From Caldithrix abyssi DSM 13497 (GTDB lineage: Bacteria > Electryoneota > AABM5-125-24 > Hatepunaeales > Hatepunaeaceae): DNA of 64,000 nucleotides. The first letter of the stretch is position 1; the number at the start of each line of letters is the position of its first letter. The notes under the pieces are model-generated. The model did not search any database. It was not told the DNA's origin and saw nothing but the letters and a program-made list of their open reading frames with translations. The position numbers were made by a program, and so were the translations under genes. Location: assembly GCA_945865405.1 (NCBI GenBank), contig CAMBDS010000007.1, positions 1,683-65,682 on the forward strand, written 5' to 3'. Shown one piece after another: positions 1-64,000 of the stretch.

Positions 1-1
1 C

Positions 2-3000
2 ACTCTGAATGCTACCGGGTTGTTCGGCGGCGATTATGAAGCCGAACTTCACTTTCTCTCCAACGATCCTGCGAGTCCTAATCTTGTTCTGGATGTTTTC
101 CTGCAAGTGACCGCAGCTCCAATGATTGTCGTCGAATGGCCAGCTCAGGCAGGATTCCCGGTCATGAATTGGAACCGTGTCTATCCGACCCTTTTCAGTG
201 GCGGTCCTTACACAATTCCCGTCACGATCAAGAATGAAGGAACTGATTTCCTAGTCGTCGAAGACATTTTCTGTGACAATGATTACTTCTCTGCCAATCC
301 TTCTAACTTCGAGGTGGCACCTGACGAAGAAACCGTAGTCGATTTTATCGTTAATGCTGACGAGACAGGACTTCACCTCGGGACAATGACGATTATTTCG
401 AATGATCCTCATCATGGGGAATACGACATCGCCGTCCGAGCCCGTACTGCCGCACCACCTGAAATTGATATTGAACCCGCCTCGATACAGGACGAACTCT
501 TCACAGGCGGAAGTTCGGAGCAGTTTTTGACCGTAACCAATCGAGGTGCTGCGCGCTTGATCTGGGAGAGTGAGCTTGAAATCATCTCAGAGCCAGAGCG
601 CGATCAGGATGCACGCTCGCTACGGGGAATCGACGGCTCGGCCGGACCTCGCCGAGATAATCCGGGCGATATGCTTGGAACATTCAATTGGAACAGGTCT
701 CCCGCAGGAAACTACAAGGCGGGTATCGCTTGGAATCCCGAAAGTGAAATGATGATGTTGACCAGCTACGGTCAAAACTTCATCGGAATCGTCGATCCGG
801 CAAATGGCTATCAGCCTGTCAGAGAGTGGCAACCACCGAATAACCCGATGGGCGCCGCCTGCCTCGAAGGTACCTTTTATGTGGTTGGCTGGAATGGCGG
901 GAATCAGTTCCTCTTCCGTTGGGACATAAACGGGAACAATCTCGGCAACTTCAACACACCCGGCATCGTCCCGACTTCGGTTGCGGCAAGCGCCGACCTC
1001 GAAGTACTTATTGTCGGTGATGGCAACAACAACCGCGACATCTTCGTCTATGACCTTGATGGCGAGCGAGTCGGAACCATCGACCGCGGCAACTATCAGC
1101 AATATACGAACGGCCAATGGCAGCGCAGCATCTGCTGGGTTGACAAGCACCCGGAAGGTCAGCTCTGGATGAACACCCCCGGGCGCTCGTGGCAGTTGTC
1201 CGTCGATACAAATAACTGGGATGTCACTGCAGCCGTCCAAAACCTCTCCAATGGTGGAGGTCAAGACGAATGGGACGGTATCGGTCATGACGGTCACAAC
1301 CTCATTATCGGTCGCACCAACGGGCAAACCTATGAGATCATGGACGACGGCATCACCGAAATGTTCTGGTTCATGTGGGATCCTCAGGAAGGTCAGCTTA
1401 GCGCTGGCAGTAGTCAGGAGATCGTCGTCGGTCTGAACGGCGCAGGATTGTTTGAAGGCTTATATGAAGCCGACCTGCATTTCCTCTCCAACGATCCATC
1501 CCGCCCCGATCACGTAGTCAATATTCAGCTTGACGTCACCGGTGCCAGCGATATAGAGGTAGAATGGTCAGATGACTTCGGGTTCCCGCAAGTCATTGAC
1601 TGGAACCGTGCGTATGAAGACTTCTACAGTGGTGGTCCTTACGATATGATGATTGAAGTATCCAACGGTGGTACCGCCGTCCTTGCTGTTGACGGCATTG
1701 ATTTCGACCATCAGTTCTTCTCAGTTGCACCTGAAAACTTCGTTCTCGATCCGGAAGAAACACGAGAATTGGTTGTAACGTTCAACGCCCCTGCCAACAG
1801 ACCGGGGAACTACAACCAAATGATGACCATTTTCTCAGATGATCCGGATGAGCCTGAGTTTGAAATCGCCCTGCATGCCAATGCGAGTCTGCCGCCGATA
1901 CTCGTAGTTGATCCAGATTTCATTGAAGACGCTCTTCATACCGACGAAATTAGTGAGCATATCCTCTCAGTATCCAATGATGGAGCCGCTCAGTTGCGCT
2001 TCATAATTGAGCACGAAATCACCGCTGAGCCGGAACGGGATCGCAGCTCACGTACCTTGCGTACGGTCGATGGCGGTGCTGGCCCGAACAGGGATAACCC
2101 CGGCGACCTAATTCGTCGTGTCAATGTCGGCATCAATACATTTGGTGGTATGGGTTACGATGAAGAGGAAGGATTGGTCTGGGGTAGCTCCTACGGCAAT
2201 AACCGCATTATCGCCGTCGATCCGAGCAACGATCAGGTCGTGAAGAATTTTGCCGGTCCGGGCGGACCACTCTCAATGGCTTTTGTCAACGGGAATATCT
2301 GGACAACCCAATGGGCAGGAAGCCAGATCTTCGTCTATAACCGAGACGGTCAGAACATCGAGACGTTCAACCTGAACTTTGGTGCGTTTGGCGGTATGGG
2401 TACCAGCATGGAACTCGGTTGTGTCATGATCAACAGTATCAACGATCGCCGTATCCATGTGATCAATATCGAAAATCATCAGGAAGTTGCCAGCTTTGAT
2501 GCTCGCAACGCCTGGCAAGGTGCCGATGTGTACGGTATCGATTGGGTCGATGCCCACCCCGATGGTCAGCTTTGGGGATGTGGCAATGGTCGCCTCTGGC
2601 AGGTTCACGTCGATGAGAACTGGAACTGTCAGGCAGTGCAGAATTTTGCAATCGAAGCCGACGTCCAGCACGCCGAAATGTGCAACGACGGCGAGAACAT
2701 GTGGCATGTCGGTCGTTGGGGCGAACAACAATGGCGCCTCTATGATGACGGCGTCAAGGAAATGCGCTGGCTCAGCTACGAACCGAATGAAGGTACTCTC
2801 GACCAGAATGAAGAGCAGGAGATCCTCGTTACTCTTGATGCGACAGGTCTTATTGGCGGCGACTATGAAGCCGATCTGCATTTCCTTTCGAATGATCCGG
2901 CTCGGCCCGACTTTGTCCTGAATGTCTTCCTCGCAGTGACCGGTGCTCCAGTTGCTGAAGTCGTCTGGAGTGAAGCTGCAGGGTTCCCCAACGTGATTGA

Positions 3001-6000
3001 CTTTAATGGTGTCTTCAACCAACTCTACTCTGGCGGTCCATACCGTATTCCGGTGACTGTTAAGAACGAAGGTACCGAAGTTCTGAACGTCGATGACATC
3101 TCGTGTGATAACGAATATTTCACCGCCGAGCCTTCGAACTTCGTCGTTGAAGTCGGCGAGAGTGTCGTTACCCAATTCATTCTGAACGCTGATGAAGATG
3201 GAATGCATGAAGGGACGATGACGATCTTCTCCGACGACCCGCAACGAGATGAAATCAACATTCCGGTTACCGGACGTACGTCCGCACCACCAATCATGGT
3301 GATTGATCCGGGCTTCATCGACGAAGATTTGTTCACTGGAGCCGTTGATGAACACGTCATCAATATCTCGAACGAAGGTGTCGCAGAGCTTCAGTGGGAG
3401 ACCGATCTCGTAATTATTCGCGAACCCGGTCGTGACGAGAATGCCCGCAGCCTTCGTTCCGTTGACGGTCAAAAAGGCCCAAACCGTGACAACGCCGGCG
3501 ACCTTATCCGCAGGATCAACGTACCTTGGAATACTAATAGCGGTATGGCTTTCGATGGCGAGCTGATGTGGGGCTGTGACTACGGTAACGCCCGACTGAT
3601 CGCGGTTGACCCCGAAAACGATCAGATCGTGGCGAATATCGCTTACGGAGTCAACTCGATGGGGCTGGCTTGGGATGGCGAAAAGCTTTGGGTATCCCCA
3701 TGGGCTGGTAATCAGGTATTTACCTTTGACCAAAACGGACAGCGCCTCGGAACCTACAACTTCAACTTCGGTGCACTTGGCGGTATGGGTTCCGATCTTG
3801 AGGAGGGATACATCTACATCAATTGCATCAACGACCGTCGTATCCATGTCATCAGCGTCGACAACCAACAGGAGGTCGCCAGCTTCGACCCTCGTGGCGC
3901 ATGGCAGAATGCCGACGTATATGGTATCGAATGGGTGACCGATCATCCTGACGGTCAGCTTTGGGGTCACTCCCCTGGGCGTCTCTGGCAGGTTTTTGTT
4001 GATGAAAACTGGAATTGCGCGCCGGTTCAGAATTTCGCAGTGGAGAGCAACGGAGCTCCTCACATTGAAATGGCGAACGACGGTGAGAACATGTGGGTTG
4101 GTGGTAACTGGGGCGAGCAGGCGTGGCGGATTTATGATGATGGCGTGACCGAAATGCGCTGGATTCGCTTTGATCCTACCGAAGGCACAGTAGGCCAAAA
4201 TGCAGATTCCGACGTCTTCATCACTCTTAATGCAACCGGTCTTATCGAAGGTGATTACGAAGCCGACTTACATTTCCTCTCGAACGATCCAGCCAATCCC
4301 GATCAGGCGTTCAACGTCCTTGTTCATGTGACTCCTGCTAGTGATGTGATGGTGGAGTGGTCGGAAGACTACGGCTTCCCCAATAACCTCGATTGGAACG
4401 CGGCTTACGACGACCTCTTCAGTGGTGGCCCGTATGAGATGGTGATCGAAGTCTCCAACAACGGCGTAGAAAATCTCAATGTCAGCGACATCACTTCGGA
4501 TCACGAATACTTCCGTGCAAATCCAACCGAATTCGAGCTTGCACCAGAGCAGTCACGTCAGGTGACCGTTATCTTCGATGCAGCAGCAAACGATCCGGGT
4601 GACTACAATCAAACCCTAACAATCTCTTCCGATGACCCGGATGAAGGTGACTTCGAGATTGCCCTGCATGCCGACGCCAGCTTGCCGCCGGTGATGATTA
4701 TCGATCCTGACCAGATTGAGGATCGTCTCGTCACTGATGAGGTGTCGGAGCATATAATCAACGTTAGCAACGATGGCGACGCTCCGTTGAATTTCGTCAT
4801 CGAAAAAGAGATTATCTCAGAGCCTGAGCGAGATGCGGACTTCCGCCAATTGCGTGGAGTCGACGGCACGGCCGGTCCGTTGCGAGACAACGCCGGTGAT
4901 GAATTGGGTTCATTCGTCTGGGAAGGTGGCGAAGGTCAGAACCAGCACAAGGCTGGTATCGCATACGACTTCGACAACGACCTCCTTTTTGTAACGGGTT
5001 ATGATCGCAATATCTTCGCTATCCTTGACCCTAATGACAACTACCGTGTTGTTCGTCAGTGGAATAACCCCGGTGACGGCAACCCGATGGATGCCGCCTG
5101 GCTGAATGGCGTATTTTACGACATCCAGTTGTGGAACGAAAGGATCTTCCGCTGGGACCTGAACGGCAACCGGCTCAATCCCATCAACACGGCTGGCCGG
5201 CAGGTTCGTGCCATCGCGGCAAGTCAGGAATTGGAAGTCCTATTCTATCTCTACAATCAAGACGTTAGTCGCCTGGTGGTTGCCGATCCGAATAACGGGA
5301 ATGAAATTGCTGTCGTTGACAACTACCGCCAGTATGCGGACAACCGCGACTGTTTCAGTATCCTTTGGGTAGATAAGCATCCGGAAGGTCAACTCTGGCT
5401 GAACGGTTGGGATGCCGGGATTTATCAAATTGCGATTGATACCGACAACTGGCGGGCAACCGGCAGATCAGCTCAATTCCAGATCCCGAATCGTCAGAAT
5501 CCGCAGCCATGGACTGGTATCGGTTTCGATGGCCATAACCTCATTATCGGTGATTACGGCCATGCTCAGTACCAGATCGTTGATGATGGAATCACAGAGG
5601 TTTATTGGCTGAGCTTCGATCCTTCTGAAGGCACTGTTGAAGGCGATTCCGATATGGATATCGACGTGACACTCGACGCCAGTAGCCTGAACGAAGGCGA
5701 TTACATCGCCGACCTTCACTTCCTGTCGAACGATCCGGCTCATCGCGACGAAGCTGTTCGTATAGTGCTGCATGTTACGGGCATACCGATGATCGTGGTT
5801 GAGTGGGATGGCGATATTGGCTTCCCTGACATGATCAACTGGAATGCCGCCTATCCGCAACTCTATACAGGCGGCCCGTACCGCGTTCCAGTAACCGTTA
5901 TCAACGAAGGAACCGCGACCCTGGAGGTCAATGATATCACCTGCGATGATCAAACATTCTCAGCTGATCCTGCCAACTTTGAGGTTGCACCGGGAGAAGA

Positions 6001-9000
6001 GATGGTTATCGATTTCATTCTTGACGCCGACGCAGATGGCCTGCATGAGTCAAGGATGACTATCGCCTCAAACGATCCGGATGGCGATGTCGATATCGCA
6101 GTACGAGGTCGAACTTCTGCTTCGCCAATCATGGAGATCGATCCATTGGAAGTAGGCGCCGACTTGAACACTGGCGATATTACCGAGCGGACAATCAATA
6201 TCTCCAACACTGGCGCAGCTCGTCTGCGTTGGAGTTCCGAGCTTGAAATTGTTCAGGAGCCAGATCGCGACGTGGAGTCTCGCGCTCTTCGCAGTGTCGA
6301 TGGTGCAGTAGGTCCTCAGCGTGACAACCTCGGCGAGGTGCTGGCTCAGTTCTCCTGGAACCGTGCCCAACAAGGGCAATACAAGGCAGGTATGGCATGG
6401 GATCCCGAGAACGAGCTAATGATGCTAACCTGCTACAGTACTAACTTTATGGCTGTTGTGAACCCCGCAAACAACTACGAGGTTGTTCGCGAATGGCAGC
6501 CGCCCAACAATCCGATGGGTGCAGCATGGATGGACGGTATTTCCTATGTGATTGGTTGGACAGGAGGGAATGCGTTCCTCTTCCGTTGGGATGTCGAAGG
6601 TAACAACCTCGGTAATTTTAACACCCCCGGAATCATTCCGACTTCAGTAGCAACAAGCCCCGACCTTGAAGTCATCATCGTTGGTGATGGCAATAATGAC
6701 CGCGACATCCATGTTTACAATACCGATGAAGAACGTATCGCAACCATTCGTCGTGGCAACTACCAGCAGTACACCGGTGGTCAGTGGCAGCGTAGCCTCT
6801 GCTGGGTCGATAAGCATCCCGAAGGCCAGCTCTGGATCAACACTCCGGGACGCGCATGGCAGGTTGAGGTCGATACTGACAACTGGGAGGTTACGCGAAC
6901 GGTACAACAGTTTGGTAACAACGGCGATCAGGAATGGGACGGTATCGGTCACGATGGTGATAACCTCTGGATCGGTCGCTACAACTCACCACAGTACCAG
7001 ATTGTTGACGACGGCGTCGAAGAATTGTACTGGGTCAGATGGGAGCCGGAATTGGGTGAAGTTGCAGCCGGTAGCGATGTCGATGTCGTTGTCACGCTGA
7101 ACGCAACCGACCTGAACGGTGGCATCTACGAAGGTAACATTCACTTCCTCTCGAACGACCCGTCGCACTGGGATGTCGCAGTCAATGTCCTGATCAACGT
7201 CACCGGAGCCCCGGCCGTTGAGACCGACCCGATTGCCATGCCGATGATCGATGCTCCAGACGAGCTTTCGTTTGAATCGACTTATGTCGGTGGAACGCGA
7301 GCTATTTCGGTGACGATTTCCAACACTGGAACAGAAGATCTGGTAATCGAACGGATAACCTCATCGAATGCTGATGAGTTTACTACAGATGCTGACGACG
7401 GACTCTCGATCAACCCTGACGACGAAGCGGTTGTTAACCTTCTCTTCCACCCGACTGATATCGACGACCGTGAAGGTACGATTACTTTCTTCTCGAACGC
7501 CATGAATGTCGGAGAAGGCGATGAAGCCGGGCAATTCTGGTTCGATCTCGTAGGCGTAGGTCAGACCCCACCCGACATTTCGACCGAGCCAGCCAATGAC
7601 GGCTGGATTCGTGTTGGTCTTGAGGTTGGTGATGACCCTGTCGAGCGTGAACTTGTCATCAGTAACGATGCCGGTCAGGGTGGCGACGATCTCGATTGGG
7701 AGATTGTTGTCGAAGAGGTTGAGCAAGAGCGTGACGGCGCAAACCGCAATCTGCGCAGCGTTAACGGCAGTGCTGCTGGTCCGCGCCGTGACCCACCCGA
7801 ATCGCGCTTCGCCATGTTCAAAGATGGTGGTGGCTGGCATGATGGCATGGAAAACATCTTCCAGGAGGAAGGCGTTCAGATCAGGCAGTACAACAGCGGC
7901 TCATTCCGGAACGCACCACTTGATGACTACGAAGTGATCTGGATTCGTGAGTATCAGTCCGACCAGTTCAATAACGAATGGAACAACAACCGCGCCCGCT
8001 TCGAGGAGTGGGTTGATGGCGGTGGTGTGCTGTATCAGGGCACCGGTACGAACAACTGGGCTGTCGTGCCAATCCATGTCGGTGGCTTGCGCCGTCTGCA
8101 GGAAGGTTTCGGCAACGGTACTGTTGTTGGTACAAACGATCTTGATGCTGATAACTACAACTATCTCTGCGAACTGGCAGGATGGCGTGGTGGTGAAAAC
8201 CTGCCCGGCAACTCGTGGTCCCATTCCAGCTATGACCGCAATGCATTTGCCAATATCGACGGTAGCGACTGGTGGCAGGCTATCGCCATCGGTGCCGGTC
8301 GTAATGATCGCCCGGCTGTCGCAGTTTACAACTACGGTCGCGGGTTCTGCATGGTGACAGGCACCACAGACTCCCATCAGTACGGTAACTGGCGTCAGCA
8401 AGGCATGTGGGGATGGGCTTTGAACAAGGTTGTCTGGTATCTTGACTTCCTTGCCAATCAGGGTCCCTCATGGCTTGAGGTCGATCCCGAAGACGGGTCA
8501 CTCGGGCTTGGCGAGGAGACGACAGTCACTCTGACCTTCGACTCCGAACGTCTGGAACCTGATACAGACTATTTTGCCAATCTCATGATCGAGTCGAACG
8601 ATCCTGACCAACCGACGATATTGATCAACGTCCTTCTCCGCACCGGTTCTATCGGCCCTGTCCATTTCGTGGGCTACGACGAAACTGATGTGAACCACAG
8701 CTTATTGGTTACTAATGTCTCATTCGACGGTGAGCAAGTACCTGCTGGCTGGGAAGTCGGAGCCTTCACCCCCGCTGGTGTACTTGCAGGAAGCAGCGTT
8801 TGGGAAGGTGCTGACATGGGTCTGGCGGTCTGGGGCGCTGGTGGTGATCATGATGATTACTTCCGCGACGGCGAAACAGTGAGCCTTCGTATTTGGGATA
8901 ACTCAGCCGATGTTGAGTGGGCTGGTACGGCACGCGTCGAAGAAGGTAGCATGGTTTGGCAGCCAAACGGCTTCACCGCTTTGGCAGTTGAAGGCTTTAG

Positions 9001-10222
9001 TGTCAGAACACAGGAGGTTCGCTTCCGCAACGGCTGGAACTTGATCTCGATCAACATCACCCCAACTAACGAAAACTATTGGGCTGGCGATCCGGGTCCT
9101 GAGATCGTCCCGATGATGTCACAGTTTGCCCGCCCGAATGGTGGAGCGCACCATCTTCTCCTTATGAAGAATGAGCGCGGTCTCTTCTATGTTCCGTCTC
9201 GCGGGTTCAATGGTATTCCTTATTGGAACCTCACTGAGGGATATCAGGTCCGCCTCGACTCAGCGATGTCAGGCTTCTGGACAGGTATGCCGATCGATCC
9301 ACAGGCAGATATTCCAATCGCCCGTGGCTGGAACATGATTGCCTACTTCCCGGACTACCCGTTGATTGCCAACCGTGCAAGCAATAATTACGTCTTGTCT
9401 CCTATCCTCGATAACGTACTTATCGCCAAGGATGCACTCGGACGCTTTATGATCCCGGCTCGTGATCATTTCAGCAACATGCCACCGTGGGAGGCGGGCT
9501 CTGGTTACCAGATCAACGTTAACCAGGCAGTCGTACTGAACTATCCGTTGCCATTCGAAGGGCTTGCTTCACTCAATGTCGAACCGGAGGCATCTGCCAA
9601 AGGTCATTGGGCAGAAGTTCCTTCGACTGGGGCTAACATGAGCGTGCTAATTTCCAAGGTTTTTGGAGTCAAGCTTTCGAACTCTGATCAGGTTGCAGCG
9701 TTCAATAAAGCCGGTCAGCTTGTCGGCGTCAGCAACGTGATCGATGGTCAGGTTGGTATTCCGGTTTGGGGCGACGATAACTCGACCGAAGCAATCGAAG
9801 GCCTTCTTGAAAAAGAGACCTTCACCCTGAAGTTGTGGAAGTCGGATGAAAACATCGTAGTCGATCTCGATATGTCGGCGGTACTTGAAGGTAAGGGACT
9901 TACCTACGAAACCGACGCCTTCACCGTGATTGACGCCGCTGTCCAAATGGCAGTCCCGACCGAGTACTCGCTTGGCCAGAACTACCCGAACCCGTTCAAC
10001 GCAGTCACCCGCATTGCGTTCGGTTTGCCGGAAGCGTCACTTGTCAAGGTTCGCCTGTTCGATCTCTCCGGTCGTGAAGTATCGACTCTCGTGAACGCCG
10101 AGCTGAAGGCTGGTCATCACAGCGTGGTACTGGATGGCGAGGAGATGGTCTCAGGCGTTTACATCGTCAAGATGGAAGCCGCCAACTTCAGTGCCGTTCG
10201 TAAGGTAACGCTTGTGAAGTAA
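2..10222 (+). CDS. Giant secreted multidomain protein, 5'-truncated by the window edge (at least 3,406 codons). It has five tandem ~470-aa supermodules (Ig-like domains plus a ~230-aa five-bladed beta-propeller-like domain), an alpha/beta GATase1/ThuA-like domain, a conserved pre-CTD cassette and a T9SS type-A C-terminal sorting domain.
   Basis: The frame is open from nt 2. TLNATGLFGGDYEAELHFLSNDP at the edge matches the internal module ends LNATGL.GDYEADLHFLSNDP, so the gene continues upstream. The C-terminus YPNPFNAVTRIAFGLPEASLVKVRLFDLSGREV...GVYIVKMEAANFSAVRKVTLVK is the canonical T9SS CTD pattern. A TAA stop is followed by hairpins. Confidence 0.9.
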   Translation, partial: TLNATGLFGGDYEAELHFLSNDPASPNLVLDVFLQVTAAPMIVVEWPAQAGFPVMNWNRVYPTLFSGGPYTIPVTIKNEGTDFLVVEDIFCDNDYFSANPSNFEVAPDEETVVDFIVNADETGLHLGTMTIISNDPHHGEYDIAVRARTAAPPEIDIEPASIQDELFTGGSSEQFLTVTNRGAARLIWESELEIISEPERDQDARSLRGIDGSAGPRRDNPGDMLGTFNWNRSPAGNYKAGIAWNPESEMMMLTSYGQNFIGIVDPANGYQPVREWQPPNNPMGAACLEGTFYVVGWNGGNQFLFRWDINGNNLGNFNTPGIVPTSVAASADLEVLIVGDGNNNRDIFVYDLDGERVGTIDRGNYQQYTNGQWQRSICWVDKHPEGQLWMNTPGRSWQLSVDTNNWDVTAAVQNLSNGGGQDEWDGIGHDGHNLIIGRTNGQTYEIMDDGITEMFWFMWDPQEGQLSAGSSQEIVVGLNGAGLFEGLYEADLHFLSNDPSRPDHVVNIQLDVTGASDIEVEWSDDFGFPQVIDWNRAYEDFYSGGPYDMMIEVSNGGTAVLAVDGIDFDHQFFSVAPENFVLDPEETRELVVTFNAPANRPGNYNQMMTIFSDDPDEPEFEIALHANASLPPILVVDPDFIEDALHTDEISEHILSVSNDGAAQLRFIIEHEITAEPERDRSSRTLRTVDGGAGPNRDNPGDLIRRVNVGINTFGGMGYDEEEGLVWGSSYGNNRIIAVDPSNDQVVKNFAGPGGPLSMAFVNGNIWTTQWAGSQIFVYNRDGQNIETFNLNFGAFGGMGTSMELGCVMINSINDRRIHVINIENHQEVASFDARNAWQGADVYGIDWVDAHPDGQLWGCGNGRLWQVHVDENWNCQAVQNFAIEADVQHAEMCNDGENMWHVGRWGEQQWRLYDDGVKEMRWLSYEPNEGTLDQNEEQEILVTLDATGLIGGDYEADLHFLSNDPARPDFVLNVFLAVTGAPVAEVVWSEAAGFPNVIDFNGVFNQLYSGGPYRIPVTVKNEGTEVLNVDDISCDNEYFTAEPSNFVVEVGESVVTQFILNADEDGMHEGTMTIFSDDPQRDEINIPVTGRTSAPPIMVIDPGFIDEDLFTGAVDEHVINISNEGVAELQWETDLVIIREPGRDENARSLRSVDGQKGPNRDNAGDLIRRINVPWNTNSGMAFDGELMWGCDYGNARLIAVDPENDQIVANIAYGVNSMGLAWDGEKLWVSPWAGNQVFTFDQNGQRLGTYNFNFGALGGMGSDLEEGYIYINCINDRRIHVISVDNQQEVASFDPRGAWQNADVYGIEWVTDHPDGQLWGHSPGRLWQVFVDENWNCAPVQNFAVESNGAPHIEMANDGENMWVGGNWGEQAWRIYDDGVTEMRWIRFDPTEGTVGQNADSDVFITLNATGLIEGDYEADLHFLSNDPANPDQAFNVLVHVTPASDVMVEWSEDYGFPNNLDWNAAYDDLFSGGPYEMVIEVSNNGVENLNVSDITSDHEYFRANPTEFELAPEQSRQVTVIFDAAANDPGDYNQTLTISSDDPDEGDFEIALHADASLPPVMIIDPDQIEDRLVTDEVSEHIINVSNDGDAPLNFVIEKEIISEPERDADFRQLRGVDGTAGPLRDNAGDELGSFVWEGGEGQNQHKAGIAYDFDNDLLFVTGYDRNIFAILDPNDNYRVVRQWNNPGDGNPMDAAWLNGVFYDIQLWNERIFRWDLNGNRLNPINTAGRQVRAIAASQELEVLFYLYNQDVSRLVVADPNNGNEIAVVDNYRQYADNRDCFSILWVDKHPEGQLWLNGWDAGIYQIAIDTDNWRATGRSAQFQIPNRQNPQPWTGIGFDGHNLIIGDYGHAQYQIVDDGITEVYWLSFDPSEGTVEGDSDMDIDVTLDASSLNEGDYIADLHFLSNDPAHRDEAVRIVLHVTGIPMIVVEWDGDIGFPDMINWNAAYPQLYTGGPYRVPVTVINEGTATLEVNDITCDDQTFSADPANFEVAPGEEMVIDFILDADADGLHESRMTIASNDPDGDVDIAVRGRTSASPIMEIDPLEVGADLNTGDITERTINISNTGAARLRWSSELEIVQEPDRDVESRALRSVDGAVGPQRDNLGEVLAQFSWNRAQQGQYKAGMAWDPENELMMLTCYSTNFMAVVNPANNYEVVREWQPPNNPMGAAWMDGISYVIGWTGGNAFLFRWDVEGNNLGNFNTPGIIPTSVATSPDLEVIIVGDGNNDRDIHVYNTDEERIATIRRGNYQQYTGGQWQRSLCWVDKHPEGQLWINTPGRAWQVEVDTDNWEVTRTVQQFGNNGDQEWDGIGHDGDNLWIGRYNSPQYQIVDDGVEELYWVRWEPELGEVAAGSDVDVVVTLNATDLNGGIYEGNIHFLSNDPSHWDVAVNVLINVTGAPAVETDPIAMPMIDAPDELSFESTYVGGTRAISVTISNTGTEDLVIERITSSNADEFTTDADDGLSINPDDEAVVNLLFHPTDIDDREGTITFFSNAMNVGEGDEAGQFWFDLVGVGQTPPDISTEPANDGWIRVGLEVGDDPVERELVISNDAGQGGDDLDWEIVVEEVEQERDGANRNLRSVNGSAAGPRRDPPESRFAMFKDGGGWHDGMENIFQEEGVQIRQYNSGSFRNAPLDDYEVIWIREYQSDQFNNEWNNNRARFEEWVDGGGVLYQGTGTNNWAVVPIHVGGLRRLQEGFGNGTVVGTNDLDADNYNYLCELAGWRGGENLPGNSWSHSSYDRNAFANIDGSDWWQAIAIGAGRNDRPAVAVYNYGRGFCMVTGTTDSHQYGNWRQQGMWGWALNKVVWYLDFLANQGPSWLEVDPEDGSLGLGEETTVTLTFDSERLEPDTDYFANLMIESNDPDQPTILINVLLRTGSIGPVHFVGYDETDVNHSLLVTNVSFDGEQVPAGWEVGAFTPAGVLAGSSVWEGADMGLAVWGAGGDHDDYFRDGETVSLRIWDNSADVEWAGTARVEEGSMVWQPNGFTALAVEGFSVRTQEVRFRNGWNLISINITPTNENYWAGDPGPEIVPMMSQFARPNGGAHHLLLMKNERGLFYVPSRGFNGIPYWNLTEGYQVRLDSAMSGFWTGMPIDPQADIPIARGWNMIAYFPDYPLIANRASNNYVLSPILDNVLIAKDALGRFMIPARDHFSNMPPWEAGSGYQINVNQAVVLNYPLPFEGLASLNVEPEASAKGHWAEVPSTGANMSVLISKVFGVKLSNSDQVAAFNKAGQLVGVSNVIDGQVGIPVWGDDNSTEAIEGLLEKETFTLKLWKSDENIVVDLDMSAVLEGKGLTYETDAFTVIDAAVQMAVPTEYSLGQNYPNPFNAVTRIAFGLPEASLVKVRLFDLSGREVSTLVNAELKAGHHSVVLDGEEMVSGVYIVKMEAANFSAVRKVTLVK
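47..7165 (+). repeat. Intragenic tandem array of five coding supermodules of ~1.39-1.45 kb each. These are protein-level repeats with diverged synonymous sites.
   Basis: The anchor (L/I)HFLSNDP recurs at nt 47, 1475, 2876, 4268, 5714 and 7139, giving periods of 1428, 1401, 1392, 1446 and 1425 nt. Propeller subtypes run in the order A-B-B-A-A. Confidence 0.85.
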
Positions 10223-10308
10223 TGCTATACATGGCGAGGCGGCAGCCGATACTTCGTTGCCGCCTTGCCTGATATGGCTTGGTTTATAGGCAGGACTTCT
10301 TAAGAATC

Positions 10309-10347
10309 GCATCGCCCCCGTCAAATGACGGGGGCGATGCTGTTTTT
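10309..10347 (+). terminator. Rho-independent terminator of the giant gene
   Basis: GCATCGCCCCCG-tcaaatga-CGGGGGCGATGC forms a 12-bp perfect stem and is followed by TGTTTTT. Confidence 0.8.
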
Positions 10348-10359
10348 CGCGGGAAGGAA

Positions 10360-10470
10360 GTAGGACAGGGCGTCCCGACCTGTCAGGGGAGTGGCGGTTG
10401 CGGAAGTGGAGGTGTTAGATTGTATGGAGTGACGCATCCGCTCTCATACCGGCGAAAGCCGGTATCCATA
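10360..10470. repeat. Intergenic GC-rich hairpin (REP-like) elements
   Basis: gtagGACAGGgcgtcccgaCCTGTCagggg lies at 10360-10389. ctctcATACCGGCgaaaGCCGGTATccat lies at 10441-10470. Both have relatives at 12722-13016. Confidence 0.7.
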
Positions 10471-10546
10471 CAAGCCGCTTGACATAAGGGTCGAACGGAA
10501 GTAAATTGAAGTAAGGATTGTCTGACTTGAAACAGGAGTTGGCGAA

Positions 10547-10816
10547 GTGCGGTTTGAATGGGACGAAAGGAAGGCGGAATCGAACCTCCTTAAGCATGGC
10601 GTTTCGTTCGAGGAGGGACGAAGCGTCTTCCGGGATACGCTGTCTGTCATACTCCCGGACGAGGATCACTCTATCGATGAGCGAAGATGGCAGGCACTCG
10701 GAATGTCAGACAGACAACGGATACTTGTGGTCTGTTTCGGTGAACGGGGGAGAGCAATCCGACTAACAAGCGCTCGAAAGGCGACAAAACGAGAAATCAA
10801 ACAATATGAGTCCTAA
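10547..10816 (+). CDS. brnT: BrnT-family (DUF497) type II toxin
   Basis: The N-terminus FEWDERKAESNLLKHGVSFEEGRSVF is the BrnT signature. A GTG start is preceded by GGAG. The gene overlaps the downstream antitoxin gene by 11 nt. Confidence 0.8.
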   Translation: MRFEWDERKAESNLLKHGVSFEEGRSVFRDTLSVILPDEDHSIDERRWQALGMSDRQRILVVCFGERGRAIRLTSARKATKREIKQYES

Positions 10817-11120
10817 GAAAATTTACAACGACGAGGACACAATGCGTCCTGAATACGACTTTGACATGTCCAAAGCGGTTCGAGGAAAATATGCCAAGCG
10901 TTATCAGGAGGAGGGAACCAATGTTATCCTCCTCGATGCTGACGTCTATGACGTTTTCCGCGATGCCGCATCCGTCAACGAAGCTCTGCGGTCGCTGATC
11001 GAACTGTCGAAGAAGGCTAACGCGGCGAGCGAGCAGAGCAAGCCTCGCCCGGTTGCCGAGCCGCAAAGCCGGGTGACACCTCGAAAGGTAGCGGTTGTCA
11101 AGGCAGGGAAGGTGAAGTAG
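10806..11120 (+). CDS. brnA: BrnA-like antitoxin
   Basis: The EYDFDMSKAVRGKYAKRY...VILLDADVYDVF...VNEALRSLI pattern is typical of BrnA/CopG-like partners of BrnT. It is coupled to brnT by overlap. Confidence 0.7.
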   Translation: MSPKKIYNDEDTMRPEYDFDMSKAVRGKYAKRYQEEGTNVILLDADVYDVFRDAASVNEALRSLIELSKKANAASEQSKPRPVAEPQSRVTPRKVAVVKAGKVK

Positions 11121-11228
11121 ATAAGGTCTAAGAGGGTTGCGGAGGTAGAAGGAAGTTTTTAGATTGATAAAAGCGTGATAGACTCAGTCAACAAGGGTTG
11201 TTATTATCAAGTTTGAGGGAGTAAGGCA

Positions 11229-12701
11229 ATGAGGATGAGCGTCATATATTTTGTGGCTGGATTGTTGATTGGGGCGGGGGGAGTATTGGGACAGGAACAT
11301 GATTTGCCCCTAACTCCTATTTGGTCTTATGAATTCAATGGATGGAACGGTGCTTGGGTAAAAGATTCATGGGTTGAAAACGGTAGATTTCATTTTCTTA
11401 TTAATTTAAAAGATAATGATTTAGGAAGTAGAGCTGAGATAATTTCCGAAGGCGAGATGCTATGGCGAAGTCCACGAGGATTACAAGAAGATGCACCTAT
11501 GCGACGTGTTCACTTTTCGGAAGGGCCAGCGATTGTTATTGGCAACAACACCGGAAGTGGAGCTTTCATAGGCAGGTATGATGGTGAGGCCTACTCTAAT
11601 AGCGAGTTGTTTCGTTTTGGCGACCGTCCGGGAGGATTAGAAAATGGAACTGGATACGATGTCAAGGCGATTGTACCAATTAATACAATTTTACCAGAAC
11701 CAAACGATTCCGGAGTGATTATTGGGCTTGATGAATGGACGCAAAACTACGACCTTCATAACGATTTTGAATCTGGTACCTTAAACGGTGGGCTTAACTT
11801 TTACAGATTCCAAGATCAACGTAGTCCAAGTAATTTTGCTCTCACAGGAGGAGTCGATAGATTAATAGAAAAGCGCGACGATGAGGGCTTCATTGAGTAT
11901 CTAATTTGCAGATCCATCACTTCAGATTATGGCAACAACTGGAATGAGACCGCTACTGAATGGGTATCATTCAATCGCGATTTAAGTGTCCACGATCATG
12001 TTGAAACGTCTGGAGAATTTGTTACCACATTTGCTCCTGAGGTAGATGGCCGTGATCTAGTATGTTCTATCCATTATACATATGAGCAAGCTTTTTTGAA
12101 AGTCATCACTGCCCCTCAGTTGGAGACTGTATATTTTGATGCAATCCCCAGACTTGGATCGATGCGAGCACTTTGTCACTACTTTGACCCATCCAACCAG
12201 GCAGGACACCACTATCTCCTGATAACTTCTGCTGAGACGGCGCAGGTTATTGTATTCGATCTTTCTGCATTGAGATTACTCGGGTCGATTTATCAAATGC
12301 CTCAAAGTGTAATTTGGATGCAGTGTGCCGATTTCGTCGAGGGGGGAAACGTAGAAATTGCTGTGTTGACGCCAATGAGCTTCACACTTTATGAAATTGC
12401 GCCTCTATCAATTTCATCCTCCCAGCAACCGCTTTACCCAAAGTCTCTTTCCCTTGCGGCGTTTCCCTCCCCCTTCAACTTTTCAACGTTCGTCACATTC
12501 TCAACGCCGTCTTTTGGGCGGGTTAATTTCTCGCTCACGGACAATTCCGGCAGAACAATACGAAGATGGAATGAAGAAATACTCCACCCCGGCGAGGTGC
12601 GGATATCGATTGATGGCAAAGGCTTGACAGCAGGGACGTATTGGGTGAATGTCGAGCAAAATGGAATGTCGGCGACGAGAAAAGTGGTGATGGTGAAGTA
12701 G
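11229..12701 (+). CDS. Secreted hypothetical protein with a T9SS C-terminal sorting domain
   Basis: The ATG is preceded by GAGGGAG. There is an N-terminal hydrophobic signal (VIYFVAGLLIGAGG). The C-terminus reads FPSPFNFSTFVTF...GTYWVNVEQNGMSATRKVVMVK. Confidence 0.8.
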   Translation: MRMSVIYFVAGLLIGAGGVLGQEHDLPLTPIWSYEFNGWNGAWVKDSWVENGRFHFLINLKDNDLGSRAEIISEGEMLWRSPRGLQEDAPMRRVHFSEGPAIVIGNNTGSGAFIGRYDGEAYSNSELFRFGDRPGGLENGTGYDVKAIVPINTILPEPNDSGVIIGLDEWTQNYDLHNDFESGTLNGGLNFYRFQDQRSPSNFALTGGVDRLIEKRDDEGFIEYLICRSITSDYGNNWNETATEWVSFNRDLSVHDHVETSGEFVTTFAPEVDGRDLVCSIHYTYEQAFLKVITAPQLETVYFDAIPRLGSMRALCHYFDPSNQAGHHYLLITSAETAQVIVFDLSALRLLGSIYQMPQSVIWMQCADFVEGGNVEIAVLTPMSFTLYEIAPLSISSSQQPLYPKSLSLAAFPSPFNFSTFVTFSTPSFGRVNFSLTDNSGRTIRRWNEEILHPGEVRISIDGKGLTAGTYWVNVEQNGMSATRKVVMVK

Positions 12702-12721
12702 AAAGAGGGTAGAGGAAGAAG

Positions 12722-13044
12722 GTGACAGGCGGGGACGCCTGTCGTACGGGGTTGGGCGAACACGAGGTTCGCCCGTACGGGCAGGTCGAGACGCCCTGCC
12801 CTACTGAGTTGTCAAGCGGGACGCTTAACCTACGCGGAAGAGCTTGATAGTTCGCCCTCGAAGGGATTGTAAGTCCCGCCCAGCAAAGCTGTGCGGGCTA
12901 CACGCGACAAAGAGCTGGATAAGCCGTCAACCCAGAGGGGTGACGGCTTTCGCTTTTGTGACTGACAGGAATGTCTATCGTAAGGGAATGGATACCGGCT
13001 TACGCCGGTATGAGAGGCAGGCAGACGAGGGCGTCCGCCTGCGG
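12722..13044. repeat. Cluster of at least six GC-rich hairpin (REP-like) elements filling the convergent intergenic gap
   Basis: GACAGGCGgggaCGCCTGTC lies at 12724. GGGCGAACacgagGTTCGCCC lies at 12754. GCAGGtcgagacgcCCTGC lies at 12781. gacaggaatgtctatcgtaag lies at 12964. ATACCGGCttacGCCGGTAT lies at 12992. GCAGGCAGACGagggCGTCCGCCTGC lies at 13018. Confidence 0.75.
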
Positions 13045-13133
13045 AGTAAAACAAATATCCTTCACTTCGTTCAGGATGAATCTGCCAAGGTGCTGCCGAC
13101 CACGGCGGGTCGGCAGTGGAAAGGGAATTGGCG

Positions 13134-15520
13134 TTACTTTACGAGGGTCAGTTTGCGGGTCTCGCTGAAGGAGCCGGCACTCATCTTCACCATGTAAAGA
13201 CCGGCAGGAGCCGCGTCAGCATTCCAGACGGCAGCGTGGTTGCCTGCGGCGAGATTGCCGTCGGCAAGGGTTGCCACGAGGCGGCCTGTCATGTCGAAGA
13301 CCTGAACCGCAACCTTGCCAGCCTCAGGCAAGCCAAAGGCGATGCGGGTCGTGGAGTTGAACGGGTTCGGGTAGCTGTTGCTGAGGTAGAAGTTGTCAGG
13401 AACCGAAACCGAAGCAGTCGCCGCAAGGTTCGCGAAACCATCGGTCTCATAAGCGAGTGAGCCTTGGTTCAGATCGGCTTCAAGCACCAGCTCGACACCC
13501 TTGTCAGCGTCCCAGAGGCGCAGGGTGAATTCTTCACCCTTTTTCAGACCATCGACAGCCTCAGTCGAGAGGTCATCCCCCCAAACCGCCAAACCACACA
13601 TGCCGCCTTCCTGAACCGTCCCGACTCCAACAACAACTCCATTGGCATCGATAGCCGCGATCTGATCGCCGTTGCGGGCGTTTTTGCCTTCGATAGAGGT
13701 GATGAGAACGCTCATGTTCAAGCCGGTGTTGGCTGGTTCGCTCCAGTGACCATTTCCGGGAGCAATTGGCCCACGGAATTCTACCATGCTGTCAGCTTGA
13801 GCGGGGTAGTTCAGGACGACATCTTCGCTAACCTTGATCTGGTAACCTTGCGATTCGCGCCAGTTGCCCATGTTGCTGAAGTTGTTGGGCGGTGACAGGA
13901 AGTTACCAGCGCGATCCTTGGCGATGATTACGTTGTTGATGATCGAAGAGAGGGCGTAGAAGCCGCTTTCGCTCGAAACGGACAATTCGTAGTTCGGGTA
14001 GTAGGCGATCATGTTCCAGCCGGTAAGAATTTCGATGTCGGCGTTCGCCGGGATTGGCCAGCCTGTCCAGCTGCCACTTGCCGCTGTATCCATTTTCACC
14101 TGATAGCCGTTCGACAAGTCCCAGTAGGGGATGTTGTTGAAGTTGTGAGCAGGCCAGTAGAAACGGCCGCGCTCATCCTTCATGATGTGCAGGTTGCCGT
14201 CGAACTGCGCCATCATCCAGCGAACGTCGGGGCCTTGGTCCATGCGCCAAAGGTTCTGCGGCGGCATGACGTTGACAGAGATCAGGTTCCAGTTTTGTTG
14301 CAGATCGATGCTCATCGTGTAAACTTGATCGAGCATCAACGAGGTCTCGCCGTCGATAGTCCACTCGAGGCTACCTTCCTGTGCTATCGCACCGATCCAG
14401 TACTCACGGTTGCTGACGTTGTCCCAAAGGCGGAAGTTCATCATTTCGCCTTCCATGAAGCCTTCGATGTCCCAAAGGCGGAAGTTCATCATTTCGCCTT
14501 CCATGAAGCCTTCGATCTGCTCGGTGGTGTTGTCGTCACCCCAGGCGCTGATGCGGGATTCTTCGTTGTAACCTGCCCAGGCACGCGTGTCGCCTTCGTT
14601 GGCGGTGACGAGGAAAGTCTGGCCGCCCTGACTGAAAGAGGCATACCGTCGGGGAGGTACATGCCCTTGATCGGGTGAGTCACAATATTGACGACGTTGT
14701 CACGGTCGGTGGCGTCGAAGCCGTTACCCTCTATTGAGTGGTCTTTGAAACCGAGGGGGGAGCAAGTCTGTGACCATACCGTTATCGATATCGATGACTG
14801 CGATGGTGTTGGCTTCCTGAATGGAGACCCAAGCCCAGCGTGAGTCGCTCGAGACGGTGATGTACTCTGGCTCAAAGTCTTCCGAAGCCGAGGCGTTGGG
14901 GCCAAAGATGCGGACGTTAGCTGCTCTGAGCGAGTCTTCCATACCGTCGAACTGGTGGAAGTCAACGCTGACGACCGAGATCTGATCGATGCCTTGTGAG
15001 AGGTCGATGATGCTGATGGTGCCTTCCGGGTCAACGGTGTAGGCGTCGTTCGGCTCGCCCTCGTTGGCGCAGAGGACTTTCATGCCGTCGTGGGTGAAGG
15101 TCACCATGTCGGGGAGTGCGCCGACTCCAATGGAGTTGAGGAAGTCACCAGCCTGTTGAAGAAAACGACCATCCCGGGGTCGGTTTTGGGTGATGCTTCG
15201 ACAGCGGCGGCGACAATGCCGTTTTTCACTGTGACGCTGTTGACGCCTGCGCCGTAGGCGTCGAGGTCGATCATAGTGACCAACTCAGGTGAGTCGGGGT
15301 TGCTGATATCGACGATGGTGACGGCGTTGTCAGCGGCGCCGGTTAGGAAGACGCGTTGCGTTTCGGGGTCGTAGCTGGCGATTTCGGCTCCGCCCGCGTT
15401 GTAAAAGCCGGTGCTGTAGGAGGAGAGGTAGTTTAATTCGACGCTCATCTCGGCGGATGATTGGCTAACAAGCCCGACCGCCAGCAAGATTGTGGAGATA
15501 TGTAACTTGAGTGACCTCAT
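13134..15520 (-). pseudogene. Choice-of-anchor-I / LVIVD-like beta-propeller protein fused to the pre-CTD cassette and T9SS CTD. It is disrupted by three frameshifts and carries a 48-bp in-frame duplication.
   Basis: A signal peptide (MRSLKLHISTILLAVGLVSQSSA) sits at 15520. Homologous sequence continues across three frames: ..VVFF|QAGDFLNSIGVGALPDMVTFTHDG.. (shift ~15155-15165), ..VTDLLP|LGFKDHSIEGNGFDATDRD.. (G6 run 14755-14760), and ..GMYLPDG|YASFSQGGQTFLVTANEGDTRAW.. (shift ~14645). It then runs into ORF 13134-14504, which ends in the CTD YPNPFNSTTRIAFGLPEAG...RKLTLVK. Confidence 0.8.
14421..14516 (-). repeat. Perfect 48-bp tandem duplication (2 copies), in frame
   Basis: gtcccaaaggcggaagttcatcatttcgccttccatgaagccttcgat occurs at 14421-14468 and again at 14469-14516. 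It encodes IEGFMEGEMMNFRLWD twice. Confidence 0.95.
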
Positions 15521-15826
15521 ATAGATGTTCCTTGTGTATGTTGGAAAGGGATATTTATCTGCGACGAAAATATAGAGTGGGATCGTTAGGATGGGATTTG
15601 GGATAGATTAGGTTTCAGTTAATGCGGGGAATAGAATAAAAGTTGATGAGGTAGAGTGGGGGCAGTTATTGCTTTCGTATTAACTCCGAGATAATTAGTC
15701 GCATTAATTTGAATGGAATAATTGTTGCAAGGGATAGTGCATTCGTTAGCTTACGAACAAGACAATTGGATCGAAATACGCAAATATCGTCAAACACTAT
15801 GCAAACATTCGCAAGGAATGCATACC

Positions 15827-17449
15827 ATGAAGAAGAACACCACCCTCACACTCGCCGCAACATTGGCGATGGCTATCGCCATGACTCCGGCTTCCTTCTC
15901 GCAAGGGCTCGTCATCGAGCCCGACAGCATTGACTTTGGCACGGTTCAGGTCGGTCTGACAGGCCTCGCGGAATCGTACCACGAACTCACCATCACCAAT
16001 CAGTCCGACGTGACTCTGGAAATCCAGCTCCAAACCTCCAATCTCCCCGAACCAGAGAGCATCCAACTATTCAGTCCACCTGCTGTCTCCATCCACCCGA
16101 TTTTGCGCCGGATCGCCAATGCGGTAAGCAGTTTTCGGCACGATCATCAGGAAGATGCCTCAAGTGTGTTTGAACTCTGGGAGGGCGGCTATCTCGAGAT
16201 CGAAGAAGAGTATCTGTGGCGCTGGCAATTCGAACTGATTGGGCAGGACCCCATCACCCAGATCGAAGCCGTAGGAGATGGAATTCATGCTCTGTTCGAT
16301 TGTCAGACGCAACAATTCACATCCTATACCGATGAGTTCGAACAAAGCGAGCCTGTTCGTACCTTCAGGCTATCTCGGGGCCATAGCAGGACTTTCGCTG
16401 TCAGTTTTGCGCCACGCGAAAGCTATGAAATGGCCGGGTGGGTGTCGTTCATCTGGGGCGATCAACAAGTGCGCCTCTTCGTAAGTGGTAGAAGTGATTT
16501 CCGAAACACGCTCGCGCTTTCAAACAACAGTCTCGATTTCGGCGAGATTTATCTTGACCGCACTGTTGTTCGACCACTCACCGTCCACAATACTTCCGGA
16601 CTATCAGCCGATATCAACTTCGAATGCTCTAATCCTGATGAATTTTACATCTTCGGCGAATGGGTCGAAGGTGCCCACGACTTCATCCTTGCGACCGATC
16701 GTGCGATTGACAGATTTGTGACAGATCACGGCGACAGTCCCACGTCCGTCGAGGAATTGTTAGAGCTATCCTATCTACTGATCGACGAACAACTGGGCAG
16801 AGAGTGGAGTTTCAGCCTGATCGGTAGTGATCCTGTAACACAGATTGAAGCTGTTTCCACAGCAGAGTACCCTCATGGCGCGGGACATGTAATCCTGTTG
16901 GATAAGCAGACCGGGCGCTTTGATGGACACCGCTTTTTTGACCTGCAGGGGGGTGAAAATGCATTCGTCGGTGTTAACCGGTCAATCGACCTCAGGGTGG
17001 CATTCCGACCATCGGCTGTTGGCGATGCAGAGGATCGACTGCTTATACGGTCTCATAATCAGGAACGCTGGGACGTATTTGAGACTTATGAGGTGAGGTT
17101 GAGTGGCAGTGGTCTGAGTGTCACGACCGATAAAGGAAACGGTGTCTTACCCTCCTCATTATCCCTCAACCCCCCCTTCCCCAACCCTTTCAACTCGACG
17201 GCGATAGTCTCGTTCCAGACGCCGTTTGCAGGTGAGGCGACCTTGTCGTTAGTCGATATGAACGGACGAACGATACGAAGCTGGATTGCTGCGCGGCCTT
17301 CGGCTCCGGCCCCCTCCGGTACGATGAACGCAGGGAGTGGCGCGTTCAAGTTTGCAGTCAACGCCGATGGGCTTGCCGCCGGGACGTACTGGGTGCGGGT
17401 CGATCAGGCAGGGCACTCGGCGCAGCAACGGGTGGTGCTGGTCAGGTAA
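15827..17449 (+). CDS. Secreted protein with two Ig-like (ASH-type) domains, an internally duplicated insert and a T9SS CTD
   Basis: MKKNTTLTLAATLAMAIAMTPASFSQG is a signal peptide. The ATG at 15827 is preferred over the track start at 15722. The C-terminus reads FPNPFNSTAIVSFQTPFAGEATLSLVDMNGRTI...GTYWVRVDQAGHSAQQRVVLVR. Confidence 0.8.
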   Translation: MKKNTTLTLAATLAMAIAMTPASFSQGLVIEPDSIDFGTVQVGLTGLAESYHELTITNQSDVTLEIQLQTSNLPEPESIQLFSPPAVSIHPILRRIANAVSSFRHDHQEDASSVFELWEGGYLEIEEEYLWRWQFELIGQDPITQIEAVGDGIHALFDCQTQQFTSYTDEFEQSEPVRTFRLSRGHSRTFAVSFAPRESYEMAGWVSFIWGDQQVRLFVSGRSDFRNTLALSNNSLDFGEIYLDRTVVRPLTVHNTSGLSADINFECSNPDEFYIFGEWVEGAHDFILATDRAIDRFVTDHGDSPTSVEELLELSYLLIDEQLGREWSFSLIGSDPVTQIEAVSTAEYPHGAGHVILLDKQTGRFDGHRFFDLQGGENAFVGVNRSIDLRVAFRPSAVGDAEDRLLIRSHNQERWDVFETYEVRLSGSGLSVTTDKGNGVLPSSLSLNPPFPNPFNSTAIVSFQTPFAGEATLSLVDMNGRTIRSWIAARPSAPAPSGTMNAGSGAFKFAVNADGLAAGTYWVRVDQAGHSAQQRVVLVR

Positions 17450-17520
17450 TTGAAGAATTAGGAATTAAAAATTAAGAATTAGGAATTGGAGAACGGATTG
17501 AAAAGCTGTTCTCCAGATGA

Positions 17521-17558
17521 AACAAAGCTGTCAACCCTCCGGGATTGACAGCTTTGTT
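17521..17558 (+). terminator. Hairpin downstream of the cargo gene (possible terminator with a weak U-tract)
   Basis: AACAAAGCTGTCAA-ccctccggga-TTGACAGCTTTGTT forms a 14-bp perfect stem. It is followed by two further small hairpins, TGACAGACtgaaGTCTGTCA and GCGGACtaaaaGTCCGC. Confidence 0.45.
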
Positions 17559-17706
17559 ATTAAGGTGACAGACTGAAGTCTGTCATACTGGTTAGAAGAG
17601 CGGACTAAAAGTCCGCCCTCCAAGAAATAATTTGCTCACCACTTGACAAGAGCGATTCGATTCTATATTTTACCGACAAGTTAATTAACCAAACAGTTAA
17701 TCATAG

Positions 17707-18033
17707 ATGATCCCCGATAGTCTCAGCCTCATTTTCGCCGCGCTCGCCGATCCGACCAGAAGAGCGATCCTCGCCAGTCTGACCAATGGTGAGTCAACCG
17801 TGCTCGAGCTTGCCAAGCCGTTCGAGATGACTCTGCCTGCCGTCTCCAAGCACCTGAAGGTGCTGGAACACGCCGGGCTGATCGAGCGGAGCCGCGAAGC
17901 TCAGTGGCGGCCTTGCAAGCTGAAGCCGGAGGGATTGCACGAAGCGTCCGACTGGCTTGAGCGCTACCGTCAGCTATGGGAAGACCGCTTTGATCGTTTG
18001 GATGAGTACTTGAAAGAATTACAAGCGAAGTAA
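17707..18033 (+). CDS. ArsR/SmtB-family transcriptional regulator
   Basis: LADPTRRAILASL..GESTVLELAKPFEMTLPAVSKHLKVLEHAGLI is the ArsR winged-HTH signature. Confidence 0.85.
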   Translation: MIPDSLSLIFAALADPTRRAILASLTNGESTVLELAKPFEMTLPAVSKHLKVLEHAGLIERSREAQWRPCKLKPEGLHEASDWLERYRQLWEDRFDRLDEYLKELQAK

Positions 18034-18083
18034 AATCAATAGGCGCCGCCAGAGACGGCGGCCTACCAAAAAGGAATGAAACA

Positions 18084-18578
18084 ATGAGCACTCCCGAACC
18101 CTACCGCGACCTCGTCATCGAACGAGTTTTTAATGCCCCGCGCCAGCTTGTCTGGGATGTCTGCACCAAACCCGAGCATGTCATGCGCTGGTGGGGCCCC
18201 AGAAACTTCTCCTTCCCGATCGTTAAAATCGACTTCCGCGTTGGCGGCAAGTACCACATGTGTATGACGGGCACGATGCCGGATGGAAGCAACGTCGAAA
18301 TTTGGTCAACCGGCTACTATAAAGAAATCAATCCAATCGAGAGGATAGTCTGTACCGATTCCTTTGCCGATGCTGAGGGTAATGTCGTCTCTTCTGACCA
18401 CTATGGCACTGAAGGCTGGGAGTTGGAGGTGGACGTAGAACTAATGTTCGAAGATCTTGGCAATCGTAAAACGAAAATGACTCTCCGCCACTCAATGCCT
18501 GAGTTTATGGCCGATGAAGGCATTGTCGGCTGGAACGAGTCGTTCGATAAACTTGCCGAAGTGTTGGAGACGCTTTAG
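18084..18578 (+). CDS. SRPBCC (AHSA1/Aha1-like) domain protein
   Basis: VIERVFNAPRQLVWDVCTKPEHVMRWWGP is the typical AHSA1-family N-terminus. This family commonly follows ArsR regulators. Confidence 0.8.
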   Translation: MSTPEPYRDLVIERVFNAPRQLVWDVCTKPEHVMRWWGPRNFSFPIVKIDFRVGGKYHMCMTGTMPDGSNVEIWSTGYYKEINPIERIVCTDSFADAEGNVVSSDHYGTEGWELEVDVELMFEDLGNRKTKMTLRHSMPEFMADEGIVGWNESFDKLAEVLETL

Positions 18579-18693
18579 TAATCGACAGCTCATGTTCCCT
18601 CCATGTTGCGTTGCGCTTGAATGTGGAAGGAAATAAATTAATAATCGCAAAAGTACCGCCAGTGATGGCGGTGTTACCATAAGGAATAAACAA

Positions 18694-19191
18694 ATGAGTG
18701 AACCTCTATCTTCCCGTACCCTCGTCATCGAACGAGTATTCAATGCCCCGCGCCAGCTTGTCTGGGACGCCTGGACCAAACCTGAGCATATGGTCCGCTG
18801 GTGGGGCCCCAGAGCTTTTTCCTGCCCGACTGCTAAAATTGACTTTCGAGTTGGTGGCAAGTACCTCATGAGCATGAGCGGCCCGATGCCTGACGGAAGC
18901 ACCGCCGAAATATGGTCAACCGGCACCTATAAGGAGATCCACCCGATCAGTAAAATCGTCTGCACCGACTCATTCGCTGATGCCGAAGGTAATATTGTTC
19001 CCTCCGAGCACTACGGCATGGCAGGTTTCCCGCATCAAGTGAACGTCATTGTCGAATTTGCTGATATGGGCAACAAGACAAAGATGACTCTCCACCACGA
19101 GGACATGCCGGAATACATGGGTGATGATGCCACGACCGGCTGGAACGAGTCGTTCGATAAGCTTGCCGAACTGTTGGAAACACTCCGATAA
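18694..19191 (+). CDS. SRPBCC (AHSA1-like) domain protein, tandem paralog
   Basis: VIERVFNAPRQLVWDAWTKPEHMVRWWGP. The protein is collinear with the upstream paralog along its full length. Confidence 0.8.
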   Translation: MSEPLSSRTLVIERVFNAPRQLVWDAWTKPEHMVRWWGPRAFSCPTAKIDFRVGGKYLMSMSGPMPDGSTAEIWSTGTYKEIHPISKIVCTDSFADAEGNIVPSEHYGMAGFPHQVNVIVEFADMGNKTKMTLHHEDMPEYMGDDATTGWNESFDKLAELLETLR

Positions 19192-19275
19192 TCGATAGCT
19201 CTCAAGCACGGAAAAGTCCAGGCGGATGCCCCCGTCCGCCTTCCAAGATAATCAACTTCAAGAAAGTCCATCACA

Positions 19276-19755
19276 ATGCAAAAACTGACCACCTGCCTCT
19301 GGTTTGACGGCCAAGCCGAAGAAGCTGTCAAATTCTACACCACCATCTTCAAGAACTCGAAGGTCGGCAAAATCCTCCGTAACGGAAAAGCAAATCTTGA
19401 TCCCGAAGGAACCGTCCTGACCGCATCCTTTGAACTGGAAGGCCGCGAATTCCTCGCGCTCAACGGCGGCCCTCACTACAAATTCACACCCGCGACTTCC
19501 TTCATTATCCATTGCGAAAATCAGGAAGAGGTCGATTACTACTGGGAGAAGCTCCTTGAAGGAGGAGGCCGCGAGAGTCAATGTGGTTGGCTCGACGACA
19601 AGTTTGGCGTCGCGTGGCAAGTTTCCCCGACCATTCTGCCCAAGTTGCTAAGCGACCCCGATCCCGTCAAAGCAAACAGGGTGATGGAGGCAATGATGCA
19701 GATGGTCAAACTTGACATCAAAAAGATGCAGCAGGCGTATGATGGCAAAATTTAG
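19276..19755 (+). CDS. VOC-superfamily protein (PhnB / 3-demethylubiquinone-9 methyltransferase-like domain)
   Basis: MQKLTTCLWFDGQAEEAVKFYTTIFKNSKV...CGWLDDKFGVAWQV matches the PF06983-type pattern as I recall it. Confidence 0.7.
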   Translation: MQKLTTCLWFDGQAEEAVKFYTTIFKNSKVGKILRNGKANLDPEGTVLTASFELEGREFLALNGGPHYKFTPATSFIIHCENQEEVDYYWEKLLEGGGRESQCGWLDDKFGVAWQVSPTILPKLLSDPDPVKANRVMEAMMQMVKLDIKKMQQAYDGKI

Positions 19756-20575
19756 AACTGTCGATGAATACATCGCTCTGGCTCAGGAAGAGGATAGAGC
19801 GGCATTGCGAAGCTTTCGCAAACTCTTGCACTCAATCATTCCGGGTTACGAGGAGGTGATCAGCTACCAGATTCCGGTCCTGAAGTACAAAGGGAAGATG
19901 CTGGTCGGGTTTGCAGGGTACAAGGATCACCTGAGCTTCATGGTGATGAGCCCGCAGATAATGGAGAGGATAAGTGAGGATGTGAAGAGGTTTAAAGGCT
20001 CCACTGCCACCCTCCACTTCACCCCCCAAAAACCTCTCCCTGAAATTCTGGTGCGGAAGATCGTCGAGGCGCGAATCCTCGAGACAGAGCATATGTTGGA
20101 GGCGAAGAAAGCCAAAGCCGCCAGCGACTCAGACCGCGAGGTTGTTATCAGCCGGACGTTCGACGCTCCGCGGGAGCTTGTTTATTCTGCCTGGACTGAG
20201 CAAAAACACCTGCACAACTGGTTCGGGCCATTAGGCTTCAAGCTAACCATCCATGAGCTCGATTTCCGGGTTGGCGGAGTCTGGAGGTTCATTATGCATG
20301 GGCCTGATGGAGTTGACTATCCAAACAGGATCGACTATCTGAAGATCGATCCGCCGAAGAAGCTGATCTATCGGCACTCTGACGATGGCCTTGAAGCGCA
20401 GTTGGATTTCGAAACGGCGGTGACGTTTGCCAAGAAGGGCAAGAAGACCGAAGTGACGATGCGGACGGTATTTCCGACGGCAGAGGAGCGCGATAGGATT
20501 GTGAAGGATTTTGGCGCTATCGAAGGCGGTAAGCAGACGCTGGCTCGTTTGGCTGAGTATCTCACTACTCTTTAG
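19742..20575 (+). CDS. DUF1801 (YdhG-like) domain fused to an SRPBCC/AHSA1 domain
   Basis: The N-terminal half (FRTVDEYIALAQEE...LHFTPQKPLPEILVRKIV) is YdhG-like. The C-terminal half (VISRTFDAPRELVYSAWTEQKHLHNWFGP) is AHSA1-like. The ATG at 19742 overlaps the upstream gene end. Confidence 0.7.
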   Translation: MAKFRTVDEYIALAQEEDRAALRSFRKLLHSIIPGYEEVISYQIPVLKYKGKMLVGFAGYKDHLSFMVMSPQIMERISEDVKRFKGSTATLHFTPQKPLPEILVRKIVEARILETEHMLEAKKAKAASDSDREVVISRTFDAPRELVYSAWTEQKHLHNWFGPLGFKLTIHELDFRVGGVWRFIMHGPDGVDYPNRIDYLKIDPPKKLIYRHSDDGLEAQLDFETAVTFAKKGKKTEVTMRTVFPTAEERDRIVKDFGAIEGGKQTLARLAEYLTTL

Positions 20576-20628
20576 GAAATATTGCCAACAGAAGGTGGGA
20601 TTACCTACGTATAACTGATAACTGTCAG

Positions 20629-21072
20629 TTGACTAATTCACTAATCCCAACCAATCAGGAGAGTATCAAGATCAAACAGCTCGAAAAATATTCTGAACAC
20701 GCCTATGCCCTGTTGCGCATCGTTAGCGGGTTCATGTTCAGCTTACACGGTGTGCAGAAAATATTGGGGCTTCTAACTGAGCGACCCAGGCCGGAAATGT
20801 TTAGCCAGGCATGGGCGGGCGGGTGTATAGAGTTATTTGGCGGGCTGTTGGTAATGGTCGGCTTCCAAACGCGCTGGGCGGCGTTCATCGCCAGTGGTAC
20901 AATGGCGGTAGCCTATATCCAGTTCCATTGGAAGTTCCAGATGGGCGAGAACTTCTTTCCGATAGTCAACAAGGGCGAAATGGCGGCACTCTACTGCTTC
21001 CTTTTCCTCTACCTCGCTACGCGTGGCGGCGTGAAGTGGTGCCTTGATAAGCGTGAAATTCGAATGATCTGA
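20629..21072 (+). CDS. DoxX-family membrane protein
   Basis: LLRIVSGFMFSLHGVQKILG plus four predicted TM segments. The start (TTG at 20629) is uncertain. Confidence 0.7.
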   Translation: MTNSLIPTNQESIKIKQLEKYSEHAYALLRIVSGFMFSLHGVQKILGLLTERPRPEMFSQAWAGGCIELFGGLLVMVGFQTRWAAFIASGTMAVAYIQFHWKFQMGENFFPIVNKGEMAALYCFLFLYLATRGGVKWCLDKREIRMI

Positions 21073-21103
21073 ACTGTTTCATCGAAGGAGACAATTCTAA
21101 ATG

Positions 21104-21140
21104 AAAGCCCCTTTTCCTTACTTGAAGAGGGGTTTTATAT
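21104..21140 (+). terminator. Probable terminator hairpin after the DoxX gene
   Basis: AAAGCCCCTTTTC-cttactt-GAAGAGGGGTTTT forms a 13-bp stem with two G-U pairs and has a T-rich 3' side. Confidence 0.45.
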
Positions 21141-21285
21141 TGGGCATACCAAATCTATCGCAATGTCTCCTTGTAATCTCTATTGTGATAGTCGTATTTA
21201 TTTAGGAAAATTATAATGTAGAGATGAGGGTATAAGTTAATTAGTCTGGTAACCTACCCTCAGTTCAACACAAGGCAGTCTCCAA

Positions 21286-22947
21286 TTGTCACTCTTTTCC
21301 TTTTACCAGCCGAAACTCTTTACGACTCTTCGGGATTACTCCGCCCGACAATTTAGTTCTGATCTAATTGCCGGTTTGGTGGTTGGAGTGGTGGCACTCC
21401 CGCTCTGCATTGCGCTTGCGATTGCCAGCGGAGTTTCGCCCGAACGCGGCCTCATTGCGGGGATCATCGGCGGATTCCTCGTCTCTGTGCTGGGTGGCAG
21501 TCGCGTCCAGATCGGCGGGCCTGCAGGTGCGTTTGTGGTCATCGTCTTTGGGATTATTGCAGAGTACGGCCTCGAAGGCTTGATAATGGCGACGATGATG
21601 GCCGGTGTAATCCTGATCATCATGGGTGTGATCGGGCTCGGTTCGGTCATCAAGTACATCCCTCACCCGGTCGTAGTCGGGTTCACAAGCGGCATTGCAT
21701 TAATCATCTTCATCTCCCAAATCGGCGACTTGTTGGGGATGAAACTTGCCGGGACTCCCGCTGATGTCCTTGAACGCCTGGAAGTCTATTACCATGCCCT
21801 CGGCACGATTAACGCAAACGCGTTGATGATCGGCGGTTTGACGATATTGATCCAGATATTCTGGCCACGCTGGGTCACCAAACAGGTACCAGGGTCGTTG
21901 ATAGCCATCCTTGTGACAACTCTGCTCGCTGTCTTCTTCACCCTGCCTGTAGATACCATCTCTTCACGCTTTGGCGATATTCCGCGCATGATTCCCGCCC
22001 CGCACTTCCCTCACTTCACTCTTGATCAGATCCGGTTCTTGATACCACCTGCTACGACCATTGCCATTCTTGCGGCAATAGAGTCACTTCTTTCGGCAGT
22101 GGTCTCTGATGGGATGATCGGTAGCAAGCATCGCTCTGACACCGAGCTGGTTGGAATGGGCATCGCAAATATTTCATCTGCATTATTCGGTGGCATACCG
22201 GTTACCGGGGCTATCGCCCGAACAGCCACTAACGTCCGTAACGGAGGCAGGACGCCGATAGCCGGGATCGTTCACTCGATGACACTATTGGCGATAATGG
22301 TCGTCCTCGCTCCCCTTGCCGGGAGAATTCCGTTGGCAGCTTTGGCGGCTGTGTTGATTGTTGTAGCCTATAACATGAGTGAATGGCGCACCGTCAGGGC
22401 GATGATGAAAAGCCCCAAAAGCGACGTTGTCGTGCTATTGACTACTTTATCGCTGACTGTGATTATCGACCTGACAGTTGCGATTCAGGTAGGAATGGTC
22501 ATGGCTGCATTCCTGTTTATGAAGCGGATGGCGGATATTACTCAGGTGATCTCGGTCAAGCCAATGGAGTTAGACAGCGACGAAGAGTTGGCATCCCGGC
22601 AATTACGTGCCGAAGATGACGATATCGAAATTTACGAGATCGACGGGCCGCTCTTTTTCGGCGCAGCATATAAGTTCAAAGAAGCGATGCGGATAGTCGA
22701 GAAACCACCTCGCATTCGAATTTTAAGAATGAGGCGACTGAATGCTATCGACGACACCGGCATCGACGCTCTGAGGGAGGTTACAAAGATGAGTCAGAAA
22801 ATGAAGACGCGACTAATCCTCTGTGAGGTCCACGCCCAACCGCTTGATGCGCTGACCAAGGCTGGCTTCGAGCAATGGCTCGGAGTTGATAATATCACCC
22901 TGACGCTGGCTGGTGCCTTGGAAAGAGTCGAGAGTAAGCGGAAGTAA
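21286..22947 (+). CDS. SulP-family anion transporter with a C-terminal STAS domain
   Basis: DLIAGLVVGVVALPLCIALAIASGVSPERGLIAGIIGGFLVSVLGGSRVQIGGPAGAFVVIV is the SulP signature. The STAS-like tail reads IYEIDGPLFFGAAYKF. Confidence 0.9.
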   Translation: MSLFSFYQPKLFTTLRDYSARQFSSDLIAGLVVGVVALPLCIALAIASGVSPERGLIAGIIGGFLVSVLGGSRVQIGGPAGAFVVIVFGIIAEYGLEGLIMATMMAGVILIIMGVIGLGSVIKYIPHPVVVGFTSGIALIIFISQIGDLLGMKLAGTPADVLERLEVYYHALGTINANALMIGGLTILIQIFWPRWVTKQVPGSLIAILVTTLLAVFFTLPVDTISSRFGDIPRMIPAPHFPHFTLDQIRFLIPPATTIAILAAIESLLSAVVSDGMIGSKHRSDTELVGMGIANISSALFGGIPVTGAIARTATNVRNGGRTPIAGIVHSMTLLAIMVVLAPLAGRIPLAALAAVLIVVAYNMSEWRTVRAMMKSPKSDVVVLLTTLSLTVIIDLTVAIQVGMVMAAFLFMKRMADITQVISVKPMELDSDEELASRQLRAEDDDIEIYEIDGPLFFGAAYKFKEAMRIVEKPPRIRILRMRRLNAIDDTGIDALREVTKMSQKMKTRLILCEVHAQPLDALTKAGFEQWLGVDNITLTLAGALERVESKRK

Positions 22948-22999
22948 AGGAAAGCCCGCTCAATCCTCATAACTCCTACGATCCTTCGTATCATCAATC

Positions 23000-24784
23000 A
23001 TGAGCGAACCCTCAATCACTCCTCCACTAAAATCATCCCGTGAAGTCATCGTTCGGGCCATCAGGACTATCTCCGCCTCACCCGAACGGATCTGGCCTCA
23101 CCTTACCGACTCCGATCTCTTCAACCGCTATCTTGGGCTGACGCCGCTTGAGATACGGATGGATCGTGACAGCGACAACCTCAATCTGCCTACTGCGGTG
23201 ATGAAGTTCTTCGGAGTTACCGTCGCCCGCCAATCAGACCCCCTGATCGAATGGGTCGCGCCACTCTGGTTCCGTCGCAGGCGCGAGTTTGCCGGATCTC
23301 CATGGCACAGTATCGTATCGCTTCAGACTATTAATGAGATGGCGACCGGGTGCGAAGTGACTTATGAGATGCGCTTCGATGTCCGCTGGTGGTTCAAGCC
23401 ATTCTTCGCAGTCGGTCGGCACTACATCAAACTACGGATCAGCAGCTTCCTCTCCCGTGTCGATGTGTTATCCAAAGCCGAAGCCTCTGAGACCAGCCCC
23501 GCACCCGTTTCCAAAGTCTCCATCGACCGGCAGTTTTGCCGTGACCGATACAGAGACTACCAAATCGATCAACAACTCCTCGAAACTCTCCTCGACTGGA
23601 TAGCATCGGCTGATATGCGCCAGTTGCAGCGCATCAGGCCGCTTCAGCTAGCCTCGGAACTAAACGCAGATGCGAAGGCGTTGTTGCGCCTGTTACTGGT
23701 TGGCAATACCGAGGGCCTATTTGACCTCAACTGGGAGCTTGTCTGCCCGAGCTGCCGCGGCGTCTCGGTTTCCAGTAGCGACCTGAAGCGCATCAAGGCA
23801 GGCTTCCATTGCGACACCTGCCGACTCGACCTGACAGCCAGCTTCGACGACGCCCTAGAGATCACCTTCTCACCGACTCACGCCATCCGAGCCGTCACCC
23901 GCTCAGCCTTCTGCTACGGTTATCCGGTGCAGACTCCGCATGTCATCGTTCAACAGCGCATGGGTCCGTGTGAAGAGTTCGAACTTGAGTCTCTTAAGCC
24001 ATTGATGGTCAACTATTGGGTGCTGCCCTATAAGCACCAGGGCATCGCGGCTCTTGGCGAAAAAACGAGGATTGTCGTAAGTGAGGAGAATGTCCGGGTA
24101 GAGGAGATAAATGGGGGTGTGAAGAGGTTGTCGCTGGTGAATCAATCGTCTCTGCCGATTCTATTTCAGCTGCAGGAACCGCTAAAGACGGCTCAGTGCC
24201 TGACCGCCGCAAAACTGACGTCGATGCAAGACTTCCGCGACCTGCTGGCGACGCAGATACTGGCTCCCGACGTGACGCTGGGGATTCGCAATTTGACGAT
24301 ACTCTTCACCGATCTGAAAGGTTCGACCGAGATGTACTCGCAGATCGGCGATGCTCCGGCGTTCGAGCAAGTCAAGCGCCACTTCGACCTGTTGATCAAG
24401 ATTGTCCGCAATTTCGACGGCGGAGTGGTGAAAACTATCGGCGACTCGGTTATGGCGGTCTTTTCCAATCCTCTGGACGCCGTAAAAGCGGCTTACGAGA
24501 TGCAGAGGCAGGTGACCGGGATTGGGTTGATTCTGAAGGTTGGGATCAATGCTGGGCCTTGTATCGCGATCAGCCAGAACGATGTGCTCGACTACTTCGG
24601 CACAACGGTCAATCTTGCGGCTCGAGTCCAGTCACTCAGCAGGGGCGATATAGTAATCAGTAAAACACTGTTTGAGGTACCCGGAGTGATAGAGATTATT
24701 GTGGGAGAAGGTTTGGCGCACGGGCTGGAAAGCGTGCCGATAAAGGGGTTTTTTCAGGATGTGGAAGTGGTCAGGGTGGGGTAA
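23000..24784 (+). CDS. Class III adenylate/guanylate cyclase with an SRPBCC-like N-terminal domain and a Cys-rich middle domain
   Basis: The C-terminal catalytic core reads LTILFTDLKGSTEMYS...VKTIGDSVMAVF...KVGINAGPCIA...DYFGTTVNLAARVQS. The middle has CPSC...CDTC. Confidence 0.85.
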   Translation: MSEPSITPPLKSSREVIVRAIRTISASPERIWPHLTDSDLFNRYLGLTPLEIRMDRDSDNLNLPTAVMKFFGVTVARQSDPLIEWVAPLWFRRRREFAGSPWHSIVSLQTINEMATGCEVTYEMRFDVRWWFKPFFAVGRHYIKLRISSFLSRVDVLSKAEASETSPAPVSKVSIDRQFCRDRYRDYQIDQQLLETLLDWIASADMRQLQRIRPLQLASELNADAKALLRLLLVGNTEGLFDLNWELVCPSCRGVSVSSSDLKRIKAGFHCDTCRLDLTASFDDALEITFSPTHAIRAVTRSAFCYGYPVQTPHVIVQQRMGPCEEFELESLKPLMVNYWVLPYKHQGIAALGEKTRIVVSEENVRVEEINGGVKRLSLVNQSSLPILFQLQEPLKTAQCLTAAKLTSMQDFRDLLATQILAPDVTLGIRNLTILFTDLKGSTEMYSQIGDAPAFEQVKRHFDLLIKIVRNFDGGVVKTIGDSVMAVFSNPLDAVKAAYEMQRQVTGIGLILKVGINAGPCIAISQNDVLDYFGTTVNLAARVQSLSRGDIVISKTLFEVPGVIEIIVGEGLAHGLESVPIKGFFQDVEVVRVG

Positions 24785-24796
24785 GTGATGGCTTCC

Positions 24797-24822
24797 GCTG
24801 GCAGACGCCCTCGTCTGCCAGC
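24797..24822 (+). terminator. Hairpin 13 nt after the cyclase stop (no U-tract)
   Basis: GCTGGCAGACG-ccct-CGTCTGCCAGC forms an 11-bp perfect stem. It belongs to the AGACG-AGGG-CGTCT hairpin family. Confidence 0.5.
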
Positions 24823-24838
24823 AAAGTGCTCAAGTATT

Positions 24839-24862
24839 CCGTCAGACGAGGGCGTCTGACGG
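24839..24862 (-). terminator. Hairpin after the convergent outer-membrane-protein gene (no U-tract)
   Basis: CCGTCAGACG-aggg-CGTCTGACGG forms a 10-bp perfect stem. Confidence 0.5.
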
Positions 24863-24894
24863 CGGAATCGTAATGCTTAGTGTTGACATAGGAC

Positions 24895-26067
24895 TTAAAA
24901 ATGCAACGAAGCCCCGAAAACAATCATCTGATTGCTCTCTTTGTCAAAGTTTCCCGCACCGTTTTTGTAGCTCCAGAAGTAGTTCGTCAAGGAACTGTGC
25001 AGGCTGAATTGCTGATTCAATAGATACGATGCACCGCCACTCACGGACTGACGACGGTCGTCCTTATAGGCATCTCCATACGGCGCAGGAAGATACTGGT
25101 ATCCGGCGTAGAGATGAACCGGAGCCCACGGTAAATGTGCCGCAGCACCAACGTGGTGCGTAACCCCTGATTTGAAGTCGCGGGTGATCTCGTTATTGAT
25201 AATTGCGACATCGGCTTTGTGGTACTGACTCGACTCAAACTCGAGGCCGCTCCAATCGCTCCACTCGAGTTCGTAGAAGCCGCTCCAGAGGGGATATAGA
25301 AGCGATGCCCCAACCCTGAACACCATTGGCCGTTTCAGTGTGTAATTCCAAGTTTGGCTCATCGCATCGTCAGGGCGGTCAACAGTCCATTCAGTCAGTT
25401 TATCGTCAACATCGACCGCAGCGGGTAGATCGACTGCCGCCCCGATATTGAGGTTGGGTGAAGTGCGGTTCAAAAATCCAAAAGTGAAGTAATAGCCTTT
25501 ATATTCAGGATTTAGCAACGAACTGCTATCACTACCTTCAGTCGAAAGCTGATTGGAGCCCCTCAATAGTCGAAGCGATCCGCCAAGATAAAAATCCTTT
25601 ACCGCCTCGTAGGATATACCTGCCTCTGTGGCGTAAATACCGCCGCCCTCATTCGCGTCTCCATTGTTCGTCAAAAATCCATTCGAAAAATCAATCTCTT
25701 TCTGGATGCCAAAGCTAAAAGCGAGGCCTCCCTGATAGACCGCAACCGGCACGATCGCGTAGATCCCGCCGGGGACTGTCGAGCTATGGGAGACGGACGG
25801 CCCGCTGAAGCTGTTGTTCTGGAAATTGATCTGAACATGGCCGAAACGGCTTAAGCCGATATTCGCCGGATTGGATGTTGCCCCGGGAATCAGCTGTCCT
25901 GCGGCGACGGTTGCGTTGCCTATCGCCGTACCAATCGATTGAGACCCGTAAAATCCAAAGAATGGCCTGATGAAGTCTGCTCGTTGTTGACCGAATGTCA
26001 TCAGAGGTAGCGTCAGCAACATGCCGATCAACAGAATCCGGCTTTTATTTGCAAGACTATCGATCAC
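24895..26067 (-). CDS. Outer-membrane beta-barrel protein
   Basis: There is a signal peptide (KSRILLIGMLLTLPLMTFGQQ), an alternating beta-strand pattern rich in G/Y/S/N, and a C-terminal ...VFGASLHF ending in aromatic Phe. The GTG at 26067 is preferred over the track start at 26142. Confidence 0.7.
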   Translation of the reverse strand: MIDSLANKSRILLIGMLLTLPLMTFGQQRADFIRPFFGFYGSQSIGTAIGNATVAAGQLIPGATSNPANIGLSRFGHVQINFQNNSFSGPSVSHSSTVPGGIYAIVPVAVYQGGLAFSFGIQKEIDFSNGFLTNNGDANEGGGIYATEAGISYEAVKDFYLGGSLRLLRGSNQLSTEGSDSSSLLNPEYKGYYFTFGFLNRTSPNLNIGAAVDLPAAVDVDDKLTEWTVDRPDDAMSQTWNYTLKRPMVFRVGASLLYPLWSGFYELEWSDWSGLEFESSQYHKADVAIINNEITRDFKSGVTHHVGAAAHLPWAPVHLYAGYQYLPAPYGDAYKDDRRQSVSGGASYLLNQQFSLHSSLTNYFWSYKNGAGNFDKESNQMIVFGASLHF

Positions 26068-26719
26068 GACTTTTCTCCCGACGCTGTTGTTTGTCGTCTT
26101 TCGGTGGCTCCGGTTCCGCCGGTTTTTCCGGTTCTGGTGCAAGTGGCTGAGTTGACCTTAGTGAACGTTTCTCTTCTTCCGGTTTGGCAGGATGGGGCTG
26201 AGCAGGAGGTTCTTCAGCCGGTTTGCCCGGAGTTGTCACTACTGGTGCAGCTGCATTATTCTCCGAAGGCGCTTGGAGAATCTCGCCAGGGGTCTGATTC
26301 GGAAGCGATGGAGCCTCCGATCGTCGGTAGTCCTTCTGTCGGCGAGGAGTCTTTGGCGCAGGAGTGCCGGGGGTAGGAGTGCCGGGAGTAATGTAACCAC
26401 CGTTACCCCACCAGTGGCGCTTGCGATGGTAACCATAGGGATTGTAGTAGTAGGGATCCCAGTACTGATACCCGCCACCATACCCACCGCGGTAATAGTA
26501 CGGGTCCTGGTAGTAGCTATCGACGTTCATTTGGTTCTGGTTGTAGATCGTCACGCCCCCATAGACCACCGAATCGGATAGAGCCATGGCAGAGTCACCC
26601 GTTTCATCCGAATACGTCATCTCTGCGGGTGGCGGGTAGAGCATCGTGTAACAGCCGGATAGGCTTATTGCAACCAGCGTCATCAAGTAAATCTTACGCA
26701 CCTCGAACTCCCTTTTCAA
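26057..26719 (-). CDS. Lipoprotein with Tyr/Gly-rich and Pro-rich low-complexity regions
   Basis: The lipobox is LVAISLSGC. It is followed by YYQDPYYYRGGYGGGYQYWDPYYYNPYGY and then a P/T/E/K-rich tail. Confidence 0.7.
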   Translation of the reverse strand: MKREFEVRKIYLMTLVAISLSGCYTMLYPPPAEMTYSDETGDSAMALSDSVVYGGVTIYNQNQMNVDSYYQDPYYYRGGYGGGYQYWDPYYYNPYGYHRKRHWWGNGGYITPGTPTPGTPAPKTPRRQKDYRRSEAPSLPNQTPGEILQAPSENNAAAPVVTTPGKPAEEPPAQPHPAKPEEEKRSLRSTQPLAPEPEKPAEPEPPKDDKQQRREKSRDR

Positions 26720-26737
26720 ATAGACTCAGGGGGGGCC

Positions 26738-26773
26738 GGGAACCAAGCTGAATCTTGGTTCAGCTTGGTTCCC
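26738..26773. promoter_or_regulatory. 15-bp perfect inverted repeat in a divergent promoter region
   Basis: GGGAACCAAGCTGAA-tcttgg-TTCAGCTTGGTTCCC lies between the lipoprotein start (26719, minus strand) and the NmrA gene start (27001, plus strand). Confidence 0.5.
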
Positions 26774-27000
26774 GAATTTCGTAGGACAGAGGTAGTCTCC
26801 ATCAATCGTACCAACTTTCCCCCTCTATTAAGTTAAACGCTCACAATCGTAATTCTCACGCGTTATCCTTCTATTATTTCTTATGCTCTAAATGACGACC
26901 TCCACTTTGATTTGAACTACATCAACAACCTCCATTTGACAGCAATATTAGCCTTCCAAACTCGTATCAATGAGTAAACCTAAACTTATTAAAAGGACTC

Positions 27001-27957
27001 ATGAGTATGGCTGATAGGAAAATCATCGCCGTCACCGGAGCGACCGGTGCTCAGGGCGGTGGACTGGTTCGGGCGATTCTCGCCGACACAAGCGGCGAAT
27101 TCGCCGTCAGGGCTATCACACGCGACGTTAACTCCGACGGTGCCAAAGCACTCGCTATAGCCGGAGCAGAGGTCGTCGAAGGCGATATCGACGATCTTGA
27201 GAGCATGAAGAACGCCTTCGCGGGCACTTACGGTGCCTTCTGCGTCACCTTCTTCTGGGCGCATTTCTCCGCTGAAAAAGAGATTGCCGAAGCGCATATC
27301 ATGGCTGAAGCCGCCAAATTTGCCGGCGTCAAGCACGTCATCTGGTCGTCTCTCGAAGACACCCGTCGCTACCTCTCAATCGAAGACGAACGTATGCCCG
27401 TTCTGCACGAAAAGTACAACGTCCCGCATTTCGACGGCAAAGGCGAAGCCGACAAAGCTTTCACCAGCATCGGCTTGCCCGTCACAATTCTCCTGACCTC
27501 ATTCTACTGGGAAAACTTCATCTTCTTCGGACTCGGCCCACAACGTGGCGCTGACGGCACACTTGGCATCACCTTCCCGATGGGTGACAAGAAACTTCCC
27601 GGCATTGCCGCGGAGGACATTGGCAAATGCGCATTCGGGATCTTCAAGCGCGGCAAGGAATACATCGGCAAGACCGTCGGCGTCGCTGGTGAACACTTGA
27701 CAGGTAGTCAAATGGCGTCAAGCTTCACCAAGGTATTCGGCGAGTCTGTACGCTTCAACGACGTACCAGCCGACGTTTACCGCGGTTTCGGCTTTCCGGG
27801 AGCCGACGAAATGGGCAACATGTTCCAATTCAAAAGAGATTTTGAACAAGATTTCTGTGGAAGTCGTGACCTGAACATCGTCCGTTCCTTGAATCCCGAA
27901 GTTCTATCCTTTGACACATGGTTGGTCAACAACAAAGACCGGATACAGCTCCCGTAA
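27001..27957 (+). CDS. NmrA-family NAD(P)-binding protein
   Basis: KIIAVTGATGAQGGGLVRAIL is a Rossmann GxxGxxG motif. The overall NmrA/HSCARG-like layout includes ...HVIWSSLEDT...VPHFDGKGEA. Confidence 0.8.
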   Translation: MSMADRKIIAVTGATGAQGGGLVRAILADTSGEFAVRAITRDVNSDGAKALAIAGAEVVEGDIDDLESMKNAFAGTYGAFCVTFFWAHFSAEKEIAEAHIMAEAAKFAGVKHVIWSSLEDTRRYLSIEDERMPVLHEKYNVPHFDGKGEADKAFTSIGLPVTILLTSFYWENFIFFGLGPQRGADGTLGITFPMGDKKLPGIAAEDIGKCAFGIFKRGKEYIGKTVGVAGEHLTGSQMASSFTKVFGESVRFNDVPADVYRGFGFPGADEMGNMFQFKRDFEQDFCGSRDLNIVRSLNPEVLSFDTWLVNNKDRIQLP

Positions 27958-28007
27958 TTCCTTTGATTGCGACAGGTTAGCTTCGATAAAGCAACCCCAC
28001 ATTCTCC

Positions 28008-30299
28008 ATGGTGAGAGTGTGGGGCTGCTTCTGTTTTTGCCCAAAACTTGACAATGGCGTCAATTCTGATTACCTTACTATCAGCCTATATCTCTGCTTT
28101 TTAGCATTGACGATACGTCGCACTCACGGACTTCTAACTTTGAGCCAAACGATCCAAAGCGTAGAGAGACAGTCTGGCAACCTCTCACCAGGGTGGAAAT
28201 CGTCGATAACGGCTGTTTCCATTTTGTGGCTCACCCTTCTTTGTATCCCCCTCCAAACCTATTCCCAGCCCGTAATCGAAATCGACAATCAAGACTTCGA
28301 GTTAGATATCGGCGCAGAATTTCAGAACGAATTCAATTTCAACATCTCAAACTCCGGCGACGAGGAGTTGCTCTGGCATAGCCGTGAGCAGATTCTCTCT
28401 ATGCCCCAACCCGTTGGACCTGAGCGCGACGAACCGGGCGAAGAGGTCGGCTCCTTCACTTGGCAACGAGCCGGAAGGAACAGCCTGAAGGCTGGGATCT
28501 GCCACGACCTCGCCACCGGGTATGTCATTCTGACAAGTTTCCAGAACAGCTTCTACGGTGTCTTGGACCCGGACGAGGGCTATGCAGTAGTCCGCGAGTG
28601 GCAGTCAGGCCAATCTTTGTTGGGCGTAACCTGCCTGAAAGGGATCATCTACGCGATCAGCGCCGGTCAGGAGTCATTCCAACGGTGGGACATCGCAGGC
28701 AACGACTTGGGAAGCCTCAACACAGGCCAGTTTGCCCCCGTCACAGTCACGTCGAGCGAAGAAGACGAGCTGATCTATTTCATGGACTTTGGAGCATCGA
28801 ATGTTATCAATGTTATGACTCCCGAAGGTGAAATTGTCGGCAGGATCCGTGGCGGGGAGTTGTTCGATGACCATCCGCTCGGCGGGATAGTCTGGGTCGA
28901 TAACCACCGTGAAGGTCATCTGTGGTACATTTCAAGGAATAATCATCACCTGTTCCAACTAAACGTCGCAGCGGGAGTGGGAGATCAGGATAACCTTGAG
29001 GTTGTGCAAACCTTTGCCATACCTGATATTATCAACCCTCACGAGTTTGACGGCGTCAGTCATGATGGCAAAAACCTGATCGTTGGAATCAGAGGCAGGA
29101 GTGACTATTCAGTAATTGATGACGGGATGGGTGAACAATACTGGCTGGTTTGGGAGCCAAAGCAGGGAAACCTTGCTCCTGATGAGGATGCCGAAGTCAT
29201 TGCAACGCTGAACATGAGGGGGATGTACACGGGGGTGTATGAGGTGGAGATTCACATATATTCAAATGATCCCGAATTTCCTGAAAAGGTTATCAGTATT
29301 CTGGTAAATGTATATGGAGTACCGGACATTTCTGTCGTCTGGCCGGCTGAGGCAGGATTTCGCAATGCTATTGATTACAACGCTTTTAATGACGAAGTGT
29401 GGACTGGTTATGAATCAATAGTACCATTGACTTTTGAGAATATAGGTACTGATTATCTCGATATTTCCGAAATATTTTCCCAAAATGAAATTTTTGTGCC
29501 GGAAATTGATAACTTTTTATTATCACCGGGGGAGGAGAGGGATGTGGGTGTAGTATTCACCGCCCCCGAACCTCAGCTTTTTCAGGACACTCTTGTAATT
29601 AGATCGAATGATGAAGACAATGGAGAGATAAAAATCCCCATCAAAGGCAGGGCTTTCGATCCACCCATTATTGGCGTCGATACGCAAAACATCGAGCTGA
29701 CGCCGGATGCCAATGTTGTCGAATATGTGTTGGAGATTCGCAATGACGGCGTTTCGCCGCTTCTATGGTGGAGTTCAATCGAGGCTTTTCCCGAGCCAGA
29801 TCCCAACGACACAGGTGCAACCGAGGCGTCTGTTTCGCCTAATCTCGGCGTGCTTGAATCGGGTGAGCGAGCCCAATTGACAATTCAGATTTAGCGGAAT
29901 AACGCCCGTCAGGCAGATGATCAATTTATCCTGATGATTGAGTCGAACGATCCGGCGAGCCCGGAACTGTTAGTCGATGTTTCTGTGCAATGGAGTCTTG
30001 AATTAAGAGATGTGGCTAAGCTCGGTCCAATTCCCGCCACGATGACTTTACTTCCACCCTACCCCAATCCGTTCAATGCGAGTGCGAGGCTTTCTTTCAG
30101 CCTACCTAAGGCTGGCGAGGGGATGTTGGGGCTTTATTCGTTGGAGGGTCGCGAGGTCGCGACGATTGCGGATGGCTACTTCCACGCGGGCTGGCAGAAC
30201 GTCACGCTTGAAGCGGGCGACCTTCCCGCCGGAGTCTATCTGGCAAGGCTTGCGGCTGGGAGCGAGGTGGCAACGACGAGGGTTGTGGTGATGAAGTAG
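28008..30299 (+). pseudogene. T9SS cargo (propeller plus Ig-like domains plus CTD) interrupted by a single in-frame TAG at 29892-29894
   Basis: ORFs 28008-29894 and 29934-30299 are in the same frame. Read-through gives ..AQLTIQI*RNNARQADDQFILMIESNDPASPELL.., collinear with ..TVTLTFDSERLEPDTDYFANLMIESNDPDQP.. of the giant protein. The CTD reads YPNPFNASARLSFSLPKAG...TTRVVVMK. The true start is uncertain (28008-28140), and the signal is ITAVSILWLTLLCIPLQTYSQP. Confidence 0.8.
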
Positions 30300-30333
30300 G
30301 GGAAGGTGCAAAGTGCAAGGTGCAAAGTGCAGG

Positions 30334-30363
30334 CGGCTCGTCGAAGGACGGGCTGTTTTTTTT
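30334..30363 (+). terminator. Rho-independent terminator of the cargo gene
   Basis: CGGCTCGTC-gaag-GACGGGCTG is followed by T8, and then by G8. Confidence 0.7.
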
Positions 30364-30457
30364 GGGGGGGGACGCGAGGTTCGCCCGTACAGGCGATAGT
30401 ATCTGCCGCAGGTTATGGATAGGCTTTAAAATGGTCTCGGAATCGTGCAAATTGTCA

Positions 30458-31816
30458 TTATTTGCCATTGGTAAGCTTATCTATTATCTTATTAAGGTCA
30501 TAGTTACTATATTGAATCTGCGCAAGATTTAGCAATCTATCCGCAGGAATTGGCTCCTTCGAGTTCAATTCATTGTAATACAATACAAGAAATTCTCTAA
30601 AGATTGGCAAGTCAAATTTGTTTATTACCCCTCGCGAGACCATGGTAAATACTGCAGCAATTCGTAGTGCTTTTAGAAAGTCACCTTGAGTAAGATTTGA
30701 ATATGAATTATATTTTTGATCCCAGTAATTTATTTGTTTTTCTATAATCGGTTCTAGTTCAAAGGCATTTTTGTAAGATTCTCTCATTAGCTGCGTTGCG
30801 CGACGATACTCAACATCAGTAATAAGATTAATAATAATAGGGTGCCACATTGGGACAGTTGGGTGAAAAGATTCCAATACTCTAATTATTTGCTCATATT
30901 TATGCTTTTCTAATATTGCTTCTATCTGATCACTTGGTTTGTCAAATTTGTCGCTCAAGAATCCTAACAGAATACTTCTTTCGATGTATTCCCGTTGGAG
31001 CTCGGTGTCGAAAAGCAAAGTATTTTTTGTCTGTTGAAAAAACTTTACTATTAATTTGCTTTTCTTTTCTCTGCTGTATGATGTCCATTCATTACTATCC
31101 CACTCTTGCCTGATTTTGGTTTTGCTTATTTCTTGAAGCTTTTTATCCGATGGAACATAGGGTTTTGAGTCGTTAAGTTTTAGTAAGAGCCTAGCTTGAT
31201 TCCCTTCAATATTCTCACCGTATTTGCTCCTCGTTTTCGAACTGGAACAAGACTCGGCGAATTTCCTGAAACGCTCGGATTTCTTCAATAGGGAGTATAT
31301 TGGCCAATTAGGTTGATCATTCTCAATTGATGATCCGTACCAATTAATTCCAAAACATGACGTCACTTGATAGTAGTGCGATTCCCCCAAAGGACTTGGA
31401 AATGAAGCTAAATAGTATCTCATTTGTAGTGCCAGAAATGGTATAATGAACTCTCGAATGACGTTCTTAAACTCAATATTATCAATTTCCTTTATCCTAA
31501 AATATAGTGTTTTATAGTCTTCAAGAAACCTAATAATTACTTCCTGAACATCCCATTTATCAAGCCGCATTCTCTCTGAAAATTGATTAATTGCAATTTC
31601 AACAAGTGATCTTGGAGCTTCGGTAACTGATTTCTTTAGGCGTTCTCTGTATTTTCGTAGGTAAACATCACTGAATGGTTTGTATTCTTTCCAGCAGACC
31701 TTTTGAAGTTGTGTTGCAACTAATAAATAATCAAATACTTCGAGCTGTGTTGGTATAGGATTATCTAATGTAGGGCGGCGGGTTCTCCCCGCCGCCCTTT
31801 TCTCTTCATGTTTCAC
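30458..31816 (-). CDS. Hypothetical 452-aa protein, predicted all-alpha, in an AT-rich island
   Basis: It is a long ORF in a region of ~25-30% G+C by hand counts. The GTG start overlaps the upstream stop (GTGA). I recognised no family. Confidence 0.7.
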   Translation of the reverse strand: MKHEEKRAAGRTRRPTLDNPIPTQLEVFDYLLVATQLQKVCWKEYKPFSDVYLRKYRERLKKSVTEAPRSLVEIAINQFSERMRLDKWDVQEVIIRFLEDYKTLYFRIKEIDNIEFKNVIREFIIPFLALQMRYYLASFPSPLGESHYYQVTSCFGINWYGSSIENDQPNWPIYSLLKKSERFRKFAESCSSSKTRSKYGENIEGNQARLLLKLNDSKPYVPSDKKLQEISKTKIRQEWDSNEWTSYSREKKSKLIVKFFQQTKNTLLFDTELQREYIERSILLGFLSDKFDKPSDQIEAILEKHKYEQIIRVLESFHPTVPMWHPIIINLITDVEYRRATQLMRESYKNAFELEPIIEKQINYWDQKYNSYSNLTQGDFLKALRIAAVFTMVSRGVINKFDLPIFREFLVLYYNELNSKEPIPADRLLNLAQIQYSNYDLNKIIDKLTNGK

Positions 31817-31968
31817 TTGCCAGCCTTACCAATGACAGCACCTGGTTTCCTGGAATTTGGTGTCGGAAGAGGTGGCCTTCCAATTGGGTCTTTCGAATTC
31901 AACTCACGGCTGATTTTATCGAGTTTCCCTTGACCAACCAGTATCTTCTTTCCAAGATCACTCATCAT
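31813..31968 (-). CDS. Small hypothetical protein (~51 aa)
   Basis: MMSDLGKKILVGQGKLDKISRELNSKDPIGRPPLPTPNSRKPGAVIGKAGK. The ATG pair overlaps the stop of the upstream small ORF, and its own stop overlaps the start of the 452-aa gene. Confidence 0.45.
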   Translation of the reverse strand: MMSDLGKKILVGQGKLDKISRELNSKDPIGRPPLPTPNSRKPGAVIGKAGK

Positions 31969-32113
31969 CGCCTGCCAGTCCTTCATCGCGGCTGTGTTCA
32001 TACTCCTCATTGTTTGGATTCAATTGATCAGCATGGTTGTCCATTGCTGCGTGATAGGCTTCATTGTTCGGATTTAAGCTGTCCGAACGTTCATCATTGG
32101 ATGATCGACTCAT
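31958..32113 (-). CDS. Small acidic protein (51 aa) with two (S/Q)LNPNNE.Y repeats
   Basis: MSRSSNDERSDSLNPNNEAYHAAMDNHADQLNPNNEEYEHSRDEGLAGDDE. It is not in the ORF track because it is under 60 aa. The LNPNN..Y repeat recalls a widespread family of small bacterial proteins (from memory, unverified). Confidence 0.5.
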   Translation of the reverse strand: MSRSSNDERSDSLNPNNEAYHAAMDNHADQLNPNNEEYEHSRDEGLAGDDE

Positions 32114-32646
32114 TTGAATTTCCTTAAAAAATTACCAGCAACTTGCCAAGCTCTTACTTGGTCTCGGTTGGTTGATGAAAGCTAATGAATTGAAGAAATG
32201 AAATAAATAGTCATCTGCGTGACATCAACTCTTTTATTTGCATTAAAACTATTTGACAATTCCTTATGCACCATGTAATGAAAATAACAAAATTCCTCGA
32301 AATGAGATATTTATCTACCAATGCGTAAATATAATTCTGCTTCCAGCTCAAGCTCTTCAGGTGTGAGGCGTTTTATTAGTGAATTATTTGTCATTGGTTT
32401 GTATTAACGACTAATTCTGTTGCTTTTTGTCGGAAAATTTCGTATATTAACAGCATTATCCTACGAGCCCCCTTAAACTTTCAACCTTAAACCTTATTCC
32501 TGTGATTTTGGTGACGGAAAATATTTTTCAAAAATCCCCGATACGCCTGCCCAATAAGCCCTGTGACGATTGTGAAGATGTGACGATAAAAAGAGGCAGT
32601 GTTCGGGGAAAAGGCCGTGAAAGCCTGTCCTATAAGCCTTTTATGG

Positions 32647-32696
32647 GTAGGGGCGCAAGGCCTTGCGCCCCTACAAGAGCCGCCGGGACGGCGGCG
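32647..32696 (-). terminator. Hairpins downstream of gapA
   Basis: GTAGGGGCGCAAGG/CCTTGCGCCCCTAC is a perfect 28-nt palindrome at 32647-32674. GCCGCCgggacGGCGGC lies at 32679-32696. Confidence 0.55.
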
Positions 32697-32720
32697 ATAC
32701 GTCCCGACGAGACACCAGCG

Positions 32721-33758
<1,038 letters not shown>

Positions 33759-33805
33759 TTAGGGAATTAGCGATTTATGGGTGCCGATTTAAATCGGCAG
33801 TACTG

Positions 33806-34018
33806 TTACCCGGCCATTTCCTCAAACGCCCATTTCATGGGGCTGGCTGATTTGGGTTTGAGGTTCACTCGTTCAATTCCAATGACGTGACCATCCTTAT
33901 CTTTCATCAGGACGGTATCTTCGTCGAATTCCTCGCAGATCGCCTCCTTTTGCGGATCATCGAACCAGATGATGAGCGATGAACCGAGGCGGTCGTAAAA
34001 GACTTTTACTTCTTCCAT
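33806..34018 (-). CDS. DUF2283 domain protein
   Basis: VKVFYDRLGSSLIIWFDD...DKDGHVIGIERVNL matches the DUF2283 pattern. Confidence 0.7.
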   Translation of the reverse strand: MEEVKVFYDRLGSSLIIWFDDPQKEAICEEFDEDTVLMKDKDGHVIGIERVNLKPKSASPMKWAFEEMAG

Positions 34019-34024
34019 ATTGGA

Positions 34025-34291
34025 TTATCTATAGACTTCGCGGCGATGAGCGATGCTTGTAACCCAAACTACATGTTCCTCCAAGTCGATGAAGAAAAGT
34101 ATCCTGTAATCACCCAAGCGGGCACGATACGAATTCTCACGTCCGCTTAACTTCTCAGACTGAGGTGGAAACGGATTCAAGACCAGCTGCTCCAATTTTG
34201 ACACAATTCTGGCTTGAAGCTGGAGAGGCAGTTTGACGAGGTCTCGCTGAGCAGAAGTAATTAGCCTAAACTCAAACGGATCACTCCTCAT
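34025..34291 (-). CDS. RelE/ParE-family type II toxin
   Basis: FEFRLITSAQRDLVKLP...NPFPPQSEKLSGRENSYRARLGDYRILFFID..HVVWVTSIAHRREVY is the RelE/ParE signature. The internal ATG at 34291 is preferred. Confidence 0.8.
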   Translation of the reverse strand: MRSDPFEFRLITSAQRDLVKLPLQLQARIVSKLEQLVLNPFPPQSEKLSGRENSYRARLGDYRILFFIDLEEHVVWVTSIAHRREVYR

Positions 34292-34490
34292 GGAACGTCC
34301 GCTTACCTGCCTTAAACTCATCGAGTGTTACGTATTCCATACCCTCTGATTCAGCCTCTATCATGAGAGCGATATCTAGCATATCCTCGCGGATTTTTGG
34401 ATCATCATAATAGAGTTTGAAGAGTTCGTCACGCTCAGTGATCGTAAGTGTCTTGTAATTCTGGTAGATTTCCAGGACTTTAGGTGACAT
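34281..34490 (-). CDS. Putative cognate antitoxin (family not recognised)
   Basis: It is a 69-aa acidic protein directly upstream of the RelE-like gene and overlapping it. Confidence 0.55.
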   Translation of the reverse strand: MSPKVLEIYQNYKTLTITERDELFKLYYDDPKIREDMLDIALMIEAESEGMEYVTLDEFKAGKRTFHEE

Positions 34491-34518
34491 GGTATTTTCC
34501 TTTTGTTATGTTCAGTGC

Positions 34519-35715
34519 TTAATTATTATCGCTTCCGGCGATACGAATTTCTAGATCATTTGGATTATGTCCAAATTGAGCAATGAGTTTTCGAGCACGT
34601 CGAACGATTTCTTCTGAACCGATGTAAGTGTGGACATAATAACCTGTGGTTCCTACCTTTTGGGGTTTCTGCACCTCATTGATATCTTTGCTGAAGTATT
34701 TGTATGTACCCGAACCCAAACTTTCACATTTATGAAAATCGTTTGGATGGTCACGCTGGATGATGATCGCGACTTGTATCAGAAGGTTTATCCAAGAATT
34801 AACAGGATATTCGCTGTTCTTGAATTGAAATGAAACGGGTGTCCTTCCTTGGTAATTTTGCACGCCTGGCACATGATTGTGGGTTTCGGTGAGTCCAAGT
34901 TCCCGACGCATTCTTTCCTCAAGCCTGAGTCCCTGTCTTAGAGGTAAAGGTTCTTGTAATACATTTGACTCTACTGTGTTGTTTGTGCGTGGAGGCTGAG
35001 GCGCAGGCGGCGTGGTCGCTGATTTTTCCTCGCGTGATCTAATAAACTTAACAGCTTCTTGTGTTGTGAATGAATATCCTTTAGAAGACATTTCTGAGAT
35101 AATAGCATCCGGCAAGGTCGGATATGGTTCTCGACGAGTTCTTGCTTCAGCAGATGGGAAGCAATTTGCCATTTCCAGATAGATCTGAGTGACATTCAGC
35201 TTCTTCTTTGCCTCATTCTCGGCGTTTCCGGAACGAACCTCTACCTTTGAGAGATAGCTCTCGAACACCTTCTCAGCATAGAATGTGTCGATCTTTGACA
35301 GATCAACAGAGTCAAATAACTTCTGTCCGAAGGATCCATCTCCTTTAACGTAGTAGAATCGCCATAGTTTTCCATCTGTTATTATTGCGAACGGGGTTGT
35401 TATGTTCCGGGTATAGTCTCGCACCTGACCCTCGATCGATGGAAGATTCGCTTCCATTTTACCGACTGCTTTGATCTCAATAAAGACAGCAGGATAGGTT
35501 GTAACGGCAAAGAGTGCCATATCTACTTTTGTTCGGTCTTCATCTGGGACTACCTGAAACTCGGTGAAAACCTCCCCCGGATTCCAAATGTCCCATCCCA
35601 AAGCCTGCACGACCCGCGCGACGAGGCTGAGCCGGACATGCTCCTCGTTCTGGTAGGCGTTGGTGCGGAGTTTACGCTGGATGTCTTCGATGACGTCGCG
35701 AAGGGATTCAGGCAT
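34519..35715 (-). CDS. HsdR-N (type I restriction enzyme R N-terminal) / PD-(D/E)XK-like nuclease-domain protein with an uncharacterised C-terminal half
   Basis: NEEHVRLSLVARVVQALGWD...TKVDMALFA...AVFIEIKAVG contains a D...ExK motif. The ATG at 35715 (MPESLRDVIEDIQRKL) overlaps the upstream zinc-ribbon gene by 8 nt. Confidence 0.65.
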   Translation of the reverse strand: MPESLRDVIEDIQRKLRTNAYQNEEHVRLSLVARVVQALGWDIWNPGEVFTEFQVVPDEDRTKVDMALFAVTTYPAVFIEIKAVGKMEANLPSIEGQVRDYTRNITTPFAIITDGKLWRFYYVKGDGSFGQKLFDSVDLSKIDTFYAEKVFESYLSKVEVRSGNAENEAKKKLNVTQIYLEMANCFPSAEARTRREPYPTLPDAIISEMSSKGYSFTTQEAVKFIRSREEKSATTPPAPQPPRTNNTVESNVLQEPLPLRQGLRLEERMRRELGLTETHNHVPGVQNYQGRTPVSFQFKNSEYPVNSWINLLIQVAIIIQRDHPNDFHKCESLGSGTYKYFSKDINEVQKPQKVGTTGYYVHTYIGSEEIVRRARKLIAQFGHNPNDLEIRIAGSDNN

Positions 35716-36019
35716 TGTTTGGCTCCAGAACTCTTTTACTCGCGATCCGCCGGGAAGGTTTCGCGGCAAGAGTGCCTTCCTTCATAATGCGAGTCATTGC
35801 CGCTGTATCGAAGAATTCTGCTCCACAGGATGAACAATGGAAACGTTCCAAGTCAGGGATGAGGAAGCCCATCTCAGTTCGGTGGTCGCTGACAACAAGC
35901 TTGATTGACTTTTGGCCGCACTCGGGACAGGTTTCGATGTTGAGCGTTCGATTGCGCTTTGGGGTTTCTCTAAGCGACAAATCTCTTGGACGAGATAAGG
36001 ATGTAGAATGTGTCTTCAT
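35708..36019 (-). CDS. YgiT/MqsA-type zinc-ribbon antitoxin-like protein (cassette 2)
   Basis: CPECGQKSIKLVVSDHRTEMGFLIPDLERFHCSSCGAEFFD fits the CxxC...CxxCGE pattern. No C-terminal HTH is evident. Confidence 0.65.
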   Translation of the reverse strand: MKTHSTSLSRPRDLSLRETPKRNRTLNIETCPECGQKSIKLVVSDHRTEMGFLIPDLERFHCSSCGAEFFDTAAMTRIMKEGTLAAKPSRRIASKRVLEPNNA

Positions 36020-36277
36020 TGTCCTTTTTCTTGATTTTACCTTTGGTGTAAATTAAAGTACCCTTTTTCGTAGAAGATACGATAATATGAAGATACTCTT
36101 TTTCGCCTGTCTTCGGATCCTTTGAACGCAGTGTTTTGTTAATCGCAACGGCATTCTGAATCGCCTCATAGATCATTTCGGGCAGAAGGCCTTCACGTTC
36201 AATCTCGGCTTGGCTTTGACGGTGAAAATGACCCTTTCGTCCTCTATGAGTTCCTTAATCCTGTCAAGCGTACGCAT
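35970..36277 (-). pseudogene. MqsR/DUF4258-like toxin (cassette 2), frameshifted
   Basis: MRTLDRIKELIEDERVIFTVKAK, then a frameshift at ~36200-36215, then AEIEREGLLPEMIYEAIQNAVAINKTLRS...LIYTKGKIKKKDNEDTFYILISSKR. Collinearity with the intact copy at 36623-36946 is kept only across the shift. Confidence 0.6.
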
Positions 36278-36395
36278 AGGGAATCCTTAGTCGGATGTGC
36301 TCCTTAATTGTGACAGACAGGAATGTCCGTCGTACTGAGTTGTTGCGGAGTTTCTTCTGGATGTCTTCGATGACGACGCGGAGGGATTCAGGCAT
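36264..36395 (-). pseudogene. Duplicated 5' fragment of the HsdR-N-like gene (43 codons) carrying a hairpin-repeat insertion
   Basis: MPESLRVVIEDIQKKLRNNSVRRTFLSVTIKEH... compares with MPESLRDVIEDIQRKLRTNAYQNEEH of the intact gene. It has the same 8-nt overlap with the preceding zinc-ribbon gene. Confidence 0.7.
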
Positions 36396-36672
36396 GCTTG
36401 TGCCCCGATACTTTACGTGCAATGGCACGTCGGACAGGTCGTAACGATTTTCTGATTTCGGCGACACGATCCATTGCCGCTGAATCGAGGAAATCCTCGC
36501 CGCAAGCAAAGCAATGCCAGCGGTCGAGGTCGGGGACTACGATTCCGTCCAGAAGTTCGCAATCGGCTTTCAGCCTTCGCATTTCATCTTTGCCGCATTC
36601 CGGGCATGGATAGGTCTGGCTATCAGAAGCGCGGGTCGTTTTGGATGTCCCATTTCGATGAGATGATGACAT
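36388..36672 (-). CDS. YgiT/MqsA-type zinc-ribbon antitoxin-like protein (cassette 1)
   Basis: CPECGKDEMRRLKADCELLDGIVVPDLDRWHCFACGEDFLD. Confidence 0.65.
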   Translation of the reverse strand: MSSSHRNGTSKTTRASDSQTYPCPECGKDEMRRLKADCELLDGIVVPDLDRWHCFACGEDFLDSAAMDRVAEIRKSLRPVRRAIARKVSGHKHA

Positions 36673-36946
36673 AAAATACTTCCTCTCCTCCTTTACGAAG
36701 GATTTTTCCCTTTGTGTAGATTACCAATCCAGTGTATGTGATACCGACGAGCACGTACAGCATCTCCCGTTTGCCGGTAACGCTTGACGTTGACCGAATA
36801 GTTTTTACTATGGCAGGAGCGTTGAGAATAGCCTGTCGGACGATGCTGCGCGAAATACCGTCACGAGCAATCTCTAAATCCGCTTTGAGTGTATAGATTA
36901 TCTTTTCTGCATCAACAAGAGCCTTAATTTGAAGGAGGATGCTCAA
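36623..36946 (-). CDS. MqsR/DUF4258-like toxin (cassette 1)
   Basis: LLQIKALVDAEKIIYTLKADLEIARDGISRSIVRQAILNA...LVIYTKGKILRKGGEEVFYVIISSK. The toxin-first order with a zinc-ribbon partner matches mqsRA. The TTG start overlaps the stop of the upstream fragment. Confidence 0.55.
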   Translation of the reverse strand: MSILLQIKALVDAEKIIYTLKADLEIARDGISRSIVRQAILNAPAIVKTIRSTSSVTGKREMLYVLVGITYTGLVIYTKGKILRKGGEEVFYVIISSKWDIQNDPRF

Positions 36947-37098
36947 GTATTATCCCACCCCAACGCCTGCACCACCCTCGCCACAAGGCTGAGCCGGACG
37001 TGCTCCTTAGTTGTGACAGACAGGAATGTCCGTCGTACTGAGTTGTTGCGGAGTTTCTTCTGGATGTCTTCGATGACGTCGCGCAAAGATTCTGGCAT
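36943..37098 (-). pseudogene. Duplicated 5' fragment of the HsdR-N-like gene (51 codons) carrying a hairpin-repeat insertion
   Basis: MPESLRDVIEDIQKKLRNNSVRRTFLSVTTKEHVRLSLVARVVQALGWDNT* compares with MPESLRDVIEDIQRKLRTNAYQNEEHVRLSLVARVVQALGWDIW.. of the intact gene. Confidence 0.7.
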
Positions 37099-37518
37099 TG
37101 CAGGTTCCTAATTTTCATTCCGAGATTGCTCTACAATCAACCTACAATTTACTTCGCTATTGCCTTTTCTGCAACAGATTTACTTTTTTCGTTTGACTTG
37201 CAACCTTCCCGAGATACCTCCGGTCTATATGGATGAAGGCAGAATAAATCAATCAAACAAACCAGTCAACGAAAGTTATCAATGTCCCCCCATATTATAT
37301 ACGAGTCAGGCGTCTATTTCAAAGAACGTGCCGAGACAATCAGAGAAATGCTTAGCGAGACTACAAGCGTCAGAGGTGGTTCAACAACCAAGTCGGGCGA
37401 AACGTCGGGCAACTCACGTCTTAATGGATTAATAGACCGTTTTCTTGAGACTTGCCCTGTCTAATCAATGAAGAACGCCACTTATCCTGCGCAACTTTGA
37501 AATAAGGTGCTCAGACAT

Positions 37519-37549
37519 AAAAAGACCCTCGTGAAGAGGGTCTTTTAGC
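37519..37549. terminator. Bidirectional rho-independent terminator
   Basis: AAAGACCCTC-gtgaa-GAGGGTCTTT has A/T runs on both sides. Confidence 0.75.
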
Positions 37550-37583
37550 ATTTTGAATTGTCCAAGTAGGTGTCTATAACCTG

Positions 37584-38554
37584 TCAGGGAGTGCCTGCTC
37601 CGTAAAAGTCCGGGATCGAATTGGTTATCGTAATTTTGTTGTAGATCGGTGCCGAAGCAAAGGATGCCGGGGGCTTCTCGCCAGCAGGGACCAAAAGAAC
37701 GCCTCCGGAGACATTTTCCGGAGTTTTAGCGCCGATAACACGATTGTCAATTGGAGTATAGATATAGTGGATATAAACCGGGATCGAGATAAGGTAGATG
37801 TCTTCCATACCGTTTTTGACATTGCCTAAATTGATTCCACCCATACTTCGTGCGACAGCGTTCTGTAACTCGACCACACTTAACGGGTAGTTGTTGAGCA
37901 CAGGAATAGCATTCCATTGCGCATCAACCATCACCCATTTTTTTCGATCATTCAGATAGGCTTCAGTGACGACGTGGTAGTTTCCCTGGGGGCGTCGCTC
38001 AACATCCTTGGGCAGAAGGATTACCGTTCTTGACTTAATGCCAATTGAGTTCAAGCAACCCGAAGTAACCAAAGAATACTCATAACAACTGAACGAATGC
38101 CTGAACGTCCAGATTCGAGAATGGCTATTGGATCATTTTTTTGAACTGGACAATCGCCTTTATGGCTCCATTGCTGATTTACCCAGTCACAAATAATTCT
38201 GGTGCGTTCGAGATCCGATTTGGCACCCGCGACAAGCTGGGATATTTTGTAAGTTTCATTCAAGCGCCGCATATAAGGGCGCATAGGGTTGGGATAATAA
38301 AACTTTGGCGGTTTTTGTGATGGATTGTTGGTCCAATTAAGCGGACCGAGTTCCTTGCCTTTAGATCTTGCTAAGGATGCATCTTGATTATCGAGATTTT
38401 GTTTGTCGGGGAGGTCAATAGCGAGAATAGGTGCGGAGTGTAAGATCAGTACAAGCGAGAGAGCTACGCCGAAGGCGCGCCAGCTATGGCGTTTATGGAT
38501 GGCCTGGCGGGGAATTGTGACGACTCGAAGAAAGTGGTCGATGATCGCATTCAT
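37584..38554 (-). pseudogene. Transglutaminase-like cysteine-protease-fold protein, split by a 1-nt frameshift
   Basis: ORF 38051-38554 (signal anchor, ...DPIAILESGRSG) and ORF 37584-38072 overlap. The alternative frame reads ..FRHSFSCYEYSLVTSGCLNSIGIKSRTV.., the C..Y..l....GI.sR.V core of transglutaminase-like domains, followed by HVVTEAYL..KWVMVD. The shift is at ~38073-38107. Confidence 0.65.
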
Positions 38555-39210
38555 CGTGATGTTCCTGTTGCAGATCGTGAACGTCCGGCTGTTGTCGTTA
38601 AAAAGAGTTGCTCTTTCGGCAAATTACCGAAGGATATGAGGTAACGATTCGCTACCTTAAGTTGTGACTCTGATCAAAATCGGTTTGGGTAAAATTGGCT
38701 ACCATTAAATTAATTTACGTGACGATTGTAGTTGATGTGCTCTTGCTCGAAATTCAGTCGAAATCAGGTTTAAATTTCGAACTTGAAACGGGCCATACTG
38801 ATTGTACTGGCGAAGACGTGAACGAACAATAAGGAAAAACTTTCAACCGAACTGAGAAAATAGGTGGCGAAGCCATCATTGATAAGCCGGACAAGAAGTG
38901 TCACCAATATAACAAAATCCTTTCAGAAAACCAAATCATAATTTGCTGTTTTAAATAGTAAGTCTCATCCATGCATCGTCGAACCGCCATACAGTAGCTA
39001 CTTTGCAGCCTATAGCTAAGCTGACTTCAACTTTAATTAGCGGCAATCTAACCCTTGAAATACCACTCAAGTGTTACGCACCTCACAATTTTCCAATCTT
39101 TACAACTATTATTATAGTCTGACTTAATCCTTTGCCGATTGCTCAAGAGATTATTATCTTAAAACAGGCGTGAAGCCTAATAAAAGTAACTTCAATTACA
39201 AGGATTTCAA

Positions 39211-41907
39211 ATGTCCGCCTATAATCACTCTGACTCATTCGGTGCGCGTAGCCAACTTGAATTTGGCTCAAATCGAATCGCCTATTACCGCTTATCAAAA
39301 CTTGCCGAAGCAGGAATTGCCGATGTTTCAAGACTGCCATTCTCAATCAAGATATTGATCGAAAACGTCCTTCGGTCAGAGAACGGCGTCGAGATCAGCA
39401 AGGATGACGTCGTTCGTCTGGCGAACTATAACCCGGCCTCACCAGCTCAAGTTGAGCTTCCGTTCATGCCGGCGCGGGTGTTATTGCAGGACTTCACGGG
39501 CGTTCCCTGCGTTGTCGATCTGGCAGCGATGCGTTCGGCTATGGCCAGGCAAGGTGGAGATCCACAACGAATCAATCCGCTTGTCCCCGTTGATCTGGTG
39601 ATCGACCACTCGGTGCAGGTCGATTACTACGGCACGAGTGACGCTGAGGAGAAAAACTCAGGCATTGAGTTTGACCGAAATCGTGAACGATACGAATTCC
39701 TGCGTTGGGGACAGACGGCTTTTAAGAATTTTCGCGTGATTCCGCCCTCGTCGGGGATATGTCATCAGGTAAATCTGGAATATCTCGCTCAGGTAATCAG
39801 ACGGGAAGGATCGGTTGCCTTCTTCGACACGGTGGTGGGGACAGATTCTCACACTCCGATGGTGAATGGACTGGGAGTTGTCGGGTGGGGAGTGGGTGGT
39901 ATCGAAGCCGAGGCGGTGATGTTAGGACAGCCACTATACTTTATCACTCCAGATGTTATCGGAGTTAAGTTGACGGGTGCAATGCCCGAGGGAGTCACAG
40001 CCACCGACCTTGTATTGACGATCACCCAGATGCTCCGCAAGAAGGGGGTAGTCGATAAATTTGTTGAGTTTTATGGCCCGGGACTTTCAGCGATGTCGGT
40101 GCCTGACAGGGCAACACTTTCGAATATGGCTCCGGAATATGGGGCAACAATAGGGTACTTTCCCATCGATCATCGGACTCTTGAGTACATGCGTTATTCA
40201 GGTAGGCCGGAGGAACTGGTGGTTCTGGTCGAGCGTTATGCCAAAGAGCAGGGCGTATTCCGTACCGACGCGACACCCGATCCGATCTTCAAGGATACCT
40301 TGCAGCTTGATCTTGCAAGTGTCGAGGGAAGCCTTGCCGGACCGAAACGACCACAGGACAAAACGACAGTCCGTGCGTTAAAGAGTTCCTTCCGCACTAG
40401 CCTAACTGCTCCTTTTGAGAAGCAAGGTTTTGGTTTGGCTGAGGATCAGCTTTCCGCAGAAGCGCCAATAAGCTACGGCAACTATAATGGCAAGCTTCGC
40501 CACGGAGATCTGGCGATTGCGGCGATAACGTCATGCACCAACACGTCCAATCCGGCGGTGATGATCGCGGCGGGTCTTGTTGCCAAGAAAGCAGTCGAAG
40601 CAGGGTTGACCGTAAACCCGTTTGTCAAAACAAGCCTTGCTCCCGGGTCGCGGGTAGCAACCGACTACCTGAACGCAACCGGGCTAATGCCTTATCTCGA
40701 TAAGCTTGGGTTCAACGTCGTCGGTTATGGCTGTACGACCTGCATCGGTAACTCAGGTAACGTCCCGGATGAGGTTGCCAAATCGGTTGCCGACGGCAAG
40801 CTGGTTGTATCGGCGGTGTTATCGGGAAATCGAAACTTTACCGGCAGGATCAACCCGGTCACCAAAGCGTCGTATCTCGCTTCGCCGCCGCTGGTGGTGG
40901 CTTATGCGATAGCGGGGACTGTCGATAAGGATCTGACGACCGAGCCGATAGGCATAGTTAAAGGTAAGGATATCTATTTGAAAGATATCTGGCCTACTAC
41001 AGAGGAAATTGATGCGATGCTGCCATTGGCGAATGATCCGAAGGCATTCCATCATCGATACGACGGCATCGAAGAGTCGAATCCGATCTGGAATGCGATC
41101 CCAACCAAGGGAGATGCGGTTTACAATTGGGACGATGTCAGTACCTACCTACAGGAGCCGCCATTCTTTAAGAACTTGAAACTGGATGTAGAGCCGATCA
41201 AGCCAATAATGGCGGCTCGTGTTCTCGTCAAGACCGGTGACAGCATCACGACCGATCATATCAGCCCCGCTGGCAACATCGCCGCCACCAGCCCCGCTGG
41301 AAAATGGCTGATGTCGAAAGGGGTCGAGGCGAAGGAGTTCAACAGCTACGGTTCGCGCAGGGGGAACGATCTGGTGATGACTCGCGGGACATTTGCCAAT
41401 GCAATGTTCAGGAATCATCTGGGACAGGGCAAGGAAGGATCCTGGACGACGCATCTGCCCTCAGGCGAGCTAATGTCGATCTTCGACGCATCGTTGCTCT
41501 ACAGCGACGAGAAGGTGCCTTTAATCGTCCTTGCTGGTGTAGACTATGGAATGGGATCGAGTAGGGACTGGGCGGCAAAGGGCGTCAACCTGTTGGGGGT
41601 AAAGGCTGCGATTGCTCAATCGTTCGAGCGAATTCACCGTTCCAATCTCGTTGGAATGGGCGTTCTGCCATTACAGTATAAACCTGGAGAGACGGCTGAG
41701 ACTCTTGGGCTGACCGGAGAGGAGACGTACTCTATATTGGTCGATGACAGCGTGAAACCTCATCAGGAGGTTACGGTTGAGGTGACTTCAGCAGATGGTA
41801 CCAAACGGACGTTCAAGACGGTTTGCCGCCTCGATTCAGGCATTGAAGTGAACTACCTGCGAAATGGTGGAATTTTACAGACGGTATTGCGTCGGTTCAT
41901 GAAGTAA
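39211..41907 (+). CDS. acnA: Aconitate hydratase A
   Basis: It is 898 aa. The motifs [58 protein letters not shown] and SGNRNFTGR are diagnostic AcnA/IRP motifs. Confidence 0.97.
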
Positions 41908-41916
41908 ATTGAAAGC

Positions 41917-41950
41917 TTCCGTTGGCAGACGAGGGCGTCTGCCAACGGAA
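41917..41950 (+). terminator. Hairpin 10 nt after the acnA stop (no U-tract)
   Basis: TTCCGTTGGCAGACG-aggg-CGTCTGCCAACGGAA forms a 15-bp perfect stem. A second hairpin, GCGCCTTT..AAAGGCGC followed by a T-run, lies at ~42023-42060. Confidence 0.6.
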
Positions 41951-42186
41951 ATAGATCGAGATTGTTTAATAATAAATTGGGTTAATCCACGTCTCCTCGC
42001 GTTCGTAAATCACACGGCTCACGCGCCTTTAAGTCTCCCAAAGGCGCACTCGTCTTTTTATCAATTTGTGTTGTAATTTTCATAGCCGAAGAGAGCACAC
42101 AATTTGTCGAAGTATTGGCAGGGCGCTACCTCGCAGCTCATAACAGCGAACGGGAGCCATACGGAACAACATGGGAAAAGGAGCGG

Positions 42187-42921
42187 ATGGCGCGACTTGC
42201 AGCGCGGAAGCTTGCCGATGGGCTTGCAGCCGGAAGCAAGAGGCGCGATGCTGTCGATAAAGCGAATACGATGGCGGAACTGGTAGATATCCTTCCTGAC
42301 ATCGGATCGACACAAACCTCCCCCTCTAAATTTGTCAGCCTCTACATGGCGCTTCCGAAAAGCTCCCGCGATGGGCTGATGTCGTCCCAAGAACTCCTCG
42401 ATTTATACTACAATTCTCAATGGATACGTACTTCCGTCAGCCTTGAAGGCGAAGTGGCTACCGCACATTTCGTCGATGGCAACAACCAGATTTTGCGATC
42501 AGTACCTTTACCGGAAGCACTCATTCGAGCAGAGTCACCTGGAGGTCAACGGGTAATTGGTGATCTTTCTTCTGACCCAAGATTTATCGGAAGACTTCAT
42601 ACTGCAGAGCGTTTCTTCGCCATCCTTTTTCAACTTCCCGAACAGGAACGAATCGCAATTTTCCCAGATCCTGAAATGTTGTTGGGGCTTCCAAAGCCCG
42701 TGACCTGGGTGGGTTTGGGGCTTACCGATAATGATCCAATCGCTCAGGTAGGTTTTGAATCGAGTTCTTCCGACGGGCCAGTGGTCACAATTTATCCGAT
42801 TTCGACCAAGGCATTTCAGCGACTCTCCTTCCTGCTTGCATGGGCGGACAGCGATACACTATTCCGTGACCAGGACATCCCTGAACAACCCGACAAGTCA
42901 CGTGAGAGGAAACCGTTTTGA
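42187..42921 (+). CDS. Hypothetical protein
   Basis: The ORF is coupled to the PBP gene (the TTG of the PBP gene overlaps its TGA). The ATG at 42187, preceded by AAGGAG, is preferred over the TTG at 42115. Confidence 0.55.
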   Translation: MARLAARKLADGLAAGSKRRDAVDKANTMAELVDILPDIGSTQTSPSKFVSLYMALPKSSRDGLMSSQELLDLYYNSQWIRTSVSLEGEVATAHFVDGNNQILRSVPLPEALIRAESPGGQRVIGDLSSDPRFIGRLHTAERFFAILFQLPEQERIAIFPDPEMLLGLPKPVTWVGLGLTDNDPIAQVGFESSSSDGPVVTIYPISTKAFQRLSFLLAWADSDTLFRDQDIPEQPDKSRERKPF

Positions 42922-44855
42922 CCAGAAGGCTAATTATCTTCGTCAATCTGGTGCTTTTGGTGATAGTCGGTGCAGGCGTCGGATTGTTCTTCAAGTACTC
43001 GACCCAAATACCTCGACTTCCCGATGATCTAAGATTACTTGCAGCAACGCCGGCGACCGAGATTATCGCTCGCGACGGGCAGCTGCTCGGCTCACTCGGT
43101 GAGCGCGAGTACATCTCCATCGAGCAGATCTCACCTCATTTTCTTCATGCTATTATTGCTGCTGAGGACAAACGTTTCTACCGCCATCGTGGGATCGATC
43201 ATTTCGCCTTTGGCCATGCAGTTTATCTGAACATTATTCGCAAGGGCGGCGCGCCGGGCGGTTCATCGATCACGCAACAACTCGCCAAAAATCTCTTCTT
43301 CAGCTTTAAGCGGTCATGGGAGCGCAAGATTGTCGAAGCGCTGGCAGCGATCTCCATTGAGGAGCGATTCAGCAAGGATGAAATCCTCGAAACATACTGT
43401 AATTTGATATACTTCGGGCGACATGCTTACGGGGTCGAGAAGGCGGCGAAGCTCTATTTTAACAAGCACGCTTCTGACTTGAATGTAGCAGAGGCGGCAC
43501 TGCTTGCCGGGCTTCCTAACGCCCCTTCGAGACTCGATCCGTACAATCATATGCCGAATGCGAAAGCCAGGCAGAATGTGATCCTGATGCGGATGGCAGA
43601 TCTGGGATTCGTTGACCGTGTCGAGGCTATTAGACTTGCCGAGCGACCGATGACGATGGCGCCACCTCCGGCATACTCGACCCAACACGGATCGTACCCA
43701 ATCGATTACGCATTGGAGTTGGCGAGCAAGACAATCGGAAGCGATCTTGTTAATTACGGCGGGGTTAAGATTTACACGACTATCGACATTCGATTGCAAC
43801 GACTCGCGGAAGAGACTGTTGCGTCGGGAGTCGATCTACTCGAACTAAACCTTAAGCCTGGCAACGCTGATGGCGGGAGGCTTGAGGGTGGGTTGGTACT
43901 GGTTGAGGTTGCATCGGGGCGAATTTTGACGTTGGTGGGAGGGCGAAACTACAACGAAAGTCCTTTCAACCGGGCGATAAATTCGCTTAGGCAGCCCGGA
44001 TCATCCTTCAAGCCGGTCATCTACCTGACAGCATTGGAAAAGCTCGATCTTAGCCCGGCAAGCATCTATGAAGATAAGCCGGTAACCTTCGACATTGTCG
44101 GAAGCGCGTCGTGGTCGCCGAAAAACTTCGACAATGAATTTCGAGGCCCAATACCGCTCTGGGAGGCTTATGCGAGGTCAATTAACACTATCGCGGCGCA
44201 ATTGATATCGGAGGTGGGGCCAGCGGCGGTTGTAGAAACGGCGCGACGGATGGGAATTGCTACCAAAATTGAACCACATCTTTCCATGGCGCTCGGATCG
44301 GAGGGTGTGACTATTGTCGATATGGCGACTGCATTTGCTACTATCGCTCGTGAAGGCGATGTCGTCGAGCCACAAATTTTGCTGAGAATCGAGGGTCCAA
44401 GCGGTGAGACGCTTGCCGAGTTTCTGGCGGTCAGGGAACGGAGATTTGCCGAAGAGACGTGTTACCAGTTGATTTCGATCATGAAGGGGACTATCGATCT
44501 CGAGTACGGTACCGGGCATGTCGTGAGGAGGCGAGGGTTTGTCGGTGAAGCAATTGCAAAAACAGGTACGTCGAGTGACTTTCGCGACAGCTGGTTTGTA
44601 GGGGCAACGCCGCTCTATTCAGTGGCAACGTGGGTTGGGTTTGATGACAACAGACAGATGTTTTTAAGTACCGGAAAGGGTGTGACGGGTGCATCTGGGG
44701 CGGCTCCGATCTGGGCAGACTTCATGATAGGAGCCCTTTCTTCGGAACCCTCGCGGGAATTTCCCCGACCTCAAGTAACGGGTGAGGAACTCAAGAAGGA
44801 GAATAAGAGTTTTTTCGAGAGTCTTCGACTGAAAAAAAGTTCGACCAAGGATTAG
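42918..44855 (+). CDS. Class A penicillin-binding protein (PBP1A family; GT51 transglycosylase plus transpeptidase)
   Basis: It has an N-terminal TM segment. The GT51 motifs are AIIAAEDKRFYRHRGID, GGSSITQQLAKN and RKIVEA. The transpeptidase motifs are SSFKP, SIN and KTGTS. Confidence 0.92.
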   Translation: MTRRLIIFVNLVLLVIVGAGVGLFFKYSTQIPRLPDDLRLLAATPATEIIARDGQLLGSLGEREYISIEQISPHFLHAIIAAEDKRFYRHRGIDHFAFGHAVYLNIIRKGGAPGGSSITQQLAKNLFFSFKRSWERKIVEALAAISIEERFSKDEILETYCNLIYFGRHAYGVEKAAKLYFNKHASDLNVAEAALLAGLPNAPSRLDPYNHMPNAKARQNVILMRMADLGFVDRVEAIRLAERPMTMAPPPAYSTQHGSYPIDYALELASKTIGSDLVNYGGVKIYTTIDIRLQRLAEETVASGVDLLELNLKPGNADGGRLEGGLVLVEVASGRILTLVGGRNYNESPFNRAINSLRQPGSSFKPVIYLTALEKLDLSPASIYEDKPVTFDIVGSASWSPKNFDNEFRGPIPLWEAYARSINTIAAQLISEVGPAAVVETARRMGIATKIEPHLSMALGSEGVTIVDMATAFATIAREGDVVEPQILLRIEGPSGETLAEFLAVRERRFAEETCYQLISIMKGTIDLEYGTGHVVRRRGFVGEAIAKTGTSSDFRDSWFVGATPLYSVATWVGFDDNRQMFLSTGKGVTGASGAAPIWADFMIGALSSEPSREFPRPQVTGEELKKENKSFFESLRLKKSSTKD

Positions 44856-45095
44856 GGCCCAAACCATTATTGAATCTAGTGTAGTAATTTGATATTTAAA
44901 GAATAATGCATATTAAGGTATGATTGTGGTAGTAAGTTAATATTTGAATCGAATCGACATAGGATGATAACTATTTAAGAGAAACGCCAAAGCACTTGAC
45001 AAGTGCCAAAGGTTTAGTTACTATTGATGATGGTTACTTCGGGGGATGTGACCCATTAAAAGGAATTCACCTCTTAACGATGAGTGGAGCAGGTT

Positions 45096-45461
45096 ATGAA
45101 GAGGATCGGTTTACTCACCATTTTGCTGGTTACAGCACTTGCGTTCGGGTTGAACTTAACGGGTTGTTCGAAACCAGCGGATAGTGAAATAGAGGCTGCA
45201 GAAGCCGCGCTAAAGAAAGCTCAGGAAGCCGGAGCGGATGCAGCATCGCCGCGTCTTTACGAGAAAGCTAAGGATCTCCTTGCTGAAGCAAAGCGTGCAA
45301 ACGAAGCTGGAAATTATTCCGACGCGAAGAAGAAGGCTGATTTTGCCTTGATGCGCGCCGAACAAGCAGGTCGGAACGCCGAAAAACTTGGCGGAGCCCC
45401 CTCGACACGCCGCGCCAAAGGTGGCGGTGGTGGTGATGGAGATGGCGAAGGCGGCGAGTAA
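45096..45461 (+). CDS. Helical lipoprotein (DUF4398-like) with a Gly-rich tail
   Basis: The ATG follows GGAGCAGG. The lipobox is LNLTGC. The helical region EAAEAALKKAQEAGADAASPRLYEKAKDLLAEAKRANEAGNY resembles DUF4398 as I recall it. Confidence 0.6.
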   Translation: MKRIGLLTILLVTALAFGLNLTGCSKPADSEIEAAEAALKKAQEAGADAASPRLYEKAKDLLAEAKRANEAGNYSDAKKKADFALMRAEQAGRNAEKLGGAPSTRRAKGGGGGDGDGEGGE

Positions 45462-45579
45462 GCTGTATTTGCCGGAAAACACTACCGGTGAGCAAATACT
45501 CGGTCAGAACATTTTCCTGAAGCTTCCCAAATTAAGAGCGGGAAGGCGTAGCCACGCCTTTCCGCTTTTTGTTATAGGA

Positions 45580-45960
45580 TCAGTCGGGATTTTCTTCATA
45601 CTCCGAGGTTGCGAGTATTTTTCTCACAACTTTGCGAAGCGCTTGAGTGCTGATCGGCTTAGGCACATAACCACTCGCTCCGAGTCGTTCTGCTTTTTCT
45701 ATTGATCCGGCGTCACCGCTTGCGGTGCATACCACTATTGGTATATCTGCAGTGTTTTTGTTGTTTTTTAGACTTGAGAGCAGGTCGAATCCATTTTCTG
45801 TTCCCAATCCGATATCGAGTATAATCAAATTTGGGATTGCCAGAGCAAGTTTCTTAATCGCGTCGCTTGCCCCCTCTGATTCCATGAACTCGAAATCGCC
45901 TTCAAGAGCAAGCGTTCGGATTACAAGCCTTCGCATTAAGGAGGAGTCGTCCACAACCAT
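45580..45960 (-). CDS. Single-domain response regulator (CheY-like receiver)
   Basis: VVDDSSLMRRL...LIILDIGLGTENGFDLL...PIVVCTASG...GYVPKPI contains the DD..D..T..K receiver pattern. Confidence 0.85.
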   Translation of the reverse strand: MVVDDSSLMRRLVIRTLALEGDFEFMESEGASDAIKKLALAIPNLIILDIGLGTENGFDLLSSLKNNKNTADIPIVVCTASGDAGSIEKAERLGASGYVPKPISTQALRKVVRKILATSEYEENPD

Positions 45961-46013
45961 TATCAGTGGCTTGGAGTCAGTTTCGGAAACATCGGCTTCG
46001 GAATGGCTTTTAT

Positions 46014-47753
46014 TTATGAAAATTTTAACCTCTCAATTTCGATGTTGGATAGGTCACTGTCGATAATTGGAAGTGAAAAAGAGAACGCACTCCCGATTCC
46101 CGGACGGCTTTTTACCCAGATTTCACCACCATGTTCATTGATAATACCGTGGCAGATCGCCAAACCGAGGCCTGTTCCCTTACCCTTTTTTGTAGTGAAA
46201 AACGGATCAAAAACATGAGTGGCCGTTTCGTTGCTCATGCCGCCTGCATTGTCGGAAATTGAAATGACAAGTTGACGACGAAGTGCATCAGGACGAATGA
46301 AAATTGTCATATGTCCCAATTTAATGCTTTCTCTATCCTCATAGGCATCACAGGCATTCATTATCAAATCAACGAGTACTTGAATAACTTGCCCGCGATT
46401 GCCATTTACAGCCAGGCCTGCCTGGCAAAACTTAGTTCTGACCTTGAAATTCTTCGCGAGCCTCGTACCTGTCACAGTTAATGCTGAGGCGACCGCTTCT
46501 TCAAGTTGCAAGGCTTCTTTCTTACGGACATCCTTTCTGCTAAACGCCAGCATCCCCTCAACAATCCCGCCAAGTTGCGTCGCGCCGACGTTCAAGTCGT
46601 CTAATAAACCACTCAGGTCGCTGACGACTTCACCAACCAACTGCCTTCCAATCTTTTCTGTAGGATTTACTTCCACCCAGTTCTTCAGAATCGGTTCCAG
46701 ACCAACCCAATAGTGTTGCAGCACCTCAACGTTAGTTTTGATAAAGCTATCGCAAGAGTTAATCTCGTGAGCCGCACCGGCGACAAGCGTACCAAGAGCG
46801 GCAAGCTTATCAGAATGAGCCAACGCCTTTTGCTGCTTCACAATTTGTAGAATCTGGTCTTCTACCTTTTGTTCGAGTTCGAGTGAATGGGATCGCAAGA
46901 GATTTTCGAGCTGTTTGACGCTCGTTATGTCTTGTACGACGAGCGTGACTTGATTGTTCTCTACTGCGTCTCCACGGAAGAGGTTCAAAGCCACCTTTAC
47001 CGGAACGTTTGTACCCGCTTTGTGACGCCATAGCGTCTCAAAATAGATGACGCCACTTCTGCCTGTGTCGTAAATTCGCTCGGTCAGTTCCGCCGGATCC
47101 AGAAACAGATCATCGGCAGATTTACCAAGTAGCTCTCCGCGAGTTAGACCGAGGAGCTCTGTTCCTGCCTGATTACATCTCAAAATTCTATGATCGGCAC
47201 CTAATAGGAAAAAGGGTTCGGGGAGTGAGCTGAGGATTTGGTCTTGTTGGGATTTTAGTTCGCCAAGCAGGTGGTAGTAGTTAAGTAGGTCGTTGTTTTT
47301 ACCTTCAAGCTCTTTCGTGCGACGATCCATCTCCGTTGTCATTGCCGTTTTGGCGACATTCAATCCATGCAGCACAAGGGCTTGCTCTACCGTCGATCTG
47401 AGCAAACCGAGATGAACTGGTTTGGTCAGGTAGCGATAGACTTCGCCACGGTTAATTGCTTCGAGAAGGAGTTCTTCGGTAGTGTAGGCAGTAAGTAGAA
47501 TGCGGGTCATTTCAGGTGAAATTCGGCGTGTGCGCTCGAAGAAATTTATTCCGTTCAGCCCCGGCAAGCTGTAATCGACAATTGCCGCTTGGAATGACCT
47601 TTCCTCCATAAAACGGAATCCGGCTTCTGCATCGGCGGCGACGAAGACTTTGAAGCCGTCCTGAGTGAACATGGCGGTCATCAGGCGTCGAAAAACAGCG
47701 TCGTCATCGATGAAAAGGAGTGATGCGGTAGGATTGTTTTTGCTTTTCGCCAT
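46014..47753 (-). CDS. Hybrid sensor: N-terminal receiver, PAS domain and histidine kinase
   Basis: The receiver is LLFIDDD...AIVDYSLPGLNG. A PAS-like region follows. The H-box is AGAAHEINS. The HATPase region reads DNAGGM...GKGTGLGLAICHGIINEHGGEIWVKS. Confidence 0.85.
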   Translation of the reverse strand: MAKSKNNPTASLLFIDDDAVFRRLMTAMFTQDGFKVFVAADAEAGFRFMEERSFQAAIVDYSLPGLNGINFFERTRRISPEMTRILLTAYTTEELLLEAINRGEVYRYLTKPVHLGLLRSTVEQALVLHGLNVAKTAMTTEMDRRTKELEGKNNDLLNYYHLLGELKSQQDQILSSLPEPFFLLGADHRILRCNQAGTELLGLTRGELLGKSADDLFLDPAELTERIYDTGRSGVIYFETLWRHKAGTNVPVKVALNLFRGDAVENNQVTLVVQDITSVKQLENLLRSHSLELEQKVEDQILQIVKQQKALAHSDKLAALGTLVAGAAHEINSCDSFIKTNVEVLQHYWVGLEPILKNWVEVNPTEKIGRQLVGEVVSDLSGLLDDLNVGATQLGGIVEGMLAFSRKDVRKKEALQLEEAVASALTVTGTRLAKNFKVRTKFCQAGLAVNGNRGQVIQVLVDLIMNACDAYEDRESIKLGHMTIFIRPDALRRQLVISISDNAGGMSNETATHVFDPFFTTKKGKGTGLGLAICHGIINEHGGEIWVKSRPGIGSAFSFSLPIIDSDLSNIEIERLKFS

Positions 47754-47798
47754 TGCAATTATTGTTCAAGAAGTGAAAAAACGAAATGTGATAGAAGG

Positions 47799-50700
47799 TT
47801 ACTTCTTAATAACATCTTCACCGAGCGCATTATAGTATTCGCGAATCAAGCGTCGATAATCGGGAGTGTAGCCCTCTTGAAGTGCTTTCAACAGATCGCG
47901 ACGAAGACGTTCACGCTCGGTGTCAAGTTGGATTGCCGAGGGAGAATTTCGCCCTAATTCATTGCCGACCTTACTTTCGCGCTTTTTAGAGTATTCCTCT
48001 TCACGAGCCGACCTCGTTGCATCGAGTAACCGGCTGACAATTTGCTGTTGCAGGCGCTTCGTCCGTTCGCCGAGTTGCTTATTTTCCATGTCTTTGGCAA
48101 CTTCCCCCATAGCGTTGGCGATACCCTCGAGGTCGCCGAGCATCTCCTCGATTCCCTTTGCATCCTCTGCGGCTTGTTCCATCTGCTGTTGAAGTGCTCG
48201 TTGTTGAGCAGCCATTTTGGCGAGGCTTTGGCCATCACCGGGCATTTGTCCGGGCATGTCGCCCGGCATTTCGCCTGGTGACCCGGCTCCCGGCATCGGC
48301 ATCGAACCGGATTGTTGGTTGAGGCCTTGTTGCTGAGCTGCCATTTCCGAGAGCTTTTGCATCATTTCCTCATAGCCACTTGAGGAAGATGATCCTGATA
48401 GATCTCCCAGAATAGCAAGAAGCTGAGCGGCGCTGCGATTGATGTCTCCGAGGGCAAGTTTTTGCGGCTGCGCCGCAGATCTTGGAAGCCGGTCGGAGAA
48501 GCCCTCCAAAGAGCGATCGATGTTCTGCAGAGCCTTGCCAATTGTTGCACCAAGCTCAGGGGTGACGAAAAATGTCTCTTTGGAAAGTTCAAGCATTCGC
48601 CCGGCTATTCCTTCGAGCGCTTGCTTGACATCCTGTTGCTGACCTGCGAGTTGACGATAACGAGGTGAGTCTGTTCCCAACGCTTTGGAAGCGGCCATTA
48701 GGCTCTCCTGATCCTGAGAGACATAGATCAGCTCTTCCACCAAACGCCTGATTTTCCCCGCAATTTCCGCTTTGTTTTGTTCTTTGAACTCTTCAGACAA
48801 CTTGCTTAGTGACGAACTCATCTCTGCCAGGTCACGAGCCGACTTTTCGCCCGAAGACTTAGCTTTTGACTTGTTTCCCGATTTCATCTCCTGACTGGTT
48901 TGGGACATCTGCTGCGATAGGTTCATTGCATCCATCTTGTCCGCAAGGTCCCCAAGCTTGTCAGATATCTGGCTCTTATCTGCTTTTTCTGCCATCTTTG
49001 CCGCGTCTGCCATCTCTCGCTTTAAAGCCTCGACGCCTAACTTCTGAACATCGAGCGACCGGGAGGCTTCCTCAGTCTTATTTGCCTCAATATCTTTCAG
49101 GATTTCTTCCTGAGCATGGAGCAACTCTTCGGCTCGCTTGACAAGTTCATCGAGTTTGCGTTCGAGCTTAAGCTGCTCAAGGATGGCGAGGCTCCGCTCG
49201 ATGCTTTCCATGAACTGTTCGCGATCCATATCGAACTTTTCGAGCGCCTGCCTGATTTTTTCAGGATCCTGGGTATCCATCGCCTGCTTCAGCTTCTCCA
49301 TGGCTTCACGAAGCTCAGGCGACGCAACCTCCTCCATCAGCTTCTGAAGCTCCATGTACTTTTCAAGCGTCTCAGGCGTCAGCATGTCGTGCTTTTCGAG
49401 CTTACCCACCAACTCGTCAAGCGATTTCGCCATCTGCTCGGCTTGTTTGGAGACCAGCTCCTGATTTTTCATCGCCTGTTCGATCTGCTTTTGGCGTTCC
49501 CAATCGGCTTTGGGATCGCGGCGCATTTCTTCGACAAGCTTGGCAACTTCTTCCTTCAGCTCTTTGGCTGCTTCAAGAGTTTTTCTCGCATCCTGCTCAA
49601 CTTCTGCTTCGTTCTGTTCGACGCCGGAGACGATCTCTTCGAATGTGGGCAGTCTGACCAGTCGTCGCGACGATTCGCTCCGCTTGGGGCCGCTGACATT
49701 GTCGTTATCCCAGACTACGATCCAATACTCAAGTACGTCACCAGGCATCAGCGGCATGTGTCCAACAGACCAGAGTGTGTCGAGGGCGACGCTTCGGGTT
49801 GCCGCTTGCGACTTGAGCGGCGACGATTCGATCAGCGAGTCGCCATTCAGGTTGTGATATTGCAGTTCAAGTTTTGCGACTCCGAAGTCGTCGTCGGCTT
49901 CGATGCGGAGCGGGACTTGCATGTCGTCGCCGAGGATAATGTCCTCTTCGGGGAAGGCGATCCGAACGACCGGATATTCATCGGTCAAAGTGTGGACGTG
50001 ATAGGTCACCGGATCGCGGTCTTCGTGCTTATCACGGTCACGCAGGCGGATGACGTAGGTTGAGGCACCCGCCACCGTAAAGCGGGCGCTTGCGTTATTG
50101 TCATCAACACCCATCTCTAAAGAATCAACAGCAATAGTTGTGCCGGATAGCCTGCTAGATACCAGCATTGCCGAGGCAAGTTTTTTCGAGGCGGAGATGT
50201 TCAGCTCGACAGCCGAACCGGGCAGGCATTCGATATCGCCAACGTTCTCCCGCCCGGTGACAACTGGAAGTCGTGAATAAGCGGGCGGGTGGAGCTTGTA
50301 GCCGAGTTCGACGATCTGTGGACGGGCGATGATCCGAAGGTTGTATCGCTCAGAAGAGACTTCACCCGACCGAACGCTGTAGCTAATGTCTGTCGGGAAA
50401 CCGGCGAACTCGACCAGCGCGTTTCCTTTGGTCAGGTCGACATCGAGACTGACTTCATCGCCGCCCTCCTGCTGGTAAACGAAGCTGGCAGAGCGGGGAG
50501 ATTGCCCGGTGACTACGACCTCAAATGCGACAGGTTCGCTGCGATATGCCCAACTGTAGGTTGAGGTGATGGCAAGCGAAAAAGGGGCTGTGGGGGCATA
50601 ATTTGTCGTAGGGTGAAAAAGCCTGCCAAATGCACCGAGCATCGTCGCGGGCTGGATTACTATCGAGAGAATTAGTGATAATAGCAACGCCGAACCTATG

Positions 50701-51194
50701 CGAAACGAGACAGTTCGCTCGTGGTGAGTAATTGCATCGGTGGGGTTGACTGCCTCGAGGCTGGCAACAGCACGATAAAGAGCATCTTGAGCAAGTTCCG
50801 GTGAGGGGTTATCGCGACGCGCTGGAGAAGGAAGCACCACCTGCAGTGCGTTGAGCAGCCTGTCTCGCTCTTTGGGTGAAGCAAGTTGCCCAAGCTTTAA
50901 AGCCCAGAAGGTTTGGGATTCGACGCCGCGATTCAGGCTTGTATCGAGAGCTAATCTTCTGTTCAGGTAATAAAGAGTAAAACCGGACAGGATTGCGGTA
51001 AAGAGGAATAGTACAAGCCGAACCGGTGGCGAGAAATGAAGAAGTGCCTCCAGAAGTCCAACAACCAGCCAGATTGCTGATAATGAGCCGAGCGAGAGAG
51101 CTATCACCGATTGTCGAACTATGGCACGTTGATCGAGGCGCAGTTTTTCGAGCAGGCCTTCCGCTTGCATCAGTTTTGGATCAGGGGAACTCAT
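47799..51194 (-). CDS. Large (1,131 aa) membrane-anchored protein with N-terminal TM helices, Ig-like middle region and a ~500-aa E/K/Q/M-rich coiled coil (DUF4175-like)
   Basis: There are two to three N-terminal hydrophobic helices. There are long heptad-like charged stretches and a MPGDMPGQMPGD low-complexity patch. The C-terminal ..GYTPDYRRLIREYYNALG resembles the DUF4175 family end as I recall it. It has a 4-nt overlap with the upstream DUF4159 gene. Confidence 0.6.
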   Translation of the reverse strand: MSSPDPKLMQAEGLLEKLRLDQRAIVRQSVIALSLGSLSAIWLVVGLLEALLHFSPPVRLVLFLFTAILSGFTLYYLNRRLALDTSLNRGVESQTFWALKLGQLASPKERDRLLNALQVVLPSPARRDNPSPELAQDALYRAVASLEAVNPTDAITHHERTVSFRIGSALLLSLILSIVIQPATMLGAFGRLFHPTTNYAPTAPFSLAITSTYSWAYRSEPVAFEVVVTGQSPRSASFVYQQEGGDEVSLDVDLTKGNALVEFAGFPTDISYSVRSGEVSSERYNLRIIARPQIVELGYKLHPPAYSRLPVVTGRENVGDIECLPGSAVELNISASKKLASAMLVSSRLSGTTIAVDSLEMGVDDNNASARFTVAGASTYVIRLRDRDKHEDRDPVTYHVHTLTDEYPVVRIAFPEEDIILGDDMQVPLRIEADDDFGVAKLELQYHNLNGDSLIESSPLKSQAATRSVALDTLWSVGHMPLMPGDVLEYWIVVWDNDNVSGPKRSESSRRLVRLPTFEEIVSGVEQNEAEVEQDARKTLEAAKELKEEVAKLVEEMRRDPKADWERQKQIEQAMKNQELVSKQAEQMAKSLDELVGKLEKHDMLTPETLEKYMELQKLMEEVASPELREAMEKLKQAMDTQDPEKIRQALEKFDMDREQFMESIERSLAILEQLKLERKLDELVKRAEELLHAQEEILKDIEANKTEEASRSLDVQKLGVEALKREMADAAKMAEKADKSQISDKLGDLADKMDAMNLSQQMSQTSQEMKSGNKSKAKSSGEKSARDLAEMSSSLSKLSEEFKEQNKAEIAGKIRRLVEELIYVSQDQESLMAASKALGTDSPRYRQLAGQQQDVKQALEGIAGRMLELSKETFFVTPELGATIGKALQNIDRSLEGFSDRLPRSAAQPQKLALGDINRSAAQLLAILGDLSGSSSSSGYEEMMQKLSEMAAQQQGLNQQSGSMPMPGAGSPGEMPGDMPGQMPGDGQSLAKMAAQQRALQQQMEQAAEDAKGIEEMLGDLEGIANAMGEVAKDMENKQLGERTKRLQQQIVSRLLDATRSAREEEYSKKRESKVGNELGRNSPSAIQLDTERERLRRDLLKALQEGYTPDYRRLIREYYNALGEDVIKK

Positions 51195-51892
51195 TGACCG
51201 CCTCGTAATCGCCAGACGACGATGTTCGCGCCCATGCGCAACGCAGCGAGCCGATTTTCAGGCGGATCGTCGTGAACGTCGGGATCTTCCCATCCGTCGC
51301 CAAGGTCGGACTGGTAGCTGTAGAAGGCGACCATCCTGCCATCTAAAAAAATGCCGAATCCCTGCGCTGGTTTGCCGTCATGCTCATGAATTTTCGGCAA
51401 GCCGTTCGGGAACTTGAACAGGGAACTGTAGATCGGGTGTGAAAATGGCAACTCGACCAGCTCGCTTTCAGACAGGACACGCTTGATTTCGCGACGGAAA
51501 GAGGCATCCATCCCGTAGTTATCATCGGCAATAAGGAACCCGCCCGCCTCGAAATATTGTCGAAGTGATTCGACTTCACGAGCGGTGAAGGAGACATTGC
51601 CGTGGCCGTTCATATAGGTGATGGGATATTGGAACAGCTTGGGGTTGCTCAGCTCGATGACGGCTTCACCTTCGGTGGTGACGATACCGGTCTCCTTGCG
51701 GATGAACTTCAACAAATTCGGGATCGATGAGGGATTTGAGTACCAGTCACCGCCACCGCCGTATTTGATTCTGGCAATGGTGACGGCATCTTCGACGGCG
51801 AGGGATGGCGCCGATTGGCTGACTTTGCCGGAGAAGAGCACCGCAAGCAGGGCAATTGCCCAAATGCCTATTTTATTCGTACCCGACATCAA
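51191..51892 (-). CDS. DUF4159 domain protein
   Basis: ARIKYGGGGDWYSNPSSIPNLL...YPITYMNGHGNVSF...GGFLIADDNYG...LPKIHEHDG...LGDGWEDPDVH matches the DUF4159 pattern. Confidence 0.75.
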   Translation of the reverse strand: MMSGTNKIGIWAIALLAVLFSGKVSQSAPSLAVEDAVTIARIKYGGGGDWYSNPSSIPNLLKFIRKETGIVTTEGEAVIELSNPKLFQYPITYMNGHGNVSFTAREVESLRQYFEAGGFLIADDNYGMDASFRREIKRVLSESELVELPFSHPIYSSLFKFPNGLPKIHEHDGKPAQGFGIFLDGRMVAFYSYQSDLGDGWEDPDVHDDPPENRLAALRMGANIVVWRLRGGQ

Positions 51893-52023
51893 TATCTGGT
51901 GTTCTCAAGAAAATTGTGAGGTAGATTCGATTTCCGAAGTTGCAATTCTACATACGGACCGTAAAAGAGATTGCGCTATTATGTTCAACATACGGGAAGG
52001 GAATAAGTTCAATAATTCAATGA

Positions 52024-53259
52024 TCAATGTGCAAAGATGATTATTGAAACTGCCGCGATTGCAGTGATTAAGACAAACGGTAGTGCCTTAAGGATCACGT
52101 GTTTAAGCTCTACGCCGCCGGTCACTTGTGCTGCGAAACGGGCATTGATTGCGCTGGGAGGCAGGACGTCACCGAGACCGGCGAGTATCGAAATTGCCGC
52201 GCAAACCGCGACTTCGTTGCCCCCAAGTAAACCGAGGAGAAATGGCACACCAAAGACCATCGCTGAAGCAAAAGCCGAAACTCCGCCAAAAAGCGGCAGG
52301 CTTATCGCCAGGCCGACGTACTTCAGAGTCACCGGCAACGCCAACACTGTCACGACGAGCAAGCCTCGCACTCCCGTGAGAGTCATTATTTGCAAGAACG
52401 CTCCGACGCCCGCCAGAAGTCCTAATACAGGGAGAGCCAGCCTCAGTGCGCGGTAGGAAGTTCTGACAAAAGGAACCTTTTTACCGGTCATCAATCCCAG
52501 TATCGATCCTGCCATGAAAATCAACGGAATGCCGACATCGGGTAGATATTGTGGGAGAACCCTGACTGCAATCATCAAGCCGAAAACCACTACCAATGGC
52601 ATAAAAAGCAATGCTTTCGAGCGACGTGTCGGATGCGGAAGAGAATTGAACGCCAATTCGAGGTTGGCTTTTCTTAAAGTGGGATAGGCGAGCCAAAACG
52701 ATGCGAGTAACGCCACCGGTACGGTCACGGCGAGGAGGGGAAGCTCGAAGCCGATGTAGGGCATATCGACGCCTTGTCCGATCAGCATCGCCAGCAGGTT
52801 AATCGGCGGGGCAAGCATCCCCATAACAGATACAACAGCAATCAACGTAGCGACGCGGGTTCGCTCCACACCGAGCGAGACGAGAGGCGCTGCCATCAGT
52901 GCGCCGGTCGTCAAAACTGAAGTGGTGGTTATCCCCGTCAGCATTGCCGGAAACATGATGAAGAGAGTCATGCTGATGACGAGCAGAAGCGGCTGCTTTC
53001 CGAAGAGCCTGATGATGCTACCCGCCAGCTCGCCAAGTGCGCCGTTTTCCTCCAGTACCTTCATGAAGAGCATGGCAGTGAAGATGATAATAATCGGGTC
53101 GATGTAGGTGAACATGCCTTCGACCAAATGGCGGATCGGCAGTCCCTGCCCGGCAACAAGCGCCCCGGCAATCGCCCCGCCGAGCAGGGCTATTCCGATT
53201 GGTTGTCGCCGCCAGAACTGCAATAGCAGGAGAGTTCCCACCATTGCCGCGAAAATCAT
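52024..53259 (-). CDS. Polytopic permease of the ion-transporter superfamily (GntP/DctM-like); substrate unknown
   Basis: It is 411 aa, with at least 10 hydrophobic segments and Gly/Ala-rich helices. The family call is weak. Confidence 0.5.
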   Translation of the reverse strand: MIFAAMVGTLLLLQFWRRQPIGIALLGGAIAGALVAGQGLPIRHLVEGMFTYIDPIIIIFTAMLFMKVLEENGALGELAGSIIRLFGKQPLLLVISMTLFIMFPAMLTGITTTSVLTTGALMAAPLVSLGVERTRVATLIAVVSVMGMLAPPINLLAMLIGQGVDMPYIGFELPLLAVTVPVALLASFWLAYPTLRKANLELAFNSLPHPTRRSKALLFMPLVVVFGLMIAVRVLPQYLPDVGIPLIFMAGSILGLMTGKKVPFVRTSYRALRLALPVLGLLAGVGAFLQIMTLTGVRGLLVVTVLALPVTLKYVGLAISLPLFGGVSAFASAMVFGVPFLLGLLGGNEVAVCAAISILAGLGDVLPPSAINARFAAQVTGGVELKHVILKALPFVLITAIAAVSIIIFAH

Positions 53260-53350
53260 CCACTCTTCTTTGAAAATCAGAAACTCCAGATAACTGTTTG
53301 TATTGACAAGCGAGACGCTTATCCTACGCGAAACGGGACTTGCGGGTCAG

Positions 53351-55063
53351 CTAAAAACCTCGCGCCGCGCCGCCGCGTCGTTTATCAGCCGCCCCCAACA
53401 TCTTACCAGTGTTACGGGAGATGGCAATTGCGTGCGCACCGCCGAAGTATTGATTATACGGACCCGGATTGAGGTGTAGTTGGTAGCCCTTCTTGTGCAA
53501 CCATTCGACCGTCGGCTTGGTGAATCGCGTCTCAAGTACCAGATGCTCGCCTATCGGAAAAAAACGTGGAAAATCAACCGCCGCATTAAGATCCATCCTG
53601 CCGACAAGGACGTTGAGCGTTATTTGGGCAACGGTCGAGGTGATCCTCGATGCTCCAGGTGTGCCGACGATCAGCAACGGCAGGTCGTTAGCCAGAACGA
53701 TCAGAGGCGTCATGTTGGATCGTGGACGGGCTTTCGGGCGAATGATGTTCAAAGTGTCGGGCATCGCGCCGAAGTCAGCCATCTGGTTGTTCAGGAGAAT
53801 ACCGGTGTTTCCCGCCATGACTCCGGCGCCGAAAAAGTAGTTGATCGACTGCGTGATTGAGATGACGTTGCCCGAACGATCTGCAACGACGAGATGCGTG
53901 GTATTGCCAATGTTGACTACAGATGGAGCGACCGCAGTGCGGGGCGCAGGTTTGGCGTCAAGCGAGATGCCCGACATCGCTTTGGCGGCAAATTCGGGGG
54001 TCAGCATCTCCCGCCAGTTAGTTTTGACCAGATGCGGATCGCCGACTCGCGCCTCTGCATCGGCATAGGCTTGCTGGATGCACTGAGCGACAAGATGAAT
54101 TGTCTCAGGCGTCCCCATCCCGGTTTTGGTGGCGTCGGTCAGTTGCACAAGATTTAACGCCTCGATTAAAGCCGGTCCACCCATCGATGGCGGTGGAACT
54201 GTCAACAGGTCATACGATTGGAACTTCCCACGGATCGGCTCGACAACGTCTGCACGATAAAATTCGAGATCTTCGAGTGACATCGTGCCTGAGTCGGCGC
54301 GGACAGCTTCGACAATCGACTCAGCGACGGGGCCGCGGTAGAACGATCTCAGCCCCCGTGTGGTCAGACCGCGAAAGGTAGCGGCGAGGTTGGCTTGCCT
54401 TAGTGTATCTCCGGCAATCAGGGGAGCGCCATCCCGAAGAAATATTCCTGCAAGCAGGCTGTCCTGCGAGAATAATCCTTCGGTATAAGAGGCGATCATG
54501 CTGGCAAGTCCGGGGCTGACCGGGAAACCCTCTTCAGCATACTTGATTGCGTCACGGGTTAATCTCCCCAGCGGCATCGTCGCCCAGCCGTCGAAAAGCT
54601 CTGCCCAGCCAGATGCAGCTCCCGGAACGCAAACCGAGGTGCCCCCGTGGCGCATTCGCTTCAGGGTGTCGAGCGGATCGTAATAGAAGGCGGTATCGAT
54701 TGACCGTGGCGCACGATCCCGATAATCAACCACTTTGGCGTCACCATCTGCCATCCTGACAAGGGCGAAGCCTCCACCGCCAAGACCTGATGCGTGCGGT
54801 TCAACCACATTTAAGACGAATAGCGTCGCGATTGCGGCATCAATGGCGTTACCGCCGTCACGGAGAACGGAGACTCCCGCTTCAGCAGCAAGTGGATGCG
54901 CCGCGACAACCATTCCGCTATCAGCTTCGAACGAGGGGGCTGCTGGTTCGAGCGAGGCAAGCTGCCATTTGGGACTGCAACCCGCAACGATTATTGCGAA
55001 GAGCCCGGCAAAAATCAGGCAAAAGGAGCTGCGAGAGGTCGATTTCAAGCTTGATGACGACAT
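53351..55063 (-). CDS. ggt: Gamma-glutamyltransferase (lipoprotein signal)
   Basis: The lipobox is IVAGC. The motifs are GGNAIDAAIA, HASGLGGGGFA, the autoprocessing/nucleophile region GNTTHLVVADRSGN, and GTPGASRI. Confidence 0.9.
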   Translation of the reverse strand: MSSSSLKSTSRSSFCLIFAGLFAIIVAGCSPKWQLASLEPAAPSFEADSGMVVAAHPLAAEAGVSVLRDGGNAIDAAIATLFVLNVVEPHASGLGGGGFALVRMADGDAKVVDYRDRAPRSIDTAFYYDPLDTLKRMRHGGTSVCVPGAASGWAELFDGWATMPLGRLTRDAIKYAEEGFPVSPGLASMIASYTEGLFSQDSLLAGIFLRDGAPLIAGDTLRQANLAATFRGLTTRGLRSFYRGPVAESIVEAVRADSGTMSLEDLEFYRADVVEPIRGKFQSYDLLTVPPPSMGGPALIEALNLVQLTDATKTGMGTPETIHLVAQCIQQAYADAEARVGDPHLVKTNWREMLTPEFAAKAMSGISLDAKPAPRTAVAPSVVNIGNTTHLVVADRSGNVISITQSINYFFGAGVMAGNTGILLNNQMADFGAMPDTLNIIRPKARPRSNMTPLIVLANDLPLLIVGTPGASRITSTVAQITLNVLVGRMDLNAAVDFPRFFPIGEHLVLETRFTKPTVEWLHKKGYQLHLNPGPYNQYFGGAHAIAISRNTGKMLGAADKRRGGAARGF

Positions 55064-55242
55064 TGGACTTCCATGTATATGGTCTGAAACTAAGCAACCT
55101 CTAAGTTAACGACTGATTTAAGCTCGGTCAAGGAATCTTTAGGGTGAAGAAGACTCTCCTCAGACTATATCGGGTTGCGGTTGAGACTTTGAGCGTATTA
55201 TCTTAGTGTACATCACAAATCGTATCTTTCTACTGGAATCCA

Positions 55243-55410
55243 ATGCCAACTATTTACTACTCGGTTATCTTCTGGCTCTACTGGCTGATTGCGCTCTGGC
55301 TTGGTATCTTATTGGCGGCGAAGTTGTGGCGTGACGCCGATAAGGGTCGAAAAGCTACTGCCGCGTTGCTGCTCGTTCCGATATTACTCAGAATTTTCCT
55401 AATAAAATAA
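55243..55410 (+). CDS. Possible small membrane protein (55 aa)
   Basis: MPTIYYSVIFWLYWLIALWLGILLAAKLWRDADKGRKATAALLLVPILLRIFLIK has two hydrophobic helices. It is not in the track (under 60 aa) and is supported only by ORF shape. Confidence 0.3.
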   Translation: MPTIYYSVIFWLYWLIALWLGILLAAKLWRDADKGRKATAALLLVPILLRIFLIK

Positions 55411-55421
55411 GGAATTGCAAA

Positions 55422-55943
55422 TTGAAGTTGAAAAATAAACGAATAGCGCTTTTTGTCGAAGCCGACTATCAGGACATGGAAGTCCATTACCCTCGATATC
55501 GCCTGATTGAAGAAGGCGCAGAGGTCGTTGTCATTGGAACGGGAAGCGCCGAGAAGTACATAGGTAAAAATGGCTACCCGGTAACTGTCGATATGAATGC
55601 CGATCTGGTAGAACCGACAACCTTCGATGGGTTGATTATTCCCGGCGGATGGGCTCCGGATAAGATGCGACTTTCTAAACCGATGGTTGAGTTTGTTCAG
55701 GCGATGACCGAGCACAGCAAGGTAATCGGTTGCATATGCCATGGGGGATGGCTGCTGGCTTCGGCAGGGGTGATAAAAGGGGTGAAGTTAACCTCTTACA
55801 TAGCGATCCGCGACGATCTTGTCAACGCCGGAGCTGTCTGGGTCGATCAGGAAGTGGTGGTGACGGACAAGCTTATCACCTCGCGCAAACCGGATGATCT
55901 TCCAGCATTTATGAGAGAAGTGATCCGGGCATTGGCAGGGTGA
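55422..55943 (+). CDS. DJ-1/PfpI-family protein (PfpI-type intracellular protease-like)
   Basis: FDGLIIPGGWAPDKMR...VIGCICHGGWLLASAG...ITSRKPDDLPAF contains the nucleophile elbow Cys-His. Confidence 0.85.
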   Translation: MKLKNKRIALFVEADYQDMEVHYPRYRLIEEGAEVVVIGTGSAEKYIGKNGYPVTVDMNADLVEPTTFDGLIIPGGWAPDKMRLSKPMVEFVQAMTEHSKVIGCICHGGWLLASAGVIKGVKLTSYIAIRDDLVNAGAVWVDQEVVVTDKLITSRKPDDLPAFMREVIRALAG

Positions 55944-56566
55944 TATGGCTTGGCATCCTGGCGGCGTTGATCATTCTTCCATTCCTGTTGATGATTCCGA
56001 AGGTCCATTGCGGCGGGAGTGGATCGCGGGCGGGGTTTCACCTATTCTTCAGGGTTCTTGGGTTTAAGGTCAAGTTCGATCCAGCGTCGATGACATCACA
56101 AGCAGAATTGCCACAGGGCAAGATTGCTTCAAATGTAACCAATCGCCGTACGTGGCTTTACGAGAGAATTTCTGCCGAAGTCAAATCACGTCAACGTGCA
56201 GCCAATGCGTCACCAACCCAAGGCAATTCCCGTAACCGACTCCCCCTCCTCAAGCTTATCATCCCCAAGCTGTTCAAACTCCTTAAGCGCCTGCTCGCAA
56301 GCATTAGTGCGGACGAAATCTATGTCGAATTGATTGTGGCAACAGAGGATCCAATGTCAACGGCGGTGCTGTATGGCGCGCTTCAGCCGGTCACGATGTT
56401 CAACTCACCCCGTCGCACGTTTCGCATTGGCGTCGATTTTGAACGTGAGTCACCCGATTTTGACCTTCGCTGGTCGTTTTCGGCTAGGCCGATAGTTTGG
56501 CTTTGGATATTTGTCACCTGGACGATGACATTACCTCTATTAAGAATTTGGCGGATGACCAGATAG
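55940..56566 (+). CDS. Hypothetical membrane protein
   Basis: The GTG overlaps the PfpI stop (GTGA). It has an N-terminal TM segment (IWLGILAALIILPFLLMI) and a C-terminal hydrophobic segment. Confidence 0.55.
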   Translation: MIWLGILAALIILPFLLMIPKVHCGGSGSRAGFHLFFRVLGFKVKFDPASMTSQAELPQGKIASNVTNRRTWLYERISAEVKSRQRAANASPTQGNSRNRLPLLKLIIPKLFKLLKRLLASISADEIYVELIVATEDPMSTAVLYGALQPVTMFNSPRRTFRIGVDFERESPDFDLRWSFSARPIVWLWIFVTWTMTLPLLRIWRMTR

Positions 56567-56632
56567 TACTTAAACGAAGAAGTCATGCCGAACCGACGGC
56601 ATGATTTCTTCGTTTTCAGCAGTTTCGGTCGA

Positions 56633-59600
56633 TCACTTGACCAGAACAACCTTCGTTGTTGCTGTTCGGCCATTAGACTCAAGTCGCAACATATAAACCC
56701 CTGCAGCAAGGCCTTCTGCGTTCCAGACGACTTGGTGGGTGCCTGAAGAATAGCGGCCGGAGGTCAACAGTGCAACTTGCCGACCGGAAAGGTCGTAAGC
56801 GGCAAGTGTCGTCCTGCCAGCTTGCGCAAGCGAGAAGGTCAGGCTTAGGGTCGAGTTGAACGGATTGGGGTAGGTGGAATTGATGCCAAATTCAACCGGA
56901 AGGGTACCTGAGTTAAGTTCGACAACTCCCCAACCACCGGTCGTGAAGGCAAAATCGCCCGAAAGAGATACGGAATAGCCGACTTCGGCGGATTTTTTTT
57001 GGGACACAACTCTGATCTCTGGCACTTCGCTAGCGACAAAGCCCTCGACCAGTTCGGTTGACGGATCGTCGCCGTACAAGGTCAATCCCGCCATTCCATC
57101 ACCGCCAACTACGCCACGCCCCGCAACAGATCTGGAAGGAGTCAGCGCTTCCAGTCGGGTGCCTGCTTTTAAATCGCTGATGACGAGAAGGCTGTGCATC
57201 GCGGAGCTACTGGAAATTCCGTCCAACCATACTGCGTCTGCGTTGTTGTAGCGATTGCCAACGGAGGCTCGCTGGTCTCGGGAATAGACCAGTTCGGCGT
57301 CTTCATTGACCCGAACCTGATAGCCCGCGCCGGGTCTAAGTCGATCCATGTCGCTGAAGTTGTAGGCGGGCAGGTAAAATCGACCCTTTCCGTCACGAGC
57401 GATCACCAGATTATCGCCAAGCCCGCTAAAGCCTACTTCAGCGAAAACAGGCGAACGCGGAACATAGGCAATCGTATTCCAGCCTCTGTTGAGCCCTATA
57501 GGAGCGTCATTTGGAAGCGGTTGACCGGCGATGGTCAGAGAGAACTCGCCCGATACTTTCAGCCAGTAGCCGTCCTGCCACTCCCACGAATCGATACCGT
57601 CAAAATTGTGGTCCGGCCAATAGAAGTTGCCCATTCCGTCTTTCCCGAGGATCAACTGCCCGGCATCTACCAGTGGCTGCAGTATCGCTGAAAAATCATC
57701 CGCTTGAACCGGCAATACATTTGTTGAGATGAGATTCCAGCCATTGTCCAACAATATGGTTCGATCGACCATGGCATCTTCAAACGTGACGCTGAGTGTA
57801 ACAGGAAGTTCGACCATGCTACCTACACCATTATGGCTGAACCGTAGCGTGGTTGTGTACACATAATCAGGAGTCAGCCAGTTGGAGTCGAAACTAACAT
57901 CTATTTCTGTCGTGGCATCAGGCTCAATCTCTCCGGCTACAGGATGGGAAACTATCCAATCGGTTTTTGCGGCCAGATTATGGAGATAGAGTCGGTCGTT
58001 CACACCAGCGTTGCTAATACCGAGAAATGTCCAGTTGTATGGATTGACTGAATGTGAAATTGTACAACCAGCTGGTCTTCCTCCGTCGTCAGGAAGCTCC
58101 ATCGCCAGCATTGTATCATTAGTGTTGATGTCCATCTTCATCACAACTCTGCGTGAGTCAATGGGGTTTGTGTAGAAATAGAGCTGGTGTCCGTCAGGGT
58201 CTTTAGGATGGAATCCGAGACCATACGTCCGCATACGACGCGCATTAAGGGTAGTCCGGATATTGCCTTCACGATCACATCCATAGATCGGAGTAATTGC
58301 TCCCGACACCCAGTAGAGTTGACGTTGACTATCCCAAACAATATTACTTGAACCTTGGGCAACAGGCCCAACGAAGCTGGTGATTGAGTCGCCGTCAGTG
58401 TTGAAGCCATAGAGGATCTCGTCAGATCCACCCCAAAGAAGTTCACCGTCCCAAGTGAGACTGGTAAATCCGAATCGTTCTTGCGAAAGCTGGGGAAAGG
58501 TACGCAAAAGCTCACCCTCGCTGTTCAGAACGTAGATCAGCTTTTCCTGGTTAGCATAACCGGCGAGGTAGTAATGTCCATCGACAAAGACTACAGCCTG
58601 AATTCTCTCGTCACCTGTAATTTGGCTTATAGGGAGCGTGTTCATCACTTCCCATGGGGCGTGTTGATGTTCTTCTGGAAAGTCGAGAGTGGAACTCCAG
58701 GTCAGGGTTCCGTTACCGGGATTAGTAACCGTCAACGTCGATTGGAGGGTGTCGTTCAGCTTCATATCAACTTCGAGATCTCGTGGGCGCAACGAAAACT
58801 CGCCGTGAAGAAGATTGAAGTTTTCTTCGAGATCGTCGCCCGGGTTCACTTCGATCTCTCTTGTTTGCGAAAAATAGTCGCGGCGTGAGACTTCAAATAT
58901 GTAATTCCAGGCGGCAATACCATCGAAACTGTAGTAACCGTTTTCGTCGGTAGTATCTGAGTAGTCATACATCACAGAGGCAACTACTGCCCCTTCGACT
59001 CCTGAACCGTCCGCGGCGTCACGGATTTGACCCGAGATTCTACCGCGTCCAGATACTATGAGTATATGAATAGGGATTACTGTTTCAAGTTGATATGGAT
59101 CGTTTGCCTCGATCAAAATTTCACGCTGATACTCACCAATCTCCAAGTCGTCCGTTACGGCAGAGAGTCGGACGTCTTCAGCTTCCCCCGCTTCAATAAA
59201 TCCTTCGTTCGGGTCAATTCGTAGCCAGGATGGTTCGTCACCCACGTCTGAGATTTCGTAATGCAGTCGGTGAATTTCGTCATGAACATCGGAGAGATTC
59301 ATGATGCGGAAATTCTGCTGGTCTGATTCACCGCGTACTGTGTGATTGAATTGGACTTCATCTCTTTCAAAACCAATTTCGCCGTAAACCTCTGGTATTC
59401 CGTCGTCATATCTGTAAATGTTCACACTGTTCCAATTTCCGCCACCCCAAAGATCAAATCCGTCGTGCGTTAGGCCTTGATGAGGGTAATCATTGTTATT
59501 TGAGGCAAATTCACGAATCAAATCCGCTTCATTATCCTCGAAATTGACATCAAATTGCGAGATATAGCTATGTGACAATAGCCAGAAATGTCCTTCAGTA

Positions 59601-60205
59601 TGTTGCGGAACGAATGCCAACGAAACCGCCCGGCGATGACCAGCGATAGCGCCGAGATTTGGGCCAATGGTCACGTTTTCTGCCTGCCTGTTCATGCGAT
59701 AGATCCGATCATCGTTTAGATCGCCGTCGGAACCTTCTGAGTAACCATATAACCAATTTTCATCAAAATCAAAATCCCAATGGCCGCCACGTGGTAGTTG
59801 CACCCTTCTGACGTTCCTTCCATCCCGGTCATATAAATTGGCGACTGAGGAGCTGCCAACGACGTTCCATTGATTCACCCAAAGTAAACCCGTTTCAAGA
59901 TCGAACCCAAGTCCGATTGCATCGTCTCCATTGCCATTGGCCGCACCTTGTTGATCAATCTGATAATCGTGAATTATTTGACCATTGTCGGGATTAAGTG
60001 CCCAAAGATAACAGGGAGCCGCCCTGTTAGTGCCCCAAATCAGATGGGCCGGTTCATCCCACGCTAGCCCCCCCACCGCTGCCCGCGGAGCGTTGTAGCG
60101 TGCCAAGGTCTCGCCAAATTCGTCACGGGCGGGACCACCTTGACTGAATGCAATCAGTGGTGTAAGTAATAATCCGAATACAAGTAAATACTTACTTGAT
60201 TTCAT
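56633..60205 (-). CDS. 1,190-aa T9SS cargo with two propeller modules, Ig-like domains, a CarboxypepD_reg-like domain, the pre-CTD cassette and the CTD
   Basis: The signal is MKSSKYLLVFGLLLTPLIAFSQG. GRISGQIRDAADGSGVEGAVV...TTDENGYYSF is a CarboxypepD_reg-like beta-sandwich. NGWNLISTNV...GWNTIAYVP...VIARDGKGRFYLPAYNFSDM matches the cassette. The CTD reads YPNPFNSTLSLTFSLAQAG...TTKVVLVK. Confidence 0.9.
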   Translation of the reverse strand: MKSSKYLLVFGLLLTPLIAFSQGGPARDEFGETLARYNAPRAAVGGLAWDEPAHLIWGTNRAAPCYLWALNPDNGQIIHDYQIDQQGAANGNGDDAIGLGFDLETGLLWVNQWNVVGSSSVANLYDRDGRNVRRVQLPRGGHWDFDFDENWLYGYSEGSDGDLNDDRIYRMNRQAENVTIGPNLGAIAGHRRAVSLAFVPQHTEGHFWLLSHSYISQFDVNFEDNEADLIREFASNNNDYPHQGLTHDGFDLWGGGNWNSVNIYRYDDGIPEVYGEIGFERDEVQFNHTVRGESDQQNFRIMNLSDVHDEIHRLHYEISDVGDEPSWLRIDPNEGFIEAGEAEDVRLSAVTDDLEIGEYQREILIEANDPYQLETVIPIHILIVSGRGRISGQIRDAADGSGVEGAVVASVMYDYSDTTDENGYYSFDGIAAWNYIFEVSRRDYFSQTREIEVNPGDDLEENFNLLHGEFSLRPRDLEVDMKLNDTLQSTLTVTNPGNGTLTWSSTLDFPEEHQHAPWEVMNTLPISQITGDERIQAVVFVDGHYYLAGYANQEKLIYVLNSEGELLRTFPQLSQERFGFTSLTWDGELLWGGSDEILYGFNTDGDSITSFVGPVAQGSSNIVWDSQRQLYWVSGAITPIYGCDREGNIRTTLNARRMRTYGLGFHPKDPDGHQLYFYTNPIDSRRVVMKMDINTNDTMLAMELPDDGGRPAGCTISHSVNPYNWTFLGISNAGVNDRLYLHNLAAKTDWIVSHPVAGEIEPDATTEIDVSFDSNWLTPDYVYTTTLRFSHNGVGSMVELPVTLSVTFEDAMVDRTILLDNGWNLISTNVLPVQADDFSAILQPLVDAGQLILGKDGMGNFYWPDHNFDGIDSWEWQDGYWLKVSGEFSLTIAGQPLPNDAPIGLNRGWNTIAYVPRSPVFAEVGFSGLGDNLVIARDGKGRFYLPAYNFSDMDRLRPGAGYQVRVNEDAELVYSRDQRASVGNRYNNADAVWLDGISSSSAMHSLLVISDLKAGTRLEALTPSRSVAGRGVVGGDGMAGLTLYGDDPSTELVEGFVASEVPEIRVVSQKKSAEVGYSVSLSGDFAFTTGGWGVVELNSGTLPVEFGINSTYPNPFNSTLSLTFSLAQAGRTTLAAYDLSGRQVALLTSGRYSSGTHQVVWNAEGLAAGVYMLRLESNGRTATTKVVLVK

Positions 60206-60502
60206 CGCGGGCTCCTTGTTTCAGATAAGGTGGTTGTTGCGAAAAATTCGATTCAGAAACTATATCATAATTTAGCGGGTTTTGAGTGAATAGTCAATAT
60301 AATAAAAAGAAATAGGAAATAGTTTTATGCTCAGAACTTGGAATAATACCAAAATAACTTGAAAATATCCGTCCAAAGTTGAAACATTTTCGGTTGGTCA
60401 TTAGTCTATTAATTTACAGAGCTGATTTGGAACCGTGCGAATAATAACCGGTATAAGAAATAATAAGTTTTTATCACCATTCAGGGAGGGTTGGAAGAAA
60501 CA

Positions 60503-61474
60503 ATGAAGAAGATTAGTAACTGGCAGGGCTTCGGCGTTAAGCTGGCGATCTTTACAGTAGCAATTGCATTGACGGGCACATTGGTCTGGCAAGCTTACGC
60601 TGCTGATTGGAATCACAGCTCCGATGAGAGTAAAGGCGCATTCATCGGAGTTTACCCCGAAGACATAGACGGTGAAACTCGCGAAGCGCTTGATTACAAG
60701 GGTGACGGGATTCTGGTCGAAGATGTCGTCGATGATGGGCCCGCTGAAAAAGCTGGCCTTAAGCCCGGCGATATCATCACCAAGATTGACTCGGACAAGA
60801 TCAAAGGCACCTCGCACTTTCGAGAAATACTCGGCAAGCATTCCAAAGGCGACAAAATCGTTGTAACAGCACTCCGTGATGGTGCCACAAAAGAGTACCC
60901 GCTTGAACTTGCTGGTCGAAAGAATGTCGAATATTCCTTCAACTTTAAGCACGGTGACAACGAGAAACACGGGTTCCTTGGGGTAGTCACTGAATCGATT
61001 GAAGGAGACTTCGCAAAGTACTTCGGAGTCGAGGATGGAGCCTTGATTAAGAAGGTTGTGGAAGATTCCCCGGCTGAGATGGCTGGCCTGAAAGCTGGCG
61101 ATGTCCTGGTAGAGATCGGCGGCGAGGAGATCGAAGGGACTGATGACGTTTCCGAAGCAATTCAAGAACACAAGCCCGAGGAACAGGTAAAGGTCAAGTA
61201 TGTCCGCTCAGGCAAGGAAGTTTCCGTCGATGTCAAGTTAGCGGCGTCACCCAACTCTTCATGGAAAATGAGCAATTCTGACGGACACCGGATTATCATT
61301 TCGAATGAAGACGAAATTGTTGTCGATTCAGATGAATTGCACCGAGCTATCCGTGAAGTTATGGAAGAGGTTCGGGACGGTTTGCATGACGGACGCGACG
61401 AAATGCGCGAGGAAATGCGAGAGCTGAAGATCGAACTCGAAAAGTTGAAGAAAGAGATCGAAGCGAAAAAGTAG
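60503..61474 (+). CDS. Membrane-anchored protein with two PDZ domains and a charged coiled-coil tail
   Basis: The ATG follows GGGAGGG. The signal anchor is LAIFTVAIALTGTLVWQAYA. The PDZ cores are GILVEDVVDDGPAEKAGLKPGDIITKID and GALIKKVVEDSPAEMAGLKAGDVLVEIG. Confidence 0.85.
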   Translation: MKKISNWQGFGVKLAIFTVAIALTGTLVWQAYAADWNHSSDESKGAFIGVYPEDIDGETREALDYKGDGILVEDVVDDGPAEKAGLKPGDIITKIDSDKIKGTSHFREILGKHSKGDKIVVTALRDGATKEYPLELAGRKNVEYSFNFKHGDNEKHGFLGVVTESIEGDFAKYFGVEDGALIKKVVEDSPAEMAGLKAGDVLVEIGGEEIEGTDDVSEAIQEHKPEEQVKVKYVRSGKEVSVDVKLAASPNSSWKMSNSDGHRIIISNEDEIVVDSDELHRAIREVMEEVRDGLHDGRDEMREEMRELKIELEKLKKEIEAKK

Positions 61475-61554
61475 AATGCCTGATCCTGATCTGAATATCC
61501 TTACAAGAAATTGCCGCAGAATATCTTCATTCTGCGGCAATTTCTCTTTTCTGT

Positions 61555-62739
61555 TCAGCCCCAGAGTCTCCAACTGATTGTCACGATTAGTGGTGACCCC
61601 CAGATCACGCACTGCCAGCCGACCGGAATGCTAAGCCGTCGCATACCTGCCGCAATGATAATCGCAACAGATGCCACAGCAGGAGCAAGGAGACGAGCCT
61701 CTATTTGAAAGAAACGGAAGTTGTAGTAAATGAGCGCGATAACGGGCAATGCAAATCCGGAAAGCACCAACCACCGCACTTCCATATCCCGCAAATGCCA
61801 TAACCCAAAAAGAAAAACCCCTGCGCACATCGATAGCCAGAGTATTGTAGTGCCTTTTTCAGGGATCGAGCCCCATACTTGATCGAAGGGTTGTGCGGCT
61901 GTTCTTGCAAGGTAAGCAACGGCCTTGACCGGATGTTCGAACCCGGTGCCGATATTGCCGCTTTCTTCCGGAGTGTAGATGCTGACGGTCGGGACAACTT
62001 GCCCGTAGTGAGCGATGTTCCAGACGAATAGCGGTAAAATCAGAGCCACAGCTGTGAGTCCGGTTCGCAAGCGAGCCTGCCACGCTTCACCTTCACGAGG
62101 TACTCTTCCGGTTGCAAACCAGACAAGCGGTAGCATTGCCAACGCCGACATCTTCGCCCAGACGGCAATCGCCAAAAACAACCCCGTTTTAACCTGTCTG
62201 ACCGCTCCACCAATCCCCTTATAAGCAAAAACGATACTGCCAAATGCCAGTGCTGAGAGGCAGAAAAGCAGCGAATCGTTGGTCACTAACGAACTGAACA
62301 CCACCAAATTTGGGGAAAACGTTGCAAACGCCAGACCGGCTCTGGCTCCACGGCGGTCACCAAGCATCTGTTTACAGATCCAGTAGATAATCAAAGAGGT
62401 GACGATTCCGAAAAAAAGCGACACAAGACGAGCACCAAACAGTCCCCCGCCGGCACTGATCCATTCTCCAAGTTGATAGGCTGGCGTTGCTATCAGGTAA
62501 TAAAGGGGAGGCTGGGGAAATTCATCGACAAGAGTGGTCAGTTTGCTTGCCTCCGCATCCCATATAGGCCAGCTTTTCTCCTCGGCAAGATGACGGACAT
62601 AGTTAAGGTGCATCGGCTCATCGTTGTAGCCGGGAAGGAAGGTCTGTTCGGGGTAGAGAGGAATTGAGAAAACGAGAAAGAGCCGAATGATGACTCCAGC
62701 AACGATAATGACCCAGAGGGTCTTCGGTTTGCGGGTCAT
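61555..62739 (-). CDS. GT39/ArnT-like (GT-C fold) membrane glycosyltransferase
   Basis: It has ~10 TM helices. The first-loop motif ..PGYNDEPMHLNY.. (a DE-x-x-H/Y type) is typical of PMT_2/ArnT-like enzymes. Confidence 0.6.
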   Translation of the reverse strand: MTRKPKTLWVIIVAGVIIRLFLVFSIPLYPEQTFLPGYNDEPMHLNYVRHLAEEKSWPIWDAEASKLTTLVDEFPQPPLYYLIATPAYQLGEWISAGGGLFGARLVSLFFGIVTSLIIYWICKQMLGDRRGARAGLAFATFSPNLVVFSSLVTNDSLLFCLSALAFGSIVFAYKGIGGAVRQVKTGLFLAIAVWAKMSALAMLPLVWFATGRVPREGEAWQARLRTGLTAVALILPLFVWNIAHYGQVVPTVSIYTPEESGNIGTGFEHPVKAVAYLARTAAQPFDQVWGSIPEKGTTILWLSMCAGVFLFGLWHLRDMEVRWLVLSGFALPVIALIYYNFRFFQIEARLLAPAVASVAIIIAAGMRRLSIPVGWQCVIWGSPLIVTISWRLWG

Positions 62740-62801
62740 AACAGGCTTCTAAACCGTGATGTCTGTGGGGGTTGGAGACGCCATCAGTGTTGGTACTCTC
62801 G

Positions 62802-63806
62802 CTATAGATCGAGTGTAAAAGTTTGACGGAGGAAATGACGGGCGCGGAAATTCTCTTTGAATTTCAATAAGCCCCAGGTCGGATCGCCCCAGATCGAGGA
62901 GATCCCGAAATCGAACCACTTGAAGCCACGCGCCTTGGCCCAAAGCAACGAGTGAAAGGTGATAAAGGGAACCGGGCGAAAGATCTGAGCATTTGCGACA
63001 TGCGCCATGTAAAATTCGAGTACCGTGTCACGATTGCAAATGAAATTCCAGATCACCGTCACCATCTCACCGTCCTTCTCCACCGCCCCCATCATCAAAT
63101 TTTCGGGGACAAGCTGGTGTAGCCGTTCAATCTCCTCTCGACTGTGAGTGGGCACTACCCCCAAACCGCGACGGTTTTCCTCAAGGATAACCCAAAATCG
63201 GTCGTACTCGGCTTGGGTTGGTTGTTCGATGATGCGGAAGCTCAGGCCTTCCCGTTCAGCCTTGCGAAAAGCCGTGCGGCTCTTATTGACAAAGCCGTCA
63301 AGTAACTGGTCATCATCGAAATCGAGCGGCACAGCCTGTGTCAATTCGCACCGGGAAACCTTGAAGCCATGCCTCCAAAGGGCAAAGTCGAGTGGTTGTT
63401 CGGGATAGCTGTTGTAAAGGACTGGCGGAGGCGTGATTCGAATCTGCTTGTAGCCCTCGTCCCGCAGGTGTTCTATCATGGCGCGAACGAGATCTTCGAT
63501 CTGATGGTATTGAAGATTCTGAGCGGTTGCCACCCCACCATATGAAGCCCCTGGGTGCGATACCCAAATCCGCTTGTCACCGTCGAACCGTTCGGCTCCG
63601 GTGATTAAACCGACGAGGTTGCCTTTACGCCTGAAAACGAGGTGGTGATGTTTGAATCGGTCTTGAGGGTGGTAATCGAGGAATCGTAGCGAGTGAAATA
63701 TCGTCCCGCCGACCGCTTCGGGCCAAAAGGCTTCCCACTCTTTCGAATCGAACTCCGTCGAGGCTTCGATTCTATGAGTGATGATGTTGGTGGGTAATAT
63801 ATTCAA
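62802..63806 (-). CDS. FemAB/GNAT-fold acyltransferase-like protein
   Basis: It has a two-lobed GNAT-like layout (...FHSLRFLDYH...GASYGGV...; ...FRKAEREGLSFRI...LEFYMAH...LLWAKARGFKWFDFG) resembling the FemAB/Acetyltransf_6 families. Confidence 0.55.
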   Translation of the reverse strand: MNILPTNIITHRIEASTEFDSKEWEAFWPEAVGGTIFHSLRFLDYHPQDRFKHHHLVFRRKGNLVGLITGAERFDGDKRIWVSHPGASYGGVATAQNLQYHQIEDLVRAMIEHLRDEGYKQIRITPPPVLYNSYPEQPLDFALWRHGFKVSRCELTQAVPLDFDDDQLLDGFVNKSRTAFRKAEREGLSFRIIEQPTQAEYDRFWVILEENRRGLGVVPTHSREEIERLHQLVPENLMMGAVEKDGEMVTVIWNFICNRDTVLEFYMAHVANAQIFRPVPFITFHSLLWAKARGFKWFDFGISSIWGDPTWGLLKFKENFRARHFLRQTFTLDL

Positions 63807-63895
63807 GTAGGAACCGTTGCTGCTCGATAATTTCTATTTAATCTTCAATATAAGCAACGGGCATGGAATGACCAAATAAAGGAGGCAGCATCGGT

Positions 63896-64000
63896 TCAGT
63901 CAGCCTTATTATTGGCTACGAGATTGGTCTGGCAGATTTCACCGAGCGGACATCCGCGGCAGCGTGGTTTTGACAGGCAGTGGTTCTTGGCGAGGGTTGT
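63896..64000 (-). CDS. nth: Endonuclease III family DNA glycosylase, 3' end only (runs off the right edge)
   Basis: The minus-strand translation is ..TTLAKNHCLSKPRCRGCPLGEICQTNLVANNKAD*. The C-x6-C-x2-C-x5-C 4Fe-4S loop at the extreme C-terminus is the Nth arrangement. Confidence 0.6.
   Translation of the reverse strand, partial: TTLAKNHCLSKPRCRGCPLGEICQTNLVANNKAD

Follow-up and report, generated by a model that had tools for sequence, protein, structure and literature searches.

Several surface proteins of Listeria, including InlB and Ami, carry at their C-terminal ends tandem Gly-Trp (GW) repeats of ~80 aa, and these modules attach varied proteins non-covalently to a polymer of the envelope. 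For the T9SS cargo protein RgpB, an IgSF domain termed a "spacer or insulator" stands directly ahead of the type A CTD, from which it is separated by a linker of 9 residues, and the mature protein left by PorU cleavage retains the IgSF domain (PMC4804311). CBM64, a type A cellulose-binding module of Spirochaeta thermophila, is an all-beta sandwich of nine strands (PMC7867066). Annotation of T9SS cargo rests almost only on the CTD, and our analysis of a DNA stretch of 64,000 nucleotides (hereafter the window) and of the genome around it concerns the region that precedes this domain. The two domains found there, X and Y, are large families that neither Pfam nor NCBIfam covers with a model and for which no structure has been solved, and they are worth defining as new domain families.

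Results

The cassette in three proteins of the window

A giant protein, a pseudogene and a cargo protein of 1,190 aa end in the order Y-X-CTD (3/3), and their cassettes can be aligned over the full length (Table 1). The common C-terminal arrangement described in an earlier note on this DNA lies far beyond chance, considering that E-values of the Y profile in the genome range from 1e-29 to 1e-99, and the motifs quoted there for X and Y were found in the sequences. The order X-Y-X, which had been given for all three proteins, was confirmed in part: Y-X-CTD is common to all of them, but the leading X is intact in the giant protein only. The pseudogene keeps a C-terminal remnant of this domain, split by a perfect tandem duplication, while in the 1,190-aa cargo the X HMM found no match upstream of Y, and the domain directly ahead of Y is Ig-like but not X. 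All three CTDs of the window scored above both cut-offs (27 bits for PF18962 and 23 bits for TIGR04183). A choice-of-anchor I fragment was also observed upstream of the X1 remnant of the pseudogene, in the same and in other frames.

Table 1. Position of the cassette domains and CTDs in the window, with the basis of each assignment.
Feature	Position	Strand	Basis	Remarks
Giant protein, X1	8654..9001	+	X HMM match, ORF C7_1_11901 residues 3450-3557; aligned with other X copies	Ig-like beta-sandwich; X1/array subtype (tree); variant loop WGAGGDHDDYF
Giant protein, Y	9002..9556	+	Profile E 1.8e-97	Alpha/beta repeat of ~80 aa in two tandem units (approximately 9005-9307 and 9308-9556)
Giant protein, X2	9599..9946	+	X2 clade in tree; AF2 pLDDT 97.2	Pre-CTD subtype; 7-stranded beta-sandwich; conserved loop WGDDxxT...G...GE
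Giant protein, T9SS type A CTD	9947..10219 (stop codon 10220-10222)	+	PF18962 34.5 bits; TIGR04183 38.5 bits	
Pseudogene, X1 remnant	14328..14558	-	Two partial X matches, residues 31-79 and 77-123	C-terminal half only; 48-bp tandem duplication at 14420-14516 (TRF: period 48, 2.0 copies, 100% match)
Pseudogene, Y double repeat	13797..14327	-	Profile E 8.4e-99	Open frame; 52% identity to giant Y
Pseudogene, X2	13410..13754	-	X HMM match, residues 319-426	47% identity to giant X2
Pseudogene, T9SS type A CTD	13137..13409	-	PF18962 38.8 bits; TIGR04183 43.1 bits	
1,190-aa cargo, Y double repeat	57275..57775	-	Profile E 1.2e-81	
1,190-aa cargo, X2	56909..57238	-	X HMM match, residues 1000-1102; in X alignment	Divergent copy; YGDDPST loop
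1,190-aa cargo, T9SS type A CTD	56636..56908	-	PF18962 38 bits; TIGR04183 41.4 bits	

Structure of Y and X and comparison with known domains

Domain Y is an internal duplication of a repeat of ~80 aa (hhalign probability 99.8%, E 8e-28), each repeat bearing the motifs GWN(L/M)I(S/A), (K)D..G.F..P, F(N/S)N(I/M) and GYQ(V/I). The AF2 model of the giant Y (pLDDT 94.6, pTM 0.88), which has one helix per repeat, shows Y as a rigid two-repeat alpha/beta domain, and the family is unannotated and without a solved structural neighbour: in a Foldseek search of the PDB the best TM was 0.21 and none of the 50 matches listed was significant, the Y profile retrieved nothing significant among PDB sequences, and comparison with the Pfam and NCBIfam models assigned no family. 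Conservation of Y is concentrated in the strands and in Gly/Pro turns, with poorly conserved helices, a pattern that is also compatible with a purely structural domain.

The AF2 model of X (giant X2) is an Ig-like sandwich for which Foldseek gave weak and generic Ig-like or transthyretin-like matches only. As the earlier note had held for both domains, no known family could be assigned to X with Pfam-A or NCBIfam, and its profile had no significant match among PDB sequences. Outside the strands, X has a conserved acidic loop (T10, D59, D60 and the GDDxxT motif). The X copy that follows Y forms a separate subtype in the tree, X2, while X1 groups with the copies found in arrays. In all but one of 24 cases X2 and the CTD are 2-10 residues apart, and the linker from Y to X2 varies from 15 to 27 residues.

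Two known families, CBMs and FlgD-Ig, had been named as possible identities of these domains, and neither accounts for them. CBM64 (PF18666) resembles one Y repeat in size (~86 aa) and is likewise rich in aromatic residues; its best match in the genome reached 17.2 bits against a cut-off of 25, with partial coverage of the model, and among the 32 Y copies scanned singly two gave weak matches (best E 0.008). Moreover, CBM64 entries were absent among the 50 PDB Foldseek matches listed for Y, and the all-beta fold of CBM64 differs from that of Y, every repeat of which contains a helix in the AF2 model. The Pfam matches of FlgD_ig (PF13860) fall on the CTD (residues 671-729 of a 740-aa fragment), and in the single-copy scans this family was found in one of 32 Y copies, at E 0.11, and in no X copy, while X weakly matches FlgD of P. 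aeruginosa in Foldseek (3osv, E 0.046, TM 0.40).

The gingipains of P. gingivalis (RgpB, Kgp, PPAD) offer a positional and structural analogy to X2, both having a 7-strand Ig-like sandwich and a short linker before the type A CTD. Foldseek listed RgpB chains among its weak matches to X (4ief_D, 1cvr; TM about 0.30), and Peptidase_C25_C (PF03785) was found in one of 58 X copies at E 0.073, not above the cut-off. In contrast to the gingipain IgSF, X is found as well in arrays remote from the CTD, and the gingipains are without any Y-like domain. Regarding Y, the Listeria GW modules would work in a similar manner on paper, as C-terminal tandem repeats of ~80 aa, and this likeness is an analogy rather than homology, with no match of Y to Pfam SH3_8/GW and no SH3-like structure among the PDB matches listed by Foldseek.

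Distribution in the genome

The earlier note had presented the cassette as shared by three proteins; the genome contains 32 copies of Y in 31 ORFs and 81 copies of X in 35 ORFs. A type A CTD was found in 172 ORFs, and the cassette stands ahead of it in 24 of these, roughly a seventh, joined to unrelated passengers as in the wider set of representatives, whereas Y is missing from 141. Machinery for T9SS is encoded, with PorU (NF033707, 608.5 bits, cut-off 420) and SprA (TIGR04189, above cut-off). The proposal that the cassette is a unit reused regardless of its passenger is well supported, as it accompanies LVIVD, beta-helix, subtilase, PA14, propeller and choice-of-anchor I passengers. The same does not hold for X as a pre-CTD unit in general, since most X copies lie in long arrays of giant proteins, distant from the CTD, the pre-CTD position being confined to the X2 subtype.

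Paralogous copies of Y, X2 and the CTD share a median identity of about 34-37%, and recent gene conversion or shuffling was therefore rejected as the source of their similarity. This low identity, considered with the high copy number of Y across the family to which the window belongs (8 to at least 46 per genome), suggests selection rather than recent copying. Related genomes of the phylum have 1-4 copies of Y. The idea that Y-X is tied to a special CTD subclass or moves together with the CTD was not supported: the 23 CTDs linked to Y-X are scattered among 168 in a poorly resolved tree (19 label changes; shuffled mean 21.8).

Distribution in other bacteria and domain architectures

The Y profile retrieved 14,946 representatives of 50%-identity clusters, mostly from Calditrichota/Electryoneota-like FCB bacteria. 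PF18962 was present in 50 of 50 complete representatives scanned, with LVIVD, beta-helix, NosD, subtilase, PA14, cadherin and propeller passengers, and glycoside hydrolases were not enriched among these, which is not the classical pattern of a CAZyme-associated CBM. Calditrichota and Electryoneota are the nearest named records for this FCB-group lineage. Searches of the literature on the cassette motifs, on T9SS in Caldithrix/Calditrichaeota and in the Electryoneota paper found no mention of the cassette.

Occurrence of the cassette without a CTD, which if frequent would by the earlier note count against its proposal, was observed in part. About 80% of the best Y matches end in Y-X-CTD, while complete proteins without a CTD account for 5 of the 31 ORFs with Y in the genome and for ~24 of the 168 best representatives. 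Some secreted proteins stop directly after Y, and those that end in this way without a CTD have ordinary SPI signal peptides. In addition, the cassette may constitute the whole protein, either as SP-(Y-X)2-CTD, with Y directly after the signal peptide (P0023-P0028), or as SP-Y-X-Y-stop (an ORF of this genome on C13, P0022 and P0027); SP-Y-CTD also occurs (L027). In Anaerolineae (Chloroflexi), a C-terminal Y-X without CTD is joined to CARDB, proprotein-convertase P, VWA and cohesin domains, and its sequence had no significant match among PDB sequences. Chloroflexi are without T9SS, yet they carry Y-X.

A lipoprotein X-Y-X with a lipobox is conserved in two genomes. Its gene adjoins those of a TonB-dependent receptor and an HmuY-like protein, and the best BFVD match is labelled "putative hemin binding protein", but a heme/TonB link was discarded because this neighbourhood is not kept at the orthologous locus L032.

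Discussion

We propose, tentatively and as something short of an even prospect, that the domains [X1]-Y-X2 make up an autonomous extracellular module for binding or attachment, which folds independently and serves as the standard membrane-proximal "foot" of much T9SS cargo in this FCB lineage. After T9SS export, for which the encoded PorU and SprA speak, PorU would remove the CTD and X2 would become the new C-terminal domain bearing the anchor, as suggested by the precedent of the IgSF-CTD tandem of RgpB, with Y immediately above. A common ligand may then be bound by Y, probably with the help of the acidic loop of X; this is most likely a glycan or another polymer, belonging either to the envelope of the cell itself or to a particulate substrate, and such binding would keep very different passengers at a surface. 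Between these two destinations, a rough division slightly favours retention or organisation on the cell's own surface over binding of environmental polymers. Several findings argue for an autonomous foot, namely its reuse with unrelated passengers, the C-terminal Y-X without CTD in Anaerolineae, the conservation of the acidic loop, and the confident AF2 models obtained for Y and X singly (pLDDT 94.6 and 97.2), which are consistent with independent folding. On the other side, Y is conserved chiefly in strands and turns, the passengers show no enrichment of glycoside hydrolases, and the Y-terminated proteins without a CTD, with their ordinary SPI signal peptides, may not reach the surface.

A more far-reaching form of this proposal, which we regard as rather unlikely, is that Y has an undescribed fold and serves throughout the lineage for docking or anchoring, so that the shared Y-X2 foot attaches much of the T9SS secretome to the surface or to a common polymer. 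In Calditrichota/Electryoneota-like bacteria, this attachment would concern tens of proteins per genome, perhaps over 100; it would parallel or supplement A-LPS anchoring in a non-covalent manner, and the same ligand would recruit the Y-terminated proteins that lack a CTD.

It is less probable than the autonomous foot that inert X and Y domains form a passive stalk or insulator, multiplied by domain shuffling, which spaces the passenger off the CTD and the outer membrane. The generic Ig-like fold of X and its long arrays in giant proteins fit such a stalk, as do the strand-and-turn conservation of Y, the fixed position of the cassette beside the CTD with a short linker and the description given to the RgpB IgSF (PMC4804311). 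However, proteins that consist of the cassette with a signal peptide or lipobox alone argue against a mere spacer, and against an export adaptor as well. Moreover, Y is conserved as much as the CTD among anciently diverged paralogues, the acidic loop of X is conserved, and an alpha/beta domain of two repeats with a fixed architecture would be unusual as a spacer.

Cassette-only proteins could also be "fillers" of a surface layer, if the tails of cargo, the cassette-only proteins and the Y-terminated proteins bound one another, homotypically or heterotypically, and so displayed variable passengers. Dozens of paralogous tails per genome agree with such an assembly, and the Y-terminated proteins without CTD would require a partner to stay on the cell, but these tails are only about 35% identical, which speaks against one common interface and leaves this explanation improbable. 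A T9SS-specific adaptor for secretion or processing, in which Y-X2 offers the CTD to PorV/SprA/PorU or acts as a periplasmic chaperone of large cargo, would explain the prevalence of the Y-X-CTD ending and the short linker between X2 and the CTD, but is the option we consider most improbable, given that most CTD-bearing ORFs of the genome have no Y, that the CTDs joined to Y-X are scattered in the tree and do not appear as a special subclass and that a lipoprotein, other proteins without a CTD and Chloroflexi also have Y or Y-X. Thus, among the functions the earlier note had listed together, autonomous binding or attachment is favoured and the adaptor is disfavoured.

Definition of the X and Y families would help to annotate metagenomic proteins by the thousand, in marine and sediment members of the FCB group as well as in Chloroflexi, and would cover the conserved ~400 residues before the CTD in the seventh or so of this organism's T9SS cargo that carries them. 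For Y, it would also bring a confident structural model of a domain without a PDB neighbour. Besides, the two families offer a concrete handle on the retention and organisation of T9SS cargo at the surface outside Bacteroidota; if the cassette is merely a stalk, the gain would be in annotation only. At present the cassette-only proteins are named in NCBI just "T9SS type A sorting domain-containing protein".

Architecture of the cassette in the window proteins

The tails of the giant protein, the choice-of-anchor I pseudogene and the 1,190-aa cargo were compared by translating the three regions and aligning them. Here X is an Ig-like domain (X1 before and X2 after Y), Y is a double-repeat domain and CTD is the T9SS type A C-terminal sorting domain. 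On the domain borders obtained in this way, the common tail proposed in the earlier note stands as Y-X-CTD in all three proteins, but its full X-Y-X form is intact only in the giant protein, persists as a remnant in the pseudogene and is missing X1 in the 1,190-aa cargo. The remnant is split by a perfect in-frame tandem duplication of 48 bp at 14420-14516 (2.0 copies, 100% match), which doubles IEGFMEGEMMNFRLWD and either arose very recently by slippage or is an artefact of assembly. Identity to the giant protein's domains was 36-52% for the other Y copies of the window proteins and 20-47% for their other X copies, compared with X2. Besides, Y is itself an internally duplicated repeat of ~80 aa (hhalign probability 99.8%, E 8e-28).

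Cassette domains in the window and related proteins without a CTD (C, contigs of the window's own genome, G000; L, database loci)
Protein	Feature	Position	Strand	Basis or remark
Giant protein	X1	8654-9001	+	translation/alignment, frame 2..10222
Giant protein	Y	9002-9556	+	translation/alignment
Giant protein	X2	9599-9946	+	translation/alignment
Giant protein	CTD	9947-10219	+	PF18962/TIGR04183
Pseudogene	X1 remnant	14328-14558	-	translation/alignment
Pseudogene	Y	13797-14327	-	translation/alignment
Pseudogene	X2	13410-13754	-	translation/alignment
Pseudogene	CTD	13137-13409	-	PF18962/TIGR04183
1,190-aa cargo	X1	none	-	translation/alignment
1,190-aa cargo	Y	57275-57775	-	translation/alignment
1,190-aa cargo	X2	56909-57238	-	translation/alignment
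1,190-aa cargo	CTD	56636-56908	-	PF18962/TIGR04183
Complete secreted proteins	true stop two residues past Y, no X/CTD after	C5:54569-55549, C10:71178-72464, C11:3669-5558, C13:31427-32974
Stand-alone lipoprotein	X1-Y-X2, no CTD	C2:195776-197305 (= L060 7777-9306)		lipobox LTAPGC
Ortholog of the lipoprotein		L032 1069-2442		lipobox VIGC

Expansion and distribution

An iterative HMM search for the Y, X and CTD domains in all stop-to-stop ORFs of the genome (2.76 Mb in 43 contigs, ~90% complete, with the window on contig 7) detected Y in 31 ORFs (32 copies), X in 35 ORFs (81 copies) and the CTD in 172 ORFs, the last representing an unusually large T9SS secretome for a genome of this size. The order [X]-Y-X-CTD was found in 24 ORFs, with X immediately preceding ten of the Y copies, and two more Y ORFs run off contig ends. 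Most X copies belong to arrays of up to 15 within giant proteins, distant from the CTD. In the X tree the X2 copies group apart from X1 and array copies with weak branch support, the X2 label changing 2 times where shuffled labels averaged 20.7 changes (0 of 500 shuffles as low). The Y-X2 linker is variable in sequence (15-27 residues) and the X2-CTD linker spans 2-10 residues. Median paralogue identity (Y 36.7%, X2 33.7%, CTD 34.5%) indicates that the copies are old and rules out recent conversion as their source. CTDs attached to Y-X are dispersed over a tree of 168 CTDs, in which no dedicated subclass was found, and the genome encodes PorU and SprA.

Among 1.84 billion cluster representatives searched, 14,946 matched the Y profile with E <= 1e-3, 7,812 with E <= 1e-10 and 1,756 with E <= 1e-30, and 133 of the 168 best matches end in Y-X-CTD. 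Among named records, [X]-Y-X-CTD occurs in Calditrichota ("Caldithrix", up to 75% identity), Electryoneota (Hatepunaea), Bacteroidales, Salinibacteraceae, Zixibacteria, Ignavibacteria and Fidelibacterota. Anaerolineae carry a C-terminal Y-X and a deltaproteobacterial record an X-Y, both without CTD and with the repeat variant GWNLIS...SYYPDLP...PGHGYWI. Searching with the Anaerolineae form added 419 proteins, called "hypothetical" or after another domain where named, joined in Chloroflexi to CARDB, P-domain, VWA, cohesin or PD40 and in Zixibacteria and Marinimicrobia to T9SS CTDs. L042, a locus labelled Candidatus Komeilibacteria, has a close Calditrichota-type Y-X (KD..G.FY, E 4e-50) ending without CTD; its contig is binned as a CPR bacterium, probably wrongly.

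The expansion of Y is sharp and lineage-specific, genomes of the window's own family carrying between 8 and at least 46 copies, and those of most other families of the phylum 0-4; six related genomes (G007-G010, G030, G037) hold at least 46 each, and one 6-Mb genome gave up to 254 first-look candidates. PF18962 was present in 50 of 50 complete representatives, whose passengers are highly diverse. The cassette has expanded strongly in a single lineage and does not depend on its passenger.

Structure and family assignment

In the three window tails, Pfam and NCBIfam detected the CTD alone (PF18962 and TIGR04183, both over cut-off), with no match on X or Y, and scanning every copy at E <= 10 gave no consistent Pfam family. 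FlgD_ig was ruled out, since its matches overlap the CTD, and CBM64, the only recurring hint for Y (2 of 32 copies; genome best 17 bits against a cut-off of 25), was also rejected, its fold being all-beta, unlike Y (PMC7867066). Nothing was found in profile searches of PDB sequences. The AF2 model of Y (32 paralogues; pLDDT 94.6, pTM 0.88) is one rigid unit in which a beta-beta-(beta)-helix-beta-beta-beta-beta repeat occurs twice, and Foldseek gave it no PDB match at E <= 0.001 (best TM 0.21). Its top BFVD match was a "putative hemin binding protein" encoded on a contig of an uncultured marine phage (E 5e-3, TM 0.49), taken as a homologous multi-domain protein, and the heme clue was set aside. 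The model of the giant protein's X2 (58 paralogues; pLDDT 97.2) has seven strands, and Foldseek matches to X were weak and generic, Ig-like or transthyretin-like (E 0.03-0.2, TM 0.3-0.5), including FlgD, the PapC C-terminal domain, pilins and RgpB chains.

In line with the earlier note, which could assign neither X nor Y to a known family, the Pfam, NCBIfam and PDB sequence searches gave no family for either. Conserved Ig-like domains before a CTD are already known; in the domain libraries and literature searched, no description was found of the Y double repeat, of the stereotyped order X1-Y-X2 or of an expansion on this scale. X and Y are two unannotated families that keep a constant order; X has subtypes according to its position, and the junction with the CTD is tight. 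Together they offer solid candidates for two or three new domain families and possibly for a new fold, any functional role being putative.

Predicted role of the cassette

Surface attachment or binding, one of the roles suggested earlier, is the reading that we tentatively favour, with [X1]-Y-X2 acting as an autonomous binding or attachment foot. The gingipain IgSF domain, positioned before the CTD like X2, remains on the mature protein beside the PorU cleavage site (PMC4804311); X2 may take this positional role, while Y would provide the specific function. An inert spacer or stalk is less probable, yet it stays a serious alternative because conservation in Y lies mainly in strands and turns; against it, an acidic loop of X that lies outside the strands (T10/D59/D60) is conserved, and several conserved families consist solely of the cassette and a signal peptide or lipobox. 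Roles in assembly, which we consider improbable, and as a T9SS adaptor are less likely than foot or stalk. The adaptor, another role suggested earlier, is very doubtful, as most CTD cargo of the genome lacks the cassette, no special CTD subclass is seen and the cassette occurs in CTD-less proteins and in phyla without T9SS.

Proteins without a sorting domain

Five complete Y ORFs of the genome lack a CTD: three are secreted and stop two residues past Y, one is arranged as signal peptide-Y-X-Y and one is an X-Y-X lipoprotein. CTD-cargo genes directly adjoin three of the four Y-terminated genes listed in the table. Likewise, in the 168 top database matches, about 24 proteins stop within five residues of Y, those inspected having ordinary signal peptides, and a family of ~295-300 aa among them comprises a signal peptide, an N-domain of ~135 aa and Y. 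Cassette-only proteins carry no NCBI name beyond "T9SS type A sorting domain-containing protein". The X1-Y-X2 lipoprotein gene is divergent from a TonB-dependent receptor and HmuY-like pair, a neighbourhood not kept at the locus of its ortholog. Additionally, a Cloacimonadota protein of 3,424 aa (P0021, MCF7912336.1), named only "PKD domain-containing protein", contains Y five times but neither X nor CTD, and thus Y is also usable as an array unit.
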